Shown here: positions 1 to 44,111 of the stretch, piece after piece
How the letters are laid out: the number at the start of each line of letters is the position of its first letter
How positions within the stretch are numbered: position 1 is the first letter of the stretch
Origin: a phage
DNA length: 44,111 nt
Reading direction: 5' to 3' (one strand)
Sequence record: PZ379076.1
Program-made: the position numbers and the translations under genes
The notes under the pieces: generated by a model
Seen by the model: the letters and a program-made list of their open reading frames with translations, nothing else
Told to the model about the DNA's origin: nothing
Database searches by the model: none

Positions 1-173
1 AGGCACTGCGTTCTGGTGACGTCACGACTCTGCGGGCTAAGCTGGCGCTGTTCATCAACCAGAACGGCAAACCGATACTTGGACTGCGTCGTCGTACCGC
101 CGGTCGTCTGGCGCTGTTCGACGGTAAACCGTGGCAGGAGGCTGAGGCTATCGGGCGCGCGGTGAAAGGTTGA
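1..173 (+). CDS. endolysin (lysozyme-like), C-terminal part; 5' end is at the window end (43796-44111)
   Basis: Open phase ends TGA 171-173; translation ...GKPILGLRRRTAGRLALFDGKPWQEAEAIG fits the C-terminal G-L-x-RR-x-E-x-LF pattern of phage lysozymes; frame is continuous with 43796-44111 across the junction. Confidence 0.6.
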   Translation, partial: ALRSGDVTTLRAKLALFINQNGKPILGLRRRTAGRLALFDGKPWQEAEAIGRAVKG

Positions 174-239
174 CACATAAGACTAATCCGACGATACTTA
201 AATCACCTCCTGCTCCATCCCTCTGCTCTCCAGTTTTAT

Positions 240-268
240 CCCGGCCCTGACCCAGCCGGGATTTTTTT
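240..268 (+). terminator. rho-independent terminator after the lysis genes
   Basis: Stem cccggc (240-245) / gccggg (255-260), 9-nt loop, then a run of 7 T (262-268). Confidence 0.75.
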
Positions 269-290
269 ATCTATTTTCTGTGATGACTAG

Positions 291-319
291 TTGACTATTA
301 TCCTCGACCCTATTATATT
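291..319 (+). promoter_or_regulatory. sigma70-like promoter for the 354-2492 small-gene operon
   Basis: TTGACT (291-296), 17-nt spacer, TATATT (314-319); ATG at 354 lies ~30 nt downstream behind an aacgagaacggag leader. Confidence 0.55.
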
Positions 320-353
320 TACTTCATCGACAACGAGAACGGAGTAGAGAGAA

Positions 354-554
354 ATGGGCAACGTATCGACGATAGAAATAACCGAAGAACTCGAAGTTAA
401 ATGTATCGCATCAGCTATAATAGGGAATGGTTCGGTGGAAAAACTACAGATGAGGGCTGCTGCGGGCTACATACGCAGGGCTAATAGCGCGCAGACTGAT
501 GTTTTACGTAAACGTTACCTCGTGAAAGCGTTAGAAATACTGGAGAATAACTAA
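354..554 (+). CDS. hypothetical protein; shares a ~45-aa segment (GYIRRANSA-x-TD-x-LR) with the 41733-42491 protein
   Basis: 66-aa ORF in track; purine-rich leader; internal paralogy seen by eye. Confidence 0.6.
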   Translation: MGNVSTIEITEELEVKCIASAIIGNGSVEKLQMRAAAGYIRRANSAQTDVLRKRYLVKALEILENN

Positions 555-703
555 TGAAAATCACAGATATCGAAGCATTCAAAGACGCGCAACTGATGGC
601 GCGCATCGCAGTTAGTAACCTGAGCAACAGCATTCCAGCGGACGCGTTCTGGTTCGCTGCGATGCAGACACTTAAAGCAGCTTATGCAGGAGAGAAGAAA
701 TGA
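554..703 (+). CDS. hypothetical small protein (49 aa)
   Basis: ATG overlaps upstream stop (TAATG) and its stop overlaps the next start (ATGA); below track size cut-off. Confidence 0.45.
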   Translation: MKITDIEAFKDAQLMARIAVSNLSNSIPADAFWFAAMQTLKAAYAGEKK

Positions 704-897
704 AAGTTAAAGCCGCTAAAATTCTCTGGTTAGCCGCCCTTGACTATGTGACAGAGGGTAAAGTGTACGATGTGTACAACCCGACAGCTACTGGTTTCGG
801 TTATATAGACTCCGACGACGACTGCTGTATTTTCATAGACTTTGGTAACGATGAAGGTGATGGCTTCCACGGCGTTAAATGGGAGATTGTAGAATGA
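700..897 (+). CDS. hypothetical protein
   Basis: 65-aa ORF in track, ATGA-coupled on both sides. Confidence 0.55.
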   Translation: MKVKAAKILWLAALDYVTEGKVYDVYNPTATGFGYIDSDDDCCIFIDFGNDEGDGFHGVKWEIVE

Positions 898-1052
898 GCG
901 AACAAGGTCAAGTAAGCCAACCACTACGGGTAGGCCGTAAAGTCAGCCACACCCCGTTCCCGACACGCGAGGAACTGATGAAACGTAACAGTTTCCCTGG
1001 GCCGGACAAGAACAAGTATCTCAATCGCATGTGGGGAGAGCGTAAAGTATGA
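894..1052 (+). CDS. hypothetical small protein (52 aa)
   Basis: ATG 894 overlaps previous stop; stop overlaps ATG 1049; fills a gap in a tightly coupled operon. Confidence 0.45.
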   Translation: MSEQGQVSQPLRVGRKVSHTPFPTREELMKRNSFPGPDKNKYLNRMWGERKV

Positions 1053-1273
1053 CTAATAACGAATATGAAAAAGCATGCGTCGAATCCGCGACCGGTGAAT
1101 CTGAAATAGCGTGGATTGACACCCACATCGAACACCACTTACGGCAGGTGGATAATCTTATGGAACGCCGCCGTGAGCTGATTATCCGCTTCAACATGAA
1201 CAAGGGGCGCGCTATTTCTGACGATTTCGATGGGGATTACCGAAATGGCGATTTTTATGAGGGAGCCGAATAA
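1049..1273 (+). CDS. hypothetical protein
   Basis: 74-aa ORF in track, start/stop coupling. Confidence 0.55.
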   Translation: MTNNEYEKACVESATGESEIAWIDTHIEHHLRQVDNLMERRRELIIRFNMNKGRAISDDFDGDYRNGDFYEGAE

Positions 1274-1563
1274 TGCCTAAAATCACAATCGCGTCACTTG
1301 AGCGTCGTATTCTGGTCCTTGAGTCAGAGAAACAGACGTTAGGCGGGCAACTGTCAATTAACGGTGAGTTTCAACTGGAGGCGTTTAAGGAGTTACTGGC
1401 TATTAAGACGCAAGAACCGAACGTGTACGCGGGGTTGTTCGTCGGTGAAGACAGTTCTTCGCTGGCTTATTACAACACGGCAACCGCAGCTTCAAAGGAT
1501 GGGGCTGATGTGATAATCCCGCTGTACGACAATGTTGTCGGACCAGAAGATGAAAGCGCCTGA
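1273..1563 (+). CDS. hypothetical protein
   Basis: 96-aa ORF in track; TAATG overlap with upstream gene. Confidence 0.6.
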   Translation: MPKITIASLERRILVLESEKQTLGGQLSINGEFQLEAFKELLAIKTQEPNVYAGLFVGEDSSSLAYYNTATAASKDGADVIIPLYDNVVGPEDESA

Positions 1564-1732
1564 ACCGGTAGTTATTGATGGCGTCCTGTGGAAACCATAC
1601 TCGGTTAACCACATCGACGCCGACGGGAAGAAGTTCAGCTTCTACATTTTTGCAATTAGCCGTGAGCATGCTGCCTGTGTGGTCGATGATATACGAGAAA
1701 CGGCGTGGCTCGGTGATGAGATAGTGGGGTAA
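1532..1732 (+). CDS. hypothetical protein (alternative start ATG 1550)
   Basis: 66-aa ORF in track overlapping the end of the previous gene. Confidence 0.5.
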   Translation: MLSDQKMKAPEPVVIDGVLWKPYSVNHIDADGKKFSFYIFAISREHAACVVDDIRETAWLGDEIVG

Positions 1733-1736
1733 GAGT

Positions 1737-1820
1737 ATGAGTCTTGAGGTTGTTATTGGCCTGGTCGGTCTTAGTTACTTCATCGGACTATTGGTTGGGT
1801 TTCTGTGGGGCAGATACTAA
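1737..1820 (+). CDS. hypothetical 27-aa hydrophobic peptide
   Basis: ATG 1737, translation MSLEVVIGLVGLSYFIGLLVGFLWGRY is one predicted transmembrane helix; stop overlaps next ATG. Confidence 0.35.
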   Translation: MSLEVVIGLVGLSYFIGLLVGFLWGRY

Positions 1821-1990
1821 TGTTCAGTGACATCAACGCAGCAATCGAAGAGGCAATCTGGCGACGCTACAACGGCGAGCAGCAACGGCACTTCTGCCTG
1901 GTGCAACGCGGCAACATGGTCGCCGTAGTGCAGGACCGCGATAACAAATATCCGAATGCGATGTGGACGACGAGGAATTTCTTAGGATGA
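1820..1990 (+). CDS. hypothetical protein
   Basis: ATG 1820 within track ORF 1805-1990 (which opens on GTG); coupled to neighbours. Confidence 0.5.
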   Translation: MFSDINAAIEEAIWRRYNGEQQRHFCLVQRGNMVAVVQDRDNKYPNAMWTTRNFLG

Positions 1991-2223
1991 TTACCAGCAT
2001 TCCTAACCTTATTAAAGAATTTGGCACGATGGCGGAGACGTGCCGACAAACAGGCCTCAACGAAATGACGATTGCGAAGTACAGCAAAGACGTGAAATGC
2101 GAGCGCCATGTAATTTATAATAACCGCCTTATGACGCACGTTAAGACAAGCCCGGTGTTATTCACGCGCCGTGGTATCACTAAAACAGAGCAACGCATTG
2201 CGCGAGAGGAGAGCGGGGAATGA
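1987..2223 (+). CDS. hypothetical protein
   Basis: ATG 1987 (ATGA overlap) inside track ORF 1963-2223. Confidence 0.5.
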   Translation: MITSIPNLIKEFGTMAETCRQTGLNEMTIAKYSKDVKCERHVIYNNRLMTHVKTSPVLFTRRGITKTEQRIAREESGE

Positions 2224-2492
2224 TTGAATATGATAACTACCACATAAACCGGTGTGAGGCACTTGAATTTTTGTCCAGAAACTTCCACGATTTCCCAGAA
2301 CACATGCCTAATGTACGCGAAGTTGCGGAGGGTATTTCCGAGAACATATTCAAAGGCTGGCGATTCGTCGTTATTGATTCTGGTGAGTTGGTTTTCGCTG
2401 ATTGCCTTTCACCATGTATTCGTAAAATAGACCTTGAGGAATTTAATGCAACTTTTAGTCTTTCCGAATGCCTGGGTTATAGCGGTAGCTAA
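2220..2492 (+). CDS. hypothetical protein
   Basis: 90-aa ORF in track, ATGA overlap with upstream gene, last gene before a terminator. Confidence 0.6.
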   Translation: MIEYDNYHINRCEALEFLSRNFHDFPEHMPNVREVAEGISENIFKGWRFVVIDSGELVFADCLSPCIRKIDLEEFNATFSLSECLGYSGS

Positions 2493-2550
2493 CGACCATT
2501 ACGGCGGCGACGGTAAACGCGCGCCACGCCACGGCCTATATAACTGATAC

Positions 2551-2574
2551 AAGCCCTCTACGGAGGGCTTTTCT
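2551..2574 (+). terminator. rho-independent terminator
   Basis: Stem aagccctc (2551-2558) / gagggctt (2563-2570), loop tacg, then TTCT. Confidence 0.6.
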
Positions 2575-2609
2575 GTACATCCCGCCCAATCCCCTTATAT
2601 AATCCCTTT

Positions 2610-2651
2610 AGACGCGTAGGGCGCGTCTGGTGCGCTCTGATGGTCAGACGC
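2610..2651 (+). promoter_or_regulatory. inverted-repeat cluster at the 5' edge of terS (candidate packaging recognition site)
   Basis: AGACGCG (2610-2616) / CGCGTCT (2622-2628) perfect inverted repeat, plus a third CAGACGC at 2645-2651. Confidence 0.3.
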
Positions 2652-2668
2652 ATATGCAAGGGGATTCT

Positions 2669-3178
2669 ATGAAGCTGAAACTTAAGCAGCCATCGCCAGA
2701 GGTGGTACAAGCTGCACATGAAGAAGCTGTTAGCGCAAACCGTCGCCGTAAACGACCGCGCGGTAAACAGAGCCTTTATCAATCATCCCGTAATTCCGCC
2801 GCGTTGTGGGACCCGGGCTATTGCGATGCACTAATCGAGTTCTTCGACCGCACGTCGTGGGAGCTTGTGCCTACGTCTAAGGGTGACGAACGCCCGCTGA
2901 TTCAGGATAAACCACCGTCACTGGCCCGCTTCGCCTTACACATCGGAGTCACTATCCCGATTATTAAGCTTTGGCTGCGTGAGATTCCCGCATTTGCAGA
3001 AGCCTGGGAGACAGCACAGGCGCTGGAAGAGGCATACTTCACTGAAACGGGGGCCGCGGGCATCTCTGCTACGTTTGCTGCCGCGAAACTGGGCCTGAAT
3101 AAAACAGTTGTCGCCGAAGAAGTACGCGACGAGCCAATCAGCGAAGTAACAATTAAGGTGGTGTCCGGTGAACGTTAA
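2669..3178 (+). CDS. terminase small subunit (putative)
   Basis: ATG 2669 with AAGGGGA SD, inside track ORF 2630-3178; basic N-terminus, immediately upstream of and overlapping the large terminase gene. Confidence 0.6.
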   Translation: MKLKLKQPSPEVVQAAHEEAVSANRRRKRPRGKQSLYQSSRNSAALWDPGYCDALIEFFDRTSWELVPTSKGDERPLIQDKPPSLARFALHIGVTIPIIKLWLREIPAFAEAWETAQALEEAYFTETGAAGISATFAAAKLGLNKTVVAEEVRDEPISEVTIKVVSGER

Positions 3179-4439
3179 TATCACGGCAACGGAGCCGCAA
3201 GGCGCGTTTCTCGGTATGCATTGCAAGTTTCCGGCATTCGTAGCTGGCTTCGGTACGGGTAAATCCGAAGTTATGTGCAACTCTGCACTACTCGACAGCA
3301 TGGAAGGTGGTAGCGATTCTATCATCGCCATGTATGAGCCGACTTATGACCTGGTGCGCCTCATCCTTGCACCGCGTATGGAAGAAAAGCTCACCGACTG
3401 GGGTATCCGGTACAAATACAACAAGTCTGACAACATAATCTATACGTCTTCCGGACAATTTGGGGATTTTGTTCTGCGTACACTTGATAATCCAGCACGA
3501 ATCGTTGGCTACGAATCGTTTCGTGCGAAAATCGACGAGTTGGACACCCTTAACATGGAGCACGCCGAGCACGCGTGGAACAAAGTCATCGCCCGTAACC
3601 GCCAGTTGCCGCGGACATATAAACCTATTACACCGAAACCTGCTAATACCGTTTCCGTGTTCACTACCCCGGAAGGATTCCGTTTCGTACATGACCGCTG
3701 GGTAGTCAAAAAGAATCCAGGCTACGAGATGATTCAGGCGTCCACCCTGTCTAACCCGTTCCTGCCAGAAGATTATGTGCAGTCGTTACGCGACACATAC
3801 CCAGGTCAGTTGATTGACGCCTACATCAACGGCGAGTTCGTCAACCTGACGGCGGGGACTGTCTATTACGCCTATGACCGCAGGAAAAACAGCAGCCGCG
3901 AAACAATAAAACCAGGCGAGACTCTGTATATCGGGCAGGACTTTAACGTAGGCCACATGGCTAGTACAGTTTACGTGCAACGTGGCAAAGTCTGGCATGC
4001 AGTCGCCGAGTTGGTGGATATGTTCGATACGCCCGATGTGGTGAGAGCCGTAACAGAGCGCTGGAAAAGTAAGGGCCACTATATCGTTATGTACCCCGAC
4101 GCAAGCGGTAAAAACCGTAAAAGTAACAACGCCAGCACATCTGATATTGCCCAGTTACAGCAGGCCGGCTTCGAAGTGCGCGCTAAATCGACAAACCCAC
4201 CGGTTAAAGACCGCGTAGCGGCGATGAATAAGGCGCTTGAATCTGGTATGGTCATGATTAATGAACAGGCTTGCCCTGTTACCGCACGATGCCTGGAGCA
4301 ACAGGCTTACGACAAGAACGGCGAACCGGATAAATCAGGCGGTGTGGACCACCAGAATGATGGAACCACATACCCTATCGCGTATGAAATGCCGATTCGC
4401 AAACCAGTTATTAACGTCCCGGTGACTTTCGCACTTTAA
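3168..4439 (+). CDS. terminase large subunit
   Basis: 423 aa; Walker A-like GFGTGKS near the N-terminus; position between terS and portal. Confidence 0.85.
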   Translation: MNVNITATEPQGAFLGMHCKFPAFVAGFGTGKSEVMCNSALLDSMEGGSDSIIAMYEPTYDLVRLILAPRMEEKLTDWGIRYKYNKSDNIIYTSSGQFGDFVLRTLDNPARIVGYESFRAKIDELDTLNMEHAEHAWNKVIARNRQLPRTYKPITPKPANTVSVFTTPEGFRFVHDRWVVKKNPGYEMIQASTLSNPFLPEDYVQSLRDTYPGQLIDAYINGEFVNLTAGTVYYAYDRRKNSSRETIKPGETLYIGQDFNVGHMASTVYVQRGKVWHAVAELVDMFDTPDVVRAVTERWKSKGHYIVMYPDASGKNRKSNNASTSDIAQLQQAGFEVRAKSTNPPVKDRVAAMNKALESGMVMINEQACPVTARCLEQQAYDKNGEPDKSGGVDHQNDGTTYPIAYEMPIRKPVINVPVTFAL

Positions 4440-4451
4440 GAGGATTATTCA

Positions 4452-5933
4452 ATGTTAACTATGAACGGTCAGAATCAGGGTGTTAAGACAAAACACCGGG
4501 AATGGCTGCATCACTTCGATAAATGGCAGAAGGTACGCCACGCTCTTGAAGGCGACCTTATCCGCTATCTGCGCAACGTCGGGAAGAACGAGCCTGACCA
4601 GACCTACGCAGCACAGCGACAGGAAGAATACGAGAACGGCGCTATCTGCTACAATTTCACCAAACGCACGCTGGCGGGGATGACGGGGTCAGTGATGCGC
4701 AAAGACCCTGAGCAGATTATCCCGCCTGAACTTGAGTACCTGTTGCACAACGCTGACGGTTCAGGTGTCGGGCTGTGGCAGCACGCGCAGGATACGCTGA
4801 TGGAGATTAACTCGATAGGCCGTGGCGGGTTGCTGGTGGACGCCCCGGAAACAGCCGCAGCAACGGCGGCAGAGCAGAACGCGGGATTATTAAACCCGGT
4901 AATCGCATTCTATACCGCGGAGAACATTATCAACTGGAGACTCACCCGCATCGGTTCAGTGAACCGCGTGACGATGGTTGTATTGCGTGAGGCATGGGAA
5001 TACTCGGAACCAGGCGCTGAGTTTGAAACAAAATTCGGCGAGCAATACCGCGTCCTTGACCTGATTGACGGTCGCTACCGCCAGCGCATCTACCGCTTCG
5101 ATGCCGAAGGTGGCGCACAGGATGAAGTAATCGAAATCTTCCCGGAACTCGGCGAACAGTTGCGCGGTAAAATCCCGTTCACGTTCATTGGCGCAAGCAA
5201 CAACGACGCCACTATAGACGATGCGCCTTTACTGCCGTTAGCTGAGCTAAATATAGGACACTTCAGAAATTCGGCCGATGTGGAAGAGGCCAGCTTTATA
5301 GTAGGTCAACCGACACTGTTCATTGCCCCCGGCGAGAACATGAGCATGGAGCAGTGGAAAGAAGCCAACCCACACGGCATACGCATGGGGTCGCGTTCAG
5401 GCCACAACATCGGCTCCGGCGGAAATGCGTTTCTGGTTCAGGCGGCGGAAACTAACCTCGCCAAACAGAATATGCTGGATAAAGAGAATCAGGCCATCCA
5501 GATTGGCGCGCAGCTTATCACCCCGACGCAGCAAATCACCGCGGAATCGGCCCGCCTGCAACGCGGCGCCGACACGTCAGTCATGGCAACAATAGCACGT
5601 AATGTAAGCATGGCGTATACCGATGCGTTGCGCTGGGTTGCGGGTATGCTTGGGCTTAGTGAAGATACTGAGATTGAGTTCAAGCTGAATATGGAATTCT
5701 TCCTGCAACCTATGACAGCTCAGGACCGCGCTCAGTGGATGGCGGATATTAACGCTGGCCTGCTACCCGCCACCGCTTACTATGCTGCGTTGCGCAAGGC
5801 AGGTGTGACTGACTGGACAGATGAGGACATTCAGAACGCTATTGAAGACGCACCTCTGCCGTTGGGTTCTGTTGCTCAGGTAGCGGGAGAGATTCCGCAG
5901 TCGGCGCAGCAACAGGACACCACTCAGCAGTAA
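4452..5933 (+). CDS. portal protein (putative)
   Basis: 493 aa, directly after terL and before the head morphogenesis gene; assignment by size and position. Confidence 0.65.
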   Translation: MLTMNGQNQGVKTKHREWLHHFDKWQKVRHALEGDLIRYLRNVGKNEPDQTYAAQRQEEYENGAICYNFTKRTLAGMTGSVMRKDPEQIIPPELEYLLHNADGSGVGLWQHAQDTLMEINSIGRGGLLVDAPETAAATAAEQNAGLLNPVIAFYTAENIINWRLTRIGSVNRVTMVVLREAWEYSEPGAEFETKFGEQYRVLDLIDGRYRQRIYRFDAEGGAQDEVIEIFPELGEQLRGKIPFTFIGASNNDATIDDAPLLPLAELNIGHFRNSADVEEASFIVGQPTLFIAPGENMSMEQWKEANPHGIRMGSRSGHNIGSGGNAFLVQAAETNLAKQNMLDKENQAIQIGAQLITPTQQITAESARLQRGADTSVMATIARNVSMAYTDALRWVAGMLGLSEDTEIEFKLNMEFFLQPMTAQDRAQWMADINAGLLPATAYYAALRKAGVTDWTDEDIQNAIEDAPLPLGSVAQVAGEIPQSAQQQDTTQQ

Positions 5934-5943
5934 GTTCACCTAT

Positions 5944-5966
5944 AGCCCCGAAAGGGGCTTTCTTAT
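5944..5966 (+). terminator. stem-loop / weak terminator after portal
   Basis: agcccc (5944-5949) gaaa ggggct (5954-5959) followed by TTCTTAT. Confidence 0.4.
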
Positions 5967-5969
5967 AGT

Positions 5970-7046
5970 ATGCTATTAACTTTAGCGCCACAGGGTTTAT
6001 CTATGAGCTTACTTACATCCCTAATCAGCCATCAGATATGGCTGCAACGCACCGCATCCGGTGAGGTGAAAGACCTCACGCCGTTCATTCAGGAGATAAG
6101 GGATGAAATCAAACGGCAGGTGCTGTTATTCGGTGACGACGGTCGCAGCACTGCGCGACTGAATAAACTGTTACGCGACCTGGAAGAAGCACTAACCGGT
6201 ATTACGGGTGACTGGCAAACAAAGCTAACAGACGACCTTAAGGAACTGGCGGCGTACGAGGCTGAGTGGAACGTAAAGACACTGACCGCCAACGTAGACG
6301 CGGAATTTGTTACGCCTACCGCTGAGCAGGTATGGGCCGCTGCCGAGTTTCAACCATTATCATTGAGCGACAAGCCCGTTGATTTCACCAAGCTGATGTC
6401 TGGATGGGGCGAAACGGAAGTAGCACGTCTTGTAACTGGAGTTAAGATGGGCTTTGTGCAAGGTCAAACCACACGGCAGATTGTTAAGAATGTTGTTGGC
6501 GCTGGTGGACTAGCCGACATCTCAGAACGTAACGCGACTACGGTAATCCGCACCGCGCTGTCCCACGTATCCAACGAGGCCCGTAACGAGACGTACCGCC
6601 AGAACGACGACATCATCGAGAAGTACGAGTGGGTGTCAACGCTTGACAGCCGCACCAGTACGATTTGCAGGGTCAGAGACGGGATGACGTGGGAAATTGG
6701 TAAGGGGCCGATGCCCCCAGCCCATCCGAACTGCCGGTCGTGCACGGCTCCGGTAATCAGTTCCGAGTTCGACTTCCTCGATAAAGGCGCAAAACGCGCG
6801 GCTAAAGGCGCGGAAGGTGGCACTCAGGTAAGCGCAGACACCACTTACTACGAGTTCCTTAAACAACAACCGGCGTGGTTTCAGGACCAGGCGCTCGGCC
6901 CGGTGCGAGGTAAGATTTTCCGTAACAGCGGTATATCGCCGGAAGAGTTTCGCGTAATATCTGTAGATGGTTTCGGGAATCCGCTCACGCTTAAGCAGAT
7001 GGCGGAACTCGATAAACGTGTTGCTGATTATCTGAAAGGGGAATAA
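5970..7046 (+). CDS. head morphogenesis protein (Mu F / SPP1 gp7-like)
   Basis: 358 aa; motif VSTLDSRTSTICRVRDG...HPNCRSC typical of Mu-F-like minor head proteins; follows portal. Confidence 0.8.
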   Translation: MLLTLAPQGLSMSLLTSLISHQIWLQRTASGEVKDLTPFIQEIRDEIKRQVLLFGDDGRSTARLNKLLRDLEEALTGITGDWQTKLTDDLKELAAYEAEWNVKTLTANVDAEFVTPTAEQVWAAAEFQPLSLSDKPVDFTKLMSGWGETEVARLVTGVKMGFVQGQTTRQIVKNVVGAGGLADISERNATTVIRTALSHVSNEARNETYRQNDDIIEKYEWVSTLDSRTSTICRVRDGMTWEIGKGPMPPAHPNCRSCTAPVISSEFDFLDKGAKRAAKGAEGGTQVSADTTYYEFLKQQPAWFQDQALGPVRGKIFRNSGISPEEFRVISVDGFGNPLTLKQMAELDKRVADYLKGE

Positions 7047-7507
7047 TGATGGGCTTTTTCAAAGTAACTGACGTACCGTCTCGTCGCGTAGTCCAGTACG
7101 CCCGCGTGTCTGGCTCTGGCGAGAACGTGGTATTTATTGAGGACGAAAGTGTACTCGGTACACCGGTAGATGATATGCCGTTTGCAGATAAAACCGGTAT
7201 TGCGTTGCCCGCCGCTGGTATGCTTTATGAAATTCCGTATCTGGCGGACGCTGGTGACGTGTATTTCTCTGTGCAACCGAAAGACACTGAACTTACAGAT
7301 GGCAGCGCAACTATCACTGTCGAAGTTAAGGCGGGTAAAGCACCGTATGCTCTGACCTGGTACAAAGACGGTAAGGAAGTGGTAAACGCCCCGGAAGAGG
7401 CCTTGTCTCTGACGGTTAATGCAGTTGGTGAATACTTCGTTAAAGTTACCGATGCCGGTGGCGTAGAGGCCGTCAGTAAAGCGGCGAAGGTCGCTAAACC
7501 AGAATGA
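7046..7507 (+). CDS. Ig-like domain protein (possible capsid decoration)
   Basis: 153 aa; ...ALTWYKDGKEV...VKVTDAGG segment resembles bacterial Ig-like domains. Confidence 0.55.
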   Translation: MMGFFKVTDVPSRRVVQYARVSGSGENVVFIEDESVLGTPVDDMPFADKTGIALPAAGMLYEIPYLADAGDVYFSVQPKDTELTDGSATITVEVKAGKAPYALTWYKDGKEVVNAPEEALSLTVNAVGEYFVKVTDAGGVEAVSKAAKVAKPE

Positions 7508-7510
7508 TAA

Positions 7511-7537
7511 AAGGCCCCATTAAGGGGCCTTAGTTTT
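7511..7537. terminator. bidirectional rho-independent terminator
   Basis: Stem aaggcccc (7511-7518) / ggggcctt (7524-7531); T-run follows on plus strand and A-run precedes it (T-run on minus). Confidence 0.75.
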
Positions 7538-7740
7538 CAACGGAATCTTGTGTTTAAATCCTGCTCGTGGACGACCCTCAGAACAGTGTCATAATCCCCG
7601 TATCTTCCAGGTTCAAATATATCTAATGCCCTGTAAGCAGACATTGCGTCAGGGAAAACCTGCAGAACCTTTTTAACACGGCACAAGTCACCGTCGAACT
7701 CTTCATCGAACTCTTGAACTACTTCGCAAATTGCATACAT
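7537..7740 (-). CDS. hypothetical protein (lone minus-strand gene in the head region)
   Basis: 67-aa ORF in track; AGGAGG SD 6 nt before ATG; own promoter upstream and terminator downstream. Confidence 0.6.
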   Translation of the reverse strand: MYAICEVVQEFDEEFDGDLCRVKKVLQVFPDAMSAYRALDIFEPGRYGDYDTVLRVVHEQDLNTRFR

Positions 7741-7767
7741 TTTTCACCTCCTGCTTAAGTTAACTGA

Positions 7768-7796
7768 ATAGTACCCTATTATATTGGGGTGTGCAA
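7768..7796 (-). promoter_or_regulatory. promoter, TTGCAC-N17-TACTAT family
   Basis: Minus strand reads TTGCAC (7796-7791), 17-nt spacer with AATAG-N4-CTATT palindrome, TACTAT (7773-7768). Confidence 0.5.
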
Positions 7797-7862
7797 ACTA
7801 TTTATTTAATTATTCCAGTTATTCCGCTCAATTGTAAATGTTGGAATAAACTATTCGAATAG

Positions 7863-7891
7863 TTGACTTTTCACTAAAAATATGATAAGCT
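7863..7891 (+). promoter_or_regulatory. promoter of conserved element copy 1
   Basis: TTGACT (7863-7868), 17-nt spacer, TAAGCT (7886-7891); same arrangement at 39678-39706. Confidence 0.45.
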
Positions 7892-8000
7892 CCACCTGAG
7901 CTTGTGAAGTATGAACAAGCGACCGCGGCGCGGGCAGGTAACGGAGCGGGACGTAAGTCCTGAGTGTAGTTACGCTGACGCGTTCGGAAGGGCCATACTC
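7886..8000 (+). repeat. conserved ~115-nt element, copy 1 (candidate structured RNA or leader)
   Basis: First 43 nt identical to 39701-39743, then matching with two offsetting 1-nt indels through ...TTCGGAAGGGCCATA(C/A)TCTATTG; GCTTGT/ACAAGC stem 7900-7920. Confidence 0.85.
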
Positions 8001-8070
8001 TATTGCTTGTGTAAAAAGTAACGGGTTTACTGAGATTACGCCGTTTCTATGTTTAAATGATAAGGACTAG

Positions 8071-8099
8071 CGCCCCGCTTTAAGGCGGGGCTTTACTTA
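8071..8099 (+). terminator. hairpin plus U-rich tract (terminator or attenuator) before Rz
   Basis: Stem gccccgc (8072-8078) / gcggggc (8085-8091), then TTTACTTA; Rz ATG at 8116. Confidence 0.4.
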
Positions 8100-8115
8100 T
8101 CGAGAAAGGAGAAAC

Positions 8116-8502
8116 ATGAATCTTAAAGCAACCGTCGTAGCAGGAGCATGTTTCATCATCCTGGCTTACACACACGGCATTTATCAGTACCGCAGCGGCT
8201 GGCACGAAGGCCGCGCTAATCTCGTTTCGCAGCAACAGCAAAAAGCACAGGCTGAGTTAGCTAAGAAAACACAACGGCAGCAGCAGGACGAATCTAAGGC
8301 CGCCGCCGCCGATTCCAAAGGCAAGACGAAATCAGAGGTGATTACCCGTGAAGTCGTTAAGTACATTAAAACGCCTGGTCGCAGCGGGTGCGCTTTTGAC
8401 CCTGAGCGCGTGCAGCTCAAGTCCCGCGCCGTCGCAAACGCTAATTCCATTACCGGATACGACGATGATGCAGCCTCCGTGCAAACTGGCAGCGCCAAGT
8501 AG
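8116..8502 (+). CDS. Rz-like inner-membrane spanin
   Basis: 128 aa; N-terminal hydrophobic helix, Q/K-rich coiled-coil-like middle, and an overlapping lipoprotein gene in another frame. Confidence 0.65.
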   Translation: MNLKATVVAGACFIILAYTHGIYQYRSGWHEGRANLVSQQQQKAQAELAKKTQRQQQDESKAAAADSKGKTKSEVITREVVKYIKTPGRSGCAFDPERVQLKSRAVANANSITGYDDDAASVQTGSAK

Positions 8503-8611
8503 CGATGCTGACGAGGATTTGGCTATAGACGTTCAGAACGCCGAATGCGTGCGGCAACTGCGTCTGAAAGTATTCCAGTTGCAGGATTATGTGAGGAATA
8601 TTCTGGAATAG
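8348..8611 (+). CDS. Rz1-like outer-membrane lipoprotein spanin
   Basis: GTG start with GAGGTGA SD; signal peptide with lipobox LSAC, proline-rich mature part; starts inside Rz in another frame and runs past its stop. Confidence 0.65.
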   Translation: MKSLSTLKRLVAAGALLTLSACSSSPAPSQTLIPLPDTTMMQPPCKLAAPSSDADEDLAIDVQNAECVRQLRLKVFQLQDYVRNILE

Positions 8612-8693
8612 TTGCCTTGCATGTTGGAATAATTTATTCTTGACATGTAAATCCGGGTGGCCCGGGTTCCAACGTCCAGGGGACATACTGACT

Positions 8694-9398
8694 ATGAATC
8701 GTTTTTTACGTTATCCGTTCCAGGAAGAAGCTGGGGCAGAAGATAAAGCTGGTGGCGGTGACGCTCCTAAAATGTTCACCGCTGAAGAAGTTCAGGCGCT
8801 GATTGAGAAAGAAGTTGCCGGGCTTAAGGCTAATCAGGAAGCATTGTTGGCGGAGAAGAAAGAAGCCGCTCGCAAAGCAAAAGAGGCCGAAGAAGAACGG
8901 CAGCGCGCGCACCAGGAGGCGTTAAAAGCCGCTGGTAAGATGGATGAGTTCGAAAAGACGATTCGTAGCCAGTATGACCCGGTGTTAGCCGAGAAAGACG
9001 GTCGCATCTCCAGAATGGCAGAGCGTATCCTCGGCAGCGAACGTAAAGCGGTGCTAGGCTCTTTCGCGGGTGACTTTATTACCCCAGAAGCAGTGGACAT
9101 TCTTGCGCCGTTCGTTAAGACTGAGTTCGAAGGCGATGATGTGGTTACTAAGTTTGTTGGCGCAGACGGCAACGTAATCACGACTGACCCGGAACAGTTC
9201 CGCAAATACTTGCGAGAACACAAAGCGTTTTCACATTTGATTAAAGCAAATGCAGCTTCCGGCGGCGGGGCTTCCGGTAGCAAAGGCGGCGGGGCCGCAC
9301 CAGCGTTTAAAGACATGAGTGAAGCGGAGCGTATCGCTCTGTACGAATCGAACCCTGCCGAATTTGAACGGCAACTTAAAGCCCTGAGGAAAAAATAA
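8694..9398 (+). CDS. scaffolding protein (putative)
   Basis: ATG 8694 inside track ORF 8640-9398; charged helical composition; immediately upstream of the capsid gene. Confidence 0.55.
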   Translation: MNRFLRYPFQEEAGAEDKAGGGDAPKMFTAEEVQALIEKEVAGLKANQEALLAEKKEAARKAKEAEEERQRAHQEALKAAGKMDEFEKTIRSQYDPVLAEKDGRISRMAERILGSERKAVLGSFAGDFITPEAVDILAPFVKTEFEGDDVVTKFVGADGNVITTDPEQFRKYLREHKAFSHLIKANAASGGGASGSKGGGAAPAFKDMSEAERIALYESNPAEFERQLKALRKK

Positions 9399-10447
9399 TG
9401 GCAATTACTACTATCGGCGACATCGTAACTGGTAAAGAATCGGTAATCCTGTCCTACATGACAGAGGACCCGGTAGAGAAAACCGCGTTCTTCCAGTCCG
9501 GTATCCTTACCTCGACTCCGTATGCCGCCGCTATCGCAAACGGCCCGTCCAACAAAGCGGTCCTGCCGTACTGGAAAGCTATTGATACCTCTATCGAGCC
9601 GAACTACTCGAACGACGTATATCAGGACGTCGCCACCCCGCGTAACGTGCAAACCGGTGAGATGGATGTTCGCGTAGCTTACCTGAACGAAGGTTTTGGT
9701 CAGGCTGACCTGACGGTAGAACTGACCAGCCAGAATCCGCTGCAATCCGTGGCTTCCCGTCTGGATAACTTCTGGCAGCGTCAGGCACAACGCCGTCTTA
9801 TTGCTACCGCGCTCGGTCTGTACAATGATAACGTAGCGGCTACCGATGCGTACCACGAGCAGAACGACATGGTTATTGACGTGTCCGCTACTCTGGGCTT
9901 CGACTCCGGCGCGTTCATCGATGCTACCCAGACTATGGGCGATGCGCTGATGGGTAACGGTGGTGAAGTGCTTGGCGCTATCGCGATGCACAGCTTCGTT
10001 TATGCGCAGGCGCGTAAGCAGCAGCTTATCGACTTCATTCGCGACGCGGACAACAACACCATGTTCGCCACCTACCAGGGCTATCGTGTGATTGTTGACG
10101 ACAGCATGACCGTAGTCGGAACTGGCAACAGCCGTAAGTTCATCTCCATCATCTTCGGCAACGGTGCTATCGGTTACGGCGAAGGTTCTCCGTCAAACCC
10201 GCTGGAATACGAGCGCGAAGCGTCTCGCGGTAACGGTGGTGGTGTCGAAACCCTGTGGACCCGTAAGACCTGGTTGCTGCATCCGTTTGGTTACAGTTTC
10301 ACCAGCACTGTAATCACCGGCAACGGCACCGAGACTATCGCCCGCTCTGCTTCCTGGCAGGACCTGGCGAACGCTTCCAACTGGAACCGTGTGGTTGACC
10401 GTAAGCATGTACCGATTGCCTTCCTGGTAACTGGTGTCGGGGCTTAA
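9398..10447 (+). CDS. major capsid protein (HK97-fold type, putative)
   Basis: 349 aa after scaffold gene, followed by a strong terminator; assignment from size and synteny. Confidence 0.7.
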   Translation: MAITTIGDIVTGKESVILSYMTEDPVEKTAFFQSGILTSTPYAAAIANGPSNKAVLPYWKAIDTSIEPNYSNDVYQDVATPRNVQTGEMDVRVAYLNEGFGQADLTVELTSQNPLQSVASRLDNFWQRQAQRRLIATALGLYNDNVAATDAYHEQNDMVIDVSATLGFDSGAFIDATQTMGDALMGNGGEVLGAIAMHSFVYAQARKQQLIDFIRDADNNTMFATYQGYRVIVDDSMTVVGTGNSRKFISIIFGNGAIGYGEGSPSNPLEYEREASRGNGGGVETLWTRKTWLLHPFGYSFTSTVITGNGTETIARSASWQDLANASNWNRVVDRKHVPIAFLVTGVGA

Positions 10448-10463
10448 GGTTAAGATATAATCG

Positions 10464-10491
10464 AGAGGGACTTCGGTCCCTCTTTTCATTT
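10464..10491 (+). terminator. rho-independent terminator after the capsid gene
   Basis: Stem agagggac (10464-10471) / gtccctct (10476-10483), loop ttcg, then TTTCATTT. Confidence 0.7.
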
Positions 10492-10506
10492 ACTAAGAGG
10501 TAAATT

Positions 10507-10806
10507 ATGGCTAAGACCGGAAAAGGCTTGCCTCGCAGCCTTCAGAATGTCGACTTCGGCGACTTTGACATCCCAGTAACGCCGGCTACTACCAGCGTAG
10601 TTGGTGGGGTTAAAAAGTCAGCTACTGTAGCCGCCCCCGCGGCCATTACCGCTGCCGCCGGGTCGCAGTCCGCTGCGGACCCGACTAAGACCGAGTTCGA
10701 TGCCCTTGTAGCCGAGTACAACAAACTTCGAACTGATGTAACCGCGCTGCGCACTACCGTAGCAAATCTGTTGACTGCGCTTAAAAATGCAGGAACTGTA
10801 AGCTAA
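10507..10806 (+). CDS. hypothetical structural protein
   Basis: 99 aa; Ala/Thr-rich with C-terminal heptad-like segment; within head module. Confidence 0.55.
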   Translation: MAKTGKGLPRSLQNVDFGDFDIPVTPATTSVVGGVKKSATVAAPAAITAAAGSQSAADPTKTEFDALVAEYNKLRTDVTALRTTVANLLTALKNAGTVS

Positions 10807-10818
10807 AGGAGCTTAAAA

Positions 10819-11169
10819 ATGGTTGATGTAATCAAACGTCGTATTACTGGTGTTTCTGATGATTCTCCTGCCGATGGTCAGGTTGAAATCGATATGGCGA
10901 ATATCTCGCCCGCATCTTTTTCTACCGCACTTGCCGCTACCACTACCAAGTCTACGGGGCAGACGATGACTCTTACCGTAGCCGTAACTGGCGGTCTGGC
11001 CCCGTACACATACCAGTGGTACAAAGATAACAACGCTATCCCAGGCGCTACCGCCGCCACCTACGAGAAAACTTCGCTCGCTACTACCGATTCCGGTACG
11101 TATAAAGTGGTTGTCCACGATGTATATGGTAATATTATCTCCAGCAGCACCGTAGCAACTGTATCTTAA
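10819..11169 (+). CDS. Ig-like domain protein (Hoc-like decoration candidate)
   Basis: 116 aa; ...LTVAVTGGLAPYTYQWYKDNNAIPGATAATYEKTS...DSGTYKVVVHD resembles an Ig-like domain. Confidence 0.6.
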   Translation: MVDVIKRRITGVSDDSPADGQVEIDMANISPASFSTALAATTTKSTGQTMTLTVAVTGGLAPYTYQWYKDNNAIPGATAATYEKTSLATTDSGTYKVVVHDVYGNIISSSTVATVS

Positions 11170-11205
11170 TACCGCGGCCCTTCGGGGCCGTAATAAGGAA
11201 AGGTC

Positions 11206-11385
11206 ATGGCAGATAATTATGTAATCCGCGAAAAGTACACCCACGTTGATGTTGTTGACGGTCAGGTTATGCCCGTTCGCGGTGTTGTAGAAGCGGATGA
11301 ACTGGTAGCGGTTCAACCGGACAACGAAGAAGCGCACAACAACGGCGGTGGCACTAAGCGTCGCCGCCGTAAGTCAGAGGAATAA
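11206..11385 (+). CDS. hypothetical small protein (59 aa)
   Basis: ATG 11206 with GGAAAGG SD; basic tail GGGTKRRRRKSEE; below track size cut-off. Confidence 0.4.
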   Translation: MADNYVIREKYTHVDVVDGQVMPVRGVVEADELVAVQPDNEEAHNNGGGTKRRRRKSEE

Positions 11386-11388
11386 TTT

Positions 11389-11901
11389 ATGCCGCTAATC
11401 GTGGAAACTGGGGCAATCGTCCCGAATGCCGACAGTTACGTTAGTCTGGCTGACGCCCGCGCGTTAGCGGCTAATTATGGCCTGGAGCTACCGGAAGACG
11501 ATACTGCCACCGAAGTAGCCTTGCGCAACGGCGCTACTTATGTCGGGCTTGCAGAACCGCAGATGTGCGGCCGCCGTGTGTCCGCCGAGCAGTCCCTGGC
11601 GTACCCACGTACGGGAACAACACTAAACGGCTTCACCGTAGCTGATAATGTTATCCCACCGCAGTTAATCCGGGCGCAGGTAATCGCCGCTGTTACGTAT
11701 GGAGCGGGCACTGATGTTCGGGCTAACTCCGATGGACGTTCCGTGCAGACCGAGCGTGTAGAGGGTGCGGTAACAGTTACCTACTTCAACAACGGCAACA
11801 GCGGGGCCACAACCGCGATTACCGCCGCTGACGACGCCTTACGCCCGTTACTGTGTGGTGGTCTTAACAACGGCTTCTCATTTAATGTGTACCGGGGTTA
11901 A
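11389..11901 (+). CDS. hypothetical head-tail connector region protein
   Basis: 170-aa ORF in track between head and tail modules. Confidence 0.5.
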   Translation: MPLIVETGAIVPNADSYVSLADARALAANYGLELPEDDTATEVALRNGATYVGLAEPQMCGRRVSAEQSLAYPRTGTTLNGFTVADNVIPPQLIRAQVIAAVTYGAGTDVRANSDGRSVQTERVEGAVTVTYFNNGNSGATTAITAADDALRPLLCGGLNNGFSFNVYRG

Positions 11902-11903
11902 AA

Positions 11904-12518
11904 ATGGCGAAGACTAAATCAGAGATGTTTACTCTTATCGGCGCAAACCTCCCCGATAACACTACCGGGCTTATTACCCCAGCAGCGTTGCGCGAGGTAA
12001 TGACACAGATGGCTGACTCACCTATTTACGCCACTCCAGGTGTTAAAGAGGTTGAAGTTCTCCGTGCCGCGTCTACGGTAACCCAAGCGCCTACCGCGGT
12101 AGATACGGCATTGCAGTTAACTTTCGGTGCAGCTCAGGGTAGTGCATCCGACCCGGTAATGATTAATGCTGCGGGGCTGGTTACATTCAACACCGCCGGT
12201 AACTACGCCGTTCGCATCAAGTTACAGGCAGGCCGCACAGGTGCCAGCGGAACGTCAATCCTGCTATCACGTATTTTAGTAAACGGCGCTCAGTACGGCT
12301 CACCAGCCGCCACGAAACTGGTAAGCGCGGACACCACAATCCCGATTGAATCTCGCGTTGTTATTAACCCAACAGCAGGCCAGACTTTTGCCGTTCAGAT
12401 TATGCGGGATAGCGCCGGAAGCAACTTCGGCGGCGTATACCCGCAAGCGGCTACCGTAACCGCATGGGGTACAGCACCATCCGCGCTACTGGTTATCTCG
12501 AGACTGGAGGCCGCCTGA
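11904..12518 (+). CDS. hypothetical structural protein
   Basis: 204-aa ORF in track; stop overlaps next ATG. Confidence 0.55.
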   Translation: MAKTKSEMFTLIGANLPDNTTGLITPAALREVMTQMADSPIYATPGVKEVEVLRAASTVTQAPTAVDTALQLTFGAAQGSASDPVMINAAGLVTFNTAGNYAVRIKLQAGRTGASGTSILLSRILVNGAQYGSPAATKLVSADTTIPIESRVVINPTAGQTFAVQIMRDSAGSNFGGVYPQAATVTAWGTAPSALLVISRLEAA

Positions 12519-12877
12519 TGAGCACAGCTTTCAGTAAACGTATGCAAGGCGTAGGTACACGCCTGTTAACCAAATTCGGTAGCACGGTATCTCTGATTCG
12601 CGCTGGCTCGAAAGTGTGGGATGAAGTTCTCGGTGAGTACGTCTGGTCTGCGGATGAAGTGTTGCCGTTGAAGGCCGTTCCGGTTCCTGTTAATGCGGGT
12701 CTGGTGAACGGTACGACGATTCAGGCTGGTGACATGATTGTTAAAGCCGATTACAGCGTCGTTCCTAAGATGGAAGACAAAGTGCAATTCGGCGGCGAGC
12801 AATGGTCCGTCGTAGCCATTGAGAAGAAGGTGGTTAACGATGATGTTGTGTCCTACTTTATTCAGGTGAGAAAATGA
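12518..12877 (+). CDS. head-tail joining protein (putative)
   Basis: ATG 12518 (TGATG overlap) inside track ORF 12464-12877; neck-gene position. Confidence 0.45.
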   Translation: MSTAFSKRMQGVGTRLLTKFGSTVSLIRAGSKVWDEVLGEYVWSADEVLPLKAVPVPVNAGLVNGTTIQAGDMIVKADYSVVPKMEDKVQFGGEQWSVVAIEKKVVNDDVVSYFIQVRK

Positions 12878-13269
12878 GTTTCGCGCTGGACGTCTCTAAG
12901 TTCGTGGAAAAGGCGAAGAAGAACCCTGAGAAGGTGATGCGTCAGGTGTCTATCAAGCTGTTTTCCGCTATTATAAAGGCGAGTCCGGTAGATACTGGTC
13001 GGTTTCGCATGAACTGGATGGTATCTGGCGGTACTCCTGCTTCCGGGATTACGGATGCTACGGATAAATCAGGAAACACAGCAACCGGAAACGCTACAAG
13101 TTTCGTGCTGAAAGCCACCGACTGGCATGAGTTCACGCTGACAAATAACCTGCCGTATGCACAACGGCTGGAGTATGGCTGGTCGCAACAGGCCCCGCAA
13201 GGATTCGTCAGGACTAACGTGTCCCGCTTCCAGCAACTCATTAACGAAGAAGCTAGCAAGGTGAGATGA
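12874..13269 (+). CDS. neck / tail completion protein (HK97 gp10-like, putative)
   Basis: 131 aa; segment ...DTGRFRMNW...YAQRLEYGWSQQAPQGFV resembles the gp10 family pattern. Confidence 0.45.
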   Translation: MSFALDVSKFVEKAKKNPEKVMRQVSIKLFSAIIKASPVDTGRFRMNWMVSGGTPASGITDATDKSGNTATGNATSFVLKATDWHEFTLTNNLPYAQRLEYGWSQQAPQGFVRTNVSRFQQLINEEASKVR

Positions 13270-13682
13270 TGGGCTACTTTGAGGACTTAACAAAAGCGTT
13301 TGATGTGCCGCTGGTAGCCTTCGGAACCACCAACGGCATCAAGGTAGCGCTTGAAAACATCGACGCGCCGACGTCAACAGATACGCCGTATCTGGCAAGT
13401 TACATGTTGCTGGCGGATACCGAGCAGGCTGACTTATTCTTCACGGAACAACGCGCCGGTGTCTATCAGATAGACATTAACTACGCATCGGTGAAAGGTA
13501 GCGCGCCAATCAATAAAATGGCAGACTTACTTAACACGGCGTTTAAATCAGGTAAGGCATTTTCGCGTAACGACATCTGCGCCGAGGTTCAATCGGTTAG
13601 CCTGGGGCCGCTGATTGTAGAAAACGGATGGGCCAAACGACCATTGTCAATTAACTTTATTGCATTCACCAAGAGGCTGTGA
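13266..13682 (+). CDS. hypothetical tail protein (tail terminator position)
   Basis: 138-aa ORF in track, ATGA overlap, directly before the major tail gene. Confidence 0.45.
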   Translation: MMGYFEDLTKAFDVPLVAFGTTNGIKVALENIDAPTSTDTPYLASYMLLADTEQADLFFTEQRAGVYQIDINYASVKGSAPINKMADLLNTAFKSGKAFSRNDICAEVQSVSLGPLIVENGWAKRPLSINFIAFTKRL

Positions 13683-13684
13683 AT

Positions 13685-14851
13685 ATGGCTACAACTCCTT
13701 TTAAGGGCGCGAATACCGCGCAATTCTATGTGGCGGAAACTACCCCGGGCGTAACACCGGCTAACCCTGTCTGGTCGCCGTTGCGTAACACTGGCGGTGT
13801 TCCTGCCGTAACCCGCGATGCGCTGACTTCCAACGAACTAGACGGCAGCCGTGAAACTACATCCATCCGAACCGGTAACAAACAGGTTAGCGGGGAGTAC
13901 GCCATCGAACTTAGCTCTCGTAGCCAGGATGATTTCCTTGCGGGAGCGATGACTTCTACGTGGCAAGCTGGGGTAGAGATTACTGGCGCCGAAATTACGG
14001 TCGCCCCAGCAGGTAAAACATTCACCCGCGCTGCCGGTAGCTTCATTACTGACGGTGTAGAAGTTGGCGACCTTATTGCGTTCACCGACTTAACCGGCGA
14101 CAACGCAAAACCGTTTATCGTGACCGCGGTTTCCGCTCTGGTAGTTACGGGCGCAGGTATTCAGCACACGCTGACAGCAGAGACAGTAACCACTGACGCA
14201 AAAACTGGCGACAAGCTGGAAACCGGTAACGCGTGTAAGACGTTCTCCATCCTGACGTGGTTCAAGGGCCAGTGTGGTAACCCGGACGCGTACATGCTGA
14301 CCAAAGGTGTGGAAATCTCTGGCTTTACCGTAGAGCAGGCGGTTAACGCCATGGTCACCGGCAGCTTCCCGTTCATCGGCCTGAGTCAGGAGATTCTTAC
14401 CGCGCCGCCGTCTGGCTCTGATTTCTCTCAGGTTACGTTCACCGATGAGCCGTTCTCGTCGGTAGATGTGTCGGTGTTCGATGGCTCCACGCCGTTGCGT
14501 TGCGATACTCTCACCATCACCAACGACAACGGAGCTTCCGCGCAGTTCGAACTCGGTAACAGTAGCGTGGCGTTCGTCGAACGTGGACGCGCAGCTAACA
14601 CATTCTCTATCTCTGGCAAGCTGTACGACATGGCGATGATTCAGAAGTTTATCAACGAGCAGCAGGTAGAGATTAACTCTATTCTGGCAGGGGTAAACGG
14701 GGCTATGTCTTTCAGTTTGAAACGTGCAGAGCTTACGGCGGTTACACCTGAGATTGGTGGGCCTGAGTCAATCACTCAGTCCATTGAAGGCCAGGCTACC
14801 GGCAATCAGTACCAGTCGTCTATCGTAATTCAACGTATCACCTACGCATAA
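13685..14851 (+). CDS. major tail protein (putative)
   Basis: ATG 13685 with AAGAGG SD inside track ORF 13679-14851; large Thr/Gly-rich protein upstream of chaperones and tape measure; followed by strong terminator. Confidence 0.6.
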   Translation: MATTPFKGANTAQFYVAETTPGVTPANPVWSPLRNTGGVPAVTRDALTSNELDGSRETTSIRTGNKQVSGEYAIELSSRSQDDFLAGAMTSTWQAGVEITGAEITVAPAGKTFTRAAGSFITDGVEVGDLIAFTDLTGDNAKPFIVTAVSALVVTGAGIQHTLTAETVTTDAKTGDKLETGNACKTFSILTWFKGQCGNPDAYMLTKGVEISGFTVEQAVNAMVTGSFPFIGLSQEILTAPPSGSDFSQVTFTDEPFSSVDVSVFDGSTPLRCDTLTITNDNGASAQFELGNSSVAFVERGRAANTFSISGKLYDMAMIQKFINEQQVEINSILAGVNGAMSFSLKRAELTAVTPEIGGPESITQSIEGQATGNQYQSSIVIQRITYA

Positions 14852-14856
14852 AACTA

Positions 14857-14880
14857 AGGCCCCTTTCGGGGCCTTTTTCT
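14857..14880. terminator. bidirectional rho-independent terminator
   Basis: Stem aggcccc (14857-14863) / ggggcct (14868-14874), loop tttc, T-run after it; sits between convergent genes. Confidence 0.75.
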
Positions 14881-15434
14881 TACAAACCTAATTTTAAAGC
14901 AATGTCTATAACGTTCGATTTAACGTCACCCGGTATGATGTAGGTGTCGTAATCTTTTACACCACTAACATCGTACAGATAGCCACGGCTATCGCAGATG
15001 AACGTATAGCCGTCACGATGGAGGCGGACGATTCGCACGTCATGCCCCGCGGCGACGATAGGGGCAACTTCACTGGCGAATCCACCATCGGACACTACAA
15101 AAACTTCGTCGCCGTCAGGCAAGTTTTCAGCAAGATACTTACCGAAATAATCATCGCCGAATACCGGTTTAATGAATTGCTCAGAAATGGCAATCATTAA
15201 CCGGCGGCGGGACAACCCATTAAGAAAACCCTCGGGTTTTTCTTTCCGCGCCCGGTCGTCGTAGCCGTCGAGAAATTCGTGGTAAGCATCCTGGCCTAAC
15301 GCTGCCAAAGCAATATTGAACATTGGGTTCTTGAAACTGGTAGTTCCTTTCGCAAAGCCCATTTCTACCAGCGCCATAGCAAGCGTGTCTTTCCCGCAAC
15401 CCGCAGGGCCATTAAGAATAATTACCTTAGCCAT
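14880..15434 (-). CDS. P-loop nucleotide kinase (dNMP-kinase-like)
   Basis: 184 aa; Walker A GPAGCGKDT, a GKDT-type P-loop as in T4 gp1-type dNMP kinases. Confidence 0.65.
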   Translation of the reverse strand: MAKVIILNGPAGCGKDTLAMALVEMGFAKGTTSFKNPMFNIALAALGQDAYHEFLDGYDDRARKEKPEGFLNGLSRRRLMIAISEQFIKPVFGDDYFGKYLAENLPDGDEVFVVSDGGFASEVAPIVAAGHDVRIVRLHRDGYTFICDSRGYLYDVSGVKDYDTYIIPGDVKSNVIDIALKLGL

Positions 15435-15922
15435 TATTTATCGCTCCCGTGTGGTTTTAAGTGTGTAGAGTTCCCGTTACAGTCGTATTCGGTAACTGCG
15501 TGTGCGGTTATGCCGAGGTCACGGAAATGCTTTATTACCGCTGGGGAGTCGTCGAACGCACACAAGATTCTTTCCAGTCCGAAAGCACGCAACACCTCTT
15601 CTTTAATTACGATGTCTTTTCTGTTGTCGTGTTTGCTGCGCATGATTAGCGTGTCAAACCTAACGTTATTCTCTCGTAACCATTCGCGAGTCTCCTCCTC
15701 AGCGTCATCACTTCGCCCGGTAAGGATAATTATAGTAAGTCCGGAATGCCACAGTACGCTACACAAATGGATATTGTCGTATATCGGAGCGTCATCTTTG
15801 CAGGCCATGTTAAATGGCTTCCACGCCCACGTTTCTCCGTAGTTATCTTTTGGTAACAGGTGTAAGCGATGGGTACCGTCGGCCAATGTCCCGTCTAAAT
15901 CGAAAATTACAATATCTTTCAT
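15434..15922 (-). CDS. HAD-superfamily phosphatase (nucleotidase or 3'-phosphatase-like)
   Basis: 162 aa; N-terminal IFDLDGTLADG is HAD motif I. Confidence 0.7.
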   Translation of the reverse strand: MKDIVIFDLDGTLADGTHRLHLLPKDNYGETWAWKPFNMACKDDAPIYDNIHLCSVLWHSGLTIIILTGRSDDAEEETREWLRENNVRFDTLIMRSKHDNRKDIVIKEEVLRAFGLERILCAFDDSPAVIKHFRDLGITAHAVTEYDCNGNSTHLKPHGSDK

Positions 15923-17049
15923 CCCAGCATCTCCGGTGAAATAGTTAAACGTGCGACCTCGCCATATTCGGCGCTATAAGTAATTACATTTGCACTGCGG
16001 CCCGACATCCATCCGCCGCGAGAGGCGTAGGCGTCTTTAGCCGCTAAGGTGCGGTGTTGCTCAACAATCATGTTACGGCTTTCTACAATCTTCTGGTGGT
16101 GCAGATGGCCTACGTGGGCGTAGCTGTAAACACTCTCGCCGAACGCTTTACGGAACTTGGCAATCATAACCGGTTCGATAGCGTCGAATCGTGCTTTATG
16201 CCCGTGATGGAAGAACAGCGTCGTTTTGCCGTGTTGCACCATCTTGTAAACATCCGGCGACGTATCGACGAACACGCGCGGCTCATTGTCGTACAGCGTA
16301 CTGAACATCTCAGCCAACCAAATCATACCCGATTCGTCGTGATTCCCTTGCACGATAAGCAAGCGAACATTTTTATGCTTAACCAACGCCATATCAACGA
16401 CACGGCGGACCATACGAATCATGTAACGGACCAGTTTCTGATAGCGCGTGTCAGCGTCAAGGACATGACCGCTTGCGGGCGTAACGGCATCAAGACTATC
16501 GAAGTGCGCTAAGTCGCCAAGAAGATTGATAACCCCAGTACCGGCATCCGGTGCTTTCTGGAATGCTGCATCGAACCAACGAGAGAACAGGTCTTCCGCA
16601 ATCTTCATGTCCCAGTCGTCGCCACTCTCGTCGGCCCAGGCCAGCATACCGAGATGGAAATCGGATACAGTGTAAAGATTGAGCAGCTTATCGTCCCGTT
16701 TGGCACGAACGGCTTTAACAGGTGCAACGGGCGTAATCTCCGATTTCATGCCTTCGATCACGGCTTTCATCAATTCAACCTGACGTTCGGCGTCAGTGTC
16801 GGTCTTAACCCATTGCAACTTAGTGTTGCCGAACTCATCCACCAGTGACGACGTACCTTTAATCTTATAGCCGTCCGGGACAAGGTGGCTAACATCACGT
16901 CCGTGACCTACACCTTTCTTAGCCAGCTTCGCTTTACGGATACGAATTACGCGGTCTGAGATGCCGTATTTACGGGCGATGTCTACATTCTTCATTCCGG
17001 CGTTCAATTCTTCCTGTAACTGTTCGTCGGTTATTTTCTTCCGGGCCAT
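15919..17049 (-). CDS. calcineurin-like metallophosphoesterase with N-terminal HTH-like segment
   Basis: 376 aa; metal-binding motifs VSDFHLG, GDLAHFD, GNHDE, GHLHH in canonical order; N-terminal ~45 aa basic helix-turn-helix-like. Confidence 0.7.
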   Translation of the reverse strand: MARKKITDEQLQEELNAGMKNVDIARKYGISDRVIRIRKAKLAKKGVGHGRDVSHLVPDGYKIKGTSSLVDEFGNTKLQWVKTDTDAERQVELMKAVIEGMKSEITPVAPVKAVRAKRDDKLLNLYTVSDFHLGMLAWADESGDDWDMKIAEDLFSRWFDAAFQKAPDAGTGVINLLGDLAHFDSLDAVTPASGHVLDADTRYQKLVRYMIRMVRRVVDMALVKHKNVRLLIVQGNHDESGMIWLAEMFSTLYDNEPRVFVDTSPDVYKMVQHGKTTLFFHHGHKARFDAIEPVMIAKFRKAFGESVYSYAHVGHLHHQKIVESRNMIVEQHRTLAAKDAYASRGGWMSGRSANVITYSAEYGEVARLTISPEMLG

Positions 17050-17087
17050 GCTTACTTCCTCGTGTTTAGGATTTGTCTTATAGTAGC

Positions 17088-17279
17088 CTACTTCTCTTTC
17101 ACGTTCGAGTTACAAGCCCAGATTAAAATGAATACCCACGGCAACAGAACCCACCCGAGAAATAAGTTAGCCATGAATATCGCTAGCTTTGCTTTATGGT
17201 TTCGCATATGGGCCACAAAAAACGGGATAAAATAAACGCCTACAACAATAATTAAAAAGAACATAGCGATACCGGTCAT
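17088..17279 (-). CDS. small two-helix membrane protein (superinfection-immunity-like, putative)
   Basis: ATG 17279 with AGGAG SD (track ORF opens at 17306); two hydrophobic helices around HMRNHKAKLAIFMANLFLGW. Confidence 0.4.
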   Translation of the reverse strand: MTGIAMFFLIIVVGVYFIPFFVAHMRNHKAKLAIFMANLFLGWVLLPWVFILIWACNSNVKEK

Positions 17280-17321
17280 AACATAACTCCTGATTTGAGA
17301 TAACATCGTTGGTGTAAGTGA

Positions 17322-17350
17322 ATAGTACGCTATTATATCAGGGTGTGCAA
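17322..17350 (-). promoter_or_regulatory. promoter, TTGCAC-N17-TACTAT family (drives the minus-strand cassette)
   Basis: TTGCAC (17350-17345), 17-nt spacer with AATAG-N4-CTATT, TACTAT (17327-17322) on minus strand. Confidence 0.5.
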
Positions 17351-17457
17351 GTAGTATGTTAGAATAATTTTGCGCCTAGTGTCGCACACGAAAAGCGGGT
17401 GGTTCCCGTCTGGCGCATTTCCTTTAACCAGTAACCTCTTAACCAAAGGATTAAAGA

Positions 17458-17874
17458 ATGAAACTTTCTGATTTTTATTACGAAGCTGAAGCTGAAAAGG
17501 GTGCACGTATGCCGATACCATTAAAAGACGGTACCGATTCCGGGGAATGGCTTAATGTTGTTTCTCCTGAGGCAGACGTTGCCGTTAAGGCTATGCGCGC
17601 GTTCACCCTTGCATACCGGGCAGTGTTAGGGAAATTAAAACCGCTTCGTGATAAGTGCGAAGAGATGAAAGATTTCTCTGAATACAACCTGAAGATGGAA
17701 GACGCGGCGACGGACCTTAACCGTCAGTTAGCGGTTGAATTGGTTAACGGGTGGAGCCTTGACGACGAATTCAATAAAGAGAATCTGAACACACTCCTGA
17801 CGCAATATAAACGACTCGCGGAACTTGTTGTTGTGTTTCATAACGAACAACTGCACCAGCTACAGGAAAAGTAG
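17458..17874 (+). CDS. tail assembly chaperone (putative, G-like)
   Basis: 138 aa immediately upstream of the tape measure gene; AAAGGA SD. Confidence 0.5.
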   Translation: MKLSDFYYEAEAEKGARMPIPLKDGTDSGEWLNVVSPEADVAVKAMRAFTLAYRAVLGKLKPLRDKCEEMKDFSEYNLKMEDAATDLNRQLAVELVNGWSLDDEFNKENLNTLLTQYKRLAELVVVFHNEQLHQLQEK

Positions 17875-17879
17875 ACGCG

Positions 17880-18239
17880 TTGCTCCAGTTCGCCCGTTGG
17901 AACTTCATAACCCGCCACAAACGGCGGGAATTTGACAGTATCGCCGATGGGCATAAAGCCGCGCTAATTGCTATGGGGGTTATGCAAGACGCGCCGGACG
18001 CAACGCAGGCCACTGGGCCGGAATGCCCCCCTGAACTACTAACCACATTTGAGAAGTACAGGGAAATTAAATTCACCCGCCGAGTGGACGACGACGGCAT
18101 CAAGATGTACCCGCGCGAGCAATTACGATGGTCAGATTTAGTGGCGTACAGCACCGTTTCAGGCCAGAATATAGGGATGTTCGAATCTGACATCATCATG
18201 AGCTTAGACGCTATTTTCGAGGGTAGAAACGATGGCTGA
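17880..18239 (+). CDS. possible -1 frameshift extension of the tail assembly chaperone (T-like)
   Basis: -1 frame open from 17844, overlapping the last 10 codons of 17458-17874 which end ...CAG GAA AAG TAG; track ORF opens on TTG. Confidence 0.3.
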   Translation: MLQFARWNFITRHKRREFDSIADGHKAALIAMGVMQDAPDATQATGPECPPELLTTFEKYREIKFTRRVDDDGIKMYPREQLRWSDLVAYSTVSGQNIGMFESDIIMSLDAIFEGRNDG

Positions 18240-19647
18240 TGTAGCTAGTTTAGTCGTAAAAGTATCAGAGCAAGGCGCGAAAGCCACATCAGACCGTCTT
18301 GATAATCTTTCAAAGTCCGCAAAAGTAGCGGGGGCCGCCGTAGCAGGCCTCGCTTCTATCGTAGCGGCTACCGCGTATAAAGCCGCCCAAGAACTAGTTG
18401 ACTCACAGCGGCAACTGGACAAGATGTCCGCCAGTTTGAAGACCTTAACCGGAAGTACCCAAGGTGCTAAACAGGCGCTAAGTATCCTGCAAGATTTTGC
18501 ACGCGACACCCCATACGGACTGGAGCAGGCGGTGGAAGGCTTCCGTAAGCTGGTGGCCCTTGGCCTTACCCCATCCGAGGAGGCGTTGCGGTCCTACGGC
18601 AATACCGCATCGGCTATGGGTAAGGACCTTAATCAGATGATTGAGGCGGTAGCCGACGCCAGTACGTTTGAGTTCGAACGCCTCAAAGAATTCGGCATCA
18701 AAGCCAAGCAGAACAAAACCGACGTAGAGTTTACGTTCCAGGGAACGACAACCGTAGTTAAGAAAAGCGCTGCCGATATTGAGCAGTATTTACTTAACAT
18801 TGGTAACGTAAATTTTGCGGGGGCTATGGCTGACCAGGCCAACACCCTTAACGGCGCTATCGCGAGTGCCAGTGACTCATGGTCGCAGCTAAAAATGACG
18901 CTTGCCACCAGTCTTGATGTTGGCGCACTTGCTGAACCTATCAGGTATATCGATGACTTGATTCAGGAATTAAACGCGTCTGTTGCTTCCGGTGAATTAG
19001 CCGCTGAAATGCAGATGTGGGGGAACATCGCGTCGGAAGTAGGAAGCGCTATCGAGATGTCATTCGACGCTGCGTTTGGCTTTGTTGGCGATGCCATCAA
19101 CGGGCTTAATGAACTGTGGGATTTCAGCAGCAAGAGTATTACGGATAGCGGAGAACAAACGGCTACTACCATCGCTGAATCCGCCGCCGATGCGCTTGAC
19201 TTCATCGCGGAAGAGTTCACCGCGATGGAGAGATTCTTTGAAGATATGGTTAAAGGCGCGCAGGACGCGGGCCGTCTTGTACGAGCCGCTTTTACCCCCG
19301 GGGAATCAGTAGACGTAGCTAAAAATATCAACTTCCAGCTTGGCCTGGCTTTGGATACCCAGCGCGATGTCGCCGACGTTACGCGTAAAAGTTTCCGCGA
19401 ACAGGTAGAAGCTCAACAGGATATTGTAGCGTTAAAACGCGCGGCGTATGACATCGATAAGGAGTCCGCAAAAGCTGAGGGGTTAAACAAATTTAAGGTA
19501 ACCGGAACTGGCGGCGGTTCTGACGATGACGGGTCAGCCGCAAAAGCCGCTAAGAAAGCGGCGGACGCGTTCGAGCGCCAGAAAAAGCGGCGGAAGACTT
19601 CTACTATCAGTCAATCCATCTTAATGATGACGTATTTCAGAAAATAG
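18232..19647 (+). CDS. tail tape measure protein, N-terminal ~470 codons (frame broken near 19580)
   Basis: Long Ala/Gln/Glu-rich helical ORF after chaperone genes; ends 20 codons after an A5 run. Confidence 0.7.
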   Translation: MADVASLVVKVSEQGAKATSDRLDNLSKSAKVAGAAVAGLASIVAATAYKAAQELVDSQRQLDKMSASLKTLTGSTQGAKQALSILQDFARDTPYGLEQAVEGFRKLVALGLTPSEEALRSYGNTASAMGKDLNQMIEAVADASTFEFERLKEFGIKAKQNKTDVEFTFQGTTTVVKKSAADIEQYLLNIGNVNFAGAMADQANTLNGAIASASDSWSQLKMTLATSLDVGALAEPIRYIDDLIQELNASVASGELAAEMQMWGNIASEVGSAIEMSFDAAFGFVGDAINGLNELWDFSSKSITDSGEQTATTIAESAADALDFIAEEFTAMERFFEDMVKGAQDAGRLVRAAFTPGESVDVAKNINFQLGLALDTQRDVADVTRKSFREQVEAQQDIVALKRAAYDIDKESAKAEGLNKFKVTGTGGGSDDDGSAAKAAKKAADAFERQKKRRKTSTISQSILMMTYFRK

Positions 19648-20570
19648 AAGCTAACCAGGAAGAGCAACTGTCTAAGTTGCAGGACTTCTATAGCAATAAG
19701 CTTCTTAGCGACCAACAGTACGAAAACGCCAAGACGCAGATTATGTTATCCGCGGAACAGGCCCGCCAGGAAGAACTGGATAAGAAAAGGAAGGAGGCCC
19801 AGGAGAATCGGCAGAAAGGCGAGGATTTCATGGCTCAGATTATGGGTCAGAACGCCACCGAGCTTGAGCTTCTGGATATTCAGGAACAGCAGAAACTGGC
19901 AGTAGCCGATAAGTACCGTGAACAGGGTCTTATTAGCGAGAAGCAGTATCAGGCCACGCTTAACGCCATCAACGAGCAGTACGCAACCAAGCGAGCCGAT
20001 GCAACGGCAACCGCTTTCGGCAACATGGCGTCCAATATTGGGTCCGCGTTAGGGGAGGCATCCGGGGCTTATAAGGCGTTCGCTATTGTACAGGCCACGA
20101 TAGCCACGTACACCGCAGCTATTGAGGCGTACAAGTCAACGGCTGCTATCCCTGTTGTTGGCCCGTTCCTGGCCCCTGTAGCCGCTGCCGCTGCCGTTGG
20201 GGCTGGTATGGCGCAGATTTCCGCTATCAGGTCCGCGCGTGAACAGGGCGGTCAGTTATCAGCCGGGCAGGCTTCTACCATCGCTGAACGCGGTAAACCA
20301 GAAGTTATCATGCCCGCTGGCGCGTCGCGTGTACGCACAGCACAGCAGATGAAAGAAATTATGGGGCAAAACGGGTCTTCTTCCGGCCCGTCTAATGTTA
20401 CCATCGTAAACAACACGAGTTCTCAAATCGGCAACGTATCCACTGAGCAAGATGATGAAGGCCGTTTGCGAATCATCATCGAGGAGCAGGTGGCTGCCTC
20501 TTTGCAGAACAGCAACAGCAAGATTAGCAAGGCCCGCAAAGCCACAAGAAATGCGCCGGGGTTTAAATAA
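19554..20570 (+). CDS. tail tape measure protein, C-terminal part in the -1 frame
   Basis: -1 frame opens at 19554 and continues with the same composition to 20570 (track ORF 19677-20570); one extra A in the run at 19582-19586 would fuse both parts. Confidence 0.6.
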   Translation, partial: ESGGRVRAPEKAAEDFYYQSIHLNDDVFQKIEANQEEQLSKLQDFYSNKLLSDQQYENAKTQIMLSAEQARQEELDKKRKEAQENRQKGEDFMAQIMGQNATELELLDIQEQQKLAVADKYREQGLISEKQYQATLNAINEQYATKRADATATAFGNMASNIGSALGEASGAYKAFAIVQATIATYTAAIEAYKSTAAIPVVGPFLAPVAAAAAVGAGMAQISAIRSAREQGGQLSAGQASTIAERGKPEVIMPAGASRVRTAQQMKEIMGQNGSSSGPSNVTIVNNTSSQIGNVSTEQDDEGRLRIIIEEQVAASLQNSNSKISKARKATRNAPGFK

Positions 20571-21973
20571 TGAGCGACTTATATTTCCCACGTAGCCTTA
20601 AGCCAATTGTATCGAAAGGCTACTCAATGACCAGACGTAACAACGTCTGGAGTGTAGATTTAGCTGGTGGCGGTGTACGTCAGGGGCGCGACACGTATTA
20701 CGACGTGTTCCCTGTTAGCGTAACCCTGATTACATCCGCAATGGGGCGACAGGCGTTTCTGTCGTTCCTTGAGAAAGTCAATGGTGGTGCGTCAAGTTTC
20801 TGGATGGCGCACGACTTCGGCATGGGTATTGAGGACTATCAGGTATCCATTACGTCCACCATCGCAGAATCCACCGAAGACGGGATTAACTGGACAATTA
20901 CCTTCACGGCAACCGCCGAGAAATCGCCGTTCCAGAACCTTGAGAACCAGTGCCTGATTAACAATCTGCCGGATTTGTACGGTTGCTACGGGGATTGTCT
21001 GGGTAGTTTCCTAAAAATATACGCCAACTATGAGACGACGTTCCCGCGCATCTGGAGCAATGAAGGCCCCGCTGGGTATCCACCGATTAACCTTCTGGCG
21101 TCGACCCTTGATAGCCGCATTGTGTATGACGGGCCACAGGTCTATTACATCAACCGCAATGGTAATCTTGTACAGTCCGCCGCCAATGAATGGCCCCTTA
21201 CGTTTATTGACGGGGTTGCTGTTGGGCGTGTGCCGCCGGAAGACTCTACAACTAACCTCATAGCCTACTCGTCTGAATTTAGTAATTCTGCTTGGAGTAA
21301 GACGAGAGTTACCGTTTTGGCGTCTTCTACCGTAGCTCCTGACAATGGCACCGCCGATAAATTGGTAGCAACACCGGTAAACGGAGCGCACGTATTGACT
21401 CAACCAATAATACCAATTGGTGCGAGTGACTACTCTGTTAGCTTTTTCATTAAAACTGGTGGTCTGGGAAAATCTATTGTGCAAATAGGTACATTTTCAA
21501 GCCAGACCAACCCTAACCCAGTGAAGATTGACCTTGTCAGCGGAGTTATAACGTCGGCCAATGATTTAACAAGATGCGGGATACTACCTCTCTCAGATGA
21601 TTGGTATTTCGTCTGGACTTCATCAACAACAACTTCATCCCCGAGCAATATACTGGCGACGTGTCTTCTTGCAGACCAGTCCGGTAACACTACATTTACA
21701 GGAAATGATGTGGATGGCGTATACCTGTGGGGTGCAAAATTAGAAAAGTCAGCATATGCTACGTCGCCAATAATCACCAATTCGTCACCTGTAGCCCGGC
21801 CATCAGCATCCGCGAAAGTAACCATGAATAGGGCCGCAAGTATTGACATCACCTATTCCGATGGCACTGTGGTAAACGTTCCGTCTGTAGATGATTACGC
21901 GACTATCCCGCAGGCCAATTCTGCGTGGGGTAGTAAATATATCACTCGTATTGATTTTAATGTGGACGGTTAA
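20570..21973 (+). CDS. distal tail protein (lambda gpM-like N-terminus with long C-terminal extension)
   Basis: 467 aa; N-terminal ...DTYYDVFPVSVTL...FLSFLEKVNGGASSFWM resembles the minor tail protein M pattern. Confidence 0.5.
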   Translation: MSDLYFPRSLKPIVSKGYSMTRRNNVWSVDLAGGGVRQGRDTYYDVFPVSVTLITSAMGRQAFLSFLEKVNGGASSFWMAHDFGMGIEDYQVSITSTIAESTEDGINWTITFTATAEKSPFQNLENQCLINNLPDLYGCYGDCLGSFLKIYANYETTFPRIWSNEGPAGYPPINLLASTLDSRIVYDGPQVYYINRNGNLVQSAANEWPLTFIDGVAVGRVPPEDSTTNLIAYSSEFSNSAWSKTRVTVLASSTVAPDNGTADKLVATPVNGAHVLTQPIIPIGASDYSVSFFIKTGGLGKSIVQIGTFSSQTNPNPVKIDLVSGVITSANDLTRCGILPLSDDWYFVWTSSTTTSSPSNILATCLLADQSGNTTFTGNDVDGVYLWGAKLEKSAYATSPIITNSSPVARPSASAKVTMNRAASIDITYSDGTVVNVPSVDDYATIPQANSAWGSKYITRIDFNVDG

Positions 21974-21976
21974 CTT

Positions 21977-22492
21977 ATGAGCCAGGAATCAGTAGAAGCA
22001 GCCTATCGCCGTAAGCTGGCGTCTAACCCGGACGGCGAGATGGACTATATAACGTTGCAAATCAGTCACCCGTTGCTGTCAAAGACGTACTATCTTGTGC
22101 GCGGGCTACAGGAACTTACGGCAACGCTGGAGACGGGAGAAACAATCACGTTCGAACCTACTCCTATGGAAGCGTCGGGTGCGGCTAACAACAGTGATAT
22201 GGACCAGACGACGACATTTACTTTACCGGATATTCTCAATCAACTTGACGATGAGATGGATAAAATCCCGATGAGCAATACCGAGTTGCCGAAGTTCGTC
22301 TTCCGCCGTTACGTCAGCACCGACCTGTCTTACCCGGCGGATGGCCCTGTCGTGTACGAGTTACAGGCCATCAACCAGGAGAAGGGCGAGTTCTCTGCGG
22401 ATGTCGGTACACCTATGCTGAACCAACGAAGCACTGGTATACTGATGACACCTAAAGAGATACCGTTATTACGCGGCCTGTTGACTACATGA
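21977..22492 (+). CDS. minor tail protein (gpL position)
   Basis: 171-aa ORF in the M-L-K-I order typical of lambda-like tail tips. Confidence 0.45.
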   Translation: MSQESVEAAYRRKLASNPDGEMDYITLQISHPLLSKTYYLVRGLQELTATLETGETITFEPTPMEASGAANNSDMDQTTTFTLPDILNQLDDEMDKIPMSNTELPKFVFRRYVSTDLSYPADGPVVYELQAINQEKGEFSADVGTPMLNQRSTGILMTPKEIPLLRGLLTT

Positions 22493-22854
22493 ATATTAAC
22501 GACTACACGGGAATACCTTACGACTTTCGCAAACGTAATTGCTGGCATCACGTGCGCATTGTCCGCGCGGATGCCGGGTTAGAAACCCCAGCGTTCGACG
22601 TTGCAAGTCCAACGGCGATTAACGAAGCGTTCGACGAAGGACATCGCAACACGAAGGGACTTACAAAAATTGATAAGCCTGAAAACTTCTGTGCGGTGCT
22701 TATGGGGTATCGCCGCGGCGGTCGTATCGTGTGGCACGCAGGAGTTTACTTCGACGGGATGGTGAGCCATTGCGAGCTTGCTTCCCGTCAGGTACGGCTT
22801 GACAGGCTGGCGGATCTCAGAGACACGTACACGGAGATTGAATTTTGGCGATAA
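22489..22854 (+). CDS. tail assembly protein (gpK position, possible Cys/His peptidase)
   Basis: 121 aa; conserved Cys-His (NCWHH) near the N-terminus and His-Cys (SHCE) near the C-terminus; ATGA overlap. Confidence 0.4.
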   Translation: MNINDYTGIPYDFRKRNCWHHVRIVRADAGLETPAFDVASPTAINEAFDEGHRNTKGLTKIDKPENFCAVLMGYRRGGRIVWHAGVYFDGMVSHCELASRQVRLDRLADLRDTYTEIEFWR

Positions 22855-24332
22855 TCCTGCACTACACGCGAAACGCTGATGGCGCTTTCAACCGTACAAA
22901 ACACGTCGGGATGCCGATGGAGTTTGTCGTTAACCGTATCCCGGACGGCGTTCCGGTACGCGTCTATCTTGGCGAGATTGGTGATGATACTGATGTTACA
23001 GACGACTTCGACGCGCTCAAAGACGAGGACGCCGTGTACCACATTATTGAGGGCGCTGGCGGCGGCATTGGCGACGCCATCGGGAGTGTATTCAGTTTCA
23101 TCCTTAAGCCAATCGCCAAATTGTTCGGGCTAAACACAGCGGCTAACGCTAATTATTCCGCTACCAACAATCAGGCTACGTCGCCTAACAACAGTCTCAC
23201 CGACCGCTCAAACAAGCCACGACCTTATGAGCGTTCCTATGATATCTGCGGGACAGTGCAGACCATCCCCAATGACCTGATGCAGACATATAAGGTGTTT
23301 AATGCCGCGGGTGCGCTTATTGAATATGCGTACTATGACGCCGGTCGAGGGTATCTGCATATTGAGGAAGACGGTGTAACGGAGGCGGATACCCGAATCA
23401 GCGAGATAACTGGCTCGTCGGTGACGGTGTATCCCCCTTATACTTCGCCAAATAATACCAGCACCCCACAATTGCATATCGGCGACCCTATAGACCAGAA
23501 ATTGTACGTTACATTTAAAAACGCCGATGTCGATGGCGCTGTTCTTCCCGCACCTAATGACATCGCTATAGACGTGCAGGACTACACTGTCCAGCGGCAG
23601 GGAACAACAGGTGTTGTAATAGGCGATGACGCTGGTTTCGATGAGTTTTTGGCTGTCGGGGACCTGGCATATTTCGATAACGTATATGCGGACACAACTC
23701 CTGGGTCTTTAGGTAATGAGGTTAACTTAGACGGGAGGTACACTGTTCTTTCGGTTAGTGAAACCACCATTATTGTGGACGTCAGTACAAATCAATCAGT
23801 ATGGAACCAGCTAGGGGCGTCTGTGTGGTTTATAGGTGAAGAGGGTAACCATCTTATAGGCCCGGCGGACACTTACGCGGCTTCTCTCTCTGAATGGGCG
23901 TACATCACCCGCGGTACTGTCGACCGTGTTGTAGCCAATGTCGCCGCCAGCAACGGCATGTACAAATACAACGGCGACTATAACCGCGCTTCAGTGACAG
24001 TCGAACTGCAATACCAGATGGTAGATGAATTGAAACAGCCTGTAGGTGACATATTTACCGTACGAGGAACCGTAACAGGCCGGAACACGGATTACACAGG
24101 GATTACTCTTTACGGAAGTTTACCAACTGCTTCCAGATTCCGCGCCCGTATGCGTCGTGTTTCGGACACCGATAAAGATTTTGAAGGTACTGTTAGCGAC
24201 GAGGTTACTTTCACTAATCTGTATGGGCAGTCGCTGGACACAACCCCCACTACGGCAACCGTACTACCGTACACTGCGCCCGTAAACAAACCCCACGTGC
24301 AGCCGAGGTGTCCGAACCGGAACTGCGCATGA
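22845..24332 (+). CDS. tail tip protein with gpI-like N-terminal region
   Basis: 495 aa (TTG start in track); glycine-rich hydrophobic segment GAGGGIGDAIGSVFSFILKPIAKLFG as in lambda I-type proteins. Confidence 0.5.
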   Translation: MAIILHYTRNADGAFNRTKHVGMPMEFVVNRIPDGVPVRVYLGEIGDDTDVTDDFDALKDEDAVYHIIEGAGGGIGDAIGSVFSFILKPIAKLFGLNTAANANYSATNNQATSPNNSLTDRSNKPRPYERSYDICGTVQTIPNDLMQTYKVFNAAGALIEYAYYDAGRGYLHIEEDGVTEADTRISEITGSSVTVYPPYTSPNNTSTPQLHIGDPIDQKLYVTFKNADVDGAVLPAPNDIAIDVQDYTVQRQGTTGVVIGDDAGFDEFLAVGDLAYFDNVYADTTPGSLGNEVNLDGRYTVLSVSETTIIVDVSTNQSVWNQLGASVWFIGEEGNHLIGPADTYAASLSEWAYITRGTVDRVVANVAASNGMYKYNGDYNRASVTVELQYQMVDELKQPVGDIFTVRGTVTGRNTDYTGITLYGSLPTASRFRARMRRVSDTDKDFEGTVSDEVTFTNLYGQSLDTTPTTATVLPYTAPVNKPHVQPRCPNRNCA

Positions 24333-25411
24333 TTGCAACCGAGATGTGCTACAAATACTTAGGTAACGGCGTATTCGATACGGTAATGACACCGAACACT
24401 CAGGCCGTGCAGTCGCTAATCAGGCTGGCGCGTGACCCTGTGGTGGGTAATCTGGAACTGACAACGGCAAATATGGACAAGTTACTTGCCGTGCAGGAAG
24501 AAATTGAGTCGTATTTTGACAGTGAATTAGCCGGGCAGTTCTGCTACACATTCGACGACTACGACACAACCATGCAAGACATCGTTCAGACCATCGCGGA
24601 AGCCGTGTTTTGTACGGCATACCGTAAAGGTGCTGATATTATGCTGCGATTCGACCGTCCTGTTGCGGGGCCTGAGATGGTTTTCACCCACCGCAGCAAA
24701 ACGACCGGTACGGAGAAATGGACGCGCACGTTCAACGATTCGACAACCTACGATAGCCTGTCGTTCTCGTACATTGACCCGGATACAAACGTACAGGAGA
24801 CGATTTATATCCCGGAAGAACTCGGCGCGAACACCGAGGAGTACGAATCGAAGGGTGTACGTAACTATCAGCAAGCGTACTGGCTGGCGTGGCGTCGCTA
24901 CCAGCGCAACACGTTAAGTAAAGTTGTCGTAGAGTTCGAAGCTACCGAAGAAGGCGCTCTCGCTACTCCCGGCGGCGTAATCAGTGTGGTTAAAGGCTCG
25001 CGTATCGCGCCGCAGGATGGTTATGTTGTTGCCGTCAATGGCCTTACGCTGACGCTGTCTCAGCCTGTTACGTTTACTCCTGGTGATGACCATTCCATCA
25101 TCCTCAAGAAGCGCGACGGCTCTGTGCAGAGTATTTCTGTTATCAAAGGAAGCCACGACCGCGAAGTGATTATGCTCTCCGCGCCGGAGGAGGCAATCTA
25201 CACGGGGAATAGCGCACTAAAAACTGAGTTTTCATTCGGCAACGAAGCAAGGCATAATGCTCAGAAGATAGTTGTTTCTTCAATCGACCCCGGCGACGAC
25301 CGCACGGTCAAGATTACTGGTTACAACTATGACGACGGATTCTATAAATACGACGGCGTCGCGCCATACGGCAGCAGCTTCTCCGACGGATTCAGCAATG
25401 GTTTTAATTAA
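24329..25411 (+). CDS. tail tip / host specificity region protein (hypothetical)
   Basis: ATG 24329 overlaps the upstream TGA (ATGA); track ORF 24308-25411 opens on GTG. Confidence 0.5.
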   Translation: MIATEMCYKYLGNGVFDTVMTPNTQAVQSLIRLARDPVVGNLELTTANMDKLLAVQEEIESYFDSELAGQFCYTFDDYDTTMQDIVQTIAEAVFCTAYRKGADIMLRFDRPVAGPEMVFTHRSKTTGTEKWTRTFNDSTTYDSLSFSYIDPDTNVQETIYIPEELGANTEEYESKGVRNYQQAYWLAWRRYQRNTLSKVVVEFEATEEGALATPGGVISVVKGSRIAPQDGYVVAVNGLTLTLSQPVTFTPGDDHSIILKKRDGSVQSISVIKGSHDREVIMLSAPEEAIYTGNSALKTEFSFGNEARHNAQKIVVSSIDPGDDRTVKITGYNYDDGFYKYDGVAPYGSSFSDGFSNGFN

Positions 25412-25423
25412 AGAGGACTCTAT

Positions 25424-27409
25424 ATGTCAAGCGGATGCGGTGACGTTTTAAGCCTGGCGGATTTACAGACCGCCAAGAAACATCAGATTTTCGAGGCCGA
25501 GGTTATCACTGGCAAATCCCGCGGTGTAGCTACGGGTGCAGACATTGATTACGCAACAAATCAGGTTACCGGGCAGACGCAGAAGACGCTTCCTGCCGTG
25601 TTGCGCGACGCGGGTTTTTCTCCGGTGTCATGGGATTTCTCCACAGGCGGCACGTTAACCGTTAACGACCGGGACAAGGTGGTGTATGACCCTGTTAGCA
25701 AAACATGGTACTCGTACGCAGGTACGTTACCAGTTGTTGTCCCTGCATCGTTTAATCCAGTCGGTAACGCTAACTGGAAGCCGCAGACAGACCCAAATTT
25801 GCGTAATGATTTGGCGTCAAGTACCGCCGGTTTAGGGGCTTCACTGGTGTCTTTTTCCAACGGTAACACCGTTGAAACATTATCTGACGCGGAAGGTGCC
25901 AAGAACATAGGCAGTGGCGAAAGGAGTTTGCTTGCACGTAACAATGATATTAAGCATTCTGGCGACTTTTCTACCCTTCAAGCCGCGGTAGATGCGTCGT
26001 TAACTAAAAACGACTTAATTGTTTCTCCGGGTGAGTATACAGAAGCAATCACTCTGGGTAGTAAGCAGATAAAAGGTGTAGGTGGTGCTGCAATATTAAA
26101 ACCATCGGCAAACTATGCAAATACTGTACAGGTTAATTTATCCACCCCGCACTGGCAGTTTCGACACAGCGGTGGTTTTGCCGTAGATGGTACAGGTACA
26201 ACTGGGGCCGTAGGTATTAGTTTTGACCCGTCAGACCAATATTCCGGACGTCATAATTTTAGTGATTTATACATCCACAACATCAACAAGGCCATTCAGA
26301 AGCCTTCCGGGAACATCGGTAATACATGGAGAAATATTGGGGTATCTACGTGTGATTGGGGGTATTACGCGATTAGTGGCTCAGAGATGCATTGCGGGGC
26401 CGATACCCTCTACAATATCCACTTCGACGGCATCTCCACCTATGCCGTCTACCTAAACGGCACTGTCGATAACGGCGGGATAGGCGGATGGTGGCTTAAA
26501 GACTCCATTATTGAGGCTTCCGGAGGCGGCGGGATATATTTAAAAAGCAAATCAGGTGACTGCCCTACATCTCCATGCGGGGTATCCAATGTATGGACGG
26601 AAGCGATTGCAACATCATCGGCTGTTCAGGTAGACGGCGTGGCGCAAAAACCGCGAGTTCTCAAGTTGGTAGACACCGCGATATTCTTTGCTGAGTATTC
26701 TTATCTCAACAACATCGAGCTATCCAACTCCAACTTAGTAACTTATGGTTGCCGTTTTGACAACGCCGATGGTAATCAGGATATTGTAGTGGATGCACAA
26801 AGCACCATCGTAGCCCACGACGTGTATTTAAACGGCAGCTCTGGAAAGGACGTTATTGTAGAGTCTGTCGCGTCGCAATCCGCAACGATAGCCACTACAA
26901 ACTTGTCTCTACGAGGAAATTTAACAAGGGGACGAGTGTTTAATACGCCGACGGGGAATAAGTTAAAAGCTATCACATTTGACTCAGGTAGCCATAATTT
27001 TTCTGGTAGCGGTACCGTTAACGGTTCGACTGTATCTGACGGACTTCACGCCGCTACATGTACCGAATTTTCATTCCCTGGGTCCGGTTTATATGAAATG
27101 GTAGCGTCAAGAACGACACTTACATCCGGTAGATGGTACGTGTGGGGCGTCAACTCTCGCCTCCAATCAGGAACAGCAGATGTGAGTATAACGTTAGGTA
27201 TTACTATGGGTAGCGTTTATACTAAGTCTGGTGAGTGGATTAGCACATTTGGGGTGGGTAAAGCTTCCGCTAACGGTACTGTAGGTCTGTACGTCTCTAC
27301 TGGGGGAGGTTCAGGTGCTGTTATCAGATTTAGTGACTTCTTCATCGCTGAGTTTACGACGCAGGCTCAGGCTTTAGCTTTCGCTAACTCCCGAATGTCG
27401 TTGGCTTAA
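25424..27409 (+). CDS. tailspike / tail fibre with probable beta-helix (depolymerase-like) domain
   Basis: 661 aa; last tail gene; Gly/Asn/Ser/Thr-rich repeats typical of beta-helix receptor-binding proteins. Confidence 0.65.
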   Translation: MSSGCGDVLSLADLQTAKKHQIFEAEVITGKSRGVATGADIDYATNQVTGQTQKTLPAVLRDAGFSPVSWDFSTGGTLTVNDRDKVVYDPVSKTWYSYAGTLPVVVPASFNPVGNANWKPQTDPNLRNDLASSTAGLGASLVSFSNGNTVETLSDAEGAKNIGSGERSLLARNNDIKHSGDFSTLQAAVDASLTKNDLIVSPGEYTEAITLGSKQIKGVGGAAILKPSANYANTVQVNLSTPHWQFRHSGGFAVDGTGTTGAVGISFDPSDQYSGRHNFSDLYIHNINKAIQKPSGNIGNTWRNIGVSTCDWGYYAISGSEMHCGADTLYNIHFDGISTYAVYLNGTVDNGGIGGWWLKDSIIEASGGGGIYLKSKSGDCPTSPCGVSNVWTEAIATSSAVQVDGVAQKPRVLKLVDTAIFFAEYSYLNNIELSNSNLVTYGCRFDNADGNQDIVVDAQSTIVAHDVYLNGSSGKDVIVESVASQSATIATTNLSLRGNLTRGRVFNTPTGNKLKAITFDSGSHNFSGSGTVNGSTVSDGLHAATCTEFSFPGSGLYEMVASRTTLTSGRWYVWGVNSRLQSGTADVSITLGITMGSVYTKSGEWISTFGVGKASANGTVGLYVSTGGGSGAVIRFSDFFIAEFTTQAQALAFANSRMSLA

Positions 27410-27414
27410 AACTA

Positions 27415-27436
27415 AGGCCCCAAACGGGGCCTTTTC
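27415..27436. terminator. bidirectional rho-independent terminator
   Basis: Stem aggcccc (27415-27421) / ggggcct (27426-27432), loop aaac; T-rich on both sides; between convergent genes. Confidence 0.7.
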
Positions 27437-27437
27437 T

Positions 27438-27575
27438 CTACTCTTCTGATAACTTCTCCAGTACAAACGCCAGTTGCGCATTAGCGGCGTCTCTTTGCTG
27501 ACGTAGCCGCAGAACCTCTTCTTCGAGTTCCTTGATACGTTTTTGCAATGCCGGAATTGGGGCTATGATGTTCAT
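27438..27575 (-). CDS. hypothetical small coiled-coil protein (45 aa)
   Basis: ATG 27575 overlaps upstream stop (ATGA); translation MNIIAPIPALQKRIKELEEEVLRLRQQRDAANAQL...; below track cut-off. Confidence 0.4.
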   Translation of the reverse strand: MNIIAPIPALQKRIKELEEEVLRLRQQRDAANAQLAFVLEKLSEE

Positions 27576-28087
27576 CTGGTAAATTTCCTCGCAAGATACG
27601 TTATTTCTTCTTCACAAAGTTCATCAAGGTCGTTAGATACAAATCCTCTGGTGAATGTTTTGCTGAACTTTAATCCAGCTTTATCATTGTCGCCAGCGCA
27701 CACCCAGTCATACGGCAAAAGTGACATTTGCTGCCGTAGGTCTGTTGATATATTTGACCCCAGTGCGCTTACAGCATTGAACCCGCAATTCATCAAGGCT
27801 ACGGCTTTGAATATGCTTTCGGTAACAAATACCACCCCGCTTTCCGGCAAATACTCAAGCCCCCATAAACACGGCCTTGTTGTTCTGGTAAAGTACCGCG
27901 CGTCTTTAGGGTTTTTACAGTTCTTTTCGGCATGTGGTTTGTAATGCTGGTATCCGCGAAGCCTACCGTCAAACCCCCACAGGTAAAACGTAGCTACTCC
28001 AGGGGCTAAGACTACCTGGAGACGGTCAGCGTCAAACCCACGCGCCAGCAGATGAGCTTTAAGTAGAAACTCTTCGAAATCCATCAT
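27572..28087 (-). CDS. Toprim-domain protein (primase-like)
   Basis: 171 aa; ...VFVTESIFKAVALMNCGF...WVCAGDNDKAG gives the conserved Glu and DxD of the Toprim fold. Confidence 0.55.
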   Translation of the reverse strand: MMDFEEFLLKAHLLARGFDADRLQVVLAPGVATFYLWGFDGRLRGYQHYKPHAEKNCKNPKDARYFTRTTRPCLWGLEYLPESGVVFVTESIFKAVALMNCGFNAVSALGSNISTDLRQQMSLLPYDWVCAGDNDKAGLKFSKTFTRGFVSNDLDELCEEEITYLARKFTR

Positions 28088-29430
28088 TTCTTACCTCGTC
28101 TCTTCATGTAATTAAGCAACTCTTCCTGTACCGATTTCTTCTCGTCGGTACGCGCGGCGACAACCTCGTCCAGAGTGTCTTTAGCAACGATGTGATAAAG
28201 GAACACCGGGCGCTCGTGTCCTGCTTGCTTCTGGCGTACCGGGCCTATACGCTCGACAACCTGCAAATAGTGCTCAAGGTTCCAGCCTTGCGAGATGAAC
28301 GCCAGATGATGTCCGCCGTCCTGTAAATTCAAACCATGACCGGCTGACGCAGGATGTACGCATAGGATTTCGATTTCACCGCGGTTCCACGCTTCCATCT
28401 GCTTATTACCCTTAGCGCCTTTTGCAAACGCCTGGGCCTGCGGGAATCGCTTAAGGATGCGCTCCAGTTCGTGCTTAAACTGATAGGCCACCAGTAGCGG
28501 CGCTCCCTGTAACTCCTCCACAATGGACTCGAGCGCATCCAGTTTCGTGTCGTGCACTTTCTCCCAGTCTTTGGTCGCTTCGCCATCCGGCCCTGACACA
28601 TACACGGCACCAGATGCAATCTGCAAGCACTTTGAGGTCTTCGCCGCAGCGTTAGCCGCTTCAACTTCCCCGCTCTCCAGTTCTGCGAATAACTTCTCCT
28701 CCATATCTATGTACGCCTGACGCGCTTTCTTCGGCAGGTCTATTTCCACCGGTACGATAACAGGCGCTTCACAACCAAACCACTCGGCAGGGTCTATGGT
28801 CAGGCTGATGTCTTTCATCTTCTGATGAATCTCATTATCCGCACCCGGTCGTGCATGATACTCGCGGGCCATAGCCGATTTACCTTTCTGTACCGAGTTA
28901 AACCAGCGGTCGGTGAATGCTGTGTACGAAGAGCCGAGGCGCTCGCCAGCGTCGATAAACCAGTTCTGACCCCACAAGTCTTTGAGGCCGTTTGGTGACG
29001 GTGTGCCTGTCAGGTTGATGAAACGCTTAACCTTTCCGAACGCAACCTTGCTGAGCGCCTTTGCCCGCTTGCTACCACCCGAACGGCTGCGGAACGATTT
29101 AAGCTTCGTGCTTTCATCGGCAACGATAACCGTAAAAGGCCAGTCGTCTTTGCCGTAGTAGTCAATTAGCCACTCGATAACTTCGTAGTTAGTGCACACC
29201 ACGTTAGCATCTGACTCCAGCGCTGCGATGCGGCGCTTCTCCGAACCAGTTGCATCTACGACACGCAGACAAGGGAATTGCCATTTCTCTTGTTCAGCGG
29301 GCCACGTACCGGACGCAACACGTAACGGGGCAAGGATTAACACGCGGTCCTCTTCCGTAAGCTGCCCGTTGCGGAACAGGCGGTTGAGCACCCACATAGT
29401 GGAGGAGGTTTTACCTCCCCCATTCCGCAC
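28084..29430 (-). CDS. SNF2/SF2-family helicase, as called in this frame (N-terminus displaced by a frameshift)
   Basis: 448 aa; GGGKTS (motif I), VIVADESTKLK (DExx), LTGTPSPN (motif III), late HPASAGHGLNLQ; track ORF starts on GTG just downstream of a C5/G5 run. Confidence 0.8.
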   Translation of the reverse strand: MRNGGGKTSSTMWVLNRLFRNGQLTEEDRVLILAPLRVASGTWPAEQEKWQFPCLRVVDATGSEKRRIAALESDANVVCTNYEVIEWLIDYYGKDDWPFTVIVADESTKLKSFRSRSGGSKRAKALSKVAFGKVKRFINLTGTPSPNGLKDLWGQNWFIDAGERLGSSYTAFTDRWFNSVQKGKSAMAREYHARPGADNEIHQKMKDISLTIDPAEWFGCEAPVIVPVEIDLPKKARQAYIDMEEKLFAELESGEVEAANAAAKTSKCLQIASGAVYVSGPDGEATKDWEKVHDTKLDALESIVEELQGAPLLVAYQFKHELERILKRFPQAQAFAKGAKGNKQMEAWNRGEIEILCVHPASAGHGLNLQDGGHHLAFISQGWNLEHYLQVVERIGPVRQKQAGHERPVFLYHIVAKDTLDEVVAARTDEKKSVQEELLNYMKRRGKK

Positions 29431-29507
29431 CAGATATTACAGCGCGGGTGTTGCAGCATGAACGAAGTCATGAGCTTCTGGTACTCTCGACGGATAAATT
29501 TAGACAT
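29337..29507 (-). pseudogene. N-terminal fragment of the same helicase in the other frame
   Basis: ATG 29507, translation MSKFIRREYQKLMTSFMLQHPRCNIWCGMG... carries the Q-motif (REYQ) and the start of the P-loop; frames swap at the run 29417-29421. Confidence 0.55.
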
Positions 29508-29509
29508 GT

Positions 29510-29704
29510 TCAATCCTTAACGTAGAGTACCAGCTCTTTACGCCCGAACGCGGTAACGTTGCCTGTTACATCTTCGATAACCAGTTTACCGTTTGACTCG
29601 ACGAACACAGTATCAACGGCAACAGGCTGGCGGGTCTTAACGTTGAAAATCATGTCGCCAGGTACGATGTCACGTGCTGGTTTGCGGTCGTATTCGTGTT
29701 TCAT
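29510..29704 (-). CDS. hypothetical protein
   Basis: 64-aa ORF in track, first gene behind the promoter at 29738-29766. Confidence 0.55.
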   Translation of the reverse strand: MKHEYDRKPARDIVPGDMIFNVKTRQPVAVDTVFVESNGKLVIEDVTGNVTAFGRKELVLYVKD

Positions 29705-29734
29705 TTCTCAATTCCTTATATTGTTGGTGTAAGG

Positions 29735-30019
29735 CTAACTATAATAGTTCGCTATTAGGGTGTCAACCTGTTTGAACGAACCAACTACAAAAACATTTGC
29801 ACCACGCTTACGCATCCGCTCGTGCTCTCGTAACTGGTGCGGGTCAGGCTTCGTGCTTTCGTCTTTCTTCACCTCGACGAACCAGACGATGCCGCCAGGG
29901 AGAATTACCAGCAGGTCGGGAGCGCCGGAACGCCCCTCGTAGGAAAGTTTACGAACGAGGCCCCCAAGGGCCTCAAATCGCTCTTTTGCGTATTTCTGGA
30001 TGCGGCCCTCTTTAGTCAT
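29735..30019 (-). CDS. VRR-NUC-like PD-(D/E)xK nuclease
   Basis: ATG 30019 inside track ORF 29735-30199; ...GAPDLLVILPGGIVWFVEVKKDES...QLREHERM fits the D...E-V-K nuclease core. Confidence 0.55.
   Translation of the reverse strand: MTKEGRIQKYAKERFEALGGLVRKLSYEGRSGAPDLLVILPGGIVWFVEVKKDESTKPDPHQLREHERMRKRGANVFVVGSFKQVDTLIANYYS
29738..29766 (-). promoter_or_regulatory. strong sigma70-type promoter, TTGACA-N17-TATAGT family
   Basis: Minus strand TTGACA (29766-29761), 17-nt spacer with AATAG-N4-CTATT, TATAGT (29743-29738). Confidence 0.65.
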
Positions 30020-30168
30020 GACCGCAGCATCCAGGTAAGGAAAGCCCCGCCTAGAAGGGCAACACCGGCAAACTGAAAGAACAGGCCGTAACAGAACATA
30101 GCAGCTATTCCCGCACCGAGTAACAGTGCGAGCATGGTTACTATCGACCCGAATACAAACATTCTCAT
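30016..30168 (-). CDS. hypothetical 50-aa membrane peptide
   Basis: ATG 30168, translation MRMFVFGSIVTMLALLLGAGIAAMFCYGLFF...; GAGGGG SD; stop overlaps next start (ATGA). Confidence 0.35.
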   Translation of the reverse strand: MRMFVFGSIVTMLALLLGAGIAAMFCYGLFFQFAGVALLGGAFLTWMLRS

Positions 30169-30254
30169 AACACGCACCCCTCACGTTTGGTATGCTCAAT
30201 ACCGCAGCGCGGGCAGATTCGACAGTCTTCTTCGTAGAACCGGTAAATTTTCAT
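30165..30254 (-). CDS. hypothetical 29-aa Cys-rich peptide
   Basis: ATG 30254, translation MKIYRFYEEDCRICPRCGIEHTKREGCVL; ATGA-coupled on both sides. Confidence 0.3.
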   Translation of the reverse strand: MKIYRFYEEDCRICPRCGIEHTKREGCVL

Positions 30255-30382
30255 TCCAGCACCCACAGATAAATTGCGATGAACATACCCAATATGGCAA
30301 CCATCATGCCGTATTGACCCTCGTGACAGTAGACACCTGCGGCAAATCCCGCCAGTACCGCGATAATCAGTTTACTTAACAT
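30251..30382 (-). CDS. hypothetical 43-aa membrane peptide
   Basis: ATG 30382 with AGGAG SD, overlapping the last codons of the polymerase gene; translation MLSKLIIAVLAGFAAGVYCHEGQYGMMVAILGMFIAIYLWVLE. Confidence 0.35.
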   Translation of the reverse strand: MLSKLIIAVLAGFAAGVYCHEGQYGMMVAILGMFIAIYLWVLE

Positions 30383-32552
30383 AGCGTTTTAACTCCTGAC
30401 CTTCCGCTACAAGAGGGAACCCCTCCGCCCATTCTGGTAATTCGCACATCAATCGCTCAAGCTCTGCGACATTGTATTCCGGCGTATCTGGAGTTTCGCA
30501 GATAATCTCATCGTGGACATGAAGTACAATTGGATAACCGTTTGCTTCTACGTTCAGCAGCGCGTTGGCCAGCAAATCACGGCACAACGCCTGAGTGCAG
30601 TTTTCCACCAGTTTACCAGAGTAGGTGTACTGGAAGCCCCACTGCCGGGTTAACTGGTTTTCGCCCTGGTACTTGATGCGCACGTTAGTAGACACCTTTC
30701 CATCTTCGTCTGTCTCTTTCGACACACTTAATCCGACGCCCGGGTATGACATAACGCGACCCGACGGCAACGTCATGCGCAACCACCAGCCCGCGACTTT
30801 GTCGCCGTTGTTGTCTGTCTCTATGTTACGCGAAAACTTAACGCCTCGCGGTCCTGCGGTGAACTCTTTACCTGGATTGCGGATAGCGGCCATAGCTGCG
30901 TCTTCAATATCTCGCCAGAAAGCTACTGTTTCAGGGTGTGACTCTCGCCACATACGCTTGATAGCGTCACAGGTACGCCACACTTTCTTATCAAGAATAT
31001 ACGATGGTCGGTCATCCTTCTCCCCGGGTCGCGGCGGTCGCTTGGCTTCCTGAATACGTGCCCATTCATAGCCGCGTGCAGTAGCCGCCCAGATGTGGTC
31101 CGGGAAAGTACCGTCCATTGTTTTTGACATATCAACAAGGTCAAGTCCGAGGTTCTTAGCAAACTGAACGAAAGCGCCAACACCACCAGCGTAGCCGAGG
31201 CCAAGCTCGCAGGCTTTACCAATCTGGCGCAAGTCTTTGCGTTCCTTCTTAATGTAATCCGGCTCCATGCCGAACATCTTACCCGCGGTTACACAGTAAA
31301 TGTCCAGCCCGGCGCGGAACGTATCTAGCGCGGTTTCTTCGCCTGCCAGCCACGCAAGCCCCCGACCTTCAACGTTAGAGTAATCGGCAACGACAAACTT
31401 ATGCCCTGCTTCCGGTATGATGCAGCTACGAACGGTCGATGCCGTTAGCTTGGCCACATCGAAACGGCGATGGGCGCGACCCTTAAGTAACGCCGAAATG
31501 CCTTTATCCAGCTCATCATCGTGATAGTAACCGCGTGCCAGGTTCTGCGGCTGGAAGCCTTTACCGGCCCATCGCAGAGTACGCTTTGCCCCACCGTACT
31601 GGATACAACCGCGGCGTCGGTCGTCCGACGAGCGGCCTAACAGCAGCGGGTTATATTTCGTGGACGCTGTTGACGCGGCCCCGAGGCGCATTTCGATAAT
31701 CATCCGGGCGTCGTCCGGTAAATCATCATCTGCCAACAGGTCGTTAAGCGTCGACTTCTGTGCATTGTGTATGTGGTGCGCGGGCGCAAGTTCACGCAGA
31801 ATCGGAAGGAAGTCTTTACCGGTAAGCGAGCCGCCGTATTTACGTTGAGCTTCTTCCTGTAACTGTGCCTTGTGCTTCTCTACGGCTTCAATCGCGGCTT
31901 CCGCCAGTGCGACGTCAACCTTAAATCCGCGGTCGTTGATTAACTGGTCAAGTTCCAGTACACGGTCTTCGAACTCGGAGTTACCCCAACGCGGCAGCTT
32001 ATGGAAGACTTCACGCATCGCAGTGATGTCGCTCACGGCGTACCTGATGAACATCGCCCACTCGTCAGGGTGAGTTTCTGCGGTGTAGCGGCGGATTTTG
32101 TAGTTCTTCGGCGTCGGTTTAGAGAAACGCTTAATCAGAGCCTTGCCGCGTTTATCTTTCGCGTTGTCTGCAGACACGCCCAGCACTTCGCACAGCGCAT
32201 CAAGAGAACCCGGCAGCGCGTGACGGAACGCCCAAATCATAGTATCAATGGTGTTACTTACCGGAATATCAAAGTCCCAGCAGTGTTTCATGATTAGGCG
32301 ATCGAAAAGTCCACCGTTGTGCCACACCATCTTGATGCGGCTGTTGGGCTTAACAAGGCGGCGCAGTGCGCGGTGTAAATCCCCCGGCATGTCGCTGCCG
32401 TCGGTGCAATCCCATACCCGCACAGGTTCGTCGTCAAAAGCATATGTACAGATAAGCACTTCGGTTGACGGGTGTTCGGCGTAAGCGTAAGAACCGACTT
32501 TCTTCAAATCGGCTTCTGAGAATGTTTCAAAGTCTAAGAACAGGTAACTCAT
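30372..32552 (-). CDS. DNA polymerase, family A, with 3'-5' exonuclease domain
   Basis: 726 aa; Exo I FLDFETFS; polymerase motif A DYSNVEGR, motif B-like K...LGLGYAGG, motif C VHDE. Confidence 0.9.
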   Translation of the reverse strand: MSYLFLDFETFSEADLKKVGSYAYAEHPSTEVLICTYAFDDEPVRVWDCTDGSDMPGDLHRALRRLVKPNSRIKMVWHNGGLFDRLIMKHCWDFDIPVSNTIDTMIWAFRHALPGSLDALCEVLGVSADNAKDKRGKALIKRFSKPTPKNYKIRRYTAETHPDEWAMFIRYAVSDITAMREVFHKLPRWGNSEFEDRVLELDQLINDRGFKVDVALAEAAIEAVEKHKAQLQEEAQRKYGGSLTGKDFLPILRELAPAHHIHNAQKSTLNDLLADDDLPDDARMIIEMRLGAASTASTKYNPLLLGRSSDDRRRGCIQYGGAKRTLRWAGKGFQPQNLARGYYHDDELDKGISALLKGRAHRRFDVAKLTASTVRSCIIPEAGHKFVVADYSNVEGRGLAWLAGEETALDTFRAGLDIYCVTAGKMFGMEPDYIKKERKDLRQIGKACELGLGYAGGVGAFVQFAKNLGLDLVDMSKTMDGTFPDHIWAATARGYEWARIQEAKRPPRPGEKDDRPSYILDKKVWRTCDAIKRMWRESHPETVAFWRDIEDAAMAAIRNPGKEFTAGPRGVKFSRNIETDNNGDKVAGWWLRMTLPSGRVMSYPGVGLSVSKETDEDGKVSTNVRIKYQGENQLTRQWGFQYTYSGKLVENCTQALCRDLLANALLNVEANGYPIVLHVHDEIICETPDTPEYNVAELERLMCELPEWAEGFPLVAEGQELKRYVK

Positions 32553-32572
32553 TATTTTTGACCCCTAGTAAA

Positions 32573-32592
32573 AAGGCCCAATGAAGGGCCTT
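32573..32592 (-). terminator. rho-independent terminator between the SSB-like gene and the polymerase gene
   Basis: Stem aaggccc (32573-32579) / gggcctt (32586-32592); on the minus strand the stem is followed by TTTTAC; polymerase ATG only ~20 nt further. Confidence 0.55.
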
Positions 32593-32611
32593 AGTTAAAT
32601 TGATTCAGATA

Positions 32612-33238
32612 TTAGCGGCGGCGACGTTCGCGGCGCGGTGCTTCATCTTCTTCGTCGTCTTCCAGGTCATTGACGCTCGCAGCGACTTTAGAACCGCCGA
32701 ACGCTTTGCCTTCGCCAACGTATTTAATCGCCAGCAGGTTAACGCCGAGGACTTTGTATTTCTGGCTGAACCAGATTTCAACGCTTACGTTAGCTAAGCA
32801 TCCGCTGTAAACCTGTTCACCTTCAATCTGTTCACCGTCTACATTGAAGTCCTGTTCTACCTGAGTCTCACCTTTTTTAGAGGTTACAATCAGCGGCTGC
32901 TTCTGTGCCTTCGCTTTGAAGTAGAAGCCTTCCGGGAAGTCTTCAAACGGATTGTCACGCTCGGCAATGTCTTTAATCGCACATTTATCCATGTGCTTAC
33001 CTTCGCCGTAGTTGGACTTCATCCACTTCTCGGCGGCGGCTGCACCTAACGCTTCTTCAACTACAGCGTAAACGGTGTCGTAGAGCGCGTCGATTTGCGC
33101 GTGGTCGGACGGCAGGATAATAGTCGCGCTGTACTGACCTTTAGTGATTGAACCATCATCATTTTCACGGTCTTTTTCGCGTTCGAATACGTTAACCCAA
33201 GCAGTGTTTACTTTACGCAGATTTAATTTCAGTCCCAT
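32612..33238 (-). CDS. ssDNA-binding protein (DUF2815 / gp2.5-like, putative)
   Basis: 208 aa; acidic C-terminal tail DLEDDEEDE; sits between a DUF2800-like nuclease and a family A polymerase. Confidence 0.45.
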   Translation of the reverse strand: MGLKLNLRKVNTAWVNVFEREKDRENDDGSITKGQYSATIILPSDHAQIDALYDTVYAVVEEALGAAAAEKWMKSNYGEGKHMDKCAIKDIAERDNPFEDFPEGFYFKAKAQKQPLIVTSKKGETQVEQDFNVDGEQIEGEQVYSGCLANVSVEIWFSQKYKVLGVNLLAIKYVGEGKAFGGSKVAASVNDLEDDEEDEAPRRERRRR

Positions 33239-33293
33239 TTCTCGATTCCTCAGTTTTCAGTTTACTCCGGGAGCTGCCCGGCCAGTGATTAGA

Positions 33294-33322
33294 ACTATAA
33301 TAGCTAACTATTCAGGTGTCAA
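33294..33322 (-). promoter_or_regulatory. strong sigma70-type promoter, TTGACA-N17-TATAGT family
   Basis: Minus strand TTGACA (33322-33317), 17-nt spacer with AATAG-N4-CTATT, TATAGT (33299-33294). Confidence 0.65.
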
Positions 33323-33511
33323 ATAAAATTTCGCAATACGGACTATGTTCTCGAAATCATTCATATCAACGGGTTCGAATTCATCCTCCACATGGTTGTA
33401 TCGCACCATCGTGCCGTTCAGGAACGTAAACGATTCCGAATGGATATAACCGCCCCAGCGCCATATCATCACAAAATCTTTATCTGTGGGCATTTCATTT
33501 ACTTGAATCAT
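33308..33511 (-). CDS. hypothetical protein
   Basis: 67-aa ORF in track, coupled to the upstream nuclease gene. Confidence 0.5.
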   Translation of the reverse strand: MIQVNEMPTDKDFVMIWRWGGYIHSESFTFLNGTMVRYNHVEDEFEPVDMNDFENIVRIAKFYLTPE

Positions 33512-34749
33512 TATAAATCCTCCTCTGTTACCCTATTCCACTCAGGACGTTTGTCGTCTGCCGTTGCAACACATGGTGCGCCTGGCTTACGGGTAATGAA
33601 GTCTTTCAGTTCTTCTTCCGGTATGACTTTAACCGCTTCGGTTGGCGTCATGAGCACTTGCTTCATTAGCGCTATGCCATACTCGCCAGCCACTTTCTCT
33701 GCATCTTTCCACGCACGATTACCCGGGCGGCCTTCAACCAGCTTGTACCCCGGAACTTTCTTACCGGAATGCAACGCGGCAGCCATCGCTTTCTCAACCT
33801 TGTCGATGTGCTGGCGCAACAACGGCAACTTCTCATACTCAGCTACGAGTTGCTCCGGCGTAAGTTCCAGGGCAAAGTCGTCCTCCAGTTCTTCCGCCAG
33901 CACAGAGTTAACCGTCTTTGTACGCGCGGCGCACTGTTCAGAGAACCGGCACCACTGACAACCATCAACCGACGGCTTGAAGTCTGACGCTTTCAGGTTC
34001 TTCTTGCCACGGTGATAAGCATCAAGCGCTAACAGTGCGCGTTTCTGTGCGAACTTAGCGAACAGCTCCATACCTTCAACCGAGATGTCCCACTCCGACG
34101 CGCCGCCAGTGTACGGCTGGAAGATTACCAGACGAACAACTGTTATGTTATAACGTCTCTTGAGTCGGCGATAAACACCGAGAGCGTAAAGCATAAGCTG
34201 CTTGTTTTCTTTCGCTTCGACGCGATGCCGCCCGGTTTTCAGGTCGCCGATAATGAGCATGTGCTCGTCGGTGTTTGCCAGTTCCTGGACAGCAACGAGG
34301 TCAGCGGTTCCGAACGTCTCAACGCCTTCATACCCCGGATGCAATACCTCAGTAAGATTGACACGCATTTCCAGCTTGGCGTAAGTCGCTACGTCTATAA
34401 TCGCTTTGCAGTAGTCGGTGTACTTGCGCACCTGCTCAATCATGTCCGCCGTAATCAGTACCGCGCCTTTCATCGGGCTGATTAGCGCCTTAATCTGACC
34501 TTTGCCTTCATCCAGTACGTAAGCGCCGACTTCACGCTCCAACGGCAACGCAGTGCCGCGTATATAGGCGTTGAGATGGACCTCAGCTATGGTGTGCATG
34601 GCGGTTCCTAATACAGCGGCTTTACCCGACGTGTTAGGGGTATCTTTTTCACACGCCAGCGACGCAGCGCATGACAGCCACTTTTTAGCGCCTGACGGTG
34701 ACAGTAAGGCGTGTACATCATTATTGCCGCCTCGTTCTTTTAGAATCAT
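33511..34749 (-). CDS. PD-(D/E)xK nuclease (DUF2800 / Cas4-like, putative)
   Basis: 412 aa; ...TADLVAV...IIGDLKTGR...QLMLYA core plus Cys cluster (CQWCRF...C); GGAGGAGG SD. Confidence 0.6.
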   Translation of the reverse strand: MILKERGGNNDVHALLSPSGAKKWLSCAASLACEKDTPNTSGKAAVLGTAMHTIAEVHLNAYIRGTALPLEREVGAYVLDEGKGQIKALISPMKGAVLITADMIEQVRKYTDYCKAIIDVATYAKLEMRVNLTEVLHPGYEGVETFGTADLVAVQELANTDEHMLIIGDLKTGRHRVEAKENKQLMLYALGVYRRLKRRYNITVVRLVIFQPYTGGASEWDISVEGMELFAKFAQKRALLALDAYHRGKKNLKASDFKPSVDGCQWCRFSEQCAARTKTVNSVLAEELEDDFALELTPEQLVAEYEKLPLLRQHIDKVEKAMAAALHSGKKVPGYKLVEGRPGNRAWKDAEKVAGEYGIALMKQVLMTPTEAVKVIPEEELKDFITRKPGAPCVATADDKRPEWNRVTEEDL

Positions 34750-35006
34750 TATTTAGCCTCCTCCGGTAGTTCTGGTAAATACATCCAGTGTGTTATACCC
34801 ATCTCGATATACCGTTTCGTATATAACTGATTTCCGTTTTCATCCAGCCCAGCAGTAATGTCGTCGAAATAGTCCTGTATATGCACAAAATCAATTCCGC
34901 CTTCCGGGAACCCATTATCGTCACATTTACTTCCGTCTACTGAGCAAACTAAAACAGAATCATCTTTTTACTCTGGTAGTGCTTCGTTTACGCTAACCCA
35001 ATTCAT
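34749..35006 (-). pseudogene. DUF551-like gene interrupted by an in-frame TAA
   Basis: One frame reads MNWVSVNEALPE-TAA(34970-34968)-KDDSVLVCSVDG...GITHWMYLPELPEEAK; both halves match the intact paralog at 40745-40930. Confidence 0.5.
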
Positions 35007-35275
35007 ACCCTGTTATCCCACTGGTCAATTAAATGTCGTGTCTTATGGTCGCAGTGCATGGCCCACCCATACATCGACTCGAAGACATAAAAGTCAGGCT
35101 TGGCGAAAGTTGTGCGCTTAATCTGTGACACGTGACGGCCTATATCTTTAGGCCGTGGTACTTTTCCTAAGTACGCCATCTCTTCCATCTGGTGCGCACC
35201 GGACGGAGCACGCAATAGCCATAGCGCCTCTGTGTTATCCCGCCTGTCGACGGCTCGGTAGAGTTGGTAAATCAT
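35003..35275 (-). CDS. hypothetical protein
   Basis: 90-aa ORF in track; stop overlaps next start. Confidence 0.55.
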   Translation of the reverse strand: MIYQLYRAVDRRDNTEALWLLRAPSGAHQMEEMAYLGKVPRPKDIGRHVSQIKRTTFAKPDFYVFESMYGWAMHCDHKTRHLIDQWDNRV

Positions 35276-35318
35276 AATTCCGACCCTCAGTTAAAGCGGC
35301 CCGAAGGCCGCGAGATAG

Positions 35319-35819
35319 TTATTCTTCTTCGAAATACTTGTTCTTGATTGCTGTCAGGCGTTCCAGGTACTCAACCAGGTCTTCGTCTTTAATCGCGGCA
35401 ATCTTCATCTTCTTACCTGTGAACTCTTCCAGCAGTTCATCAGAATCATCGCACGCGGCATCGATAGGACCTTCATTAATTGCATCGTCGATGGCCTGAA
35501 TCTGGTCACGCAGAGACTTGTAATCGACTTCTTCTTTCTCTTCTTCCGGTTCTGGCGCAGGTTCCTCTACTTTAGCTTTACGCGGCTTGCGTTTTGGCTT
35601 CTCTTCCTCCGCCGGTTTAGTGTCAACTACGTCTTCACCTTCAACCGGGATTTCTTTTGTTGCTTCTTCAGCGCACTCAGCTACCGCTTCTTTGGTGTAC
35701 GATACCGTCTCTACTTCCAGCGGCGTGGCAACCTGAACAACTTGTTTCGCACTGTTCGCGGCAATCAGTTCGTGCGCAACTACGAAACGTTCCAGTAATA
35801 CTAAGAATTTCTCTAACAT
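35319..35819 (-). CDS. highly acidic hypothetical protein
   Basis: 166 aa with very high Glu/Asp content, e.g. PEPEEEKEEVDYKS and DDSDELLEE; early-region position. Confidence 0.6.
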   Translation of the reverse strand: MLEKFLVLLERFVVAHELIAANSAKQVVQVATPLEVETVSYTKEAVAECAEEATKEIPVEGEDVVDTKPAEEEKPKRKPRKAKVEEPAPEPEEEKEEVDYKSLRDQIQAIDDAINEGPIDAACDDSDELLEEFTGKKMKIAAIKDEDLVEYLERLTAIKNKYFEEE

Positions 35820-35843
35820 TATTTATTCTCCTGTTTATTTGAG

Positions 35844-36071
35844 TTACTCGCCGTCGCCTTCTGTAAGGCTATCGTCTATTAATTCAAATTTACCGTTTGG
35901 GTGTTGAATAGCTTCTTGCCCGCAATGGTCGCAGACAACAAGTTTATCGAACCCATCAAACTCGTCCCCGACTACGCAAGAAAGTACAAATTTATGTTTT
36001 GTGCACACTTCCTGCGATTCTCCGAAAATTGCTAGAAAACCTTTAGCTATGGCTCCCGTTATTGTGTTCAT
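35844..36071 (-). CDS. small Cys/His zinc-ribbon-like protein
   Basis: 75 aa; VCTKHKF...VVCDHCGQE, same C-x-H ... C-x2-C-G pattern as repeats in the 41733-42491 protein; first gene behind the 36100 promoter. Confidence 0.55.
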   Translation of the reverse strand: MNTITGAIAKGFLAIFGESQEVCTKHKFVLSCVVGDEFDGFDKLVVCDHCGQEAIQHPNGKFELIDDSLTEGDGE

Positions 36072-36099
36072 ATCCGCCCCTCTCGTTTGGTATGGGCTA

Positions 36100-36128
36100 A
36101 CTATAATAGCGAACTATTCACATGTCAA
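36100..36128 (-). promoter_or_regulatory. strong sigma70-type promoter, TTGACA-N17-TATAGT family
   Basis: Minus strand TTGACA (36128-36123), 17-nt spacer with AATAG-N4-CTATT, TATAGT (36105-36100). Confidence 0.65.
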
Positions 36129-36192
36129 TGGGCTTTTCTAAAATAATTAATATGGTACTATTCACATATCAACTGACTAAGGAGTAATTGAC

Positions 36193-36408
36193 ATGCAACC
36201 ATCTGAACTAGGTATCCGTGTAGAACAACGCCGTAAAGAACTCGGCATCTCCCAGCGCCGTTTGGCGGCCCTGACCGGCGTTTCCCAGGGCGCGATTAAC
36301 CAACTGGCACTTGGAGTAACTCAGGACGTCCGCCCGGCAACGCTGTTCAAACTGGCGGAAGTTCTGGAAGTAGACGCCAAGTGGCTGGCGTTAGGTGAAG
36401 GGGCTTAA
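36193..36408 (+). CDS. HTH transcriptional regulator (XRE / Cro-CI-like)
   Basis: 71 aa; ISQRRLAALTGVSQGAINQL is a helix-turn-helix signature; AAGGAG SD; only plus-strand gene in the minus-strand region. Confidence 0.7.
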   Translation: MQPSELGIRVEQRRKELGISQRRLAALTGVSQGAINQLALGVTQDVRPATLFKLAEVLEVDAKWLALGEGA

Positions 36409-36423
36409 AGCCCCTTTCTTTTT
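36398..36423 (+). terminator. rho-independent terminator after the HTH gene
   Basis: Near-palindrome aaggggctt / aagcccctt around the stop codon, then TTCTTTTTAT. Confidence 0.6.
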
Positions 36424-36736
36424 ATAGCAACTTATCGAGTTCTTCCAAATTCTTAATAGTGTGTTGCACGTTCAGGTACTGAATCCAGGCGAGAAACCAC
36501 GCACTTACAGGAAAACTTATAACAATAGTTATCGATATAATTAATTTGAAAAGGCACTTTATAATCTCTGCCAGCGTCATGTCTAAAATGTCTTTAAACT
36601 CCGCAAAAATCCCCGCTGCATACACACAAAAAGTCCACCAGTTGTTGCTTACAGCGGAAACACATGTCAGGTATGACGGGCGGTATCCTGCCTTCACTGC
36701 TTTAAACGGGTTATCTATAAAATCGTAAATATTCAT
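36422..36736 (-). CDS. hypothetical membrane protein
   Basis: 104 aa with two or three hydrophobic helices; ATGA overlap with upstream gene. Confidence 0.55.
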   Translation of the reverse strand: MNIYDFIDNPFKAVKAGYRPSYLTCVSAVSNNWWTFCVYAAGIFAEFKDILDMTLAEIIKCLFKLIISITIVISFPVSAWFLAWIQYLNVQHTIKNLEELDKLL

Positions 36737-38985
36737 TCCAAATCCTCCTCGGTCACTGTCAGCATTTCATTCGGCTCGTATATTGTCTTCGGAATCTTGT
36801 TATCTGTTATCATGGTGTTCAGTCTGTAACGGCCTGGGATTATCTGATTGTTTTCGTCAGTACCCGGAACAAGATACCCAGCCTCAACCATTTTCTTAAT
36901 CTTCCCGCGTTCTATGGCTTCTTTGGAGTTAAACGCCTTTGCGTTGGGGTCAGACTGCGCGAGCTTATTCGCTGCGGATACCGTGATGCCCTCGTTGCCG
37001 TTGTAGGTCCCCTCCGCCAGTTCAAACGCCGCGAGTATCGTGGCCTCGGAACTGTTGACGGCGTTCTCTATGGTTTTACGTACATTTTGTTTACCTTCGT
37101 TAGTTAACCCTTCTTCCCTCTCTTTCTCCTCGTCGGTCTTGAATGGCTCGAAGCCCCACGGCATCAATACAAGCGCCTTGTGCGGCTCAGGCAGGTCGAG
37201 GTTTACTATTGTGCCGTATTCCTCTGTGCTACCGAGGAACTCAACCGCGCGGTACTCTTTCGGCGGCGGTGCTTCACGGAACTGTACAGACTCCAGTACC
37301 ATGCCAACCGTCTTCTGTTGCGGACCGTGCTTAAATTTAGAGTGGTATACGTTTATCTGACGGTCGGTAGCGCGTTCGATTGTCAGTTCCACGTCGACAC
37401 CCGCATACAATGCTCCACTGCCGCGGGCTTTCTTTCCGCCCTTCGGAGTATGGTGAACGACACCGACAGCGGCTTTAGTTGCATCGCGCACTTCTTTCAG
37501 GATGGCGATAACTTTACCCATACCGATTGCCGTTGATGAACTGTTCTCGTCGAACTTATCAATCGTCAGGGCCAGCGTCTGGTTAAGGGTGTCGAAGGCA
37601 ACCATGCCAATAGGTTCATCCCCTGCGGTTTCGCGCATCCTGCGGATTAGAGCTGGAATTTTTTTATCACCATGCGTAGCGAGTATTTCGCCCATATCGA
37701 TGACATGTACATAATCTTTACCTTCCTCGCCATATTTAGCCGCGAGTGCATCAATACGTGTTCGTGTAGCTGCACCACCCTCGCCGTCAATATAGAAATG
37801 GTGGCAACGTTGGGTGTCAGCCCCCGCAAACCGGTACCCGGCGGCGCTCAGGTGCATCATCCCCAGCGTATAGAATGATTTGTACGTGCCGGATTCCCCG
37901 ACAATATCCCAGATACAATCCGACGGCATGTACCCCTCAACGACGAAATCAGCCTTTACCGGTTCTGGTAACTCGTCCTCTTCTTCAAGGTCTTCCAGCG
38001 TGCAAGTTACAGGCTCCTCGTTCTCTGTGCGGTGCAGTTCTTCAATCTCTTCATCCGGTAAATCAGGCAGAGCCGCACGAATGCTGTTAATACTGATAGG
38101 TTGCTTGTCTACGTTAAGCTCGTCTGGCAGGCCGCACATACGCAGGGCCAAATGCTGTCGGCGGTTAAGCTCGGTGCAAGCGCCGTTGTTTGTATGCTGG
38201 CACACAAAGCGCACTTCTTTACCATCAAGCATGATGCTTGTGGAGCCTTTGCCTGTATGCAGATGTTCGTTAGGGCATGGGACTTCGTACCCGCGCCCGG
38301 AAGATAAAGCGTCAAGGCCAAGCTCGGCTTCGCAGAAATGCGCTATATCAGCATTAAGCCCATACTCATCGGCGGCAAGTGTCTTAACTTCACGTTTACT
38401 CAACCCCATCTCTTCGGCTTTCTTGATGTACCGCTCGGCACGGATAACACGCCCTTCTGTAACCGTTATCTTTGACTCTCTATGTGGCAGATAGATAAGG
38501 CGGTTGCCGTCTTCCGTGCAGTGGTCACGCAAGGCTTCATCTATTTCTAACTCTGCACAAATAGCCCGTTGGACCATCCACGCGTCGTTAGAGTTAAACG
38601 GCGTGCGAGCCGGAACCAGAACGCGGAAGGCGTAATCACCGTTTTTACACACATGCTGATGCGATGCCGTTGTATGCAGAATATTGAAGAACGGTGCGTT
38701 CTTGAATTTGCGGGTAAGGTCGCGGTACTGAGTACGGTTGAGATGGTCAAAATCGAACTTAACCACACTGTCTTCCAGGATAGCGTTTTTACGGCGACCC
38801 CCAACAGGCGCAATAGCTTTCTGCTTAATCTTGGCAGCGTCGTACTCTTCCTTAGACCACGACGGATCCACGGATAAACGCTTCGATGTATCGCAGACAT
38901 ACTCCACAAACTGCTCGAGCGGCATCTCACGCGCTACAGGGTTTTTATCGAATGTGTTGCGCAGCGTTGCAAAAACAATATTCAT
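36733..38985 (-). CDS. primase / replicative helicase (RecA-like ATPase domain)
   Basis: 750 aa; Walker A GESGTYKS in the C-terminal half, Cys/His-rich N-terminal half; largest ORF of the replication region. Confidence 0.55.
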   Translation of the reverse strand: MNIVFATLRNTFDKNPVAREMPLEQFVEYVCDTSKRLSVDPSWSKEEYDAAKIKQKAIAPVGGRRKNAILEDSVVKFDFDHLNRTQYRDLTRKFKNAPFFNILHTTASHQHVCKNGDYAFRVLVPARTPFNSNDAWMVQRAICAELEIDEALRDHCTEDGNRLIYLPHRESKITVTEGRVIRAERYIKKAEEMGLSKREVKTLAADEYGLNADIAHFCEAELGLDALSSGRGYEVPCPNEHLHTGKGSTSIMLDGKEVRFVCQHTNNGACTELNRRQHLALRMCGLPDELNVDKQPISINSIRAALPDLPDEEIEELHRTENEEPVTCTLEDLEEEDELPEPVKADFVVEGYMPSDCIWDIVGESGTYKSFYTLGMMHLSAAGYRFAGADTQRCHHFYIDGEGGAATRTRIDALAAKYGEEGKDYVHVIDMGEILATHGDKKIPALIRRMRETAGDEPIGMVAFDTLNQTLALTIDKFDENSSSTAIGMGKVIAILKEVRDATKAAVGVVHHTPKGGKKARGSGALYAGVDVELTIERATDRQINVYHSKFKHGPQQKTVGMVLESVQFREAPPPKEYRAVEFLGSTEEYGTIVNLDLPEPHKALVLMPWGFEPFKTDEEKEREEGLTNEGKQNVRKTIENAVNSSEATILAAFELAEGTYNGNEGITVSAANKLAQSDPNAKAFNSKEAIERGKIKKMVEAGYLVPGTDENNQIIPGRYRLNTMITDNKIPKTIYEPNEMLTVTEEDLE

Positions 38986-39110
38986 TTCTTTTTCTCCGCA
39001 CGTTCTAAGGCTTCCTGCATACGGCGCATTGCGCGGTTCATCTTTACCGGTGCGAAGAAGTCAGCGCCGTGTTTCTGGCGGCGTAGCTGTGGAACTATTA
39101 ACTTTGTCAT
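38982..39110 (-). CDS. hypothetical small basic protein (42 aa)
   Basis: ATG 39110 with AAGGA SD; stop overlaps the primase/helicase ATG; below track cut-off. Confidence 0.4.
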   Translation of the reverse strand: MTKLIVPQLRRQKHGADFFAPVKMNRAMRRMQEALERAEKKK

Positions 39111-39150
39111 TGTATAATCCTTATGCTTACTTTGATGATTTGTACTTTAG

Positions 39151-39180
39151 CCCCGACGTTCTGGCGTTGGGGTTTCTTTT
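39151..39180 (+). terminator. plus-strand hairpin with T-run (orphan terminator)
   Basis: Stem ccccgacg (39151-39158) / cgttgggg (39165-39172) incl. one G-U pair, then TTTCTTTT; no plus-strand gene upstream. Confidence 0.35.
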
Positions 39181-39391
39181 ACTTAACGCCCGCAATCCAC
39201 GCACGCTCCGAAGCGTAGAAACGACACTTACTTAAAGCCTCGATTGGCATCTTAATAATGCGTGTCGGTTCCAACAAATGATTAGGCTTACATATTTCCG
39301 CATAGAATCCGCTGTCAGTAATTTCCGACGCAAACTTAAACCAGTATTTAACTTTACAGTTTTCAAAGTAACAACCCATACGCCCAATCAT
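39179..39391 (-). CDS. hypothetical protein
   Basis: 70-aa ORF in track, ATGA-coupled to the upstream HTH gene. Confidence 0.5.
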   Translation of the reverse strand: MIGRMGCYFENCKVKYWFKFASEITDSGFYAEICKPNHLLEPTRIIKMPIEALSKCRFYASERAWIAGVK

Positions 39392-39570
39392 TTCACGTTC
39401 TCCTTAATCCATGCTTCAACTTTATTACGGTCAAATGTTCCTGGTAAACGGCGACCCATAACCTTAATACAGCAATCAGGGAATTTACCGCTGCGCAACC
39501 AGTTATTAATTGTTTGACGTGTCACCCCGATACGTTCAGCCACTTCATTCTGTGTCATGTAATGCTGCAT
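39388..39570 (-). CDS. AlpA / excisionase-like HTH DNA-binding protein
   Basis: ATG 39570 with AGGAGA SD inside track ORF 39388-39642; MTQNEVAERIGVTRQTINNWLRSGKFP ... VEAWI matches the AlpA-type pattern. Confidence 0.6.
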   Translation of the reverse strand: MQHYMTQNEVAERIGVTRQTINNWLRSGKFPDCCIKVMGRRLPGTFDRNKVEAWIKENVK

Positions 39571-39677
39571 TTTTATATCTCCTGTTTGTTTGGTGAAAAC
39601 GAGTATAGGATAGCGTGAATGTAAAAGCAACCAAAACACCACACAAAGTTACTAATATACAAAAGATGCTAATGGTA

Positions 39678-39706
39678 TTGACTTTTACTAAGAAATGTGC
39701 TAAGCT
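39678..39706 (+). promoter_or_regulatory. promoter of conserved element copy 2
   Basis: TTGACT (39678-39683), 17-nt spacer, TAAGCT (39701-39706). Confidence 0.45.
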
Positions 39707-39815
39707 CCACCTGAGCTTGTGAAGTATGAACAAGCGACCGCGGTGCGGCAGGAAACGGAGCGGTGCGTCAGCACTGAGTGTAGTGTCGCTGCCTGCATTC
39801 GGAAGGGCCATAATC
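39701..39815 (+). repeat. conserved ~115-nt element, copy 2
   Basis: Matches 7886-8000; stem-loop GGUGC-gtca-GCACU at 39762-39775 replaces GGGAC-gtaa-GUCCU of copy 1. Confidence 0.85.
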
Positions 39816-39907
39816 TATTGTAAATCCCGTCTAAATAACCCAAGTCACTAATAATTAAAAGTTTCTATAGTTGCCGTAAGCAAGGTAGAGAGTACTTCAC
39901 TCCGCTG

Positions 39908-39927
39908 GGGTGGGCTAAAGCCCACCC
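39908..39927 (+). other. GC-rich hairpin downstream of copy 2
   Basis: gggtgggc (39908-39915) taaa gcccaccc (39920-39927); weak T-rich tract ~13 nt later. Confidence 0.4.
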
Positions 39928-39986
39928 GCTGCGTTGCGTACTCTTTAAAGAAACAAAAGAATCACAACGGCAACGTAACTATTATC

Positions 39987-40015
39987 TTGCACACCCCAAC
40001 ATAATAGGATACTAT
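39987..40015 (+). promoter_or_regulatory. promoter, TTGCAC-N17-TACTAT family
   Basis: TTGCAC (39987-39992), 17-nt spacer with AATAG-N4-CTATT, TACTAT (40010-40015); acgagacagaggag leader before ATG. Confidence 0.5.
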
Positions 40016-40043
40016 TCACTTATCGGAACGAGACAGAGGAGTG

Positions 40044-40235
40044 ATGGTTATGTTTAAGAAGGGTCAGTTGGTTAAAACAAAACGCGGCGGACAGTACGTA
40101 ATAGTTACCCAGAATGAGGATGAATACAGTACCGCTGTAGACGTATGGGGTCTTGTACGAAAGAAACATGGTTACGCTTTCAGAGATAATTTAACACTCA
40201 TCGGCAACAATTTTAAATTCAAAGGGGTGAAGTGA
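40044..40235 (+). CDS. hypothetical protein
   Basis: ATG 40044 inside track ORF 40041-40235; AGAGGAG SD. Confidence 0.55.
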   Translation: MVMFKKGQLVKTKRGGQYVIVTQNEDEYSTAVDVWGLVRKKHGYAFRDNLTLIGNNFKFKGVK

Positions 40236-40438
40236 TGGAAGAATTATTTGAAGAACTGAAACACCATAGACTAGAGAAGGTGCATTTCCAGGTAAACAGA
40301 TACGAGGTTGTTTTATTAGACAGCCCGACTATTTCTTCCGGGACATATGAGCTCTTGCTAAAAGTTTTACGTGCGCTAAGGACGGCATCGAATCATGATG
40401 CCCGTGCCTACGACTCCGAGGGAGGTTGCCGCAAATGA
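40235..40438 (+). CDS. hypothetical protein
   Basis: ATG 40235 (TGATG overlap) inside track ORF 40232-40438. Confidence 0.5.
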   Translation: MEELFEELKHHRLEKVHFQVNRYEVVLLDSPTISSGTYELLLKVLRALRTASNHDARAYDSEGGCRK

Positions 40439-40590
40439 AAATTCGAATAACTGACCGCAGGCTTATAGATTTCGGTATCTCGGTAGGTGATGTTTTTCTG
40501 GCGTTCAGCAGCAACCATTATGGTTTTATGATTGAGTACAAAGGGTCATTATTGTTCGTGTATCGGGATGAATGCGAGGTTCTGGTATGA
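40435..40590 (+). CDS. hypothetical small protein (51 aa)
   Basis: ATGA overlaps on both sides; below track cut-off. Confidence 0.4.
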   Translation: MKIRITDRRLIDFGISVGDVFLAFSSNHYGFMIEYKGSLLFVYRDECEVLV

Positions 40591-40748
40591 GAGAAGCATT
40601 CGAACGGTGGGCCATCGTCGAGGGTCTGCCGGTTAATAAGGGTTCGAAGAAAGAGTACCTGAACGTTAAGACGCGTCTCGCGTGGCGGGCGTGGAAAGCT
40701 GGTGCGAATGTAATGGCTGGCGCATTTGAGAAGAGAGGCGATTTATGA
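40587..40748 (+). CDS. hypothetical small protein (53 aa)
   Basis: ATGA overlaps on both sides; translation MREAFERWAIVEGLPVNKGSKKEYLNVKTRLAWRAWKAG... Confidence 0.4.
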   Translation: MREAFERWAIVEGLPVNKGSKKEYLNVKTRLAWRAWKAGANVMAGAFEKRGDL

Positions 40749-40930
40749 GCAAGTGGATTAAGTGTAGTGAGCGGATGCCGGAGCCTTATGAATACGTTCT
40801 TGTAACTGATTGTTTTGTTGGCTGTGAGGTTATGCGTGTTAATTCAGATGGCTACTGGGGGCCCGCAAAGAGTTTATATCACGGAGATATAACGCACTGG
40901 ATGCCGTTACCTGAGCCGCCGGAGGTGTGA
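40745..40930 (+). CDS. DUF551-like small protein
   Basis: 61 aa; MSKWIKCSERMPEP...VLV...THWMPLPEPPEV shows the W-x3-(K/N)-x3-(M/L)PE start and THWM-x-LPE-x-P end. Confidence 0.6.
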   Translation: MSKWIKCSERMPEPYEYVLVTDCFVGCEVMRVNSDGYWGPAKSLYHGDITHWMPLPEPPEV

Positions 40931-40962
40931 TGTTCAATAGTTTGGGATTTTACTGAGTGACT

Positions 40963-40996
40963 TACGCTGCTACACAGCAGCGTACAACTTTAACTT
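40963..40996 (+). terminator. stem-loop / putative terminator after the DUF551 gene
   Basis: Perfect 9-bp stem tacgctgct (40963-40971) / agcagcgta (40976-40984), loop acac, then caacTTTaacTT; second 7-bp hairpin at 40997-41018. Confidence 0.4.
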
Positions 40997-41242
40997 AGTG
41001 TCGTCAAAAAGCGACACTTTCACCAAACGCAACAATCGAAGCGACTATTGCAGGAGATGCAACAATGAAACTGAACGACATCGTAACCTGGGCCGGTAGA
41101 AACGGAGAAAAGCGATTCTGACTTATTGTCGCATCAAACGGCAACAAGTATCGGGTTATGCGATGGCGTCAGTGGGCACGACGGCCGAGGTACTACTGGA
41201 TTCGCGGTGAACGATTATCTTTAAAACACCAATAAAATTTAC

Positions 41243-41271
41243 TTGCACACTAAGATAGAATAGGCTACTAT
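41243..41271 (+). promoter_or_regulatory. promoter, TTGCAC-N17-TACTAT family
   Basis: TTGCAC (41243-41248), 17-nt spacer with AATAG-N4-CTATT, TACTAT (41266-41271); aaacgagaggagaga leader. Confidence 0.5.
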
Positions 41272-41301
41272 TCATTTACACAAACGAGAGGAGAGACAGA
41301 G

Positions 41302-41451
41302 ATGGTTACTTTGATGATTATGGAGTTCGAAAACAGTACCGCGACTTATCGCGAGATGACTATGGCGCAGGCGTACCACCTGGCCTCAAACGGCAATTTC
41401 TACAAGGCTCAAATCATCAATGAGTTCGGGGTAATTGACTATGAATTTTAG
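41302..41451 (+). CDS. hypothetical small protein (49 aa)
   Basis: ATG 41302 after GAGGAGAGA leader; below track cut-off. Confidence 0.45.
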   Translation: MVTLMIMEFENSTATYREMTMAQAYHLASNGNFYKAQIINEFGVIDYEF

Positions 41452-41713
41452 AAGCTACACCGTGACCGTTGATTTTGAGGGGTTGGAGTTGCCCCTCCCT
41501 AACAACTACAGGTATATAACTCGTGACCGTTTCGGGTTTATTCAGGGGTGGCGTAACAAACCAACAGACACTGAGTTCGGGATGTCTGGTGGAGAAGAGT
41601 TGCCAATCACTTTCGGGCATCAGAGCGGCCTTGAAGAACTTAAAACGGTGATTCGTAAGTATCGCCGCCGCGGTAATACCGGCCTTATAGCAATAACAGG
41701 CGCTGTTGAATAA
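41441..41713 (+). CDS. hypothetical protein
   Basis: ATG 41441 inside track ORF 41435-41713, overlapping the upstream gene end. Confidence 0.5.
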   Translation: MNFRSYTVTVDFEGLELPLPNNYRYITRDRFGFIQGWRNKPTDTEFGMSGGEELPITFGHQSGLEELKTVIRKYRRRGNTGLIAITGAVE

Positions 41714-41732
41714 ACGAGAGGAGAGAAAGAAG

Positions 41733-42491
41733 ATGAACAACAAAAACGAAGTATTCGAGTACCTGATTGACCAACTACGGCAGCAGCTACCAGTTGTAGA
41801 TGTAATGGGTGAAATCAAACGGTGGAGTATTGACCGTAGTATTGCTGGCCGCGGTAACTATACAGACGAGGAAAATGCCGTAATAGATGCCTATATCGGC
41901 CTGGAGCACAGCCCGTACAAGCAACAGTGCGAAGACCTGGCACACGAGGTGCAGTCACTTAAAAACCAGTTACGCGATGCGTCGGCGCAGATTAAGGAAC
42001 TAACCTGTGCGCTGGATTGCGTTGAAAAGGAGGTTATGTGTCTTCGTTCAATCGTTAACCTGGGCCCTAAAGGCGCGATTGGGTACATCCGGCGGGCAAA
42101 TAGTGCAATGACTGACACCCTGCGCCGCCAATACCTTAGCAAAGCACTTGAGGAACTCGGATGTAAGGATGCGCCAGAACAATCCGGTTGCCGTAAAGAG
42201 GGTGCACAGGAGTGCGAGCACTCATGGATTATTATGCCTGGTAGCGAGCTTTGTTCTAAATGTGGTAAACGTGAGTGGGATGACGCGGAATATAAACCGA
42301 AAAACGATACACAGGAATGCGAGCACGATTGGGTTCTTGATGAAAAGGGTGACTACTTCGTTTGTTATAAGTGTGGAAGGCAGGAAGCGGAATTGAACGC
42401 TTGTCGGCACACCAATACCGTTGGTTTGCGTAAGGGCTTTGCACCTGGTTTTACTAAAAAGTGTCTTGATTGTGGGGCTAAACTTAAATGA
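41733..42491 (+). CDS. hypothetical protein with tandem Cys/His zinc-ribbon-like repeats
   Basis: ATG 41733 after aaacgagaggagaga leader (track ORF opens at 41706); repeats QECEHSWI...CSKCGKRE and QECEHDWV...CYKCGRQE; contains the GYIRRANSA segment shared with 354-554. Confidence 0.6.
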   Translation: MNNKNEVFEYLIDQLRQQLPVVDVMGEIKRWSIDRSIAGRGNYTDEENAVIDAYIGLEHSPYKQQCEDLAHEVQSLKNQLRDASAQIKELTCALDCVEKEVMCLRSIVNLGPKGAIGYIRRANSAMTDTLRRQYLSKALEELGCKDAPEQSGCRKEGAQECEHSWIIMPGSELCSKCGKREWDDAEYKPKNDTQECEHDWVLDEKGDYFVCYKCGRQEAELNACRHTNTVGLRKGFAPGFTKKCLDCGAKLK

Positions 42492-42691
42492 CCAGCATCT
42501 TATTTATCTGGGTATTGTCCGCAGGCCAGATGCAACTCGCAGCATCGGAAACGTTTTACTCGATGGAGGCGTGCCAGTCAGCGGCACGCGCTGCAGAGAA
42601 CGCGCACTTTCTGTTTCAGGGCGACAAGCCCAACGATTCAGAGGTACGCGCTATCTGCTCACCTAAGAGACTTGGTAAACAGGAGAAGTGA
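42488..42691 (+). CDS. hypothetical small protein with N-terminal signal-like segment
   Basis: 67 aa; N-terminal MTSILFIWVLSAGQMQLAAS is hydrophobic; ATGA overlap. Confidence 0.5.
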   Translation: MTSILFIWVLSAGQMQLAASETFYSMEACQSAARAAENAHFLFQGDKPNDSEVRAICSPKRLGKQEK

Positions 42692-42693
42692 TT

Positions 42694-42876
42694 ATGGTGC
42701 AGAGATATACCTACGACCAGATATTCGGGTTTACTCCTGATGTTGAGGGCGTGTTAGTGCTTTACGAAGATTACGCGAAACTTGAAGCTGAGTTACAGAA
42801 ATACAAAGACCAGTACCCTGATTACGTCGAGTGCGCGAACTGTGGGTCGGTTACACATGTGGAGGGGGTGGAGTGA
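42694..42876 (+). CDS. hypothetical protein
   Basis: ATG 42694 with AGGAGAAG SD inside track ORF 42688-42876; CANCGS motif. Confidence 0.5.
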   Translation: MVQRYTYDQIFGFTPDVEGVLVLYEDYAKLEAELQKYKDQYPDYVECANCGSVTHVEGVE

Positions 42877-43169
42877 TGTCGTTAGCAACTGACATCCTGA
42901 AACGAAGCGGCCTTGCGCCGCTGTCACCGAGAGCGAAGACACGTATACACAAGCGTCGCCGTAACGTGCTGTACCCAGAGATACAAGAACGGCGTAAAGC
43001 TATCCGCGCCTGTGGATTCCAGAACGGAAAGGCCGTGAATCTAGGAGAGTTTAAAACACAGGAACGCGCGGCAATCGCTAATCGGTTATTTAATTACTGG
43101 AAATCGTTGGGATACGATGATATTCCATCGAAACCGCAGAGACGACAATACATCTGGCGTCATAAATAA
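42876..43169 (+). CDS. hypothetical basic protein
   Basis: ATG 42876 (TGATG overlap) inside track ORF 42831-43169. Confidence 0.5.
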   Translation: MSLATDILKRSGLAPLSPRAKTRIHKRRRNVLYPEIQERRKAIRACGFQNGKAVNLGEFKTQERAAIANRLFNYWKSLGYDDIPSKPQRRQYIWRHK

Positions 43170-43199
43170 ACCGTTATTAAGATAATTCCTAACCGTGCT

Positions 43200-43239
43200 A
43201 TCCTCCAGTTACTGCATACTTAATACGCACCTGGAGGAT
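43200..43239 (+). promoter_or_regulatory. stem-loop sequestering the SD of the holin-like gene
   Basis: 9-bp stem atcctccag (43200-43208) / ctggaggat (43231-43239), 22-nt loop; 3' arm contains GGAGGA, 6 nt before the TTG start at 43245. Confidence 0.45.
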
Positions 43240-43244
43240 TCATC

Positions 43245-43553
43245 TTGGATAAATTTACTGAAACAGTGACGGGGTGGCTTCTCGCTGCCGCACTGGTCGG
43301 TGGATTGGTCGGACTAAGACAACATAAAAAGTCTATATCCGGGCCGATTGACGGACTGGTATTTCTTCTCACCGGCTTCGCGTGCGCCATTTTCGGCGCA
43401 CCTCTTGCCGCTCAATGGTTTGGTATTACTGGCGAGCGCGAGATAGCTGGCCTCGGATTCATCATTGCCATTCTCTGGATGCCAATTTATTCCCGTCTCT
43501 CTGGCATTGTCGCCGGAGAATACATCGCACGTCGCGGAGGTGGTAATGAATGA
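43245..43553 (+). CDS. holin-like membrane protein (three predicted TM helices)
   Basis: 102 aa, TTG start; three hydrophobic helices and charged C-terminus; two genes upstream of the lysozyme. Confidence 0.55.
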   Translation: MDKFTETVTGWLLAAALVGGLVGLRQHKKSISGPIDGLVFLLTGFACAIFGAPLAAQWFGITGEREIAGLGFIIAILWMPIYSRLSGIVAGEYIARRGGGNE

Positions 43554-43818
43554 GTTATTCTGGTTTGGTGGTATGCTCGCAATCGGGAGCACATCGCTGT
43601 TTAACGTATACCACCCCAGCGTAGATGATGGCCTGTTCGGGCGTGTGCTTTATATTCTGACTGCTATTGTCTGCGCCGCCGGATGTATCCACCTGTTACA
43701 GGGCAGCATGTCACCTACGTTGCCTGAGACATTAATCACTTTAGTTGCGCTGCGCCAGATTCGTCAGGCGTGGCTGTCGTACGGAGGACATAAGCGTGTC
43801 TCGAAACATTTCAGATAA
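43546..43818 (+). CDS. second small membrane protein of the lysis cassette (holin/antiholin candidate)
   Basis: ATG 43546 inside track ORF 43465-43818; two hydrophobic helices; overlaps neighbours. Confidence 0.45.
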   Translation: MNELFWFGGMLAIGSTSLFNVYHPSVDDGLFGRVLYILTAIVCAAGCIHLLQGSMSPTLPETLITLVALRQIRQAWLSYGGHKRVSKHFR

Positions 43819-44111
43819 TGGGTTGCATTTCACCGCAGCGTTTGAGGGGTTCCGCGGAACTGCGTATCGTGCTACGCCAAATGAGAAGTACCTGACTATT
43901 GGGTACGGTCATTATGGGCCAGACGTAACGCCAGGCAAGACCATCACCCCGGGACAAGGCCTCCTGTTACTGAATCGTGATATGGCTAAGGCCGTAGCTG
44001 CGGTTGACGCAGCAGCACACCATTCATTGACACAGGCACAGTTCGACGCAGTGTGCGACCTGGTGTATAACGCGGGTGCCGGTGTGATTGCGGCTACTAC
44101 TGGCACAGGTA
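43796..44111 (+). CDS. endolysin (lysozyme-like), N-terminal part; 3' end at window positions 1-173
   Basis: GTG 43796 with GGAGGA SD; translation ...AAFEGFRGTAYRATPNEKYLTIGYGHYG... resembles the catalytic E...TIGYGH region of phage lysozymes; runs off the window end in frame with 1-173. Confidence 0.7.
   Translation, partial: MSRNISDNGLHFTAAFEGFRGTAYRATPNEKYLTIGYGHYGPDVTPGKTITPGQGLLLLNRDMAKAVAAVDAAAHHSLTQAQFDAVCDLVYNAGAGVIAATTGTG

What the first reader, a model, noticed from the sequence alone, without database searches (positions are those of the whole stretch)
17844..17874. Possible -1 frameshift joining the two ORFs upstream of the tape measure gene
The second ORF's frame opens at 17844 and overlaps the last ten codons of the first, which end ...CAG GAA AAG TAG; GGAAAAG resembles but does not match known GGGAAAG / AAAAAAG slippery heptamers. 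A chaperone pair made by frameshifting is the rule in siphovirus tail modules, so the arrangement is suggestive, but the site is non-canonical.
Basis: partly seen in the sequence, partly recalled or inferred. Interest (0 to 1): 0.35.

Follow-up and report, generated by a model that had tools for sequence, protein, structure and literature searches.

The report
Tail chaperone frameshift at A_AAG-stop
The two small genes ahead of the tape measure gene of this E. coli phage are almost certainly joined by a programmed backward ribosome slip, as in phage lambda, but on a minimal A_AAG site directly before the stop codon rather than a textbook slippery heptamer; it is an expected feature that is already annotated in sister phages.

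Summary
ORF1 (17458..17874, Pfam Phage_TAC_4) ends CAG GAA AAG TAG. The -1 frame opens at 17844 and runs to 18239 (Pfam Phage_TAC_18), ending at the tape measure start.

The window is a Kagunavirus, 98% identical to phage Golestan. In 84 distinct relatives (23 clusters below 85% nt identity; ORF1 down to 42% aa identity) ORF1 always ends NNA_AAG + TAG/TAA.
- The preceding codon varies: GAA, GCA, GTA, GGA (canonical G_GGA_AAG in RP180) and AAA (A_AAA_AAG).
- In two relatives the -1 frame opens only 7 nt before the stop.
- Protein conservation in the -1 frame starts at the slip (K|V-x-A-L...).
- The first possible ORF2 start lies 3 to 108 codons downstream in different relatives.

The window's TTG at 17880 is CTG in 21 of 23 clusters, and its SD is weak. 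GenBank/RefSeq already carry this exact ...LQEK|VDALL... fusion for fFiEco03/fPoEco01, although the Shashou paper reported 'no canonical slippery sequence'.

Best reading: lambda G/GT-type -1 frameshift by tRNA-Lys slipping on A_AAG, possibly helped by the adjacent stop. No conserved downstream RNA structure was found. An invariant GCG YTG just 3' is unexplained.

Ordinary in kind, mildly unusual in signal.

The parts
17458..17874 (+). ORF1, the gpG-like tail assembly chaperone (138 aa). It is the product of normal translation and terminates at TAG 17872-17874.
   Evidence: ORF list. Pfam Phage_TAC_4 E 9e-8. phrog_15027 positions 1-138 and phrog_313. AAGGA Shine-Dalgarno 8 nt upstream of the ATG.
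17865..17871 (+). Shift site G_GAA_AAG. The conserved core is A_AAG (17868-17871).
   Evidence: Only Z_ZZN motif in the 17844-17871 shift window. NNA_AAG is invariant in 84 distinct relatives and 23 clusters; codon 138 is AAG in 23/23 clusters against 37% AAG elsewhere; codon 137 is always NNA although the amino acid varies E/A/V/G/K. In L073 and L074 the -1 frame opens only 7 nt before the stop.
17872..17874 (+). TAG stop of ORF1, directly abutting the shift codon. It is a candidate 'shifty stop' pause element.
   Evidence: The stop is always the codon after AAG. It is TAG or TAA and never TGA, although TGA would also give Val in the -1 frame. The next base is always A or C. TAG is the rarest stop in the window, 6 of 56. 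Any stimulatory role is inferred.
17871..18239 (+). The -1 frame segment (gpT-like, 122 codons from GTA 17871 to TGA 18237-18239), translated as the C-terminal half of a 260-aa fusion (17458..17871 joined to 17871..18239).
   Evidence: Pfam Phage_TAC_18 E 2e-18. phrog_15027 positions 136-259 are contiguous with ORF1. The fused length is 256-260 aa in all relatives, with no alignment gap at the junction and an invariant K-V-x-A-L. An identical junction is annotated in QNO11663.1/YP_010748927.1.
17844..17870 (+). Upstream part of the -1 frame overlap. It is open in this phage but probably not translated in the -1 frame.
   Evidence: Overlap length varies from 7 to 205 nt among relatives, and -1-frame stops fall anywhere upstream of the slip site.
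17877..17882 (+). GCG TTG (Ala-Leu in the -1 frame): a nucleotide-invariant 3' context of unknown role. TTG 17880-17882 is also the start codon that most GenBank annotations use for a separate ORF2.
   Evidence: Ala codon 141 is GCG in 23/23 clusters and Leu 142 is always YTG (21 CTG, 2 TTG). Only 4 of 83 conserved-aa columns lack synonymous variation, and three of them are codons 138, 139 and 141. SD-like AGGA at 17864-17867 lies 12 nt upstream, -4.3 kcal/mol.
17877..17964 (+). Predicted clade-specific RNA structure starting 5 nt after the heptamer. It is not conserved in the family and its role is doubtful.
   Evidence: MFE -37 kcal/mol, z -2.96. The family consensus structure is essentially nil, -0.27 kcal/mol. 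The 5'-anchored pairing energy in the window is 5.2 against 2.5 +/- 1.9 kcal/mol at control positions (top 9%), but the family median percentile is 0.32.
18232..20570 (+). Tape measure gene immediately downstream. Its ATG overlaps the ORF2 stop. It is split in this window by a 1-nt deletion.
   Evidence: Pfam TMP_3, and phrog_1538 covers both halves. It is a single 2340-nt CDS in Golestan. The indel is located.

Best explanation
The feature is a lambda G/GT-type programmed -1 ribosomal frameshift in the tail assembly chaperone genes of a Kagunavirus.

Most ribosomes translate ORF1 and terminate at TAG 17872, giving the 138-aa G-like chaperone. A minority slip back one base while tRNA-Lys is on AAG (17869-17871). 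The tRNA re-pairs with AAA (17868-17870), using the final A of the preceding GAA codon. Translation then reads GTA GAC GCG TTG... in the -1 frame to 18239. The product is a 260-aa G-T fusion, ...LHQLQEK|VDALLQFARWNF....

By analogy with lambda, the G part of both proteins coats the tape measure protein and the T part recruits the tail tube protein. The low slip frequency sets the G:GT ratio.

The signal is the minimal NNA_AAG hexanucleotide type, not a tandem-slippage heptamer. The stop codon that always follows it probably prolongs the pause.

Shown here: the anatomy, the family-wide conservation of the site, of the frame arrangement and of the junction peptide, and the lack of a conserved ORF2 start.

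Inferred: that slippage actually occurs, its efficiency, which ribosomal site the tRNA occupies when it slips, the role of the stop codon, and the chaperone function.
For: 1. Gene identity and position: Pfam Phage_TAC_4, then Phage_TAC_18, then the tape measure gene.
2. phrog_15027 (259 positions) aligns to ORF1 at 1-138 and to ORF2 at 136-259, so it is built from fused proteins.
3. All 84 distinct relatives (ORF1 42-100% aa identity, 23 clusters below 85% nt identity) end ORF1 with NNA_AAG + TAG/TAA. Counts among the first 79 distinct sequences: GGAAAAG 58, CGCAAAG 8, AGCAAAG 5, GGTAAAG 4, AAAAAAG 2, GGGAAAG 1, GGCAAAG 1.
4. RP180 has the canonical G_GGA_AAG where its near-identical siblings have G_GAA_AAG.
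5. In L073 and L074 the -1 frame is open for only 7 nt before the stop, which pins the shift to GCA_AAG.
6. Synonymous sites are frozen only at the site. Of 83 conserved-aa columns, only K138 AAG, V139 GTA, A141 GCG and the C-terminal Gly that overlaps the tape measure start show no synonymous variation.
7. The -1-frame protein is conserved from the first post-slip codon, with no gaps. The first ATG/GTG/TTG in ORF2 lies 3, 4, 10, 12, 31, 32, 34, 50, 57, 94 or 108 codons downstream in different relatives. Gene callers accordingly emit truncated 87-aa ORF2s in the K1H clade.
8. GenBank/RefSeq annotate exactly this junction as a 'frameshift product' in fFiEco03, fPoEco01 and fFiEco02.
9. A_AAG is an established -1 shift site in E. 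coli. NNA_AAG hexanucleotides are used by IS1222, with efficiency depending on the tRNA that reads the 5' codon (PMC5009743).
Against: - There is no experimental evidence for any member of this phage group. Tail chaperones are not in virions, so virion proteomics would not show the fusion.
- The heptamer is not X_XXY_YYZ. The Shashou genome paper (90% identical region) reported 'no canonical slippery sequence' and left ORF2 as a separate hypothetical protein (PMC6776780).
- In this clade a TTG lies 5 nt after the stop, with a weak AGGA 12 nt upstream, so free T protein made by coupled re-initiation cannot be excluded.
- No conserved downstream stimulatory RNA structure was found, and no Rfam frameshift element matched.
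- The related sequences are phylogenetically linked, so counts overstate independence. I reduced this by using 23 clusters below 85% nt identity.
Confidence: 0.85

Rival explanations
1. There is no frameshift. ORF2 is a separate 119-aa protein initiated at TTG 17880, either by the AGGA at 17864-17867 or by termination-reinitiation after the ORF1 stop 5 nt upstream.
For: A TTG is present in the window and in the whole Golestan/Shashou/Jerseyvirus clade. RefSeq and CPT annotations use it and mark an RBS. Stop-to-start proximity favours coupling (general knowledge).
Against: The codon is CTG in 21 of 23 clusters, and it encodes a conserved Leu in the K-V-x-A-L motif. In other clades the first start is 10 to 108 codons into conserved sequence. 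The SD is weak (-4.3 against a median of -6.1 kcal/mol) and 12 nt away. The model does not explain the invariant A_AAG, the frozen synonymous sites or the always-adjacent stop. In lambda, T acts only when fused to G (PMC5009743).
Confidence: 0.08
2. The frameshift occurs, but by classical tandem slippage on the full heptamer G_GAA_AAG. The P-site tRNA-Glu re-pairs on GGA (G.U at the middle position) together with A-site tRNA-Lys, so the heptamer rather than A_AAG is the functional unit.
For: 58 of 79 distinct sequences have GGAAAAG. The first base is G and re-pairing on GGA is partly possible. RP180 and L083/L086 have true heptamers at this position. Intermediates such as G_GA or G_GU at the X_XX positions are known elsewhere (PMC5009743).
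Against: Sixteen distinct sequences in several clusters have C_GCA_AAG, A_GCA_AAG or G_GTA_AAG, where the 5' tRNA cannot re-pair in the -1 frame, yet the arrangement is otherwise identical. The only invariant bases are A_AAG.
Confidence: 0.1
3. The frame break is a sequencing or assembly error, or a pseudogene, and the true gene is a single in-frame ORF.
For: This window does carry two 1-nt deletions at homopolymer-type contexts that split essential tail genes (tape measure and tail tip protein) relative to Golestan.
Against: The same two-frame arrangement, with the stop codon in place, is present in all 84 distinct sequences from independent isolates and metagenomes.
Confidence: 0.01
4. The fusion is made by transcriptional slippage of RNA polymerase on the A run, not by the ribosome.
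For: An A4 run is present. Transcriptional slippage is used in some phage and IS genes (PMC5009743, title and abstract seen).
Against: A4 is far shorter than the runs known to give useful slippage (own knowledge). Many relatives have only A3 (GCAAAG, GTAAAG) with the same architecture. Transcriptional slippage would also not require AAG specifically, nor an adjacent stop.
Confidence: 0.02

Closest known systems
Phage lambda G/GT tail assembly chaperone frameshift (Levin, Hendrix and Casjens 1993; Xu, Hendrix and Duda 2004, 2013, 2014; as summarised in PMC5009743)
   Same: Two overlapping ORFs lie directly upstream of the tape measure gene, with the second in the -1 frame. [quoted passage not shown] The products would be a short chaperone and a rarer long fusion, and the arrangement is conserved across related phages.
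   Different: Lambda uses the canonical G_GGA_AAG. Here the heptamer is G_GAA_AAG, and only A_AAG is conserved in the family. The stop codon abuts the shift codon in every member; my recollection is that in lambda it lies a few codons downstream. The proteins belong to other Pfam families (Phage_TAC_4 and Phage_TAC_18). A block of reverse-strand genes separates the tail tube gene from the chaperone genes.
Annotated frameshift products of sister Kagunaviruses (fFiEco03 QNO11663.1/YP_010748927.1, fPoEco01 YP_010749081.1, fFiEco02 YP_010749005.1) and PHROG 15027
   Same: Same genes and same shift site, with GGAAAAG followed directly by a stop (TAG in fFiEco03/fPoEco01; TAA in fFiEco02). The junction is ...EK|V... 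(LQEK|VDALL in fFiEco03/fPoEco01, LSEK|VKALY in fFiEco02), and the fusion is 259-260 aa.
   Different: These are database annotations without experiment. Most other records of the group (Golestan, SE2, Ent1, Shashou) annotate two separate genes. The window's own fusion sequence is not in the protein collection.
Hexanucleotide NNA_AAG -1 frameshifting (IS1222 G_CGA_AAG; B. subtilis cdd A_CGA_AAG; synthetic constructs), per PMC5009743
   Same: Single tRNA-Lys slippage from AAG to AAA, with no requirement for re-pairing of the 5' tRNA. The 5' codons found here (GAA, GCA, GTA, GGA, AAA) all end in A and, from my knowledge of E. coli tRNAs, are read by U34-modified tRNAs. That is the type reported to favour such shifts.
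   Different: As I recall, IS1222 uses a downstream stem-loop stimulator. No conserved structure was found here. This one is a phage structural-gene case with an adjacent stop.
E. coli dnaX A_AAA_AAG frameshift
   Same: -1 slip of tRNA-Lys on ..A_AAG. Two relatives (L083, L086) carry the identical heptamer.
   Different: dnaX depends on an upstream internal SD and a downstream hairpin and shifts at about 50% (my recollection). Neither element is conserved here, and a low efficiency is expected.

Membership tests
G/GT-type tail assembly chaperone with programmed frameshift (Xu et al. 2004) | Pair of ORFs located immediately upstream of the tape measure gene in the tail module | tested here: met
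   ORF1 is 17458..17874, ORF2 runs to 18239, and the tape measure ATG is at 18232. The tail tube gene (13679..14851, Phage_tube_2) lies upstream but is separated by reverse-strand genes at 14880..17306.
G/GT-type tail assembly chaperone with programmed frameshift (Xu et al. 2004) | Second ORF overlaps the first in another frame and has no conserved initiation site of its own | tested here: met
   The second ORF is in the -1 frame with a 31-nt overlap. The first possible start varies from codon 3 to codon 108 among relatives, and TTG 17880 is CTG in 21 of 23 clusters.
G/GT-type tail assembly chaperone with programmed frameshift (Xu et al. 2004) | Canonical slippery heptamer X_XXY_YYZ in the overlap | tested here: not met
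   The window has G_GAA_AAG. Only 3 of 79 distinct relatives have true heptamers (GGGAAAG, AAAAAAG). The minimal Z_ZZN motif A_AAG is present and invariant.
G/GT-type tail assembly chaperone with programmed frameshift (Xu et al. 2004) | Arrangement and shift site conserved among diverged relatives | tested here: met
   84 distinct sequences and 23 clusters; synonymous sites are frozen at codons 138, 139 and 141.
G/GT-type tail assembly chaperone with programmed frameshift (Xu et al. 2004) | Fusion protein made at a low fixed ratio and required for tail assembly | not testable with these tools
   Needs expression, mass spectrometry or genetics.
Pfam Phage_TAC_4 / Phage_TAC_18 | Score above the curated gathering threshold | tested here: met
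   ORF1 scores 32.8 bits against a cutoff of 21.1. ORF2 scores 66.7 bits against a cutoff of 27.
NNA_AAG hexanucleotide -1 frameshift sites (IS1222 type) | In-frame A_AAG, with the 5' codon not required to re-pair | tested here: met
   A_AAG is invariant while the 5' codon varies: GAA, GCA, GTA, GGA, AAA.
NNA_AAG hexanucleotide -1 frameshift sites (IS1222 type) | Downstream stimulatory stem-loop | tested here: inconclusive
   The window folds well (z -2.96), but there is no family consensus structure and no excess 5'-anchored stability over control positions.
dnaX-type frameshift signal | Internal SD about 10 nt upstream plus a conserved downstream hairpin | tested here: not met
   Upstream sequence is not conserved (CTACAG, CTCTCG, CTTAAC, CTTGCA). 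There is no conserved hairpin and no Rfam match to any frameshift element.
'Shifty stop' frameshifting (Weiss et al. 1987) | Stop codon immediately 3' of the slippery codon | tested here: met
   TAG or TAA follows AAG in every relative, TGA never occurs, and the next base is always A or C. Whether it stimulates the shift is not testable here.

The most novel reading that the evidence does not exclude
Guernseyvirinae tail chaperone genes may use a distinct, family-wide -1 signal made of the minimal A_AAG tetranucleotide, an obligatorily adjacent UAG/UAA stop in a weak (A/C) context, and an invariant GCG-YUG element 6-11 nt downstream, with no heptamer and no conserved RNA structure. That would be a natural 'shifty-stop' type of -1 programmed frameshift with a possible new short 3' stimulator. 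It would also explain why annotators disagree over whether these phages frameshift at all.
Probability: 0.3. Interest if true: 0.45.

Novelty: new member of a known kind. Interest (0 to 1): 0.25.

Why it matters
Practically, this settles an annotation disagreement. Records for Golestan, SE2, Ent1 and Shashou, like most hits in the search, list ORF2 as a separate or hypothetical protein. Gene callers truncate it to 87 aa in one clade. One paper stated that there is no slippery sequence. The comparative data show the fusion should be annotated as join(17458..17871,17871..18239).

Scientifically, the family is a clean natural series for asking how much of a -1 signal is needed. The invariant part is A_AAG + stop + GCG YUG, while the 5' codon varies freely. 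It also allows a test of whether an adjacent stop can replace a downstream structure.

It does not change what is known about tail assembly.

Tried and rejected
- **Conserved downstream stimulatory RNA.** RNAalifold on 59 sequences gave only 3 pairs at -0.27 kcal/mol. A test of 5'-anchored pairing energy against about 230 control positions per sequence in 23 representatives gave a mean of 3.6 against 2.6 kcal/mol and a median percentile of 0.32. The window's own fold (z -2.96) is therefore treated as clade-specific and unproven. A 50-nt local hairpin is no better than shuffles.
- **Rfam.** No frameshift element matched at E up to 10.
- **Literature.** A search for the string GGAAAAG returned only primers and unrelated papers. 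No paper on frameshifting in Kagunavirus or Jerseyvirus was found. Anany et al. 2015 is not held. The fEg-Eco19 paper does not mention the topic.
- **Solved structures.** A profile search with the ORF1 alignment found nothing significant (best E 0.11).
- **Wider family.** A second scan anchored on the most divergent member added only seven loci, all with the same site.
- **Other shift sites in the overlap.** There are none.
- **Not done.** The large protein searches were not spent, because they could not change the verdict.

Full report
**What is there**

The window is a Kagunavirus (Guernseyvirinae). The 901-nt query (window 17400-18300) spanning ORF1, ORF2 and the start of the tape measure gene is 98.3% identical to Escherichia phage Golestan. 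It matches 387 phage records, mostly Escherichia Kagunavirus and Salmonella Jerseyvirus.

- ORF1 (17458..17874, 138 aa) matches Pfam Phage_TAC_4.
- The -1 frame open from 17844 to 18239 matches Phage_TAC_18.
- The next gene is the tape measure protein.
- ORF1 ends CTA CAG GAA AAG TAG, and the -1 frame reads ...ACA GGA AAA GTA GAC GCG TTG....

A_AAG (17868-17871) is the only in-frame slip-capable motif inside the 17844-17871 shift window.

**Is it a frameshift or two genes?**

Public annotation is split.
- Golestan, SE2, Ent1 and Shashou annotate ORF2 separately from the TTG that corresponds to window 17880.
- fFiEco02 and fFiEco03 carry a two-piece CDS labelled 'frameshift product'.
- An exact-sequence look-up shows that the deposited proteins QNO11663.1/YP_010748927.1 (fFiEco03), QNO11812.1/YP_010749081.1 (fPoEco01) and QNO11587.1 (fFiEco02) have the junction ...EK|V... 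that an A_AAG slip predicts, not ...GK|V....
- PHROG 15027 is a 259-position profile. It aligns to ORF1 at 1-138 and to ORF2 at 136-259, so it is built from fused proteins.

**Comparative test**

I collected 104 loci from IMG/VR and GenBank. They give 84 distinct ORF1-ORF2 sequences in 23 clusters below 85% nt identity, with ORF1 identity to the window down to 42%.

- Every one ends ORF1 with NNA_AAG followed directly by TAG or TAA.
- Among the first 79 distinct sequences the heptamers are GGAAAAG 58, CGCAAAG 8, AGCAAAG 5, GGTAAAG 4, AAAAAAG 2, GGGAAAG 1 and GGCAAAG 1. The seven later loci are the same.
- The canonical heptamers occur at the same position. Raoultella phage RP180 has G_GGA_AAG where its close siblings have G_GAA_AAG.
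- In L073 and L074 a -1-frame TAA lies 10 nt before the ORF1 stop, so the -1 frame is open for only 7 nt (C_GCA_AAG). This confines the shift to that site.

The fused protein is 256-260 aa in all of them and aligns without a gap across the junction, with K-V-x-A-L invariant. The conserved segment VxALxxFAxWxFVxxxxxxFDxIxxGHxAAL follows immediately.

The first ATG/GTG/TTG in the -1 frame lies 3, 4, 10, 12, 31, 32, 34, 50, 57, 94 or 108 codons after the slip in different clades. Without a frameshift, conserved sequence would go untranslated. Automatic gene calls of 87 aa in the K1H clade show exactly that.

**Nucleotide-level signature**

I used one representative per cluster. Of 83 alignment columns with a conserved, degenerate amino acid, only four show no synonymous variation:
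- K138, always AAG (Lys codons elsewhere are 37% AAG);
- V139, always GTA;
- A141, always GCG (37% elsewhere);
- the C-terminal Gly that overlaps the tape measure start.

In addition:
- Codon 137 changes amino acid (E, A, V, G, K) but always ends in A.
- L142 is always YTG.
- The stop is never TGA, although GTG would keep Val in the -1 frame.
- The base after the stop is always A or C.
- TAG is the rarest stop in the window, 6 of 56 crude ORFs, and ORF1 is the only ORF ending A_AAG + stop.

**Mechanism**

The conserved unit matches the established E. coli -1 site A_AAG. On it the single tRNA-Lys, which pairs poorly with AAG, re-pairs on AAA. NNA_AAG hexanucleotides are used naturally by IS1222, and their efficiency depends on the tRNA reading the 5' codon (PMC5009743).

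The 5' codon here need not re-pair: GCA and GTA variants exist. I therefore favour single-tRNA slippage over tandem slippage. For GGAAAAG itself, partial re-pairing of tRNA-Glu on GGA is possible.

The invariant adjacent stop suggests a 'shifty stop' pause. This is inference.

No family-wide downstream structure exists, and pairing energy at the site is not above control positions. The window's own predicted fold starts 5 nt after the heptamer and has z = -2.96, but it is not conserved. No Rfam frameshift element matches. The invariance of GCG YTG at 17877-17882 is unexplained.

Function follows the lambda model, in which G and GT bind the tape measure protein and T recruits the tube protein (PMC5009743). 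That function is inferred from homology and position only.

**Rivals**

- *Independent initiation at TTG 17880.* It cannot be excluded as an additional route in this clade. Against it, the SD is weak and distant (-4.3 against a median of -6.1 kcal/mol, 12 nt), the codon is CTG in 21 of 23 clusters, and the model explains none of the frozen sites.
- *Sequencing error.* The conservation excludes it, even though this window does contain two likely errors elsewhere.
- *Transcriptional slippage.* It is unlikely on A3 or A4 runs.

**Verdict**

This is an expected G/GT-type chaperone frameshift. It is already annotated in a few sister genomes and captured by a PHROG, but it is not described in any paper I could find. 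Its signal is a minimal A_AAG-plus-stop rather than a textbook heptamer.

- Confidence that the fusion is made: 0.85.
- Novelty: new member of a known kind.
- Interest: 0.25.

Noticed in passing
window 19579-19590 (tape measure gene 18232..20570): The tape measure gene is split into 18232..19647 and 19677..20570 by a 1-nt deletion. The window has CAGAAAAAGCGG, its closest relatives (L004, L005) have CAGAAAAAAGCGG, and Golestan has CAGAAAAAGGCGG. It is most likely a homopolymer sequencing error. Curiously, a -1 slip on the in-frame AAA_AAG there would restore the exact wild-type peptide QKKAAE.
   Followed up: yes
window about 24240-24250 (tail protein 22845..25411): The J-like tail tip protein is a single 2568-nt CDS in Golestan (gp29). 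In the window it is split into 22845..24332 and 24308..25411 by a 1-nt deletion next to a C run: ACAACCCCCACTACGG against ACAACCCCGCACTACGG. A second probable assembly error suggests the window comes from an error-prone read technology.
   Followed up: yes
window 17369-17433 (+): This is the only Rfam match at gathering score in the whole window: int-alpA RNA (RF02996), 36.6 bits against a gathering score of 35.8, covering the full model. It lies in the divergent intergenic region 25 nt upstream of the chaperone start codon. The stretch 17400-17480 stays 91-95% identical even in Kagunaviruses whose chaperone gene has diverged (H95-H99). Its role is unknown.
   Followed up: partly
window 17877-17882: GCG YTG, 6-11 nt after the shift site, is nucleotide-invariant across 23 sequence clusters although both codons are degenerate. 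No conserved pairing partner was found.
   Followed up: partly
window 14880-17306 (- strand): A block of reverse-strand genes lies between the tail tube gene and the chaperone genes, interrupting the usual tube-chaperone-tape measure order. In relatives these genes are annotated as a dNMP kinase-like protein, polynucleotide kinase, metallophosphoesterase/'DNA repair exonuclease', and a superinfection immunity protein. The block is conserved in Golestan and Shashou.
   Followed up: no
L017, L061-L075 clade (K1H-like Kagunaviruses): Public gene calls for ORF2 in this clade are mostly an 87-aa truncated protein, seen on hundreds of contigs. The truncation drops about 34 conserved residues because the frameshift is not modelled.
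   Followed up: partly

What the first reader, a model, noticed from the sequence alone, without database searches (positions are those of the whole stretch)
19554..19647. Tape measure gene changes frame at an A5 run (G AAA AAG)
The tape measure ORF stops at 19645-19647, but the -1 frame is open from 19554 and continues with matching composition to 20570. The overlap contains cag-aaa-aag (19579-19587); one extra A would read straight through (...ERQKKAAEDFYYQ...). G-AAA-AAG also resembles the AAA-AAG type of bacterial -1 slippery sites, so programmed frameshifting producing two tape-measure lengths cannot be excluded, although no obvious stimulatory hairpin follows.
Basis: seen in the sequence. 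Interest (0 to 1): 0.5.

Follow-up and report, generated by a model that had tools for sequence, protein, structure and literature searches.

The report
One-base sequencing error splits tape-measure gene
The phage tail tape-measure gene looks split in two only because one A is missing from a run of six, and two other essential genes in this sequence are broken the same way, so this is almost certainly a sequencing error and not a programmed frameshift.

Summary
ORF 18232..19647 (471 aa) stops at 19645-47, and the -1 frame is open from 19554 to 20570. Both pieces are halves of one tape measure protein (TMP).

The window is a Kagunavirus-like E. coli siphophage genome. All 17 GenBank relatives and all 12 IMG/VR relatives compared at this site have one more base here. 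Every relative whose annotation I read has a single 2340-nt, 779-aa TMP gene. The closest haplotype (IMG/VR contig L017) has 3 mismatches over about 1.7 kb spanning the site and reads CAG AAA AAA GCG, so the window has A6 shortened to A5.

The deletion allele was found in no public collection. The two Lys codons vary synonymously among relatives, and no hairpin follows the site.

The decisive point is that the window carries two more private one-base homopolymer contractions in essential genes: C6 to C5 in the large tail protein at 24244-48, and G6 to G5 in the helicase Walker A motif at 29417-21. It also has T8 to T7 in a spacer. Three of seven runs of 6 or more are shortened, and none of 52 runs of 5.

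In contrast, the real -1 site in the tail chaperone genes just upstream (CAG GAA AAG TAG) is invariant in 13 relatives.

Verdict: homopolymer undercalling artefact. Low interest.

The parts
18232..19647 (+). Tape measure gene, N-terminal part as written (471 aa; the last 19 residues, RRKTSTISQSILMMTYFRK, are out-of-frame read-through)
   Evidence: PHROG 1538 positions 1-450 of 811, E=5e-95. Pfam TMP_3 PF20155 at 37.6 bits, below the 41-bit cut-off.
19582..19586 (+). A5 run where one base is missing. It is A6 in the closest haplotypes L017, L011 and L012, and A5+GG in the phiEc4/Golestan type.
   Evidence: Alignment A1; site sequences of 17 loci; mismatch map against L017.
19587..20570 (+). Tape measure gene, C-terminal part in the -1 frame (open from 19554), ending at the stop 20568-70
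   Evidence: PHROG 1538 positions 435-811 of 811, E=3e-104. 54 synonymous against 2 non-synonymous codon differences from L017.
17458..17874 (+). Tail assembly chaperone (G-like) ORF immediately upstream of the TMP gene
   Evidence: Pfam Phage_TAC_4 at 32.8 bits (cut-off 21.1). PHROG 15027 positions 1-138 of 259.
17844..18239 (+). The -1 frame extension of the chaperone (T-like part). The shift must occur within 17844-17871.
   Evidence: Pfam Phage_TAC_18 at 66.7 bits. PHROG 15027 positions 136-259 of 259. Frames read.
17863..17874 (+). CAG GAA AAG TAG, the likely genuine -1 slip site (A_AAG next to the stop codon) of the chaperone pair. Used here as an internal control.
   Evidence: Identical in all 13 relatives that align there, including ones whose TMP DNA is only about 75% identical.
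24244..24248 (+). C5 run, C6 in relatives. It splits the large tail protein into ORFs 22845..24332 and 24308..25411.
   Evidence: All 9 GenBank matches span 102 nt for the 101-nt query. Adding one C gives a single ORF.
29417..29421 (-). G5 run on the coding strand, G6 in relatives, inside the helicase Walker A codons. It puts the first 30 codons out of frame with the rest of the gene.
   Evidence: Repair gives 474 aa with ...CGMGGGKTSS... and 1 aa difference from SHAK7858. Full-length GenBank matches span one base more than the query.
262..268 (+). T7 run, T8 in both relatives compared. It lies in a spacer between genes.
   Evidence: Position relative to SHAK7858 genes.

Best explanation
The window is a Kagunavirus-like (Guernseyvirinae) E. 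coli siphophage genome. Its tape measure gene is one ordinary 2340-nt, 779-aa gene. In this record an A6 run (CAG AAA AAA GCG) was written as A5, which throws the last 327 codons into the -1 frame.

The most likely cause is length-dependent homopolymer undercalling during sequencing or assembly. The same record has lost one base from three other runs of 6 or more, and two of those losses break other essential genes.

Shown: the missing base, its privacy to this record, the intact state of relatives, and the parallel contractions. Inferred: that the cause is technical and not biological, because no reads are available.
For: 1. Relatives are in frame. 26 listed GenBank relatives that align end to end span 2340 nt against the window's 2339. 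The gene is annotated as one TMP CDS in phiEc4, Golestan, 22664BS2 and SHAK7858. All 17 GenBank hits to a 101-nt query across the site span 102 nt. 12 IMG/VR contigs carry an in-frame version.

2. The nearest haplotype is L017. It has only 3 mismatches to the window between 18232 and about 19950, and it has A6 at the site.

3. The exact deletion allele is absent from IMG/VR, from 185,579 GTDB genomes and from the JGI metagenomes.

4. The repaired protein differs from L017 at 3 of 779 residues. Downstream of the break there are 54 synonymous and 2 non-synonymous codon differences, mostly at third positions of the -1 frame.

5. Other private one-base losses follow the same pattern:
- C6 to C5 in the tail protein.
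- G6 to G5 in the helicase Walker A motif. Repair restores GMGGGKTS and a 474-aa protein 1 aa different from SHAK7858.
- T8 to T7 in a spacer.
- Against SHAK7858, 3 of 7 flank-conserved runs of 6 or more are one shorter in the window. None of 52 runs of 5 is shortened, and no run is longer.

6. There is no frameshift signal. The downstream fold has z=+0.61. The Lys-Lys codons appear as AAAAAG, AAAAAA or AAGAAA in relatives.
Against: There are no reads, quality values or platform information, so a real mutation cannot be formally excluded.

A -1 slip of tRNA-Lys on A_AAG at 19584-87 would give exactly the wild-type sequence QKKAAED, so leaky expression is conceivable.

Four of the seven flank-conserved runs of 6 or more keep the relative's length, so the undercalling, if that is the cause, is not uniform.
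Confidence: 0.85

Rival explanations
1. The deletion is real in the sequenced stock, either as a recent mutation or as a defective subpopulation. Enough full-length TMP is made by unprogrammed -1 slippage. Peptidyl- or aminoacyl-tRNA-Lys would re-pair from AAG (19585-87) to AAA (19584-86), possibly helped by the two rare CGG codons that follow in the 0 frame. The product would be the wild-type sequence.
For: The slip would restore QKKAAED exactly. A_AAG is the most shift-prone tetramer in E. coli (PMC4066793). Only a few TMP copies are needed per virion (general knowledge). The break is evolutionarily very young, which fits a fresh mutation as well as it fits an error.
Against: Without a stimulator, tetramer motifs give about 0.15% frameshifting against a 0.11% background. 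True heptamers reach at most about 10 times a 0.055% background (PMC4066793). No stimulator is present here. The phage would also have to survive frame breaks in the tail protein and in the helicase Walker A at the same time. The T8 to T7 change in a spacer fits a technical pattern, not selection.
Confidence: 0.1
2. Evolved programmed -1 ribosomal frameshifting at G_AAA_AAG produces two tape measure products, 471 aa and 779 aa, in a set ratio.
For: An AAA_AAG Lys-Lys motif sits in the 94-nt overlap, and the frameshift product would be a full TMP.
Against: None of the 17 GenBank or 12 IMG/VR relatives compared at the site shares the two-frame layout. The motif is not conserved: it varies synonymously, and AAGAAA in several relatives has no run at all. 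GAA is not an XXX triplet, so the heptamer rule is not met. There is no downstream structure, and no convincing Shine-Dalgarno-like element in the 20 nt upstream (read). The genuine chaperone slip site 1.7 kb upstream is invariant across the same relatives, which shows what conservation of a real site looks like in this group.
Confidence: 0.02
3. A truly split tape measure: the two halves are made as separate polypeptides and work together.
For: A TTG at 19677 opens a 297-aa ORF.
Against: There is no ATG or GTG in the -1 frame between 19554 and 19677. No Shine-Dalgarno sequence precedes the TTG (caactgtctaagTTG). No relative is split. The break is far too recent for a new gene arrangement to have been selected.
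Confidence: 0.01

Closest known systems
Homopolymer-length undercalls in assembled genomes (flow-based or nanopore sequencing) that create false frameshifts
   Same: A single-base loss inside a run of 6 or more. It is private to one record. Several such losses sit in the same record, all in the same direction and only in the longer runs. They break otherwise well-conserved essential genes.
   Different: The platform and reads are unknown, so the technical origin is inferred from the pattern and not demonstrated.
E. coli dnaX and IS911/IS3-type programmed -1 frameshifting (A_AAA_AAG with flanking stimulators)
   Same: It contains AAA_AAG in the 0 frame, and the shift direction is -1.
   Different: The first base is G, so the site is not X_XXZ_ZZN. 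There is no downstream hairpin or pseudoknot and no clear upstream SD-like element. It is not conserved in relatives. Motifs without stimulators shift at about background level (PMC4066793).
Conserved -1 frameshift of tail assembly chaperone genes (lambda G/GT type), upstream of tape measure genes
   Same: It belongs to the same gene cluster and uses the same A_AAG-type slip. It is present in this window at 17863-17874, with the T-like part in the -1 frame.
   Different: That site is in the chaperone gene, not the TMP gene. It is invariant in 13 relatives, whereas the TMP site is variable and in frame everywhere else.
Tail length tape measure proteins of Guernseyvirinae (PHROG 1538; for example Golestan YP_009620105, 779 aa)
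   Same: Both halves match the family end to end. The repaired protein is 779 aa and the gene order is identical.
   Different: Only the one-base frame break in this record.

Membership tests
Tail length tape measure protein (PHROG 1538 / Pfam TMP_3) | Sequence match across the whole family profile | tested here: met
   The N part matches profile positions 1-450 (E=5e-95) and the C part matches 435-811 (E=3e-104) of one 811-position PHROG. Pfam TMP_3 scores 37.6 bits, just under its 41-bit cut-off.
Tail length tape measure protein (PHROG 1538 / Pfam TMP_3) | Position directly downstream of the frameshifted tail-chaperone pair and upstream of the tail tip genes | tested here: met
   Chaperone ORFs lie at 17458-18239. 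Gene order is the same as in Golestan, phiEc4 and SHAK7858.
Tail length tape measure protein (PHROG 1538 / Pfam TMP_3) | One uninterrupted reading frame | tested here: not met
   The frame is broken at 19582-87 as written. It becomes a single 779-aa ORF after adding one base.
Programmed -1 ribosomal frameshift site (bacterial) | X_XXZ_ZZN heptamer in the 0 frame | tested here: not met
   The 0-frame reading is CA G_AAA_AAG. The triplet after the shift would be GAA, not XXX, so only the A_AAG tetramer qualifies (motif definition from PMC4066793).
Programmed -1 ribosomal frameshift site (bacterial) | Stimulatory RNA structure a few nucleotides downstream, or an SD-like element upstream | tested here: not met
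   The 19588-19660 fold gives -9 kcal/mol and z=+0.61; 140 of 200 shuffles fold at least as well. The upstream 20 nt hold no GGAG or AGGAG (read).
Programmed -1 ribosomal frameshift site (bacterial) | Conservation of the two-frame layout and of the slippery motif in relatives | tested here: not met
   17 of 17 GenBank and 12 of 12 IMG/VR relatives are in frame. The motif varies as AAAAAG, AAAAAA and AAGAAA.
Programmed -1 ribosomal frameshift site (bacterial) | Both products detectable | not testable with these tools
   This needs virion mass spectrometry or a reporter assay.
Homopolymer sequencing or assembly error | The indel lies in a mononucleotide run and is absent from the closest relatives | tested here: met
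   A6 in L017, L011 and L012 (97.5-98.5% identical over the gene; 3 mismatches in the about 1.7 kb spanning the site) against A5 in the window.
Homopolymer sequencing or assembly error | Several such indels in one record, in one direction and dependent on run length | tested here: met
   Four contractions: T8 to T7, A6 to A5 and two of C6 to C5. There are no expansions. 3 of 7 runs of 6 or more are shortened against 0 of 52 runs of 5.
Homopolymer sequencing or assembly error | Read-level disagreement at the site | not testable with these tools
   No reads or quality values are available. The window's proteins are not in the public protein collection.

The most novel reading that the evidence does not exclude
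The A5 allele is real. The phage stays viable because ribosomes slip -1 on A_AAG just before two rare CGG codons and so correct the indel during translation, yielding wild-type TMP. The same kind of slip on C_CCC would rescue the tail protein, and a slip on the G run would rescue the helicase. That would make this a phage carrying three frame-broken essential genes that all depend on slippage.
Probability: 0.04. Interest if true: 0.45.

Novelty: not a real feature. Interest (0 to 1): 0.05.

Why it matters
The main value is for annotation. The TMP (18232..20570), the large tail protein (about 22911..25411) and the helicase (28084..29507, minus strand) in this record should each be treated as one gene with a one-base correction. 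They should not be annotated as split genes, pseudogenes or recoding events.

The case also gives a practical test for separating real recoding sites from artefacts. In the same window the true chaperone slip site is invariant across relatives. The apparent TMP site is private to this record, varies synonymously in relatives, and is accompanied by identical defects elsewhere in the genome.

If the deletions were real, the phage would be an unusual example of multiple essential genes rescued by unprogrammed slippage. Nothing here favours that.

Tried and rejected
- From the first four-sequence alignment I concluded that the missing base was a G of 'GG' following an unchanged A5. I revised this after IMG/VR contigs gave a much closer haplotype with A6+G. 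Either insertion gives the same protein.
- Exact-pattern scans for the deletion allele in viral contigs, genome contigs and metagenome contigs found nothing.
- Exact-sequence look-ups found nothing for the truncated TMP, the downstream ORF, the shortened helicase, the repaired TMP or two intact neighbouring proteins. The source genome is therefore not represented in that collection, and no independent assembly could be compared.
- A literature search for Kagunavirus + tape measure + frameshift returned no paper. A search for tape measure + homopolymer + sequencing error returned one paper that did not look relevant from its title and that I did not read.
- The downstream RNA fold showed no structure beyond chance.
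- Script problems: one search failed because of the file layout, and the helicase repair used the wrong start coordinate. Both were corrected.
- Transcriptional slippage was considered and rejected from general knowledge: a run of 5 A is well below the roughly 8-9 needed for appreciable RNA polymerase slippage. This was not tested here.

Full report
**1. Observation**

- ORF 18232..19647 (ATG, 471 aa) ends at TAG 19645-47.
- The -1 frame has its last stop at 19551-53 and is open from 19554 to the stop at 20568-70.
- CAG AAA AAG lies at 19579-19587, with the A5 run at 19582-86.
- Adding one base at the run yields a 779-aa protein reading ...AFERQKKAAEDFYYQ....

The second frame is not a chance ORF. 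Against PHROGs, the upstream piece matches positions 1-450 and the downstream piece positions 435-811 of one 811-position family, phrog_1538 'tail length tape measure protein'. The E-values are 5e-95 and 3e-104. Pfam TMP_3 hits the N-terminal part at 37.6 bits, below its 41-bit cut-off.

**2. What the window is**

Megablast against GenBank phages places the window among Kagunavirus (Guernseyvirinae) E. coli siphophages. Examples are phiEc3, phiEc4, Golestan, SHAK7858 and 22664BS2, at about 92-95% identity over most of the genome. No record is identical to the window.

In the relatives read in detail, the gene is a single 2340-nt CDS annotated as tape measure protein. All 26 listed relatives that align end to end span 2340 nt for the window's 2339.

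**3. Which base is missing**

In a first alignment, phiEc4 and Golestan read CAG AAA AAG GCG GCG and the window reads CAG AAA AAG -CG GCG, which suggested a lost G.

A degenerate-pattern scan of IMG/VR then returned 12 in-frame contigs. Three of them (L017, L011, L012) are much closer to the window, at 97.5-98.5% over the gene. They read CAG AAA AAA GCG GCG, which is A6.

The mismatch map shows only three differences between the window and L017 from 18232 to about 19950. L017 is therefore effectively the same haplotype around the site, and the window is that haplotype with A6 shortened to A5. Adding a G gives the same protein.

**4. Is the two-frame layout shared or conserved?**

It is not.
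- A 101-nt query across the site finds 17 GenBank records, all spanning 102 nt.
- The 12 IMG/VR contigs are all in frame.
- The exact deletion allele occurs nowhere in IMG/VR, the GTDB species genomes or the JGI metagenomes.
- The two lysine codons drift synonymously among relatives as AAA AAG, AAA AAA and AAG AAA. A selected slippery site would not do this.

**5. Age of the break**

The repaired protein differs from the L017 protein at 3 of 779 residues. Downstream of the break there are 54 synonymous and 2 non-synonymous codon differences, almost all at third positions of the -1 frame. The C-terminal half has therefore evolved as part of the TMP until essentially the present. The break is either extremely recent or not biological.

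**6. The decisive context: the same defect elsewhere in the window**

I compared the whole window by blastn with SHAK7858 and 22664BS2 and listed every gap whose length is not a multiple of three. In well-conserved DNA the window has four single-base losses, and all are in homopolymers:
- T8 to T7 at 262-268, in a spacer.
- The TMP site.
- C6 to C5 at 24244-48.
- C6 to C5 at 29417-21 on the + strand, which is G6 to G5 on the coding strand.

The 24244-48 loss splits the large tail protein, a single CDS of about 2.5 kb in relatives, into ORFs 22845..24332 and 24308..25411. Adding one C restores one ORF with 21 aa differences from SHAK7858.

The 29417-21 loss lies inside the helicase Walker A codons. 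As written, the N-terminus reads ...CGMGEVKPPP and soon hits a stop. With G6 it reads ...CGMGGGKTSSTM, giving a 474-aa protein 1 aa different from SHAK7858.

Both losses are private to the window. All 9 full-length GenBank matches at the tail-protein site, and all the full-length matches at the helicase site, are one base longer than the query.

Against SHAK7858, 3 of the 7 flank-conserved runs of 6 or more are one base shorter in the window. None of 52 runs of 5 is shortened, and no run is longer.

Three essential genes (tape measure, tail protein, replicative helicase P-loop) broken at once in a phage that was propagated for sequencing is implausible biologically. One-directional, length-dependent homopolymer loss is the classic signature of undercalling.

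**7. Test of the programmed-frameshift reading**

- G_AAA_AAG is not an X_XXZ_ZZN heptamer. Only the A_AAG tetramer is present.
- The 73 nt downstream have no structure beyond chance (-9 kcal/mol; z=+0.61).
- I see no SD-like element in the 20 nt upstream.
- Sharma et al. 2014 (PMC4066793) measured all such motifs in E. coli. Tetramers without a stimulator gave 0.147% against a 0.112% background, and A_AAG reached 5.6% only with the IS3 pseudoknot. Heptamers without stimulators were at most about 10 times a 0.055% background. This site would therefore yield a fraction of a percent at best.

The window has an internal positive control. The tail chaperone pair just upstream (17458..17874, Phage_TAC_4, and its -1 extension 17844..18239, Phage_TAC_18) together covers phrog_15027. 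Its -1 window of 17844-17871 contains CAG GAA AAG TAG, and that sequence is identical in all 13 relatives aligned, including ones whose TMP DNA is only about 75% identical. That is what a real recoding site looks like in this group. The TMP site looks nothing like it.

**8. Rivals**

- A real mutation rescued by unprogrammed slippage cannot be excluded without reads. A -1 re-pairing of tRNA-Lys from AAG to AAA would give exactly the wild-type QKKAAED, and the two following 0-frame codons are CGG CGG, which are rare in E. coli (my own knowledge). The expected efficiency is very low, and the phage would also need rescue at two other genes. I give this about 0.10.
- Evolved programmed frameshifting: about 0.02.
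- A functional split gene: about 0.01. The only start-like codon in the overlap region is TTG 19677, and it has no SD.

**9. Verdict**

The feature is a one-base homopolymer artefact in an ordinary tape measure gene, with confidence about 0.85. Interest is low. The useful outcome is that three genes in this record need a one-base correction, and that the genuine chaperone frameshift sits at 17863-17874.

Noticed in passing
window 24244-24248 (ORFs 22845..24332 and 24308..25411): The large tail protein, one CDS of about 2.5 kb in relatives, is split by a private C6 to C5 contraction. Adding one C restores a single ORF.
   Followed up: yes
window 29417-29421, minus-strand gene 28084..29507: The DNA helicase is frame-broken inside its Walker A codons by a private G6 to G5 contraction. 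Repair restores ...GMGGGKTS... and a 474-aa protein 1 aa different from SHAK7858.
   Followed up: yes
window 262-268: A T7 run where both compared relatives have T8. It lies between genes. This is the same kind of one-base loss.
   Followed up: partly
window 17844-17874: This is the likely genuine -1 frameshift of the tail assembly chaperone pair. The slip site CAG GAA AAG TAG (A_AAG next to the stop codon) is invariant in 13 relatives. The fused product matches phrog_15027 over its full length. The efficiency and the exact slip codon were not tested.
   Followed up: partly
window 18232-20570 compared with L017 (IMG/VR 3300045988_002593): There is a mosaic boundary inside the TMP gene. The window has 3 mismatches to L017 up to about 19950, then 55 mismatches in the last 620 nt, nearly all synonymous. 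This suggests a recombination junction about 370 nt downstream of the frame break and unrelated to it.
   Followed up: partly
L004 (OR594183.1, SHAK7858): This GenBank record is named vB_EcoM and filed under Autographiviridae; Kayfunavirus. Its sequence is collinear with Kagunavirus siphophages and about 95% identical to this window, so the taxonomy line appears to be wrong.
   Followed up: no
window 33272: A one-base difference against SHAK7858 only (CCGGG-AGC against CCGGGAAGC). It was not compared with other relatives and its coding status was not checked.
   Followed up: no

What the first reader, a model, noticed from the sequence alone, without database searches (positions are those of the whole stretch)
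25424..27409. Tailspike with beta-helix-like body: candidate polysaccharide depolymerase
The terminal tail gene has an N-terminal region likely to be the particle-binding adapter and a long Gly/Asn/Ser/Thr-rich body typical of right-handed beta-helix receptor-binding enzymes. Such proteins determine host range and are frequently exchanged horizontally.
Basis: partly seen in the sequence, partly recalled or inferred. Interest (0 to 1): 0.35.

Follow-up and report, generated by a model that had tools for sequence, protein, structure and literature searches.

The report
Known O25-type phage tailspike, beta-helix
This is the ordinary host-recognition tailspike of a Kagunavirus E. coli phage: a swappable attachment head joined to a beta-helix body shared with phages of the pandemic O25b/ST131 clone. 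It is already annotated in near-identical published genomes.

Summary
The ORF 25424..27409 (+, 661 aa) is real. It has a Shine-Dalgarno site and a terminator, and it is the last gene of the tail module of a Kagunavirus genome. It is 99.0% nt identical to the annotated tailspike of phage phiEc3 and about 96% to that of phage Golestan.

It has four parts:
- **Anchor (aa 1-~135):** conserved in more than 100 protein clusters that carry unrelated C-termini.
- **Linker (aa ~136-180).**
- **C-terminal beta-sandwich (aa ~511-661):** resembles carbohydrate-binding modules.

Residues ~154-661 are about 88% identical to the tail fibre gp17 of the O25b/ST131 podophage LM33_P1. The same module also occurs behind a P22 head-binding domain in E. 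coli prophages. Published host ranges of phages carrying it point to the O25(b) O-antigen.

H323, W391, E393 and D446 are near-invariant down to 27% identity. This suggests an active glycan-cleaving site, but no activity has been shown and no family member has a solved structure.

The finding is ordinary and already known.

The parts
25411..25416 (+). Shine-Dalgarno sequence AAGAGG, 7 nt upstream of the ATG. The stop codon of the upstream J-like gene overlaps it at 25409-25411.
   Evidence: Read directly from the sequence.
25424..27409 (+). Tailspike (receptor-binding protein) gene, 661 aa including the TAA stop codon.
   Evidence: ORF. It is 99.0% nt identical to the phiEc3 'tailspike protein' and matches PHROG 27367 over its full length.
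25424..25828 (+). N-terminal anchor module (aa 1-~135). It comprises helix 11-29 and a small beta domain at aa ~56-125 of the TSP1/gp66 N-terminal type, and ends in the motif TDPNLRNDLAS.
   Evidence: - 65-95% identical in more than 100 clusters with different C-termini.
- Other Kagunaviruses match only nt 1-404 of the gene.
- PF18668 scores 23.7 bits against a cut-off of 25.
- The profile hits 9d84, 9lna, 9occ, 4oj5 and 5w6h.
- AF2 pLDDT is 80-92, and Foldseek matches the CBA120 TSP1/3/4 N-terminal domains.
25829..25963 (+). Linker and junction (aa ~136-180). It holds a second copy of the linker motif (LSDAEGAKNIGSGERSLL, aa 153-170), which begins the LM33_P1-like module. Nucleotide homology to LM33_P1 starts at window 25905.
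   Evidence: pLDDT is below 55 here. Megablast matches start at gene nt 482. N-terminal homologues diverge after about aa 131.
25964..26953 (+). Right-handed parallel beta-helix body (aa ~181-510). It starts with the cap FSTLQAAVDA...SPGEYTE. It contains the family-invariant residues H323, W391, E393, R444, D446 and D457.
26954..27406 (+). C-terminal region (aa ~511-661). The last coils lead into a beta-sandwich (long strands 546-644) that resembles carbohydrate-binding modules. A conserved terminal helix follows (647-656, motif AxxFANSR).
   Evidence: DSSP and pLDDT 89-98. Foldseek matches 8xmz (TMt 0.64) and the CBM22 entry 4xuo (TMt 0.59). F644, A650 and N655 are 98% conserved.
27414..27439 (+). 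Intrinsic terminator: hairpin AAGGCCCC-AAAC-GGGGCCUU followed by UUCUCU. It lies between the tail module and the convergent replication genes.
   Evidence: RNA fold gives dG -15.5 kcal/mol and z -3.84. Sequence.

Best explanation
The gene encodes the single tailspike (receptor-binding protein) of a Kagunavirus siphophage.

**Architecture and proposed mechanism**
- By analogy with all solved tailspikes, it is presumably a homotrimer.
- The conserved N-terminal module (aa 1-~135) docks the trimer to the tail tip, next to the J-like protein.
- The right-handed beta-helix (aa ~181-510), together with a C-terminal beta-sandwich, binds the O-antigen of E. coli serogroup O25. The target is most likely the O25b variant of the ST131 clone.
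- The beta-helix probably also cleaves the O-antigen, so the virion works its way down the LPS layer to the outer membrane.
- The most likely catalytic residues are E393 and D446, with H323 and D457 nearby.

**Origin of the receptor-binding part**
- It is a mobile module shared with Kayfunavirus podophages (LM33_P1 gp17) and with P22-like E. coli prophages.
- It was joined to the Kagunavirus anchor just after the conserved 'LRxDLA' linker.

**Shown versus inferred**
- Shown here: the gene, its context, the domain architecture, the fold, the module sharing and the conserved residues.
- Taken from the literature on near-identical phages: the O25 host bias.
- Inferred: trimer formation, enzymatic cleavage, the identity of the catalytic residues, and the bond that is cut.
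For: **Gene, signals and context:**

**Near-identity to annotated tailspikes:** phiEc3 99.0%, 22664BS2 97.2% and Golestan 96.2% nt.

**Fold**
- AF2 gives mean pLDDT 84, with values above 90 for aa ~180-661.
- Foldseek places CBA120 TSP4, K2-2 TSP, KP32gp38, Sf6 and HK620 at the top.
- Three distant family members hit Pfam PF12708 (2.2e-9) and PF13229 (4.9e-6).

**Anchor:**

**Module sharing**
- 83% aa identity to LM33_P1 gp17 over the 568 aligned columns (query aa 95-661), and about 88% from aa 154 onward.
- The same module sits behind PF03906, PF09008 and PF18668 N-termini.
- A prophage copy lies between P22 gp16/antirepressor genes and intS in an E. coli chromosome.
- The RBD has 46.9% GC against 52.5% for the anchor.

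**O25 link**
- LM33_P1 is the ST131-O25b phage (title of Dufour 2016, cited in PMC7885116). It is reported active on ST131 and ST69 (PMC11670814).
- phiEc3 and phiEc4 lyse mostly O25 UPEC (PMC8285336).
- Three Kayfunaviruses and one Kagunavirus carry this module. All were isolated on O25b-positive hosts and have near-equal plaquing host ranges of 41-44% (PMC8614997; module presence).
- Kagunaviruses depend on the O-antigen, and their tailspike is encoded after the J-like gene (PMC11990801).

**Possible active site**
- H323, W391 and E393 are conserved in 44 of 44 homologues, D446 in 43 of 44 and D457 in 41 of 44.
- These homologues go down to 27% identity.
Against: - No enzymatic assay, halo observation or solved structure exists for any member of this family. 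'Halo' and 'depolymerase' are absent or only generic in the phiEc3 and Golestan papers, and a profile of the body finds no PDB sequence at E<=10.
- The window protein itself hits no Pfam catalytic or beta-helix family.
They could be structural.
- phiEc3 lysed only 8 of the 14 O25 strains in the part of Table 1 that I read. It also lysed one O75 and one O8 strain, so O25 is neither sufficient nor strictly necessary.
- None of 5426 complete E. coli genomes, which include many ST131, carries the module at more than 66% nt identity.
- The primary LM33_P1 paper could not be read.
Confidence: 0.65

Rival explanations
1. The protein is a binding-only adhesin. The beta-helix and C-terminal sandwich recognise the O25 O-antigen (or another glycan) but do not cleave or modify it. 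The protein would then act like a rigid tail fibre.
For: - Databases call it 'tail fiber protein' in several records.
- No Pfam catalytic domain is found, and no reported halo or depolymerase activity.
- A CBM-like C-terminal domain could carry the binding function.
Against: - A histidine and two or three carboxylates stay invariant across homologues down to 27% identity, which very probably bind different glycans. That pattern fits a catalytic centre better than a specificity pocket.
- The best structural matches are overwhelmingly active depolymerases, lyases and hydrolases.
- The O16 tailspikes of Kagunaviruses are described as enzymatic (PMC11990801).
Confidence: 0.2
2. The protein is an O-antigen-modifying esterase (deacetylase) rather than a chain-cleaving enzyme. 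It would resemble phage G7C gp63.1 in function, or use a pectin-methylesterase-like beta-helix site.
For: - A weak 'pectinesterase' CDD hit was reported for the LM33_P1 and Golestan proteins (PMC7885116).
- The N-terminal domain resembles that of G7C gp63.1 (4qnl).
- From my own recollection, not checked here, the O25b repeat unit carries an O-acetyl group.
Against: - Methylesterases rank well below tailspike glycosidases and lyases in both searches.
- The only QD pair that could mimic the methylesterase motif (Q452-D453) is not conserved in the family.
- The body is a beta-helix, not the SGNH fold that carries the gp63.1 esterase activity. The resemblance to gp63.1 is limited to the N-terminal domain.
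Confidence: 0.07
3. The module targets a capsule (K antigen) or another surface polysaccharide of ExPEC strains rather than the O25 O-antigen. The O25 bias would then be only a clonal correlate.
For: - Only part of the O25 strains are lysed, and single O75 and O8 strains are lysed too.
- Kagunavirus K1G/K1H and Kayfunavirus K1F use capsule-specific spikes at the same locus (PMC10408124; PMC11990801).
Against: - LM33_P1 is described as covering both ST131 and ST69. To my knowledge these lineages share O25b but are otherwise unrelated.
- All isolation hosts of phages with this module were O25b-positive by PCR.
- Partial coverage of a serogroup is expected from intracellular defences and O25a/O25b differences.
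Confidence: 0.08

Closest known systems
Tailspike of Escherichia phage vB_EcoS-phiEc3 (QZI78298.1) and of other Kagunaviruses: 22664BS2, Golestan ORF30, phiEc4, fEg-Eco06
   Same: Same gene, same length (661 aa), same position after the J-like tail protein, and 96-99% nt identity over the whole gene. The phages are O25-biased or were isolated on O25b hosts.
   Different: About 1% nt differences, concentrated at gene nt 900-1400. The window's genome is only about 93-95% identical overall. It lacks phiEc3's cytosine methyltransferase.
Tail fibre gp17 of Kayfunavirus LM33_P1 (YP_009324518.1), the ST131-O25b podophage
   Same: The receptor-binding body is shared. BLASTP gives 83% aa identity over 568 aligned columns (query aa 95-661), about 88% from aa 154 onward, and nt identity reaches 98-99% at gene nt 800-1300. 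The Golestan paper already noted this (88%; PMC7203180).
   Different: The N-terminus is the T7-type tail-fibre adaptor (PF03906) for a podovirus tail, and the protein is 726 aa long. The first ~500 nt are unrelated, and the start (nt 500-700) and part of the end of the module are only 65-71% identical.
P22-like prophage tailspikes with a head-binding domain (PF09008) plus this body (644 aa, e.g. P0022)
   Same: The body is 81% aa identical, and the central core at nt 800-1300 is 91-97% nt identical. The gene is the last one before the integrase in an E. coli prophage at the intS/yfdC site.
   Different: It has the P22 gp9-type N-terminal domain and belongs to a temperate podovirus. The C-terminal sandwich region is only 56-70% nt identical.
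Structurally characterised beta-helix tailspike depolymerases: CBA120 TSP2/TSP4, KP32gp38, Sf6, HK620, P22 and 9NA tailspikes, and Geobacillus virus E2 ORF18
   Different: Identity is only 7-15%, and the body shows no sequence-detectable relationship to any PDB entry. The catalytic residues of those enzymes cannot be transferred. This family has its own invariant MHxG, NxWxE and CRxD motifs.

Membership tests
Phage tailspike proteins with a right-handed parallel beta-helix (pectate-lyase-like fold) | Central right-handed parallel beta-helix domain | tested here: met
Phage tailspike proteins with a right-handed parallel beta-helix (pectate-lyase-like fold) | Separate, exchangeable N-terminal particle-binding module | tested here: met
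   aa 1-~135 are conserved in more than 100 clusters with unrelated C-termini. The body is found behind four other N-terminal types.
Phage tailspike proteins with a right-handed parallel beta-helix (pectate-lyase-like fold) | Encoded in the tail module next to tail-tip genes | tested here: met
   The gene lies directly downstream of the J-like tail protein and is the last gene before the terminator.
Phage tailspike proteins with a right-handed parallel beta-helix (pectate-lyase-like fold) | Homotrimeric assembly | not testable with these tools
   Only a monomer could be modelled. Trimer formation is inferred from solved tailspikes.
Phage tailspike proteins with a right-handed parallel beta-helix (pectate-lyase-like fold) | Cleaves or modifies the receptor polysaccharide (depolymerase activity) | not testable with these tools
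   Only indirect evidence: invariant H323, E393 and D446. No assay appears in the papers read.
LM33_P1 gp17-type receptor-binding module (O25b-associated) | High sequence identity across the whole receptor-binding body | tested here: met
   83% identity and 89% positives over 568 aligned columns, query aa 95-661. nt identity is 86.7% over gene nt 482-1979.
LM33_P1 gp17-type receptor-binding module (O25b-associated) | Specificity for O25b O-antigen | not testable with these tools
   Supported only by published host data for phages with the module. Exceptions are the O75 and O8 strains lysed by phiEc3.
Pfam PF18668 Tail_spike_N (TSP1/Gp66 N-terminal domain) | Score at or above the Pfam gathering threshold | tested here: inconclusive
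   - The score is 23.7 bits against a cut-off of 25, at aa 77-112.
- Close homologues are precomputed as PF18668.
- The profile hits CBA120 TSP1 at E 5e-4.
- The fold matches the TSP1/3/4 N-terminal domains.
Pfam PF12708 / PF13229 (pectate-lyase-like beta-helix families) | Significant sequence match of this protein to the family model | tested here: not met
   The window protein has no hit at E<=1. Only 3 of 13 distant homologues match: PF12708 at 2.2e-9 and PF13229 at 4.9e-6. The relationship is therefore at fold or superfamily level.
Carbohydrate esterase family 8 (pectin methylesterase) | Conserved Gln-Asp and Asp catalytic motifs on consecutive coils | tested here: not met
   The only QD pair (Q452-D453) varies freely among homologues. 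Methylesterases rank low among the fold matches. The motif definition comes from my own knowledge of the family.
Endosialidase / T5-type fibres with a C-terminal intramolecular chaperone | C-terminal Peptidase_S74 chaperone domain | tested here: not met
   There is no such Pfam hit. The C-terminus is a beta-sandwich plus a short conserved helix.

The most novel reading that the evidence does not exclude
The body of this protein may found a beta-helix glycanase family that is still uncharacterised biochemically and structurally. The family has no Pfam model and no PDB relative by sequence. It would have its own invariant MH(323)xG, NxW(391)xE(393) and CR(444)xD(446) centre and would specifically cut the O25b O-antigen of the pandemic ST131 clone. 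Its ~500-nt catalytic core is 91-99% nt identical in a siphophage, a T7-like podophage and a temperate P22-like prophage. That would indicate very recent three-way exchange of the core, while the flanking anchor and C-terminal sandwich diverge.
Probability: 0.45. Interest if true: 0.35.

Novelty: already known. Interest (0 to 1): 0.15.

Why it matters
The gene decides which E. coli strains this phage can infect. The evidence points to serogroup O25(b), the O-type of the multidrug-resistant ST131 clone. Proteins of this module could therefore serve for typing or capturing ST131, for stripping its O-antigen, or for retargeting small siphophage chassis.

None of this is new in kind. The gene is annotated in near-identical genomes. 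Its similarity to LM33_P1 gp17 is published. Module swapping between Kagunavirus and Kayfunavirus tailspikes has been described. What remains open is the biochemistry: whether it cuts, which bond it cuts, and which residues do it.

Tried and rejected
- **PDB sequence searches.** phmmer of the whole protein gave only a chance hit (LPP20, E 0.11). A profile of the body gave nothing at E<=10. No family member has been solved.
- **Pfam on the window protein.** Only a sub-threshold PF18668 hit.
- **Species genome collection.** One scan gave 56 pattern matches but no confirmed relative.
- **Complete E. coli genomes.** Only two distant matches at 65-66% nt. The lysogen's O-type could not be read from a closed genome. 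The flank of the one prophage locus obtained is 99.4% identical to ST131 genomes, but 635 genomes reach at least 99%, so this is weak evidence.
- **Primary literature.** The LM33_P1 paper is not held. Searches for gp17 or receptor work on it gave only citations.
- **Internal promoters.** Six promoter-like sites were found against 3.5 +/- 1.9 expected, which is not meaningful. I rejected an internal start for a free enzyme.
- **Terminator scan.** The consensus scan missed the real hairpin at 27414-27433. I confirmed it by folding.
- **Esterase reading.** I considered a pectin-methylesterase-like site and rejected it as the main model, because the QD motif is not conserved.
- **3D placement.** I could not place the conserved residues on the model, because coordinates are not exposed.
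Full report
**1. What is at the coordinates**

A single ATG-initiated ORF runs from 25424 to 27409 on the + strand and encodes 661 aa. It has an AAGAGG ribosome-binding site 7 nt upstream. Four nt after its TAA stop codon lies a strong hairpin followed by a U-rich tail, at 27414-27439. The hairpin has dG -15.5 kcal/mol and z -3.8, and none of 200 shuffles folds as well.

The gene closes the + strand structural module. Upstream are a DUF1833 minor tail protein, a K-like protein and a J-like tail protein. Downstream, on the other strand, are Toprim and SNF2-helicase genes and a family-A DNA polymerase.

Gly+Asn+Ser+Thr make up 39.3% of residues 161-661, against 25.8% for the pooled long ORFs of the window. 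This is the highest value of all 31 ORFs.

**2. What genome this is**

The window is a Kagunavirus (Guernseyvirinae) genome. It is 93-95% nt identical to the E. coli phages vB_EcoS-22664BS2, fEg-Eco06, phiEc3, Golestan and others.

The gene itself is 99.0% identical to the annotated 'tailspike protein' of phiEc3. It is 97.2% identical to that of 22664BS2 and about 96% to those of Golestan, phiEc4, fEg-Eco06 and K-02. Proteins 99% identical also exist in metagenome assemblies. The feature is therefore already in the public record under the right name.

**3. Architecture**

*(a) Anchor, aa 1-~135.*
- phmmer against 1.84 billion cluster representatives finds 821 relatives.
- More than 100 of the best 150 share only residues 1-~132/155, at 51-95% identity. 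Beyond that point they carry unrelated C-termini of 550-860 aa.
- The conserved part ends in '...W-K-P-Q-T-D-P-x-L-R-x-D-L-A'.
- A profile of this part hits the N-terminal regions of solved spikes: Shigella phage B2 Gp48 (9d84, 8.8e-10), 9lna, 9occ, CBA120 TSP1 (5e-4), TSP4 and TSP3, and G7C gp63.1.
- A dedicated AF2 model has pLDDT 80-92 for aa 5-125, with a helix at 11-29 and a small beta domain. It retrieves the same structures by fold.
- Pfam PF18668 (Tail_spike_N) matches aa 77-112 just below threshold, at 23.7 bits against 25.

*(b) Linker, aa ~136-180.*
- This part is modelled with low confidence.
- It contains a second copy of the linker motif. The Kagunavirus anchor ends with 'LRNDLASSTAGLGASLV' (aa 126-142).
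- The incoming module begins with 'LSDAEGAKNIGSGERSLL' (aa 153-170). The LM33_P1 counterpart reads 'LRANLADSDGAKYIGSGERTLL'.
- The junction therefore lies at about aa 143-152. [quoted passage not shown]

*(c) Beta-helix, aa ~181-510.*
- The full-length AF2 model (39-sequence alignment) has mean pLDDT 84.1 and pTM 0.71. Values are mostly above 90 from aa 180 to the end, and the model shows a long run of short, regularly spaced strands.
- Foldseek agrees, with CBA120 TSP4 at E 1.5e-11, then K2-2 TSP, KP32gp38, Sf6, HK620 and P22.

*(d) C-terminal region, aa ~511-661.*
- Long strands at 546-644 form a beta-sandwich.
- Foldseek matches it to carbohydrate-binding modules: a porphyran-binding CBM (8xmz, TMt 0.64) and CBM22 (TMt 0.59).
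- A terminal helix follows. Its motif (F644, A650, N655) is 98% conserved in the family.

**4. The body is a mobile module**

BLASTP aligns query aa 95-661 with the tail fibre gp17 of Kayfunavirus LM33_P1 at 83% identity and 89% positives over 568 columns. From aa 154 onward the identity is about 88%.

At the DNA level the match starts at gene nt 482 and is mosaic:
- 65-68% at nt 500-700;
- 98% at nt 800-1000;
- 90-99% up to nt 1400;
- 71-93% towards the end.

The same body follows at least three further kinds of N-terminus: the T7 tail-fibre adaptor PF03906, the P22 head-binding domain PF09008, and longer PF18668-containing forms.

One P22-type copy (P0022, 81% aa identity) sits between P22 gp7/gp20/gp16-like ejection genes plus an antirepressor and the integrase. 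The site is the intS/yfdC-fadL site of an E. coli chromosome. Its central core is 91-97% nt identical to the window, but its C-terminal part is only 56-70% identical.

The module has 46.9% GC, against 52.5% for the anchor and 50.4% for the window. 'Frequently exchanged horizontally' is thus directly visible here. It has also been described in general for these genera (PMC10408124).

**5. Which receptor**

I could not test this, but four published observations agree.
- LM33_P1 is the ST131-O25b phage (title of Dufour et al. 2016 as cited in PMC7885116). It is reported active on ST131 and ST69 (PMC11670814).
- phiEc3 and phiEc4 lyse mostly O25 uropathogenic strains. In the part of Table 1 that I read, phiEc3 lysed 8 of 14 O25 strains, plus one O75 and one O8 strain (PMC8285336).
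- Three Kayfunaviruses (101118UKE1, 101136BS1, 22664BS1) and the Kagunavirus 22664BS2 all carry the module.
  - All were isolated on O25b-PCR-positive hosts.
  - Their plaquing host ranges on 79 UTI strains are almost the same, at 41, 44, 42 and 43% (PMC8614997).
- Kagunaviruses studied in the BASEL collection depend fully on the O-antigen. They encode one enzymatic tailspike right after the J-like gene (PMC11990801).

The flank of the prophage copy is 99.4% identical to O25b:H4-ST131 genomes. However, 635 genomes reach at least 99%, so I give this little weight.

**6. Is it an enzyme?**

This is the part that remains inference. The window protein has no Pfam hit in the body. Three of 13 distant homologues do reach PF12708 (2.2e-9) and PF13229 (4.9e-6), which ties the family to the pectate-lyase-like superfamily by sequence as well.

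I aligned 44 homologues that go down to 27% identity. Their different N-termini and divergence suggest they recognise different glycans. In that alignment:
- H323, W391 and E393 are invariant (44 of 44);
- D446 is present in 43 of 44, R444 in 41 of 44 and D457 in 41 of 44;
- these residues lie in the motifs MHxG, NxWxE, CRxD and DxxS;
- D360 and E364 are replaced by Asn or Gln in 8 and 6 sequences, so they are less likely to be catalytic.

A conserved histidine and carboxylate set in a beta-helix whose best structural matches are active depolymerases makes cleavage the most likely mechanism. I put that at roughly 0.6-0.65. I could not place these residues in space, and no assay, halo report or structure exists for any family member.

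**7. Rivals**

- **O-antigen esterase (0.07).** A weak 'pectinesterase' hit has been reported and methylesterases appear among the fold matches. But the QD motif is not conserved, and the gp63.1 resemblance is limited to the N-terminal domain.
- **Capsule-specific spike (0.08).** Host coverage within O25 is incomplete and includes single O75 and O8 strains. Against this stand the ST131-plus-ST69 coverage and the O25b-positive isolation hosts.

**8. Comparison with what is known, and novelty**

- In function and architecture this is a standard tailspike of the CBA120/Sf6/P22/9NA kind.
- By sequence, its body belongs to a family with no solved member.
- The gene is 96-99% identical to annotated tailspikes.
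- The LM33_P1 similarity was published for Golestan (88%; PMC7203180).
- The weak pectinesterase signal was noted for LM33_P1 and Golestan (PMC7885116).
- I therefore rate it 'already known' and of low interest (0.15).
- The most novel reading still open is this: the body may be the prototype of an uncharacterised glycanase family specific for O25b, with a catalytic core recently exchanged among three virion types. I give this probability about 0.45 and modest interest.

**9. Side observations**

- The upstream J-like tail gene is split into two ORFs by a one-base difference in a C-run.
- The window lacks the cytosine methyltransferase gene of phiEc3.
- The DNA polymerase differs from that of phiEc3 by a short replaced segment.

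Noticed in passing
window 22845-25411 (break at about 24239-24243): The J-like central tail protein is one 832-aa CDS in phiEc3. Here it is split into two overlapping ORFs (22845..24332 and 24308..25411). The cause is a single missing C in a homopolymer: C5 here and C6 in phiEc3. The rest of the region has only substitutions (86 mismatches). This is either a homopolymer sequencing or assembly error or a genuine frameshift in an essential tail gene.
   Followed up: partly
window 29489-29526, compared with L001 10068-11031: phiEc3 encodes a cytosine-specific DNA methyltransferase between the SNF2 helicase and the next small gene. The window has no counterpart: the flanks are contiguous, with about 36 bp between them. 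This phage therefore lacks that anti-restriction-type gene.
   Followed up: partly
window 31486-31516, compared with L001 12845-12944: Inside the DNA polymerase gene, a ~100-bp segment of phiEc3 is replaced by ~30 bp here. This fits the shorter product (726 aa against about 750 aa). The rest of the gene is 89-94% identical.
   Followed up: no
window 26224-26724 (gene nt ~800-1300), compared with L002 and L003: The central ~500 nt of the beta-helix are 91-99% nt identical in a siphophage, a T7-like podophage and a P22-like prophage. The flanking parts of the same module drop to 56-83%. This mosaic within the receptor-binding module suggests repeated recent exchange of the core.
   Followed up: partly
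L003 1-11165 (Logan SRR14303836 contig): A P22-like prophage end (gp7/gp20/gp16-type ejection proteins, antirepressor, tailspike, integrase) is integrated next to yfdC-mlaA-fadL. The E. coli chromosome flank is 99.4% identical to O25b:H4-ST131 genomes. No complete RefSeq E. coli genome carries this tailspike body.
   Followed up: partly

What the first reader, a model, noticed from the sequence alone, without database searches (positions are those of the whole stretch)
29337..29507. SNF2-type helicase gene split by a frameshift at a C5/G5 homopolymer
The N-terminal 28 codons (MSKFIRREYQKLMTSFMLQHPRCNIWCGMG, with the Q-motif) are in one frame and the rest of the helicase (from GGGKTSS on) in another; the switch is exactly at the run 29417-29421. 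One extra G on the coding strand would give a continuous ...NIWCGMGGGKTSS... with an intact P-loop. Either a homopolymer sequencing error, a real inactivating mutation, or slippage-dependent expression.
Basis: seen in the sequence. Interest (0 to 1): 0.55.

Follow-up and report, generated by a model that had tools for sequence, protein, structure and literature searches.

The report
Helicase gene split: likely sequencing error
A phage helicase gene looks broken because one G is missing from a run of six, but no related phage shares the break and two indispensable tail genes in the same genome are broken the same way, so this is almost certainly a sequencing or assembly error and not biology.

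Summary
On the minus strand, the ORF starting at ATG 29507 encodes the first 30 residues of an SNF2-type helicase. The rest (28084-29430) lies in the -1 frame. The switch is at the G5 run 29421-29417 (C5 on the plus strand). Adding one G gives a 474-aa protein that is 473/474 identical to the helicase of Escherichia phage SHAK7858 and has an intact GMGGGKT P-loop.

The window is a complete ~44.1-kb Kagunavirus genome (Guernseyvirinae, Jersey-like siphovirus). Every relative examined has an uninterrupted 1425-nt helicase gene. The exact G5 32-mer gave no match in IMG/VR, JGI metagenomes or GTDB genomes, and no phage record matched the 81-nt stretch around the run without a one-base gap. The run is not conserved: relatives encode the same glycines as GGGGGAGGT, GGAGGGGGT, GGCGGCGGC or GGTGCGGGC.

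Two other large genes in the window, the tape measure (19587) and the tail protein (24244-24248), are also split by one-base deletions that no relative shares. All three repaired genes show mostly third-position substitutions. A plaque-forming phage cannot lack a tape measure and a tail-tip protein.

The split is therefore most probably a record-level sequencing or assembly artefact (~0.87). A real, very recent mutation is unlikely. Programmed slippage is effectively excluded. Interest is low.

The parts
29418..29507 (-). Helicase codons 1-30 (MSKFIRREYQKLMTSFMLQHPRCNIWCGMG) in the upstream frame. As written, this frame runs on to a stop codon at 29339-29337.
   Evidence: tblastn places residues 1-30 in frame -1 at 100% identity.
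29417..29421 (-). G5 run (C5 on the plus strand) where the frame changes. The closest relatives have G6 here (ATG GGG GGA GGT AAA = M-G-G-G-K of Walker A).
   Evidence: Alignments. The whole-genome gap list shows a 1-nt gap at window ~29417.
28084..29430 (-). Downstream ORF (448 aa, mechanical GTG start) holding helicase residues 30/31-474: the remainder of the P-loop (GGKT), ADEST (motif II), LTGTP (motif III) and the C-terminal helicase lobe. It overlaps the start of the Toprim gene by 4 nt.
29400..29422 (-). Perfect 10-bp hairpin (TGGGGGAGGT-AAA-ACCTCCTCCA) that contains the G run. It may favour slippage or base-calling trouble, but it is not placed like a frameshift stimulator.
   Evidence: DNA fold -9.9 kcal/mol, z = -5.0, 0 of 200 shuffles as stable. 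RNA fold.
19587..19587 (+). Second frame-breaking 1-nt deletion in the same record (AAAAAG-CGG; relatives have AAAAAGGCGG). It splits the tape-measure gene into 18232-19647 and 19677-20570 (coding continues from ~19581).
   Evidence: All 17 related records carry one more base. The repaired gene is 779 aa, equal to SHAK7858.
24244..24248 (+). Third frame-breaking 1-nt deletion (C5; relatives have C6). It splits the 833-aa tail protein gene into 22911-24332 and 24245/24308-25411.
   Evidence: All 9 related records carry one more base. The repaired gene is 833 aa.

Best explanation
The gene is the ordinary, single-ORF SNF2-family helicase of a Kagunavirus replication module (DNA polymerase A, VRR-NUC nuclease, small ORF, helicase, Toprim protein). 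In this record one G of a G6 run, the run that encodes the two glycines of the Walker-A loop GMGGGKT, is missing. The most likely cause is a base-calling or assembly error at a G/C homopolymer: a run-length under-call, possibly helped by the 10-bp hairpin the run sits in. The real phage most probably has G6 and makes a normal 474-aa helicase. Shown here: the deletion, its absence from every relative examined, the two sister deletions in essential tail genes, and the lack of any decay. Inferred: that the cause is technical, because the reads are not available.
For: (1) The deletion is found only in this record. All 21 phage records that match the 81-nt stretch full-length span 82 nt, and 14 of them differ only by the extra G. 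Thirteen aligned relatives are all in frame. Ten further contigs from NCBI, JGI, ENA and Logan that encode an identical Toprim protein all carry a 1425-nt, 474-aa helicase gene. The exact G5 32-mer has 0 matches in IMG/VR, JGI metagenomes and GTDB genomes. The G6 33-mer has 2 matches in IMG/VR and 1 in the metagenomes. (2) The same record has two more such deletions. A tblastn scan with 83 SHAK7858 proteins finds exactly three genes split into abutting frames: tape measure, tail protein and helicase. At both other sites every related record has one more base. Tape measure and distal tail protein are indispensable for siphovirus tail assembly (established knowledge), so the record as written cannot describe a viable phage. 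(3) There is no decay. After adding one base each, the three genes are exactly 474, 779 and 833 aa with no stops. Differences from SHAK7858 downstream of the breaks fall at third codon positions in 36/39, 76/81 and 8/9 cases. (4) Length changes are concentrated in the longest G/C runs. Two of the three C6 runs in the aligned SHAK7858 sequence are C5 in the window, while none of about 350 runs of 4-5 nt changed length by one base.
Against: No reads, quality values or platform information are available, so the error is inferred and not observed. Real replication slippage is also run-length dependent, so point (4) alone does not separate error from mutation. One of the three sites (19587) is only a GG to G change after A5, not a long homopolymer. 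Two other 1-nt differences from SHAK7858 (T8/T7 at 262-268 and A2/A1 at 33272) proved to be natural polymorphisms shared with other phages. They do not support an error-prone assembly.
Confidence: 0.87

Rival explanations
1. A real, very recent inactivating slippage mutation. The sequenced DNA truly carries G5, for example in a defective sub-population, in a lysate with complementing wild-type genomes, or in a phage where the SNF2 helicase is dispensable.
For: G6 runs inside a hairpin are natural slippage hot spots. The absence of decay also fits a mutation that is only generations old. Whether this helicase is essential in Guernseyvirinae was not tested here.
Against: It would have to coincide with two other frame-breaking deletions, also absent from every relative, in genes no siphovirus can lack. 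No other public sequence carries the G5 allele. The helicase is conserved at 474 aa across Kagunavirus and Jerseyvirus under strong purifying selection, which argues that it is needed.
Confidence: 0.09
2. Slippage-dependent expression. The gene is genuinely two-frame, and the full helicase is made by a -1 ribosomal frameshift on G GGG G or by transcriptional insertion of a G.
For: A -1 shift on the run would give exactly ...CGMGGGKT... (seen directly in the sequence). A stable hairpin is present.
Against: No relative has the two-frame arrangement. The run is not conserved: the same glycines are encoded as GGA GGG GGT, GGC GGC GGC, GGT GCG GGC and others. G GGG GAG is not a canonical X XXY YYZ heptamer. 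The hairpin includes the run itself, not a position 5-9 nt downstream. Known transcriptional slippage needs much longer runs, usually of A or T (established knowledge). Any 1-nt deletion in a homopolymer is trivially 'repairable' by a -1 slip, as the other two broken genes in this record also are.
Confidence: 0.02

Closest known systems
DNA helicase of Escherichia phage vB_EcoM_SHAK7858 (WVW77798.1, OR594183.1), and the equivalent 474-aa helicases of KMB36, L AB-2017, fBC-Eco01 and Jerseyvirus phages
   Same: Same position and synteny: the 64-aa ORF, then the helicase, then the Toprim gene with a 4-nt overlap. Same length once repaired. 473/474 residues identical to SHAK7858.
   Different: The window lacks one G of the G6 run, so the gene reads as a 56-aa ORF plus a 448-aa ORF.
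SNF2/Swi2 family of SF2 ATPases (Pfam PF00176; yeast Snf2 6iy2, Sulfolobus Rad54-like 1z63)
   Same: The repaired protein matches SNF2-rel_dom above threshold. It aligns with Snf2 across MG(L/G)GKT, DE(G/S), and LTGTP...LW.
   Different: It is much smaller (474 aa) and has no accessory chromatin-binding domains. Helicase_C scores just below the Pfam cut-off (20.0 against 23.5 bits). Its role in phage replication or recombination has not been tested.
Programmed -1 frameshifts of phage genes (lambda G/GT tail chaperone, dnaX-type A AAA AAG)
   Same: Two overlapping frames that a -1 slip on a repetitive run could join.
   Different: There is no conserved slippery site, no conserved two-ORF arrangement and no correctly spaced stimulator. 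This is not a member of that class.
Homopolymer indel errors in phage and bacterial assemblies (run-length under-calls of flow-based and nanopore platforms, GC-hairpin compressions in Sanger reads; named from general knowledge, not tested here)
   Same: Single-base deletions at G/C runs, found only in one record, that break otherwise perfectly conserved ORFs, with several in the same assembly.
   Different: The platform and reads are unknown. One of the three sites is only a GG dinucleotide after A5.

Membership tests
SNF2-family helicase/ATPase | Match to the SNF2-related N-terminal ATPase domain above the curated threshold | tested here: met
   PF00176 scores 48.7 bits against a cut-off of 24.9 on the repaired protein, and 45.3 bits on the downstream ORF alone.
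SNF2-family helicase/ATPase | Intact Walker A (motif I, GxGKT) in one reading frame | tested here: not met
   As written, the motif is split between frames...CGMG in one frame, GGKT in the other. It is intact (GMGGGKT) only after one G is added. It is intact in all relatives.
SNF2-family helicase/ATPase | Motif II (DExx) and the SNF2-typical motif III (LTGTP) | tested here: met
   ADEST aligns with the DEGHR stretch and LTGTP with LTGTP of yeast Snf2 in the phmmer alignment.
SNF2-family helicase/ATPase | C-terminal RecA-like lobe (Helicase_C) | tested here: inconclusive
   PF00271 scores 20.0 bits, below the 23.5 cut-off. A weak second domain aligns to Snf2. phrog_62 'DNA helicase' covers residues 2-473 with E 5e-167.
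Programmed -1 ribosomal frameshift | Two-frame arrangement conserved in related genomes | tested here: not met
   All 21 phage records, 13 aligned loci and 10 further contigs are single-frame.
Programmed -1 ribosomal frameshift | Conserved slippery heptamer X XXY YYZ | tested here: not met
   The site is G GGG GAG. Relatives have GGAGGGGGT, GGCGGCGGC, GGTGCGGGC and other versions.
Programmed -1 ribosomal frameshift | Stimulatory structure a few nucleotides downstream of the slip site | tested here: not met
   The only strong hairpin (29422-29400) contains the run itself.
Sequencing/assembly homopolymer artefact | Indel found only in this record, at a homopolymer, restoring a conserved ORF when reverted | tested here: met
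Sequencing/assembly homopolymer artefact | Other such frame breaks in essential genes of the same assembly | tested here: met
   Tape measure and tail protein are broken the same way.
Sequencing/assembly homopolymer artefact | Read-level evidence (mixed or low-quality calls at the run; a platform prone to such errors) | not testable with these tools
   No reads or metadata are available. The window's own proteins are absent from the public protein collection.

The most novel reading that the evidence does not exclude
The G5 allele is real in a viable phage, and the helicase is produced, or its amount tuned, by -1 slippage on the G run embedded in the 10-bp hairpin. That would be a strain-specific, phase-variable replication helicase.
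Probability: 0.02. Interest if true: 0.5.

Novelty: not a real feature. Interest (0 to 1): 0.06.

Why it matters
The matter is mainly one of data quality. As written, the record would be annotated with a truncated or pseudogenised helicase, tape measure and tail protein. That would mislead gene-content comparisons and any search for programmed frameshifts or 'split' helicases. Flagging the three sites lets the record be corrected. No new biology is implied: the underlying gene is the well-conserved SNF2-type helicase of Guernseyvirinae phages.

Tried and rejected
1. Programmed or transcriptional slippage. Rejected because neither the run nor the two-frame layout is conserved and the hairpin is in the wrong place.

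2. Counting all five clean 1-nt differences from SHAK7858 as errors. Rejected after searches showed that the two intergenic ones (262-268 and 33272) are shared with other phages and are natural polymorphisms.

3. A general link between local hairpins and the deletions. Only the helicase site lies in a significant hairpin; the other two sites fold no better than shuffles.

4. The possibility that BPS11Q3 shares the split, since its helicase is annotated at 446 aa. Rejected: its DNA is in frame, and the annotator simply chose the internal ATG.

5. Finding the window's own record, or independent assemblies of the same phage, by exact protein look-up of the tailspike, DNA polymerase and the fragment ORFs. 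Nothing is on record.

6. Literature searches for 'Kagunavirus' with 'frameshift', and for '44111 bp' with 'phage'. Both returned no papers.

Full report
**What is in the sequence.** On the minus strand the window reads ...AAT ATC TGG TGC GGA ATG GGG GAG GTA AAA CCT CCT.... An ORF starting at ATG 29507 encodes MSKFIRREYQKLMTSFMLQHPRCNIWCGMG and then runs out of frame to a stop codon at 29339-29337. A 448-aa ORF (28084-29430) in the -1 frame starts with (GTG)MRNGGGKTSS. Adding one G gives a 1425-nt ORF of 474 aa with the P-loop GMGGGKT and no internal stop.

**What the gene is.**
- The repaired protein matches Pfam SNF2-rel_dom at 48.7 bits against a cut-off of 24.9.
- It matches Helicase_C just below its cut-off.
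- It matches phrog_62 'DNA helicase' over residues 2-473 in one stretch.
- It aligns with yeast Snf2 continuously across the junction, including MGxGKT, DE and LTGTP.
- The neighbouring genes are a Toprim-like protein (27572-28087, 4-nt overlap), a 64-aa ORF, a VRR-NUC nuclease and a family-A DNA polymerase.

**What the window is.** It is a complete, circularly permuted genome of about 44.1 kb. It is roughly 95% identical to Escherichia phage SHAK7858 and similar to many Kagunavirus records (Guernseyvirinae).

**Comparison with relatives at the helicase site.**
- In SHAK7858, KMB36, L AB-2017 and fBC-Eco01 the helicase is annotated as one 1425-nt CDS.
- The alignment shows that the window differs from SHAK7858 and KMB36 only by the missing G: ATG GGG GGA GGT in them, ATG GGG GAG GT in the window.
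- An 81-nt query centred on the run found 21 full-length matches among 50,697 phage records. All span 82 nt, 14 of them are otherwise identical, and none has G5.
- Thirteen aligned loci, including Jerseyvirus phages, are all in frame. They encode the Walker-A glycines variously as GGGGGAGGT, GGAGGGGGT, GGCGGCGGC, GGTGCGGGC, GGCGCCGGC and GGTGCCGGG. The homopolymer is therefore a codon-choice accident of one sub-clade, not a conserved element.
- Ten further contigs from NCBI, JGI, ENA and Logan that encode a Toprim protein identical to the window's all carry a 474-aa helicase gene. Five have G6 and five have GGAGGGGGT.
- The exact G5 32-mer occurs nowhere in IMG/VR, JGI metagenomes or GTDB genomes. 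The G6 33-mer occurs in two IMG/VR contigs and one metagenome contig.

**The rest of the genome.** A gap list from the whole-genome alignment with SHAK7858 and a tblastn scan with its 83 proteins show that exactly three genes are split into two abutting frames.

| Gene | Length in SHAK7858 | Break in the window | Change |
|---|---|---|---|
| Helicase | 474 aa | 29417-29421 | G6 to G5 on the coding strand (C6 to C5 on the plus strand) |
| Tape measure | 779 aa | 19587 | AAAAAGG to AAAAAG |
| Tail protein | 833 aa | 24244-24248 | C6 to C5 |

- The ORF list confirms both tail-gene splits.
- At both tail-gene sites every related record (17 and 9 records) has one more base than the window.
- After adding one base at each site, the three genes have exactly the SHAK7858 lengths and no stops.
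- Downstream of the breaks, differences from SHAK7858 are overwhelmingly at third codon positions: 36/39 for the helicase, 76/81 for the tape measure and 8/9 for the tail protein. These frames were under purifying selection through essentially all of the divergence.
- Two of the three C6 runs in the aligned SHAK7858 sequence are C5 in the window. None of about 350 runs of 4-5 nt changed length by one base.

**Interpretation.** Tape measure and distal tail protein are indispensable for siphovirus assembly (established knowledge), so the record as written cannot be a viable phage. The simplest account is that all three deletions are base-calling or assembly errors, and that the real phage has G6 and a normal helicase. 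I put this at about 0.87.

A real, very recent slippage mutation in the helicase cannot be excluded without reads. It would have to coincide with two impossible mutations in the same record, so I put it at about 0.09.

Programmed frameshifting or transcriptional slippage is rejected, at about 0.02, for these reasons:
- The two-frame layout is absent from all relatives.
- The run is not conserved.
- G GGG GAG is not a canonical heptamer.
- The only strong structure is a 10-bp hairpin, 29422-29413 paired with 29409-29400 (z = -5.0). It contains the run itself and does not lie downstream of it.
- Any 1-nt deletion in a homopolymer looks 'repairable' by a -1 slip, and that includes the other two broken genes.

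**Checks that narrowed the argument.** Two more 1-nt differences from SHAK7858, T8/T7 at 262-268 and A2/A1 at 33272, are shared with other phages. They are natural polymorphisms, so they are not counted as errors. Only the helicase site lies in a significant hairpin, so a structure-induced artefact cannot be the general cause. The window's own record could not be found: its tailspike, polymerase and fragment ORFs are absent from the 15-billion-protein collection. No literature on a Kagunavirus frameshift was found.

**Verdict.** The feature is not biological, and interest is low. The useful outcome is that three sites in this record (29417-29421, 19587, 24244-24248) should be re-checked and most probably corrected.

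Noticed in passing
window 18232-20570 (break at 19587): The tape-measure gene is split into 471-aa and ~297-aa ORFs by a 1-nt deletion (AAAAAG-CGG against AAAAAGGCGG in all 17 related records). The repaired gene is 779 aa.
   Followed up: yes
window 22911-25411 (break at 24244-24248): The tail (tip/host-specificity) protein gene is split by a C6-to-C5 deletion that none of the 9 related records shares. The repaired gene is 833 aa.
   Followed up: yes
window 43802-44111 and 1-170: The window is a complete, circularly permuted genome whose ends cut the endolysin gene. tblastn places residues 2-104 at the 3' end of the window and residues 106-161 at the 5' end.
   Followed up: partly
window 7863-7933 and 39678-39748: A 71-nt direct repeat (89% identity) starts with a sigma-70-like promoter (TTGACT, 17 nt, TAAGCT with an upstream TG) followed by a conserved leader. 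Both copies are also present in SHAK7858. It is probably a duplicated promoter and leader.
   Followed up: no
window 17458-17874 and 17880-18239: The tail-assembly-chaperone ORF is followed by an ORF in the -1 frame that stays open across the stop codon (…CAG GAA AAG TAG…). This is the layout of the conserved G/GT-type programmed -1 frameshift upstream of tape-measure genes, and is likely the one genuine frameshift in this genome.
   Followed up: no
L005 (OR594183.1, Escherichia phage vB_EcoM_SHAK7858): GenBank files this phage under Autographiviridae/Kayfunavirus and names it as a myovirus ('EcoM'). Yet it is ~95% identical to the window and to Kagunavirus siphoviruses, which suggests the record's taxonomy is wrong.
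   Followed up: no
L012 (KX405002.1, Salmonella phage BPS11Q3), locus 334-418: The helicase is annotated from the internal ATG of the Walker-A 'M' (446 aa), although the frame is open from the upstream ATG used in other records. This is an annotation inconsistency, not a frameshift.
   Followed up: partly
window 29400-29422 (minus strand): The Walker-A coding sequence of the G6 clade forms a perfect 10-bp hairpin with an AAA loop (DNA z-score -5.0). It may be a local hot spot for slippage or for sequencing trouble.
   Followed up: partly
window ~27413: SHAK7858 carries an extra 11-nt tandem copy (TAGGGCCCCTA) in the intergenic region downstream of the tailspike gene, between it and the convergent replication-gene block. 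This is natural indel variation in what is likely a terminator region.
   Followed up: no
window 262-268 and 33272: These are single-base length differences from SHAK7858 (T7 against T8; A against AA) in intergenic DNA. Other phages share the window's state (SZH-1; BUCT825, 22664BS2, KMB36), so they are real polymorphisms.
   Followed up: yes

What the first reader, a model, noticed from the sequence alone, without database searches (positions are those of the whole stretch)
30016..30382. Three translationally coupled micro-ORFs (membrane, Cys-rich, membrane) between polymerase and nuclease genes
ATGA overlaps chain a 43-aa hydrophobic peptide, a 29-aa CxxCxxC peptide and a 50-aa hydrophobic peptide (30382 down to 30016), continuing into the VRR-NUC gene; all are below the ORF-track cut-off. 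Two have SD sequences (AGGAG, GAGGGG). Tiny membrane peptides inside a replication operon are unusual.
Basis: seen in the sequence. Interest (0 to 1): 0.4.

Follow-up and report, generated by a model that had tools for sequence, protein, structure and literature searches.

The report
Three small coupled phage genes
Between the DNA polymerase and nuclease genes of this Kagunavirus-like phage lie three real, conserved, back-to-back mini-genes (two membrane peptides flanking a tiny cysteine-rich peptide); databases already list them as hypothetical proteins and their function is unknown.

Summary
On the minus strand, a 43-aa (30382..30251), a 29-aa (30254..30165) and a 50-aa ORF (30168..30016) link the DNA polymerase gene to the VRR-NUC gene through an 11-nt overlap and three ATGA overlaps. 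In about 50 related phage contigs all three frames stay open and show dN/dS of 0.21, 0.13 and 0.18, like the flanking polymerase end (0.10) and VRR-NUC (0.15). Off-frames and the antisense ORF are broken by stops.

They are not new. The nearest relative, Escherichia phage Bas70, annotates all three as hypothetical proteins, and each has a PHROG family of unknown function.

The polymerase/VRR-NUC junction is a modular hot spot, with at least 10 gene arrangements in 53 loci. The Cys-rich peptide is always kept (445 GenBank phages). The two membrane peptides are optional (224 and 121 phages). Other tiny membrane peptides, a 64-aa protein or HNH endonucleases can replace them or sit beside them.

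No homologues exist outside Guernseyvirinae, and no Pfam, NCBIfam or PADLOC family matches. My best guess, inferred only: the optional membrane hairpins act at the inner membrane (exclusion or host modulation), and the core zinc-knuckle-like peptide serves the replication/repair module. Interest is low to moderate.

The parts
30372..32552 (-). DNA polymerase I-type gene (726 aa). Its last 11 nt overlap the start of o1.
   Evidence: ORF list. Annotated as DNA polymerase in Bas70 and other relatives.
30393..30397 (-). Shine-Dalgarno-like AGGAG, 10 nt upstream of the o1 ATG and inside the polymerase coding sequence.
   Evidence: Sequence. Relatives carry AGGAG, GGAG or GAGG at the same place.
30251..30382 (-). 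o1: 43-aa hydrophobic peptide, predicted two-helix membrane hairpin with a YCHEGQYG loop. PHROG 10404. Optional within the subfamily.
   Evidence: PHROG E=1.3e-31; dN/dS 0.21 over 41 distinct sequences. AF2 gives helices 2-20 and 22-42, pLDDT 91, pTM 0.63. The best structural matches are membrane hairpins but are not significant. Found in 224 GenBank phage records.
30165..30254 (-). o2: 29-aa polar Cys-rich peptide (C11-x2-C14-x2-C17-x3-H21-x5-C27). PHROG 38225. Present in every Guernseyvirinae relative examined.
   Evidence: PHROG E=4.1e-20; dN/dS 0.13 over 45 distinct sequences. Found in 445 GenBank phage records. Invariant: C14, C27, EED, RIC, TKREG. C11 is R or F in 5 of 28 variants.
30177..30182 (-). 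Shine-Dalgarno-like GAGGGG, 8 nt upstream of the o3 ATG and inside o2 (codons for E-G).
   Evidence: Sequence; kept in relatives.
30016..30168 (-). o3: 50-aa hydrophobic, Gly/Ala-rich peptide with a near-invariant CYG in the middle. PHROG 14925. Optional within the subfamily.
   Evidence: PHROG E=3.6e-28; dN/dS 0.18 over 22 distinct sequences. Found in 121 GenBank records. 87 database relatives, nearly all 50 aa, the full-length ones 74% or more identical. AF2 gives one helix 2-49, pLDDT 89.
29735..30019 (-). VRR-NUC / Holliday-junction-resolvase-like nuclease gene (94 aa). Its start overlaps the o3 stop (ATGA), and it has no good SD of its own.
   Evidence: PHROG 93 endonuclease E=1.1e-33; Pfam VRR_NUC weak, below cut-off. 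Annotated as Holliday junction resolvase in Bas70.
33294..33322 (-). Sigma-70-like promoter match (TTGACA-17-TATAGT) upstream of the Gp2.5-like SSB gene. Probable start of the SSB-pol-o1-o2-o3-VRR-NUC transcription unit (inferred).
   Evidence: Consensus scan, 11/12 matches. The scan as a whole found no more sites than in shuffled sequence, so this is a lead only.
29738..29766 (-). Second sigma-70-like promoter match, inside the 3' end of VRR-NUC. It marks the next transcription unit.
   Evidence: A promoter is annotated at the same place in Salmonella phage AG11.

Best explanation
These are three genuine small protein genes of a Kagunavirus-like (Guernseyvirinae) siphophage.

Shown:
- The three frames are under purifying selection.
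- Their stop/start overlaps with each other, with the polymerase gene and with VRR-NUC are conserved.
- o1 and o3 are hydrophobic helical peptides. o2 is a polar Cys/His-rich peptide.
- o2 is core to the subfamily. o1 and o3 are optional cassettes at a recombination hot spot, where other tiny membrane peptides, a 64-aa soluble protein or HNH homing endonucleases can replace them or be added.

Inferred:
- They are transcribed with the SSB, polymerase and VRR-NUC genes during the replication phase.
- They are translated by termination-reinitiation coupling. This also feeds ribosomes to VRR-NUC, which has no good SD of its own.
- o1 inserts into the inner membrane as a two-helix hairpin, and o3 probably does too.

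Function (inferred, low confidence):
- o1 and o3 are dispensable, swappable and strictly lineage-restricted. I therefore think they are accessory envelope-acting factors, either superinfection exclusion or modulation of a host inner-membrane protein (about 0.3), rather than replisome parts.
- o2 is always present and always sits just upstream of the VRR-NUC end of the module. It is most likely a zinc-knuckle-like micro-protein serving the replication/repair module, by binding nucleic acid or a partner protein (about 0.3).
For: - Coding constraint: dN/dS is 0.21, 0.13 and 0.18, against 0.15 (VRR-NUC) and 0.10 (polymerase C-end). There are no in-frame stops. Diversity at third codon positions is 2.5-6 times that at second positions.
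- Coupling: the overlaps are conserved in 43/45, 45/45, 19/24 and 24/24 loci, and new cassettes also join by ATGA or GTGA.
- Annotation: Bas70_0041, 0040 and 0039 are annotated, and PHROGs 10404, 38225 and 14925 match.
- Distribution: o2 is in 445 GenBank phage records, o1 in 224 and o3 in 121, all in Guernseyvirinae-type phages.
- Modularity: 53 loci show at least 10 arrangements. Loci whose polymerase C-end is 93% or more identical to the window's carry 6-7 different arrangements.
- Structure: o1 is predicted as helix-turn-helix (pLDDT 91), and the nearest folds are membrane hairpins. o3 is all-helical. Hydropathy maxima are 2.5-2.6.
- The antisense 81-aa ORF is broken by stops in 26 of 50 relatives.
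- A canonical lysis cassette lies elsewhere in the genome.
- Known precedent for small inner-membrane phage proteins that block genome entry: T4 Imm binds the tape measure protein (bioRxiv 10.64898/2026.03.06.709160).
Against: - There is no experimental evidence of expression.
- There is no sequence or profile link to any characterised family, so all functional statements rest on context and analogy.
- AF2 models o3 as one 48-residue helix, not a hairpin.
- o2's Cys/His spacing fits neither a canonical zinc ribbon nor the retroviral CCHC knuckle, and C11, C17 and H21 each vary in a few natural sequences.
- The sequences used for dN/dS were picked by protein similarity, which biases dN downward. 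The codon-position pattern and the absence of stops do not depend on that choice.
- The promoter assignment rests on consensus matches that are no more frequent than in shuffled sequence.
Confidence: 0.6

Rival explanations
1. Replisome-to-membrane anchoring. o1 and o3 (with o2 as a DNA- or protein-binding partner) would tether replicating phage DNA or the polymerase/nuclease to the inner membrane, as phi29 p1 and p16.7 do.
For: The genes lie inside the SSB-pol-VRR-NUC operon and are coupled to those genes. phi29 has membrane proteins p1 and p16.7 that anchor its replication machinery (PMC4974454). In some distant relatives the same slot holds unrelated small membrane or Cys-rich+membrane ORFs: L061, L062, L065, L071, L075, L080.
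Against: o1 is missing from about half, and o3 from about three quarters, of the phage records that have o2. Many relatives have nothing, or something soluble, in the slot. o1 and o3 are almost entirely hydrophobic, with no soluble domain to hold DNA or protein. No homology to p1 or p16.7 was detected.
Confidence: 0.12
2. Relay ORFs. The micro-ORFs would matter only as translated spacers that pass ribosomes from the polymerase gene to VRR-NUC, and the peptides themselves would have no function.
For: VRR-NUC has no convincing SD. Every arrangement of the slot keeps an unbroken chain of overlapping stop/start codons.
Against: The amino-acid sequences are under purifying selection as strong as in the flanking enzymes (dN/dS 0.13-0.21). 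Lengths are fixed at 43, 29 and 50 aa in nearly all database members. Jerseyviruses achieve the coupling with o2 alone, so o1 and o3 are not needed for relay.
Confidence: 0.08
3. Lysis-timing proteins. o1 and/or o3 would be holin-, antiholin- or pinholin-like membrane peptides.
For: Both are small membrane peptides with Gly/Ala-rich helices. o3 has one very weak PHROG holin match (E=0.88).
Against: The match is not significant. Neither peptide has a charged C-terminal tail (they end in E and LRS). They lie in the replication operon, whereas the nearly identical Bas70 genome has two holins, an endolysin and spanins elsewhere. They are optional in the subfamily.
Confidence: 0.07
4. Chance ORFs or a non-coding spacer, or a gene on the other strand (the 81-aa plus-strand ORF at 30134..30379).
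For: All three are very short, and the gene caller behind most metagenome proteins usually misses o2 (only 11 database proteins).
Against: Frame conservation, dN/dS and the codon-position pattern argue against it. The antisense ORF is interrupted in 26 of 50 relatives. No Rfam family and no repeats were found.
Confidence: 0.03

Closest known systems
Bas70_0041, Bas70_0040 and Bas70_0039 of Escherichia phage MarieHeimVoegtlin_Bas70 (PQ850619), with PHROGs 10404, 38225 and 14925
   Same: The peptide sequences are 100% identical, with the same order, overlaps and neighbours. The PHROG profiles match end to end.
   Different: Nothing differs in this segment. Those entries are hypothetical proteins of unknown function, so they name the genes without explaining them.
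Jerseyvirus 36-aa protein (e.g. AG11_35A, YP_009608591, Salmonella phage AG11)
   Same: It is the same Cys-rich peptide (EEDCRICPRCGIEHTKREGC), in the same position, coupled to both the polymerase gene and VRR-NUC.
   Different: There it is the only gene in the slot. It starts with o1's first seven codons (MLSKLII) and has a longer C-end (IDEYA) that overlaps VRR-NUC by 11 nt. o1's body and o3 are absent.
T4 Imm and HK97 gp15 (small inner-membrane superinfection-exclusion proteins that bind the incoming tape measure protein)
   Same: These are small membrane helical proteins made by the infecting or resident phage, non-essential and lineage-specific (bioRxiv 10.64898/2026.03.06.709160). This is what o1 and o3 may work like.
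   Different: No sequence or profile similarity was found. o1 and o3 are half the size of Imm (43-50 aa against 83-94 aa). No exclusion phenotype is known. The comparison is an analogy only.
phi29 p1 and p16.7 (membrane proteins encoded with the replication genes)
   Same: These are small membrane proteins encoded with a phage DNA polymerase that place replication at the membrane (PMC4974454).
   Different: From my own knowledge, p16.7 has a soluble DNA- and TP-binding domain and p1 self-associates. o1 and o3 have essentially no soluble part, are optional, and show no homology to either.
Zinc ribbon / zinc knuckle mini-domains (CPxCG knuckle; retroviral CCHC CX2CX4HX4C)
   Same: o2 contains a CPRCG knuckle and four or five possible ligands within 17 residues. 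PDB hits were weak and non-significant, to RanBP2-type and ribosomal zinc ribbons (E about 1).
   Different: The spacing is CX2CX2CX3HX5C, which fits neither canonical pattern. No Pfam model matches. Zinc binding is untested.

Membership tests
PHROG 10404 / 38225 / 14925 (phage protein families of unknown function) | Significant full-length match to the family profile | tested here: met
   E=1.3e-31 (1-43 of 43), 4.1e-20 (profile positions 5-32 of 36) and 3.6e-28 (1-50 of 50).
Protein-coding gene (as opposed to a chance ORF) | Purifying selection on the frame and an open frame in relatives | tested here: met
   dN/dS is 0.21, 0.13 and 0.18. There are 0 stops in frame, against 21-136 stops in the off-frames.
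Translationally coupled operon genes | Conserved stop/start overlaps with neighbours | tested here: met
   The 11-nt and 4-nt overlaps are kept in 43/45, 45/45, 19/24 and 24/24 loci. Actual reinitiation cannot be tested here.
Holins (class II / pinholin-like) | Two or more membrane helices | tested here: inconclusive
   o1 is predicted as a hairpin. o3 is modelled as one long helix.
Holins (class II / pinholin-like) | Charged, hydrophilic C-terminal tail | tested here: not met
   o1 ends ...YLWVLE and o3 ends ...WMLRS.
Holins (class II / pinholin-like) | Gene lies in the lysis cassette next to the endolysin | tested here: not met
   The Bas70 lysis genes (two holins, an endolysin, spanins) are elsewhere in the genome.
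Holins (class II / pinholin-like) | Profile match to a holin family | tested here: not met
   The only hit is PHROG 26796 at E=0.88. Pfam gives none.
Zinc ribbon / CCHC zinc knuckle (o2) | Canonical ligand spacing (CX2C...CX2C, or CX2CX4HX4C) and a profile match | tested here: not met
   The spacing is CX2CX2CX3HX5C. There is no Pfam hit above noise, and the best PDB E-value is 0.83.
Zinc ribbon / CCHC zinc knuckle (o2) | Four invariant metal ligands | tested here: inconclusive
   C14 and C27 are invariant. C17 holds in 27/28 variants, H21 in 26/28 and C11 in 23/28.
Zinc ribbon / CCHC zinc knuckle (o2) | Binds zinc | not testable with these tools
   This needs metal analysis of the purified or synthetic peptide.
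Superinfection-exclusion membrane proteins (T4 Imm, HK97 gp15, P22 SieA) | Sequence or profile homology to a known Sie protein | tested here: not met
   No Pfam, PHROG-with-function, NCBIfam or PADLOC match.
Superinfection-exclusion membrane proteins (T4 Imm, HK97 gp15, P22 SieA) | Blocks genome entry of a superinfecting phage | not testable with these tools
   This needs plating and DNA-entry assays on cells expressing o1 or o3.
phi29 p1 / p16.7-type replication anchors | Membrane anchor plus a soluble domain that binds DNA or a replication protein | tested here: not met
   o1 and o3 are 43-50 aa and almost wholly hydrophobic, and no homology was found.

The most novel reading that the evidence does not exclude
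The core Cys-rich micro-protein o2 and the optional membrane hairpins o1 and o3 could form one membrane-tethered module. That module would either place the polymerase/VRR-NUC machinery at the inner membrane or block genome entry of competing Guernseyvirinae phages. This would make the pol/VRR-NUC junction a dedicated, rapidly exchanging slot for micro-proteins under 50 aa, with a new mechanism. Unrelated Cys-rich+membrane mini-ORFs in the same slot of distant relatives (L071, L075) would then be functional analogues.
Probability: 0.1. Interest if true: 0.55.

Novelty: already known. Interest (0 to 1): 0.22.

Why it matters
The finding shows that ORFs of 29-50 codons, below usual gene-calling limits, can be verified as real genes by comparative analysis alone. 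It also singles out a universally conserved 29-aa Cys-rich peptide, plus two swappable membrane peptides, as cheap experimental targets in Kagunavirus and Jerseyvirus phages, which are used for phage therapy, biocontrol and synthetic-biology chassis work. If o1 or o3 exclude related phages or act on a host membrane protein, that would bear on cocktail design. As it stands, this is an ordinary case of uncharacterised accessory phage genes that are already annotated.

Tried and rejected
- **Homologue searches outside the subfamily.** The searches for o3 and o1 returned 87 and 84 proteins. The full-length ones are 74% or more identical, and those on long contigs sit on contigs of phage-genome size, about 40-45 kb. 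An exhaustive HMMER search of 1.84 billion representatives with the 33-aa extended o2 found only o2 itself and two spurious repeat proteins.
- **Word-index search for o2.** A concatenated o2 query then returned only 11 proteins, because most gene callers skip a 29-aa ORF. This search was unproductive.
- **Family libraries.** Pfam, NCBIfam and PADLOC gave nothing above noise. PDB sequence search with o2 gave nothing significant. Rfam and repeat scans of the region gave nothing.
- **o1 and o3 as paralogues.** Profile-profile comparison rejects this (probability 0.5%).
- **Fold search with the o1 model.** It returned only generic membrane hairpins, with E above 4.
- **Natural fusions as functional clues.** The o1N-o2 and o2-o3 fusion proteins are rare singletons. 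They are explained by one-base frameshifts, and the o2-o3 ones lose the invariant C27, so I treat them as probable sequencing errors.
- **Literature.** Searches found no study of these genes.
- **Antisense 81-aa ORF.** Rejected, because it is broken by stops in relatives.

Full report
**Context**

The window is a nearly complete genome of a Kagunavirus-like siphophage (subfamily Guernseyvirinae). The 1-kb stretch around the finding is 98.8% identical to Escherichia phage MarieHeimVoegtlin_Bas70. It matches 644 GenBank phage records, mostly Salmonella and Escherichia phages.

**Observation**

- The polymerase gene ends at 30372.
- o1 (43 aa) starts at 30382, 11 nt before the polymerase stop.
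- o2 (29 aa, 30254..30165), o3 (50 aa, 30168..30016) and VRR-NUC (30019..29735) follow, each joined to the previous gene by an ATGA overlap.
- AGGAG (30397..30393) precedes o1 and GAGGGG (30182..30177) precedes o3.
- o1 and o3 are strongly hydrophobic (GRAVY 1.47 and 1.59; 15-residue hydropathy maxima 2.6 and 2.5). o2 is polar with four Cys and one His.

**Are they genes?**

I fetched 79 loci from IMG/VR through the VRR-NUC protein and three GenBank loci. Fifty-two of these loci, 53 with the window itself, carry a VRR-NUC at least 82% identical to the window's, and all 53 contain o2.

Nei-Gojobori estimates over all pairs of distinct sequences:

| Segment | Distinct sequences | dN/dS |
|---|---|---|
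| o1 | 41 | 0.21 |
| o2 | 45 | 0.13 |
| o3 | 22 | 0.18 |
| VRR-NUC | 49 | 0.15 |
| Polymerase C-end | 48 | 0.10 |

- The two off-frames of the three micro-ORF segments give 0.9-2.2 and contain 21-136 stops; the claimed frames contain none.
- Nucleotide diversity at third codon positions is 2.5-6 times that at second positions.
- The sequences were picked by protein similarity, which biases dN downward. The codon-position pattern and the absence of stops do not depend on that choice.
- The 81-aa plus-strand ORF opposite o1/o2 is interrupted by stops in 26 of 50 relatives.
- No Rfam family or repeat occupies the region.

**Coupling**

The overlaps are kept as follows:
- The pol/o1 11-nt overlap holds in 43 of 45 loci. 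The two exceptions have an HNH endonuclease gene inserted.
- The o1/o2 4-nt overlap holds in 45/45.
- The o2/o3 overlap holds in 19/24. The other five have an extra 64-aa gene, itself joined by overlaps.
- The o3/VRR-NUC overlap holds in 24/24.

VRR-NUC has no good SD, so its translation probably depends on this chain (inferred). Sigma-70-like promoter matches (11 of 12 positions) lie upstream of the SSB gene (33322..33294) and inside the VRR-NUC 3' end (29766..29738). The second coincides with a promoter annotated in phage AG11. This suggests one SSB-pol-o1-o2-o3-VRR-NUC unit, but the scan found no more sites than in shuffled sequence, so it is only a lead.

**Already known**

Bas70 annotates all three as hypothetical proteins, Bas70_0041, 0040 and 0039. 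Each matches a PHROG of unknown function end to end: 10404, 38225 and 14925.

**Distribution and modularity**

- tblastn against 50,697 GenBank phages finds o2 in 445 records, o1 in 224 and o3 in 121, all in Guernseyvirinae-type phages.
- In the 53 loci the pol/VRR-NUC slot shows at least 10 arrangements:

| Arrangement | Loci |
|---|---|
| o1-o2-o3 | 16 |
| o1-o2 | 13 |
| o2 alone | 6 |
| o1-o2-64aa-o3 | 5 |
| o1-o2-64aa | 3 |
| o1-o2 plus an unrelated 23-25-aa membrane peptide (26-28 codons from the upstream GTG) | 3 |
| o2-o3 | 2 |
| Forms with HNH endonuclease genes or their remnants | 5 |

- The o2-alone form occurs in Jerseyvirus, where o2 carries o1's first seven codons.
- Loci whose polymerase C-end is at least 93% identical to the window's carry six or seven different arrangements. 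Identical arrangements also occur with polymerase alleles only 70% identical. The slot is therefore a recombination hot spot.
- Synonymous diversity of o1 (0.21) and o3 (0.27) is lower than in the flanks (0.40-0.62), which fits recent exchange of these cassettes.
- In more distant phages with the same pol...VRR-NUC synteny, the slot is empty (eiAU, L054, L056, L072), holds other genes (HK578, phiEap-2), or holds unrelated small membrane or Cys-rich+membrane ORFs (L061, L062, L065, L071, L075, L080). None of those matches a PHROG.

**Properties of the peptides**

- **o1.** AF2 predicts helix 2-20, a break, then helix 22-42 (pLDDT 91, pTM 0.63). The nearest PDB folds are membrane hairpins (Gdx TM-score 0.77), not statistically significant. 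The YCHEGQYG loop is nearly invariant.
- **o3.** AF2 gives a single helix 2-49 (pLDDT 89). Forty-eight hydrophobic residues are about twice a bilayer's thickness. The near-invariant CYG at 26-28 and the Gly/Ala-rich faces make a hairpin or an oligomer plausible, but this remains unresolved.
- **o1 versus o3.** They are not detectably related to each other.
- **o2.** C14, C27, EED, RIC and TKREG are invariant. C11 is R or F in 5 of 28 variants, H21 varies in 2 and C17 in 1. The ligand set is therefore uncertain, possibly C14/C17/H21/C27, and the spacing fits no canonical zinc finger.

**Searches for relatives or function**

- The searches for o3 and o1 returned only proteins that are 74% or more identical over their full length, from contigs of phage-genome size.
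- An exhaustive search with o2 found nothing real beyond itself.
- Pfam, NCBIfam, PADLOC and PDB gave nothing.
- The literature holds no study of these genes.
- Rare fusion proteins in public assemblies are best explained by one-base errors.

**Interpretation**

Existence, coding constraint, coupling architecture, hydrophobic and Cys-rich character, core versus optional status, and the hot-spot behaviour are all shown.

The functions are inferred. o1 and o3 are dispensable, swappable with other membrane peptides, and strictly lineage-restricted. Among the annotated small genes (under about 100 aa) of Bas70 outside its canonical lysis cassette, they are the only strongly hydrophobic ones apart from one weaker, dubious 30-aa ORF. 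I therefore favour an accessory envelope role.
- The model is T4 Imm or HK97 gp15, small inner-membrane proteins that bind the incoming tape measure protein, or alternatively modulation of a host membrane protein.
- A phi29 p1/p16.7-like replication anchor is less likely, because the peptides are optional and lack a soluble domain.
- A lysis role is unlikely.
- o2 is universal and always on the VRR-NUC side of o1. It is more likely a cofactor of the replication/repair module. The relay-ORF idea cannot explain the selection on its amino acids.

**Verdict**

The observation and its interpretation hold, but the genes are already annotated and catalogued. Nothing about them departs from the familiar pattern of small uncharacterised accessory genes at a phage recombination hot spot. 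Interest is low to moderate.

Noticed in passing
window 29417..29421 (minus strand), within 28084..29513: The SNF2-type DNA helicase gene is split into a 58-aa ORF and a 448-aa ORF by an apparent one-base loss in a G5 run inside the Walker-A motif (GMGGGKT). Adding one G restores a single ORF of about 474 aa, like Bas70_0035. This is a likely sequencing error, or otherwise a real frameshift.
   Followed up: yes
window about 29507..29513, compared with L001 2685..3470: The window lacks the 786-nt DNA methyltransferase gene that Bas70 carries between the 63/64-aa ORF and the helicase gene. This is another cassette-type difference between two otherwise near-identical phages.
   Followed up: partly
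L003, L042-L045, L051 (Jerseyvirus loci), about 1398..1508: The Jerseyvirus o2 (36 aa) begins with o1's first seven codons (MLSKLII). The body of o1 therefore behaves as a precise insertion or deletion that keeps the start site overlapping the polymerase stop.
   Followed up: partly
L011 441..1148; L039/L041 999..1505; L040 765..1280; L049 1361..1505: HNH-type homing endonuclease genes occupy the same pol/VRR-NUC slot in several relatives. Phage Jersey (L049) retains only decayed fragments of one.
   Followed up: partly
P0075, P0076 (79 aa); P0162, P0166-P0168, P0171, P0177 (72-73 aa): Public assemblies contain o2-o3 fusions, made by loss of one G in the GGGG run equivalent to window 30177..30180, and o1(N-half)-o2 fusions. 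They are rare singletons, and the o2-o3 ones lose the invariant C27, so they are probably homopolymer sequencing errors.
   Followed up: partly
L071 1003..1263; L075 1296..1505; L080 686..1023; L061 1214..1480; L065 1265..1504: Distant relatives (VRR-NUC 43-46% identical) have unrelated small ORFs with a Cys-rich N-end plus a C-terminal membrane helix, or plain membrane peptides, in the same slot. None matches a PHROG. These are possible positional analogues or just coincidence.
   Followed up: partly
window 30016..30382 versus flanks: Synonymous diversity of o1 (pS 0.21) and o3 (0.27) is well below that of the adjacent polymerase C-end (0.62) and VRR-NUC (0.40). This suggests the cassettes have spread recently by recombination among lineages.
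   Followed up: no
L007, L008, L014, L015, L028, L035, L046, L050 (e.g. L014 1310..1504): A conserved 64-aa soluble protein (MSNKPFSKKLAALVDMPEWEF...CAGCTHKG..., PHROG 25645, function unknown) is an alternative or additional cassette between o2 and o3 or VRR-NUC.
   Followed up: partly

What the first reader, a model, noticed from the sequence alone, without database searches (positions are those of the whole stretch)
32573..32592. Intrinsic terminator placed 20 nt before the DNA polymerase start codon
The minus-strand promoter at 33294-33322 drives the SSB-like gene, then meets this terminator, and the polymerase ATG (32552) follows almost immediately with no promoter-like hexamers in between. 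Polymerase expression would depend on partial readthrough, a simple way to make much SSB and little polymerase.
Basis: inference. Interest (0 to 1): 0.35.

Follow-up and report, generated by a model that had tools for sequence, protein, structure and literature searches.

The report
Conserved terminator between phage SSB and polymerase
A small, evolutionarily conserved transcription-stop hairpin sits between the single-strand-binding-protein gene and the DNA polymerase gene of this E. coli phage, most likely letting only some transcripts continue into the polymerase; this is a real but ordinary way for phages to tune gene dosage.

Summary
The window is a Kagunavirus-type E. coli siphophage (about 97% identical to phage Bas70). 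On the minus strand it reads AAGGCCC-TTCATT-GGGCCTT (32592..32573). It runs into a 5-U tract, lies 19 nt after the stop codon of the Gp2.5/Enc34-type SSB gene, and ends 20 nt before the polymerase ATG (32552).

It is not a chance hairpin. In 84 of 85 related loci from six lineages, a GC-rich hairpin plus T-run follows the SSB stop. The stem sequences differ between lineages: 5 of 7 pairs show compensatory double changes, 99% of cells are paired, and no shuffle out of 500 matches this. A consensus-like sigma-70 promoter lies 81-100 nt upstream of the SSB gene in most lineages. No promoter-like site lies between it and the next gene, which always starts 47-61 nt after the SSB stop.

Partial readthrough and the SSB:polymerase ratio remain inference, because no usable transcript data exist. 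The same hairpin is already listed as a predicted terminator (T10) in phage Golestan, and leaky operon-internal terminators are textbook. Low novelty, low interest.

The parts
33294..33322 (-). Sigma-70-type promoter of the SSB gene (TTGACA-17-TATAGT), with the palindrome AATAG-N4-CTATT (33299-33312) in its spacer
   Evidence: An 11/12 match in the consensus scan. A promoter is found 81-100 nt upstream of the SSB start in most of the representative relatives scanned, though not all. The palindrome occurs 12 times in the window against 1.09 expected.
33267..33281 (-). Conserved hairpin in the SSB mRNA leader (CCGGG-CAGCT-CCCGG); role unknown (stabiliser or operator)
   Evidence: Present in the leaders of nearly all relatives, with different stems: CCCAG/CTGGG, CTCGG/CCGAG, CCCGG/CCGGG and CGGGGT/ACCCCG. 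Three of 5 pairs show compensatory changes. It is absent from the leaders of the two sister promoters.
32612..33238 (-). Gp2.5/Enc34-type ssDNA-binding and annealing protein gene (208 aa)
   Evidence: ORF list. Pfam PF10991 E = 3.9e-16. phrog_112 E = 7.4e-41. Annotated the same way in Bas70.
32573..32592 (-). Terminator stem-loop AAGGCCC-TTCATT-GGGCCTT
   Evidence: Sequence. Fold. Conserved position and covariation in 84 of 85 relatives. The identical sequence was predicted by ARNold as terminator T10 of phage Golestan.
32570..32574 (-). U-tract (UUUUU, the first two U's shared with the stem), followed by AC
   Evidence: Sequence. Four T columns are invariant in all 16 aligned lineage representatives.
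32562..32566 (-). Shine-Dalgarno (AGGGG) of the polymerase gene, 9 nt before the ATG and 6 nt after the stem
   Evidence: Read directly from the sequence. An equivalent AGGG/AAGGG/CAGGA motif follows the T-run in relatives.
30372..32552 (-). Family A DNA polymerase gene (726 aa), with no promoter of its own detected
   Evidence: ORF list. PF00476 and phrog_17 E = 1.1e-137. No promoter-like site of at least 9/12 lies between 33238 and 32553 on the minus strand.

Best explanation
The hairpin and U-tract at 32592..32570 (minus strand) form a host-RNA-polymerase intrinsic terminator that closes a self-contained SSB expression unit nested inside the phage's long minus-strand replication operon. That unit consists of a strong promoter at 33322, a leader with a conserved hairpin, the SSB ORF and the terminator.

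A fraction of the transcripts that arrive from P33322, and probably from the upstream promoter at 36128, end here as short hairpin-capped SSB mRNAs. The remainder read through, and they are the only source of mRNA for the polymerase, whose ribosome-binding site begins 6 nt after the stem, and for the genes up to the next promoter at 29766. The net effect is more SSB message than polymerase message.

Shown: the element, its conservation by covariation, its fixed position, the upstream promoter, and the absence of a recognisable downstream promoter. Inferred: that it terminates in vivo, that termination is partial, and that this sets the SSB:polymerase ratio.
For: 1. Anatomy. A 7-bp stem with 5 G-C pairs, dG -12.5, runs into UUUUU, 19 nt after the SSB stop.
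2. Conservation. In 84 of 85 loci encoding a relative of the SSB (Kagunavirus, Jerseyvirus, Cornellvirus-like, Serratia phage Tsm2, Dhillonvirus, Kosakonia phage Kc259; SSB identity down to 28%), a GC-rich hairpin plus T-run starts 4-19 nt after the SSB stop, and 52 nt in one case. The one exception, L107, has an early in-frame stop in the SSB reading frame.
3. Covariation. There are six different stem families. RNAalifold gives 7 pairs, 5 of them with double compensatory changes. 99.1% of cells are paired against 77% in shuffles, the covariation score is 0.60 against 0.22, no shuffle out of 500 is as high, and all slid registers score lower. Within Kagunavirus every stem substitution seen is G-U compatible.
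4. T-run. It is invariant in all lineages. A pure stabiliser hairpin would not need it.
5. Downstream gene. The next gene starts 47-61 nt after the SSB stop in all representatives, leaving no room for a promoter. No site of at least 9/12 lies in the SSB ORF in the window, and none is conserved in relatives.
6. Upstream promoter. An 11/12 promoter lies 84 nt upstream of the SSB gene and is conserved in most of the lineages scanned.
7. Predicted strength. It is modest: an approximate d'Aubenton-Carafa score of +14, against +3 to +36 for the phage's other terminators, with a 6-nt loop and a U-tract interrupted after 5 U's. This is compatible with leakiness.
8. Independent prediction. ARNold predicted the identical sequence as a terminator in phage Golestan (PMC7203180 Table S5, T10, dG -11.3).
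9. Precedent. In phage LUZ7, more than 60% of mapped terminators have an efficiency below 50%, and inefficient terminators are used by T7 to balance expression (PMC9163698).
Against: - There is no direct transcript evidence. The only Kagunavirus RNA-seq study found gives no per-gene values and no coverage tracks.
- The session's consensus terminator scan does not list the site.
- The U-tract is short and the stem small, so efficiency could be low enough to be functionally minor.
- Consensus scans cannot exclude an activator-dependent or otherwise non-canonical promoter inside the SSB ORF.
- The SD sequences of the SSB and polymerase genes look similar in strength, so nothing at the translation level corroborates a large ratio.
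Confidence: 0.6

Rival explanations
1. The hairpin acts mainly as an mRNA 3'-end protector or processing barrier. Polycistronic transcripts read through almost completely, the downstream part is degraded 3'-to-5' up to the hairpin, and a stable SSB segment remains. Expression would differ through differential decay rather than termination.
For: The stem-loop is conserved by covariation. The stem is short and the U-tract interrupted, so termination may be weak. The leader hairpin at the other end of the SSB message would fit a message built for stability.
Against: The T-run directly after the stem is invariant across all lineages, and an exonuclease barrier does not need it. The element has the full canonical A-tract/stem/U-tract layout of the phage's other terminators, including those at the ends of convergent operons. 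The two roles are not exclusive.
Confidence: 0.15
2. The terminator is efficient early and is overridden later by a phage-encoded antitermination function. It would then time the expression of the polymerase and downstream genes rather than set a fixed ratio.
For: The K1B4 (Kagunavirus) time course places the polymerase (gene 057) and the downstream methylases (053, 054) in the late class, and upstream replication genes (004, 005) in the middle class. Time-dependent readthrough at phage terminators is documented in LUZ7. P33322 carries an operator-like palindrome, so the unit is regulated in some way.
Against: No N-, Q- or put-like component was identified; I did not search for one systematically. 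The temporal class of the SSB gene in K1B4 is not stated, and that paper's sampling (5-120 min) and text are of limited reliability. A late-only polymerase would be odd for a replication gene.
Confidence: 0.12
3. The terminator is an efficient insulator, and the polymerase is transcribed from its own unrecognised promoter lying within the 3' part of the SSB ORF, for example one that depends on a phage activator.
For: Consensus scans detect only sigma-70-like hexamers. The phage clearly has a second promoter class (TTGCAC ... TATAAT overlapping the palindrome) that scores poorly against the consensus.
Against: Any transcript started inside the SSB ORF would still have to pass the terminator, so readthrough is needed regardless. 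No palindrome or class-B promoter motif lies between 33238 and 32553. The 20 nt after the stem are filled by the U-tract and the SD.
Confidence: 0.05
4. The hairpin is a chance inverted repeat with no function.
For: The consensus scan finds about as many terminator-like sites as in shuffles and does not list this one. The 81-nt fold has z = -0.78.
Against: The position is conserved in 84 of 85 relatives, with six different stem sequences, compensatory changes and an invariant T-run. My scan finds 15 sites against 3.3 in shuffles.
Confidence: 0.01

Closest known systems
Predicted Rho-independent terminator T10 of Escherichia phage VB_EcoS-Golestan (Kagunavirus), PMC7203180 Supplementary Table S5
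   Same: The hairpin and tail sequence is identical apart from one base after the U-tract (GGCCCTTCATTGGGCCTTTTTACTAAGG; the window has ...ACTAGGGG). It is on the same strand and in the same position after the SSB (DUF2815) gene, and ARNold predicted it with dG -11.3.
   Different: In Golestan a 92-aa ORF (phrog_9585) lies between the hairpin and the polymerase. The paper only lists the terminator and does not discuss its regulatory role or its conservation.
Leaky, operon-internal phage terminators mapped by ONT-cappable-seq (Pseudomonas phage LUZ7) and the inefficient terminators of coliphage T7
   Same: These are hairpin terminators inside co-directional gene arrays. Readthrough supplies the downstream genes and termination efficiency balances expression (PMC9163698). 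From general knowledge, T7 T-phi after capsid gene 10 lets some transcripts pass to the downstream genes.
   Different: T7 and part of LUZ7 use phage RNA polymerases. The phage here appears to use the host sigma-70 holoenzyme (no RNA polymerase gene is annotated in the 15-kb Bas70 stretch shown). No efficiency has been measured here.
E. coli operon-internal attenuating terminators: rplL-rpoB attenuator and T1 between rpsU and dnaG in the macromolecular synthesis operon (general knowledge; operon composition in PMC10931766)
   Same: An abundant structural or stoichiometric protein gene lies upstream, and an enzyme needed in low copy (RNA polymerase subunits, primase) lies downstream of a partial intrinsic terminator with no promoter in between. 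The logic matches that proposed here for SSB and DNA polymerase.
   Different: Those are cellular operons with measured efficiencies, and they are unrelated in sequence. The resemblance is in mechanism only, and I recall it from knowledge rather than having tested it here.
Phage T4 gene 32 (SSB) expression unit (general knowledge)
   Same: An SSB gene with its own promoters, a structured leader and its own terminator produces a very abundant and stable message. The conserved leader hairpin here invites the comparison.
   Different: T4 gp32 is an OB-fold SSB unrelated in sequence to the Gp2.5/Enc34-type protein here. Autoregulation through the leader is proven for T4 and is pure speculation here. 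T4 gene 32 is not followed directly by the polymerase gene.

Membership tests
Intrinsic (Rho-independent) terminator of bacterial RNA polymerase | GC-rich RNA stem-loop | tested here: met
   7-bp stem with 5 G-C pairs and a 6-nt loop, dG -12.5 kcal/mol.
Intrinsic (Rho-independent) terminator of bacterial RNA polymerase | U-rich tract (typically 7-9 nt) immediately 3' of the stem | tested here: met
   The tract is UUUUU-AC-U, with the first two U's able to pair with the 5' AA. It is shorter than the ideal tract. The T-run is invariant in all 16 lineage representatives. The session's scan rule of at least 5 T in 8 after the maximal stem is not met, but it is met if the 5-bp G-C stem is used.
Intrinsic (Rho-independent) terminator of bacterial RNA polymerase | Located downstream of a stop codon, on the transcribed strand | tested here: met
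   It starts 19 nt after the SSB stop on the minus strand. The same placement holds in 84 of 85 relatives.
Intrinsic (Rho-independent) terminator of bacterial RNA polymerase | Structure rather than sequence maintained in evolution | tested here: met
   5 of 7 pairs have compensatory double changes, 99.1% of cells are paired, and no shuffle out of 500 is as high.
Intrinsic (Rho-independent) terminator of bacterial RNA polymerase | RNA 3' ends and transcript release at the U-tract | not testable with these tools
   This needs Term-seq, 3'-RACE or in vitro transcription. No such data were found for Guernseyvirinae or Dhillonvirus.
Operon-internal attenuating (partial) terminator | Promoter upstream and a co-directional downstream gene lacking a promoter of its own | tested here: met
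   P33322 matches 11/12. No site of at least 9/12 lies between 33238 and 32553. The gap to the next gene is 47-61 nt in all representatives.
Operon-internal attenuating (partial) terminator | Termination efficiency clearly between 0 and 100%, giving a step in transcript abundance | not testable with these tools
   There are only indirect hints. The predicted strength is modest (d about +14). That polymerase is essential, so that some readthrough is required, is an inference. The K1B4 RNA-seq paper gives no per-gene numbers.

The most novel reading that the evidence does not exclude
The promoter with operator, leader hairpin, SSB ORF and terminator form a conserved, autonomous SSB cassette. In this reading the covarying leader hairpin (33281..33267) and the A-rich stretch after it act as an operator for translational autoregulation by the Gp2.5-type SSB, analogous to T4 gp32 but in an unrelated SSB family. 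Alternatively or additionally, readthrough of the terminator is actively regulated by antitermination to time polymerase expression. Neither idea is excluded by the data, and neither has any direct support.
Probability: 0.12. Interest if true: 0.45.

Novelty: already known. Interest (0 to 1): 0.18.

Why it matters
The practical value is for annotation and engineering of Kagunavirus, Jerseyvirus and Dhillonvirus phages, which are popular therapy and biocontrol candidates. The SSB-polymerase junction is a conserved punctuation mark, and it is also the place where extra genes, including HNH homing endonucleases, are found inserted. Edits there should preserve the hairpin, the U-tract and the SD.

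As biology, it is one more example of leaky terminators tuning the dosage of a stoichiometric protein against a catalytic one. The conservation across at least six lineages, with complete turnover of the stem sequence, shows that this arrangement is under selection. It does not open a new question.

Tried and rejected
- The built-in promoter/terminator scan does not list the site, and its overall terminator counts are close to shuffle expectation. This is explained by how U's are divided between stem and tail, so I replaced it with my own scan and shuffles.
- The energy z-score of the 81-nt context is not significant and is uninformative for a 20-nt element.
- The MFE fold suggests extended pairing between the end of the SSB ORF (GCCGCCGCUAA) and the polymerase SD, which could mean translational coupling or SD masking. 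I did not pursue it. Both partners are constrained by coding or SD function, and the fold is no better than shuffles.
- An Rfam scan of the whole window found nothing in this region.
- Literature searches for transcript maps of Kagunavirus, Jerseyvirus and Dhillonvirus found only the K1B4 RNA-seq paper. Its text and supplements contain no per-gene expression values.
- A promoter overlapping the terminator and the ATG (TTGGGC ... AATAAT) was considered by eye. I rejected it because its -10 would overlap the ATG, so transcripts would start inside the ORF.
- A plus-strand (bidirectional) terminator role was rejected. The plus-strand tail is AGTTAAAT, and no plus-strand gene converges here.

Full report
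**Identity of the window**

The region 30300-33600 matches 257 phage records. The best match is Escherichia phage Bas70, at 96.8% identity over the full length. The other matches are Kagunavirus and Jerseyvirus members of the Guernseyvirinae.

In Bas70 the equivalent minus-strand array runs exonuclease, small ORF, 'ssDNA binding and annealing protein (Gp2.5-like)', DNA polymerase, small ORFs, Holliday junction resolvase, methyltransferase and helicase.

In the window:
- The 208-aa ORF at 33238..32612 matches PF10991 (Enc34 ssDNA-binding protein, E = 3.9e-16) and phrog_112 (Gp2.5-like SSB, E = 7.4e-41).
- The 726-aa ORF at 32552..30372 is a family A DNA polymerase (PF00476; phrog_17, E = 1.1e-137).

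**The observation**

On the minus strand the sequence runs ...CGCCGCCGC-TAA-tatctgaatcaatttaact-AAGGCCC-TTCATT-GGGCCTT-TTTAC-t-AGGGG-tcaaaaata-ATG.

- It starts 19 nt after the SSB stop.
- 20 nt separate it from the polymerase ATG at 32552. Those 20 nt hold the rest of the U run and the Shine-Dalgarno AGGGG (32566..32562).
- The hairpin alone has dG -12.5 kcal/mol, or -10.0 for the five G-C pairs. It is the core of both the MFE and the centroid structures of the surrounding 81 nt.

The session's simple scan does not list the site. It uses the maximal 7-bp stem, after which only 4 of 8 bases are T. With the 5-bp G-C stem the tail is TTTTTACT.

My own scan lets trailing stem U's count towards the tract. 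It finds 15 sites on both strands of the window, this one included, against 3.3 +/- 1.6 in 20 dinucleotide shuffles.

**Comparative test**

I collected the SSB locus from three sources:
- 36 IMG/VR relatives.
- Six annotated phages spanning the range of SSB divergence: SETP13 (Jerseyvirus), phiEc3, VSiP (Cornellvirus), Serratia phage Tsm2, Shigella phage EP23 (Dhillonvirus) and Kosakonia phage Kc259.
- 79 further loci found with an SSB profile.

In 84 of the 85 loci with a readable SSB stop, a GC-rich hairpin followed by a T-run begins 4-19 nt after the stop, and 52 nt after it in one case. The one exception, L107, has an early in-frame stop in the SSB reading frame.

The stems fall into six families:

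| Lineage | Stem arms | Loop(s) |
|---|---|---|
| Kagunavirus | AAGGCCC / GGGCCTT | TTCATT (TTTATT, TACATT) |
| Jerseyvirus | AAGGCGGC / GTCGCCTT | TTCG |
| Cornellvirus-like | AAGGCCCGC or AGAGCCCGC / GCGGGCTTT | five different loops |
| Serratia phage Tsm2 | AAGGGGCC / GGCCCCTT | GCAA |
| Dhillonvirus | AAGCCCGC / GCGGGCTT | TTAAT, ATTAA, TTAGT |
| Kosakonia phage Kc259 | AAAGCGCC / GGCGCTTT | TACG |

An alignment of 16 representatives gives a 7-pair consensus helix. Five of the pairs have compensatory double changes, and four T columns after the helix are invariant. On this helix 99.1% of cells are paired (shuffles 77.3 +/- 2.8). The covariation score is 0.60 against 0.22, no shuffle out of 500 is as high, and every slid register is worse.

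Within Kagunavirus, where the element is almost invariant, the four stem substitutions seen all give G-U pairs, and the other changes lie in the loop.

The element is therefore real and under selection for structure plus U-tract, which is the signature of an intrinsic terminator.

- *Upstream promoter.* A consensus-like promoter lies 81-100 nt before the SSB start in Kagunavirus, Jerseyvirus, Cornellvirus-like phages, Tsm2 and Dhillonvirus. The forms are TTGACA-17-TATAGT, TATCTT or TAAATT, and TTGACC-17-TAAATT.
- *Downstream gene.* The next ORF always starts 47-61 nt after the SSB stop, directly behind the U-tract and an SD.
- *No internal promoter.* No promoter-like site of at least 9/12 lies in the SSB ORF or the gap in the window. 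The weaker 8/12 sites seen in relatives are not conserved in position.
- *Consequence.* Any transcript that reaches the polymerase must pass the hairpin. Since a replicative polymerase is presumably essential (inference), termination cannot be complete.
- *Predicted strength.* It is modest. An approximate d'Aubenton-Carafa score, computed with modern energy parameters and so only indicative, is +14. The phage's other terminator-like sites score +3 to +36. The loop is 6 nt, and the U-tract breaks after five U's.
- *Operon layout.* The operon also has co-directional promoters at 36128 and 29766, which are near-identical to P33322. A second internal terminator-like hairpin lies at 35311..35296. 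A bidirectional terminator at 27414-27433 closes the operon against the convergent tail genes. The SSB terminator is thus one of several punctuation marks, and transcripts reaching it probably come from P36128 as well as P33322.

**What could not be shown**

I found no transcript-end or coverage data for this phage group.

The single Kagunavirus RNA-seq paper (vB_Eco_K1B4, PMC12645636) reports only temporal classes. Polymerase (gene 057) and the methylases downstream of it (053, 054) are 'late', while upstream replication genes (004, 005) are 'middle'. The class of the SSB gene is not stated, and no per-gene numbers appear in the text or supplements. This is compatible with a discontinuity at or after the junction, but it is far too weak to count as evidence.

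**What is already known**

The Golestan genome paper lists the identical hairpin as ARNold-predicted terminator T10 (GGCCCTTCATTGGGCCTTTTTACTAAGG, minus strand, dG -11.3), without comment (PMC7203180, Table S5).

Leaky terminators that shape phage operons are well documented. In LUZ7 more than 60% of mapped terminators have efficiencies below 50%. That paper also notes that T7 uses inefficient terminators to balance expression (PMC9163698).

From general knowledge, the same logic operates at the E. coli rplL-rpoB attenuator and at the terminator between rpsU and dnaG. The operon composition is confirmed in PMC10931766.

**Verdict**

Its quantitative core, partial readthrough setting much SSB and little polymerase, remains inference.

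The main rivals share most of the same anatomy:
- The hairpin acts chiefly as a 3' stabiliser.
- Readthrough is regulated in time.

The feature is an ordinary member of a textbook class and was already predicted in a close relative. Novelty and interest are low.

**Side observations**

*Operator-like palindrome.* P33322 and its two sister promoters carry the palindrome AATAG-N4-CTATT in their spacers.
- The motif occurs 12 times in the window against 1.09 expected.
- In a second promoter class (TTGCAC ... TATAAT-AG...) it sits over the -10 and the transcription start.
- It is the 'phage-specific promoter' motif that PHIRE reported in Golestan.
- It looks like the operator of a phage regulator.

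*Leader hairpin.* The SSB leader contains a hairpin (33281..33267) that covaries across lineages. It is absent from the leaders of the sister promoters.

*Mosaic junction.* The 45-nt hairpin-U-tract-SD block is a mosaic junction. In different Kagunavirus genomes the ATG behind it opens one of the following:
- one of at least four divergent polymerase N-termini;
- a 92-aa ORF (phrog_9585);
- a 51-aa ORF;
- after a breakpoint right behind TTTTTAC, a 158-aa HNH endonuclease.

Noticed in passing
window 33299-33312, 36105-36118, 29743-29756 (spacers of minus-strand promoters); also 7767-7780, 17321-17334, 40003-40016, 41259-41272 and five sites with one mismatch: The palindrome AATAG-N4-CTATT occurs 12 times against 1.09 expected. 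In the three TTGACA...TATAGT promoters it fills the spacer. In a second promoter class (TTGCAC-N17-TATAAT) it overlaps the -10 and the start site. It is the same motif that PHIRE called 'phage-specific promoters' in Golestan. It is probably the operator of a phage transcription regulator that coordinates most phage promoters.
   Followed up: partly
window 33267-33281 (minus strand), in the SSB mRNA leader: The hairpin CCGGG-CAGCT-CCCGG lies between the promoter and the SSB SD. It is conserved across Kaguna-, Jersey- and Cornellvirus, Tsm2 and Dhillonvirus with different stems, and 3 of 5 pairs show compensatory changes. The flanks ACTGGC...AGTAAAC are conserved. It is absent from the leaders of the two sister promoters. 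It could be a stabiliser or an autoregulatory operator.
   Followed up: partly
window 32550-32592 and loci L002-L036: The terminator-U-tract-SD block is nearly invariant in Kagunavirus, but what follows the ATG differs. It can be one of at least four divergent polymerase N-terminal alleles, a 92-aa ORF (phrog_9585), a 51-aa ORF, or an HNH endonuclease (phrog_99) inserted right after TTTTTAC. In VSiP a Mom-like gene sits there, and in EP23 a 56-aa ORF. The junction is a recombination and insertion hotspot.
   Followed up: partly
window 35296-35311 (minus strand) and 27414-27433 (both strands): A second operon-internal terminator-like hairpin (GCGGC-CTTCGG-GCCGC-TTTAAC) lies between the 166-aa and 90-aa ORFs. 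A bidirectional terminator (AAGGCCCC-AAAC-GGGGCCTT) lies where the minus-strand replication operon meets the plus-strand tail genes. The latter corresponds to Golestan T09.
   Followed up: no
window 17369-17433 (plus strand): This is the only Rfam hit at gathering threshold in the window: int-alpA RNA (RF02996), 36.6 bits against a cut-off of 35.8, E = 4.7e-4. It lies next to one of the palindrome-bearing promoters (17321-17334).
   Followed up: no
window 32612-32670 (minus strand), SSB C-terminus: The SSB ends with an acidic run followed by a basic tail (...LEDDEEDEAPRRERRRR). An acidic-then-basic tail recurs in most lineages, and some carry repeated acidic/basic blocks. From general knowledge, T7 gp2.5 ends in a purely acidic tail with a terminal Phe, so partner binding may differ here.
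   Followed up: no
relatives H4, H8, H9, H13 (KMB35, Bas74, Bas72, Bas73): The match to 30300-33600 is split into 2-3 pieces and spans about 780-925 extra bases. An 'endonuclease VII' or 'restriction endonuclease' gene is annotated under the match, so there is another mobile insertion somewhere in the SSB-polymerase region. I did not determine its exact position.
   Followed up: no
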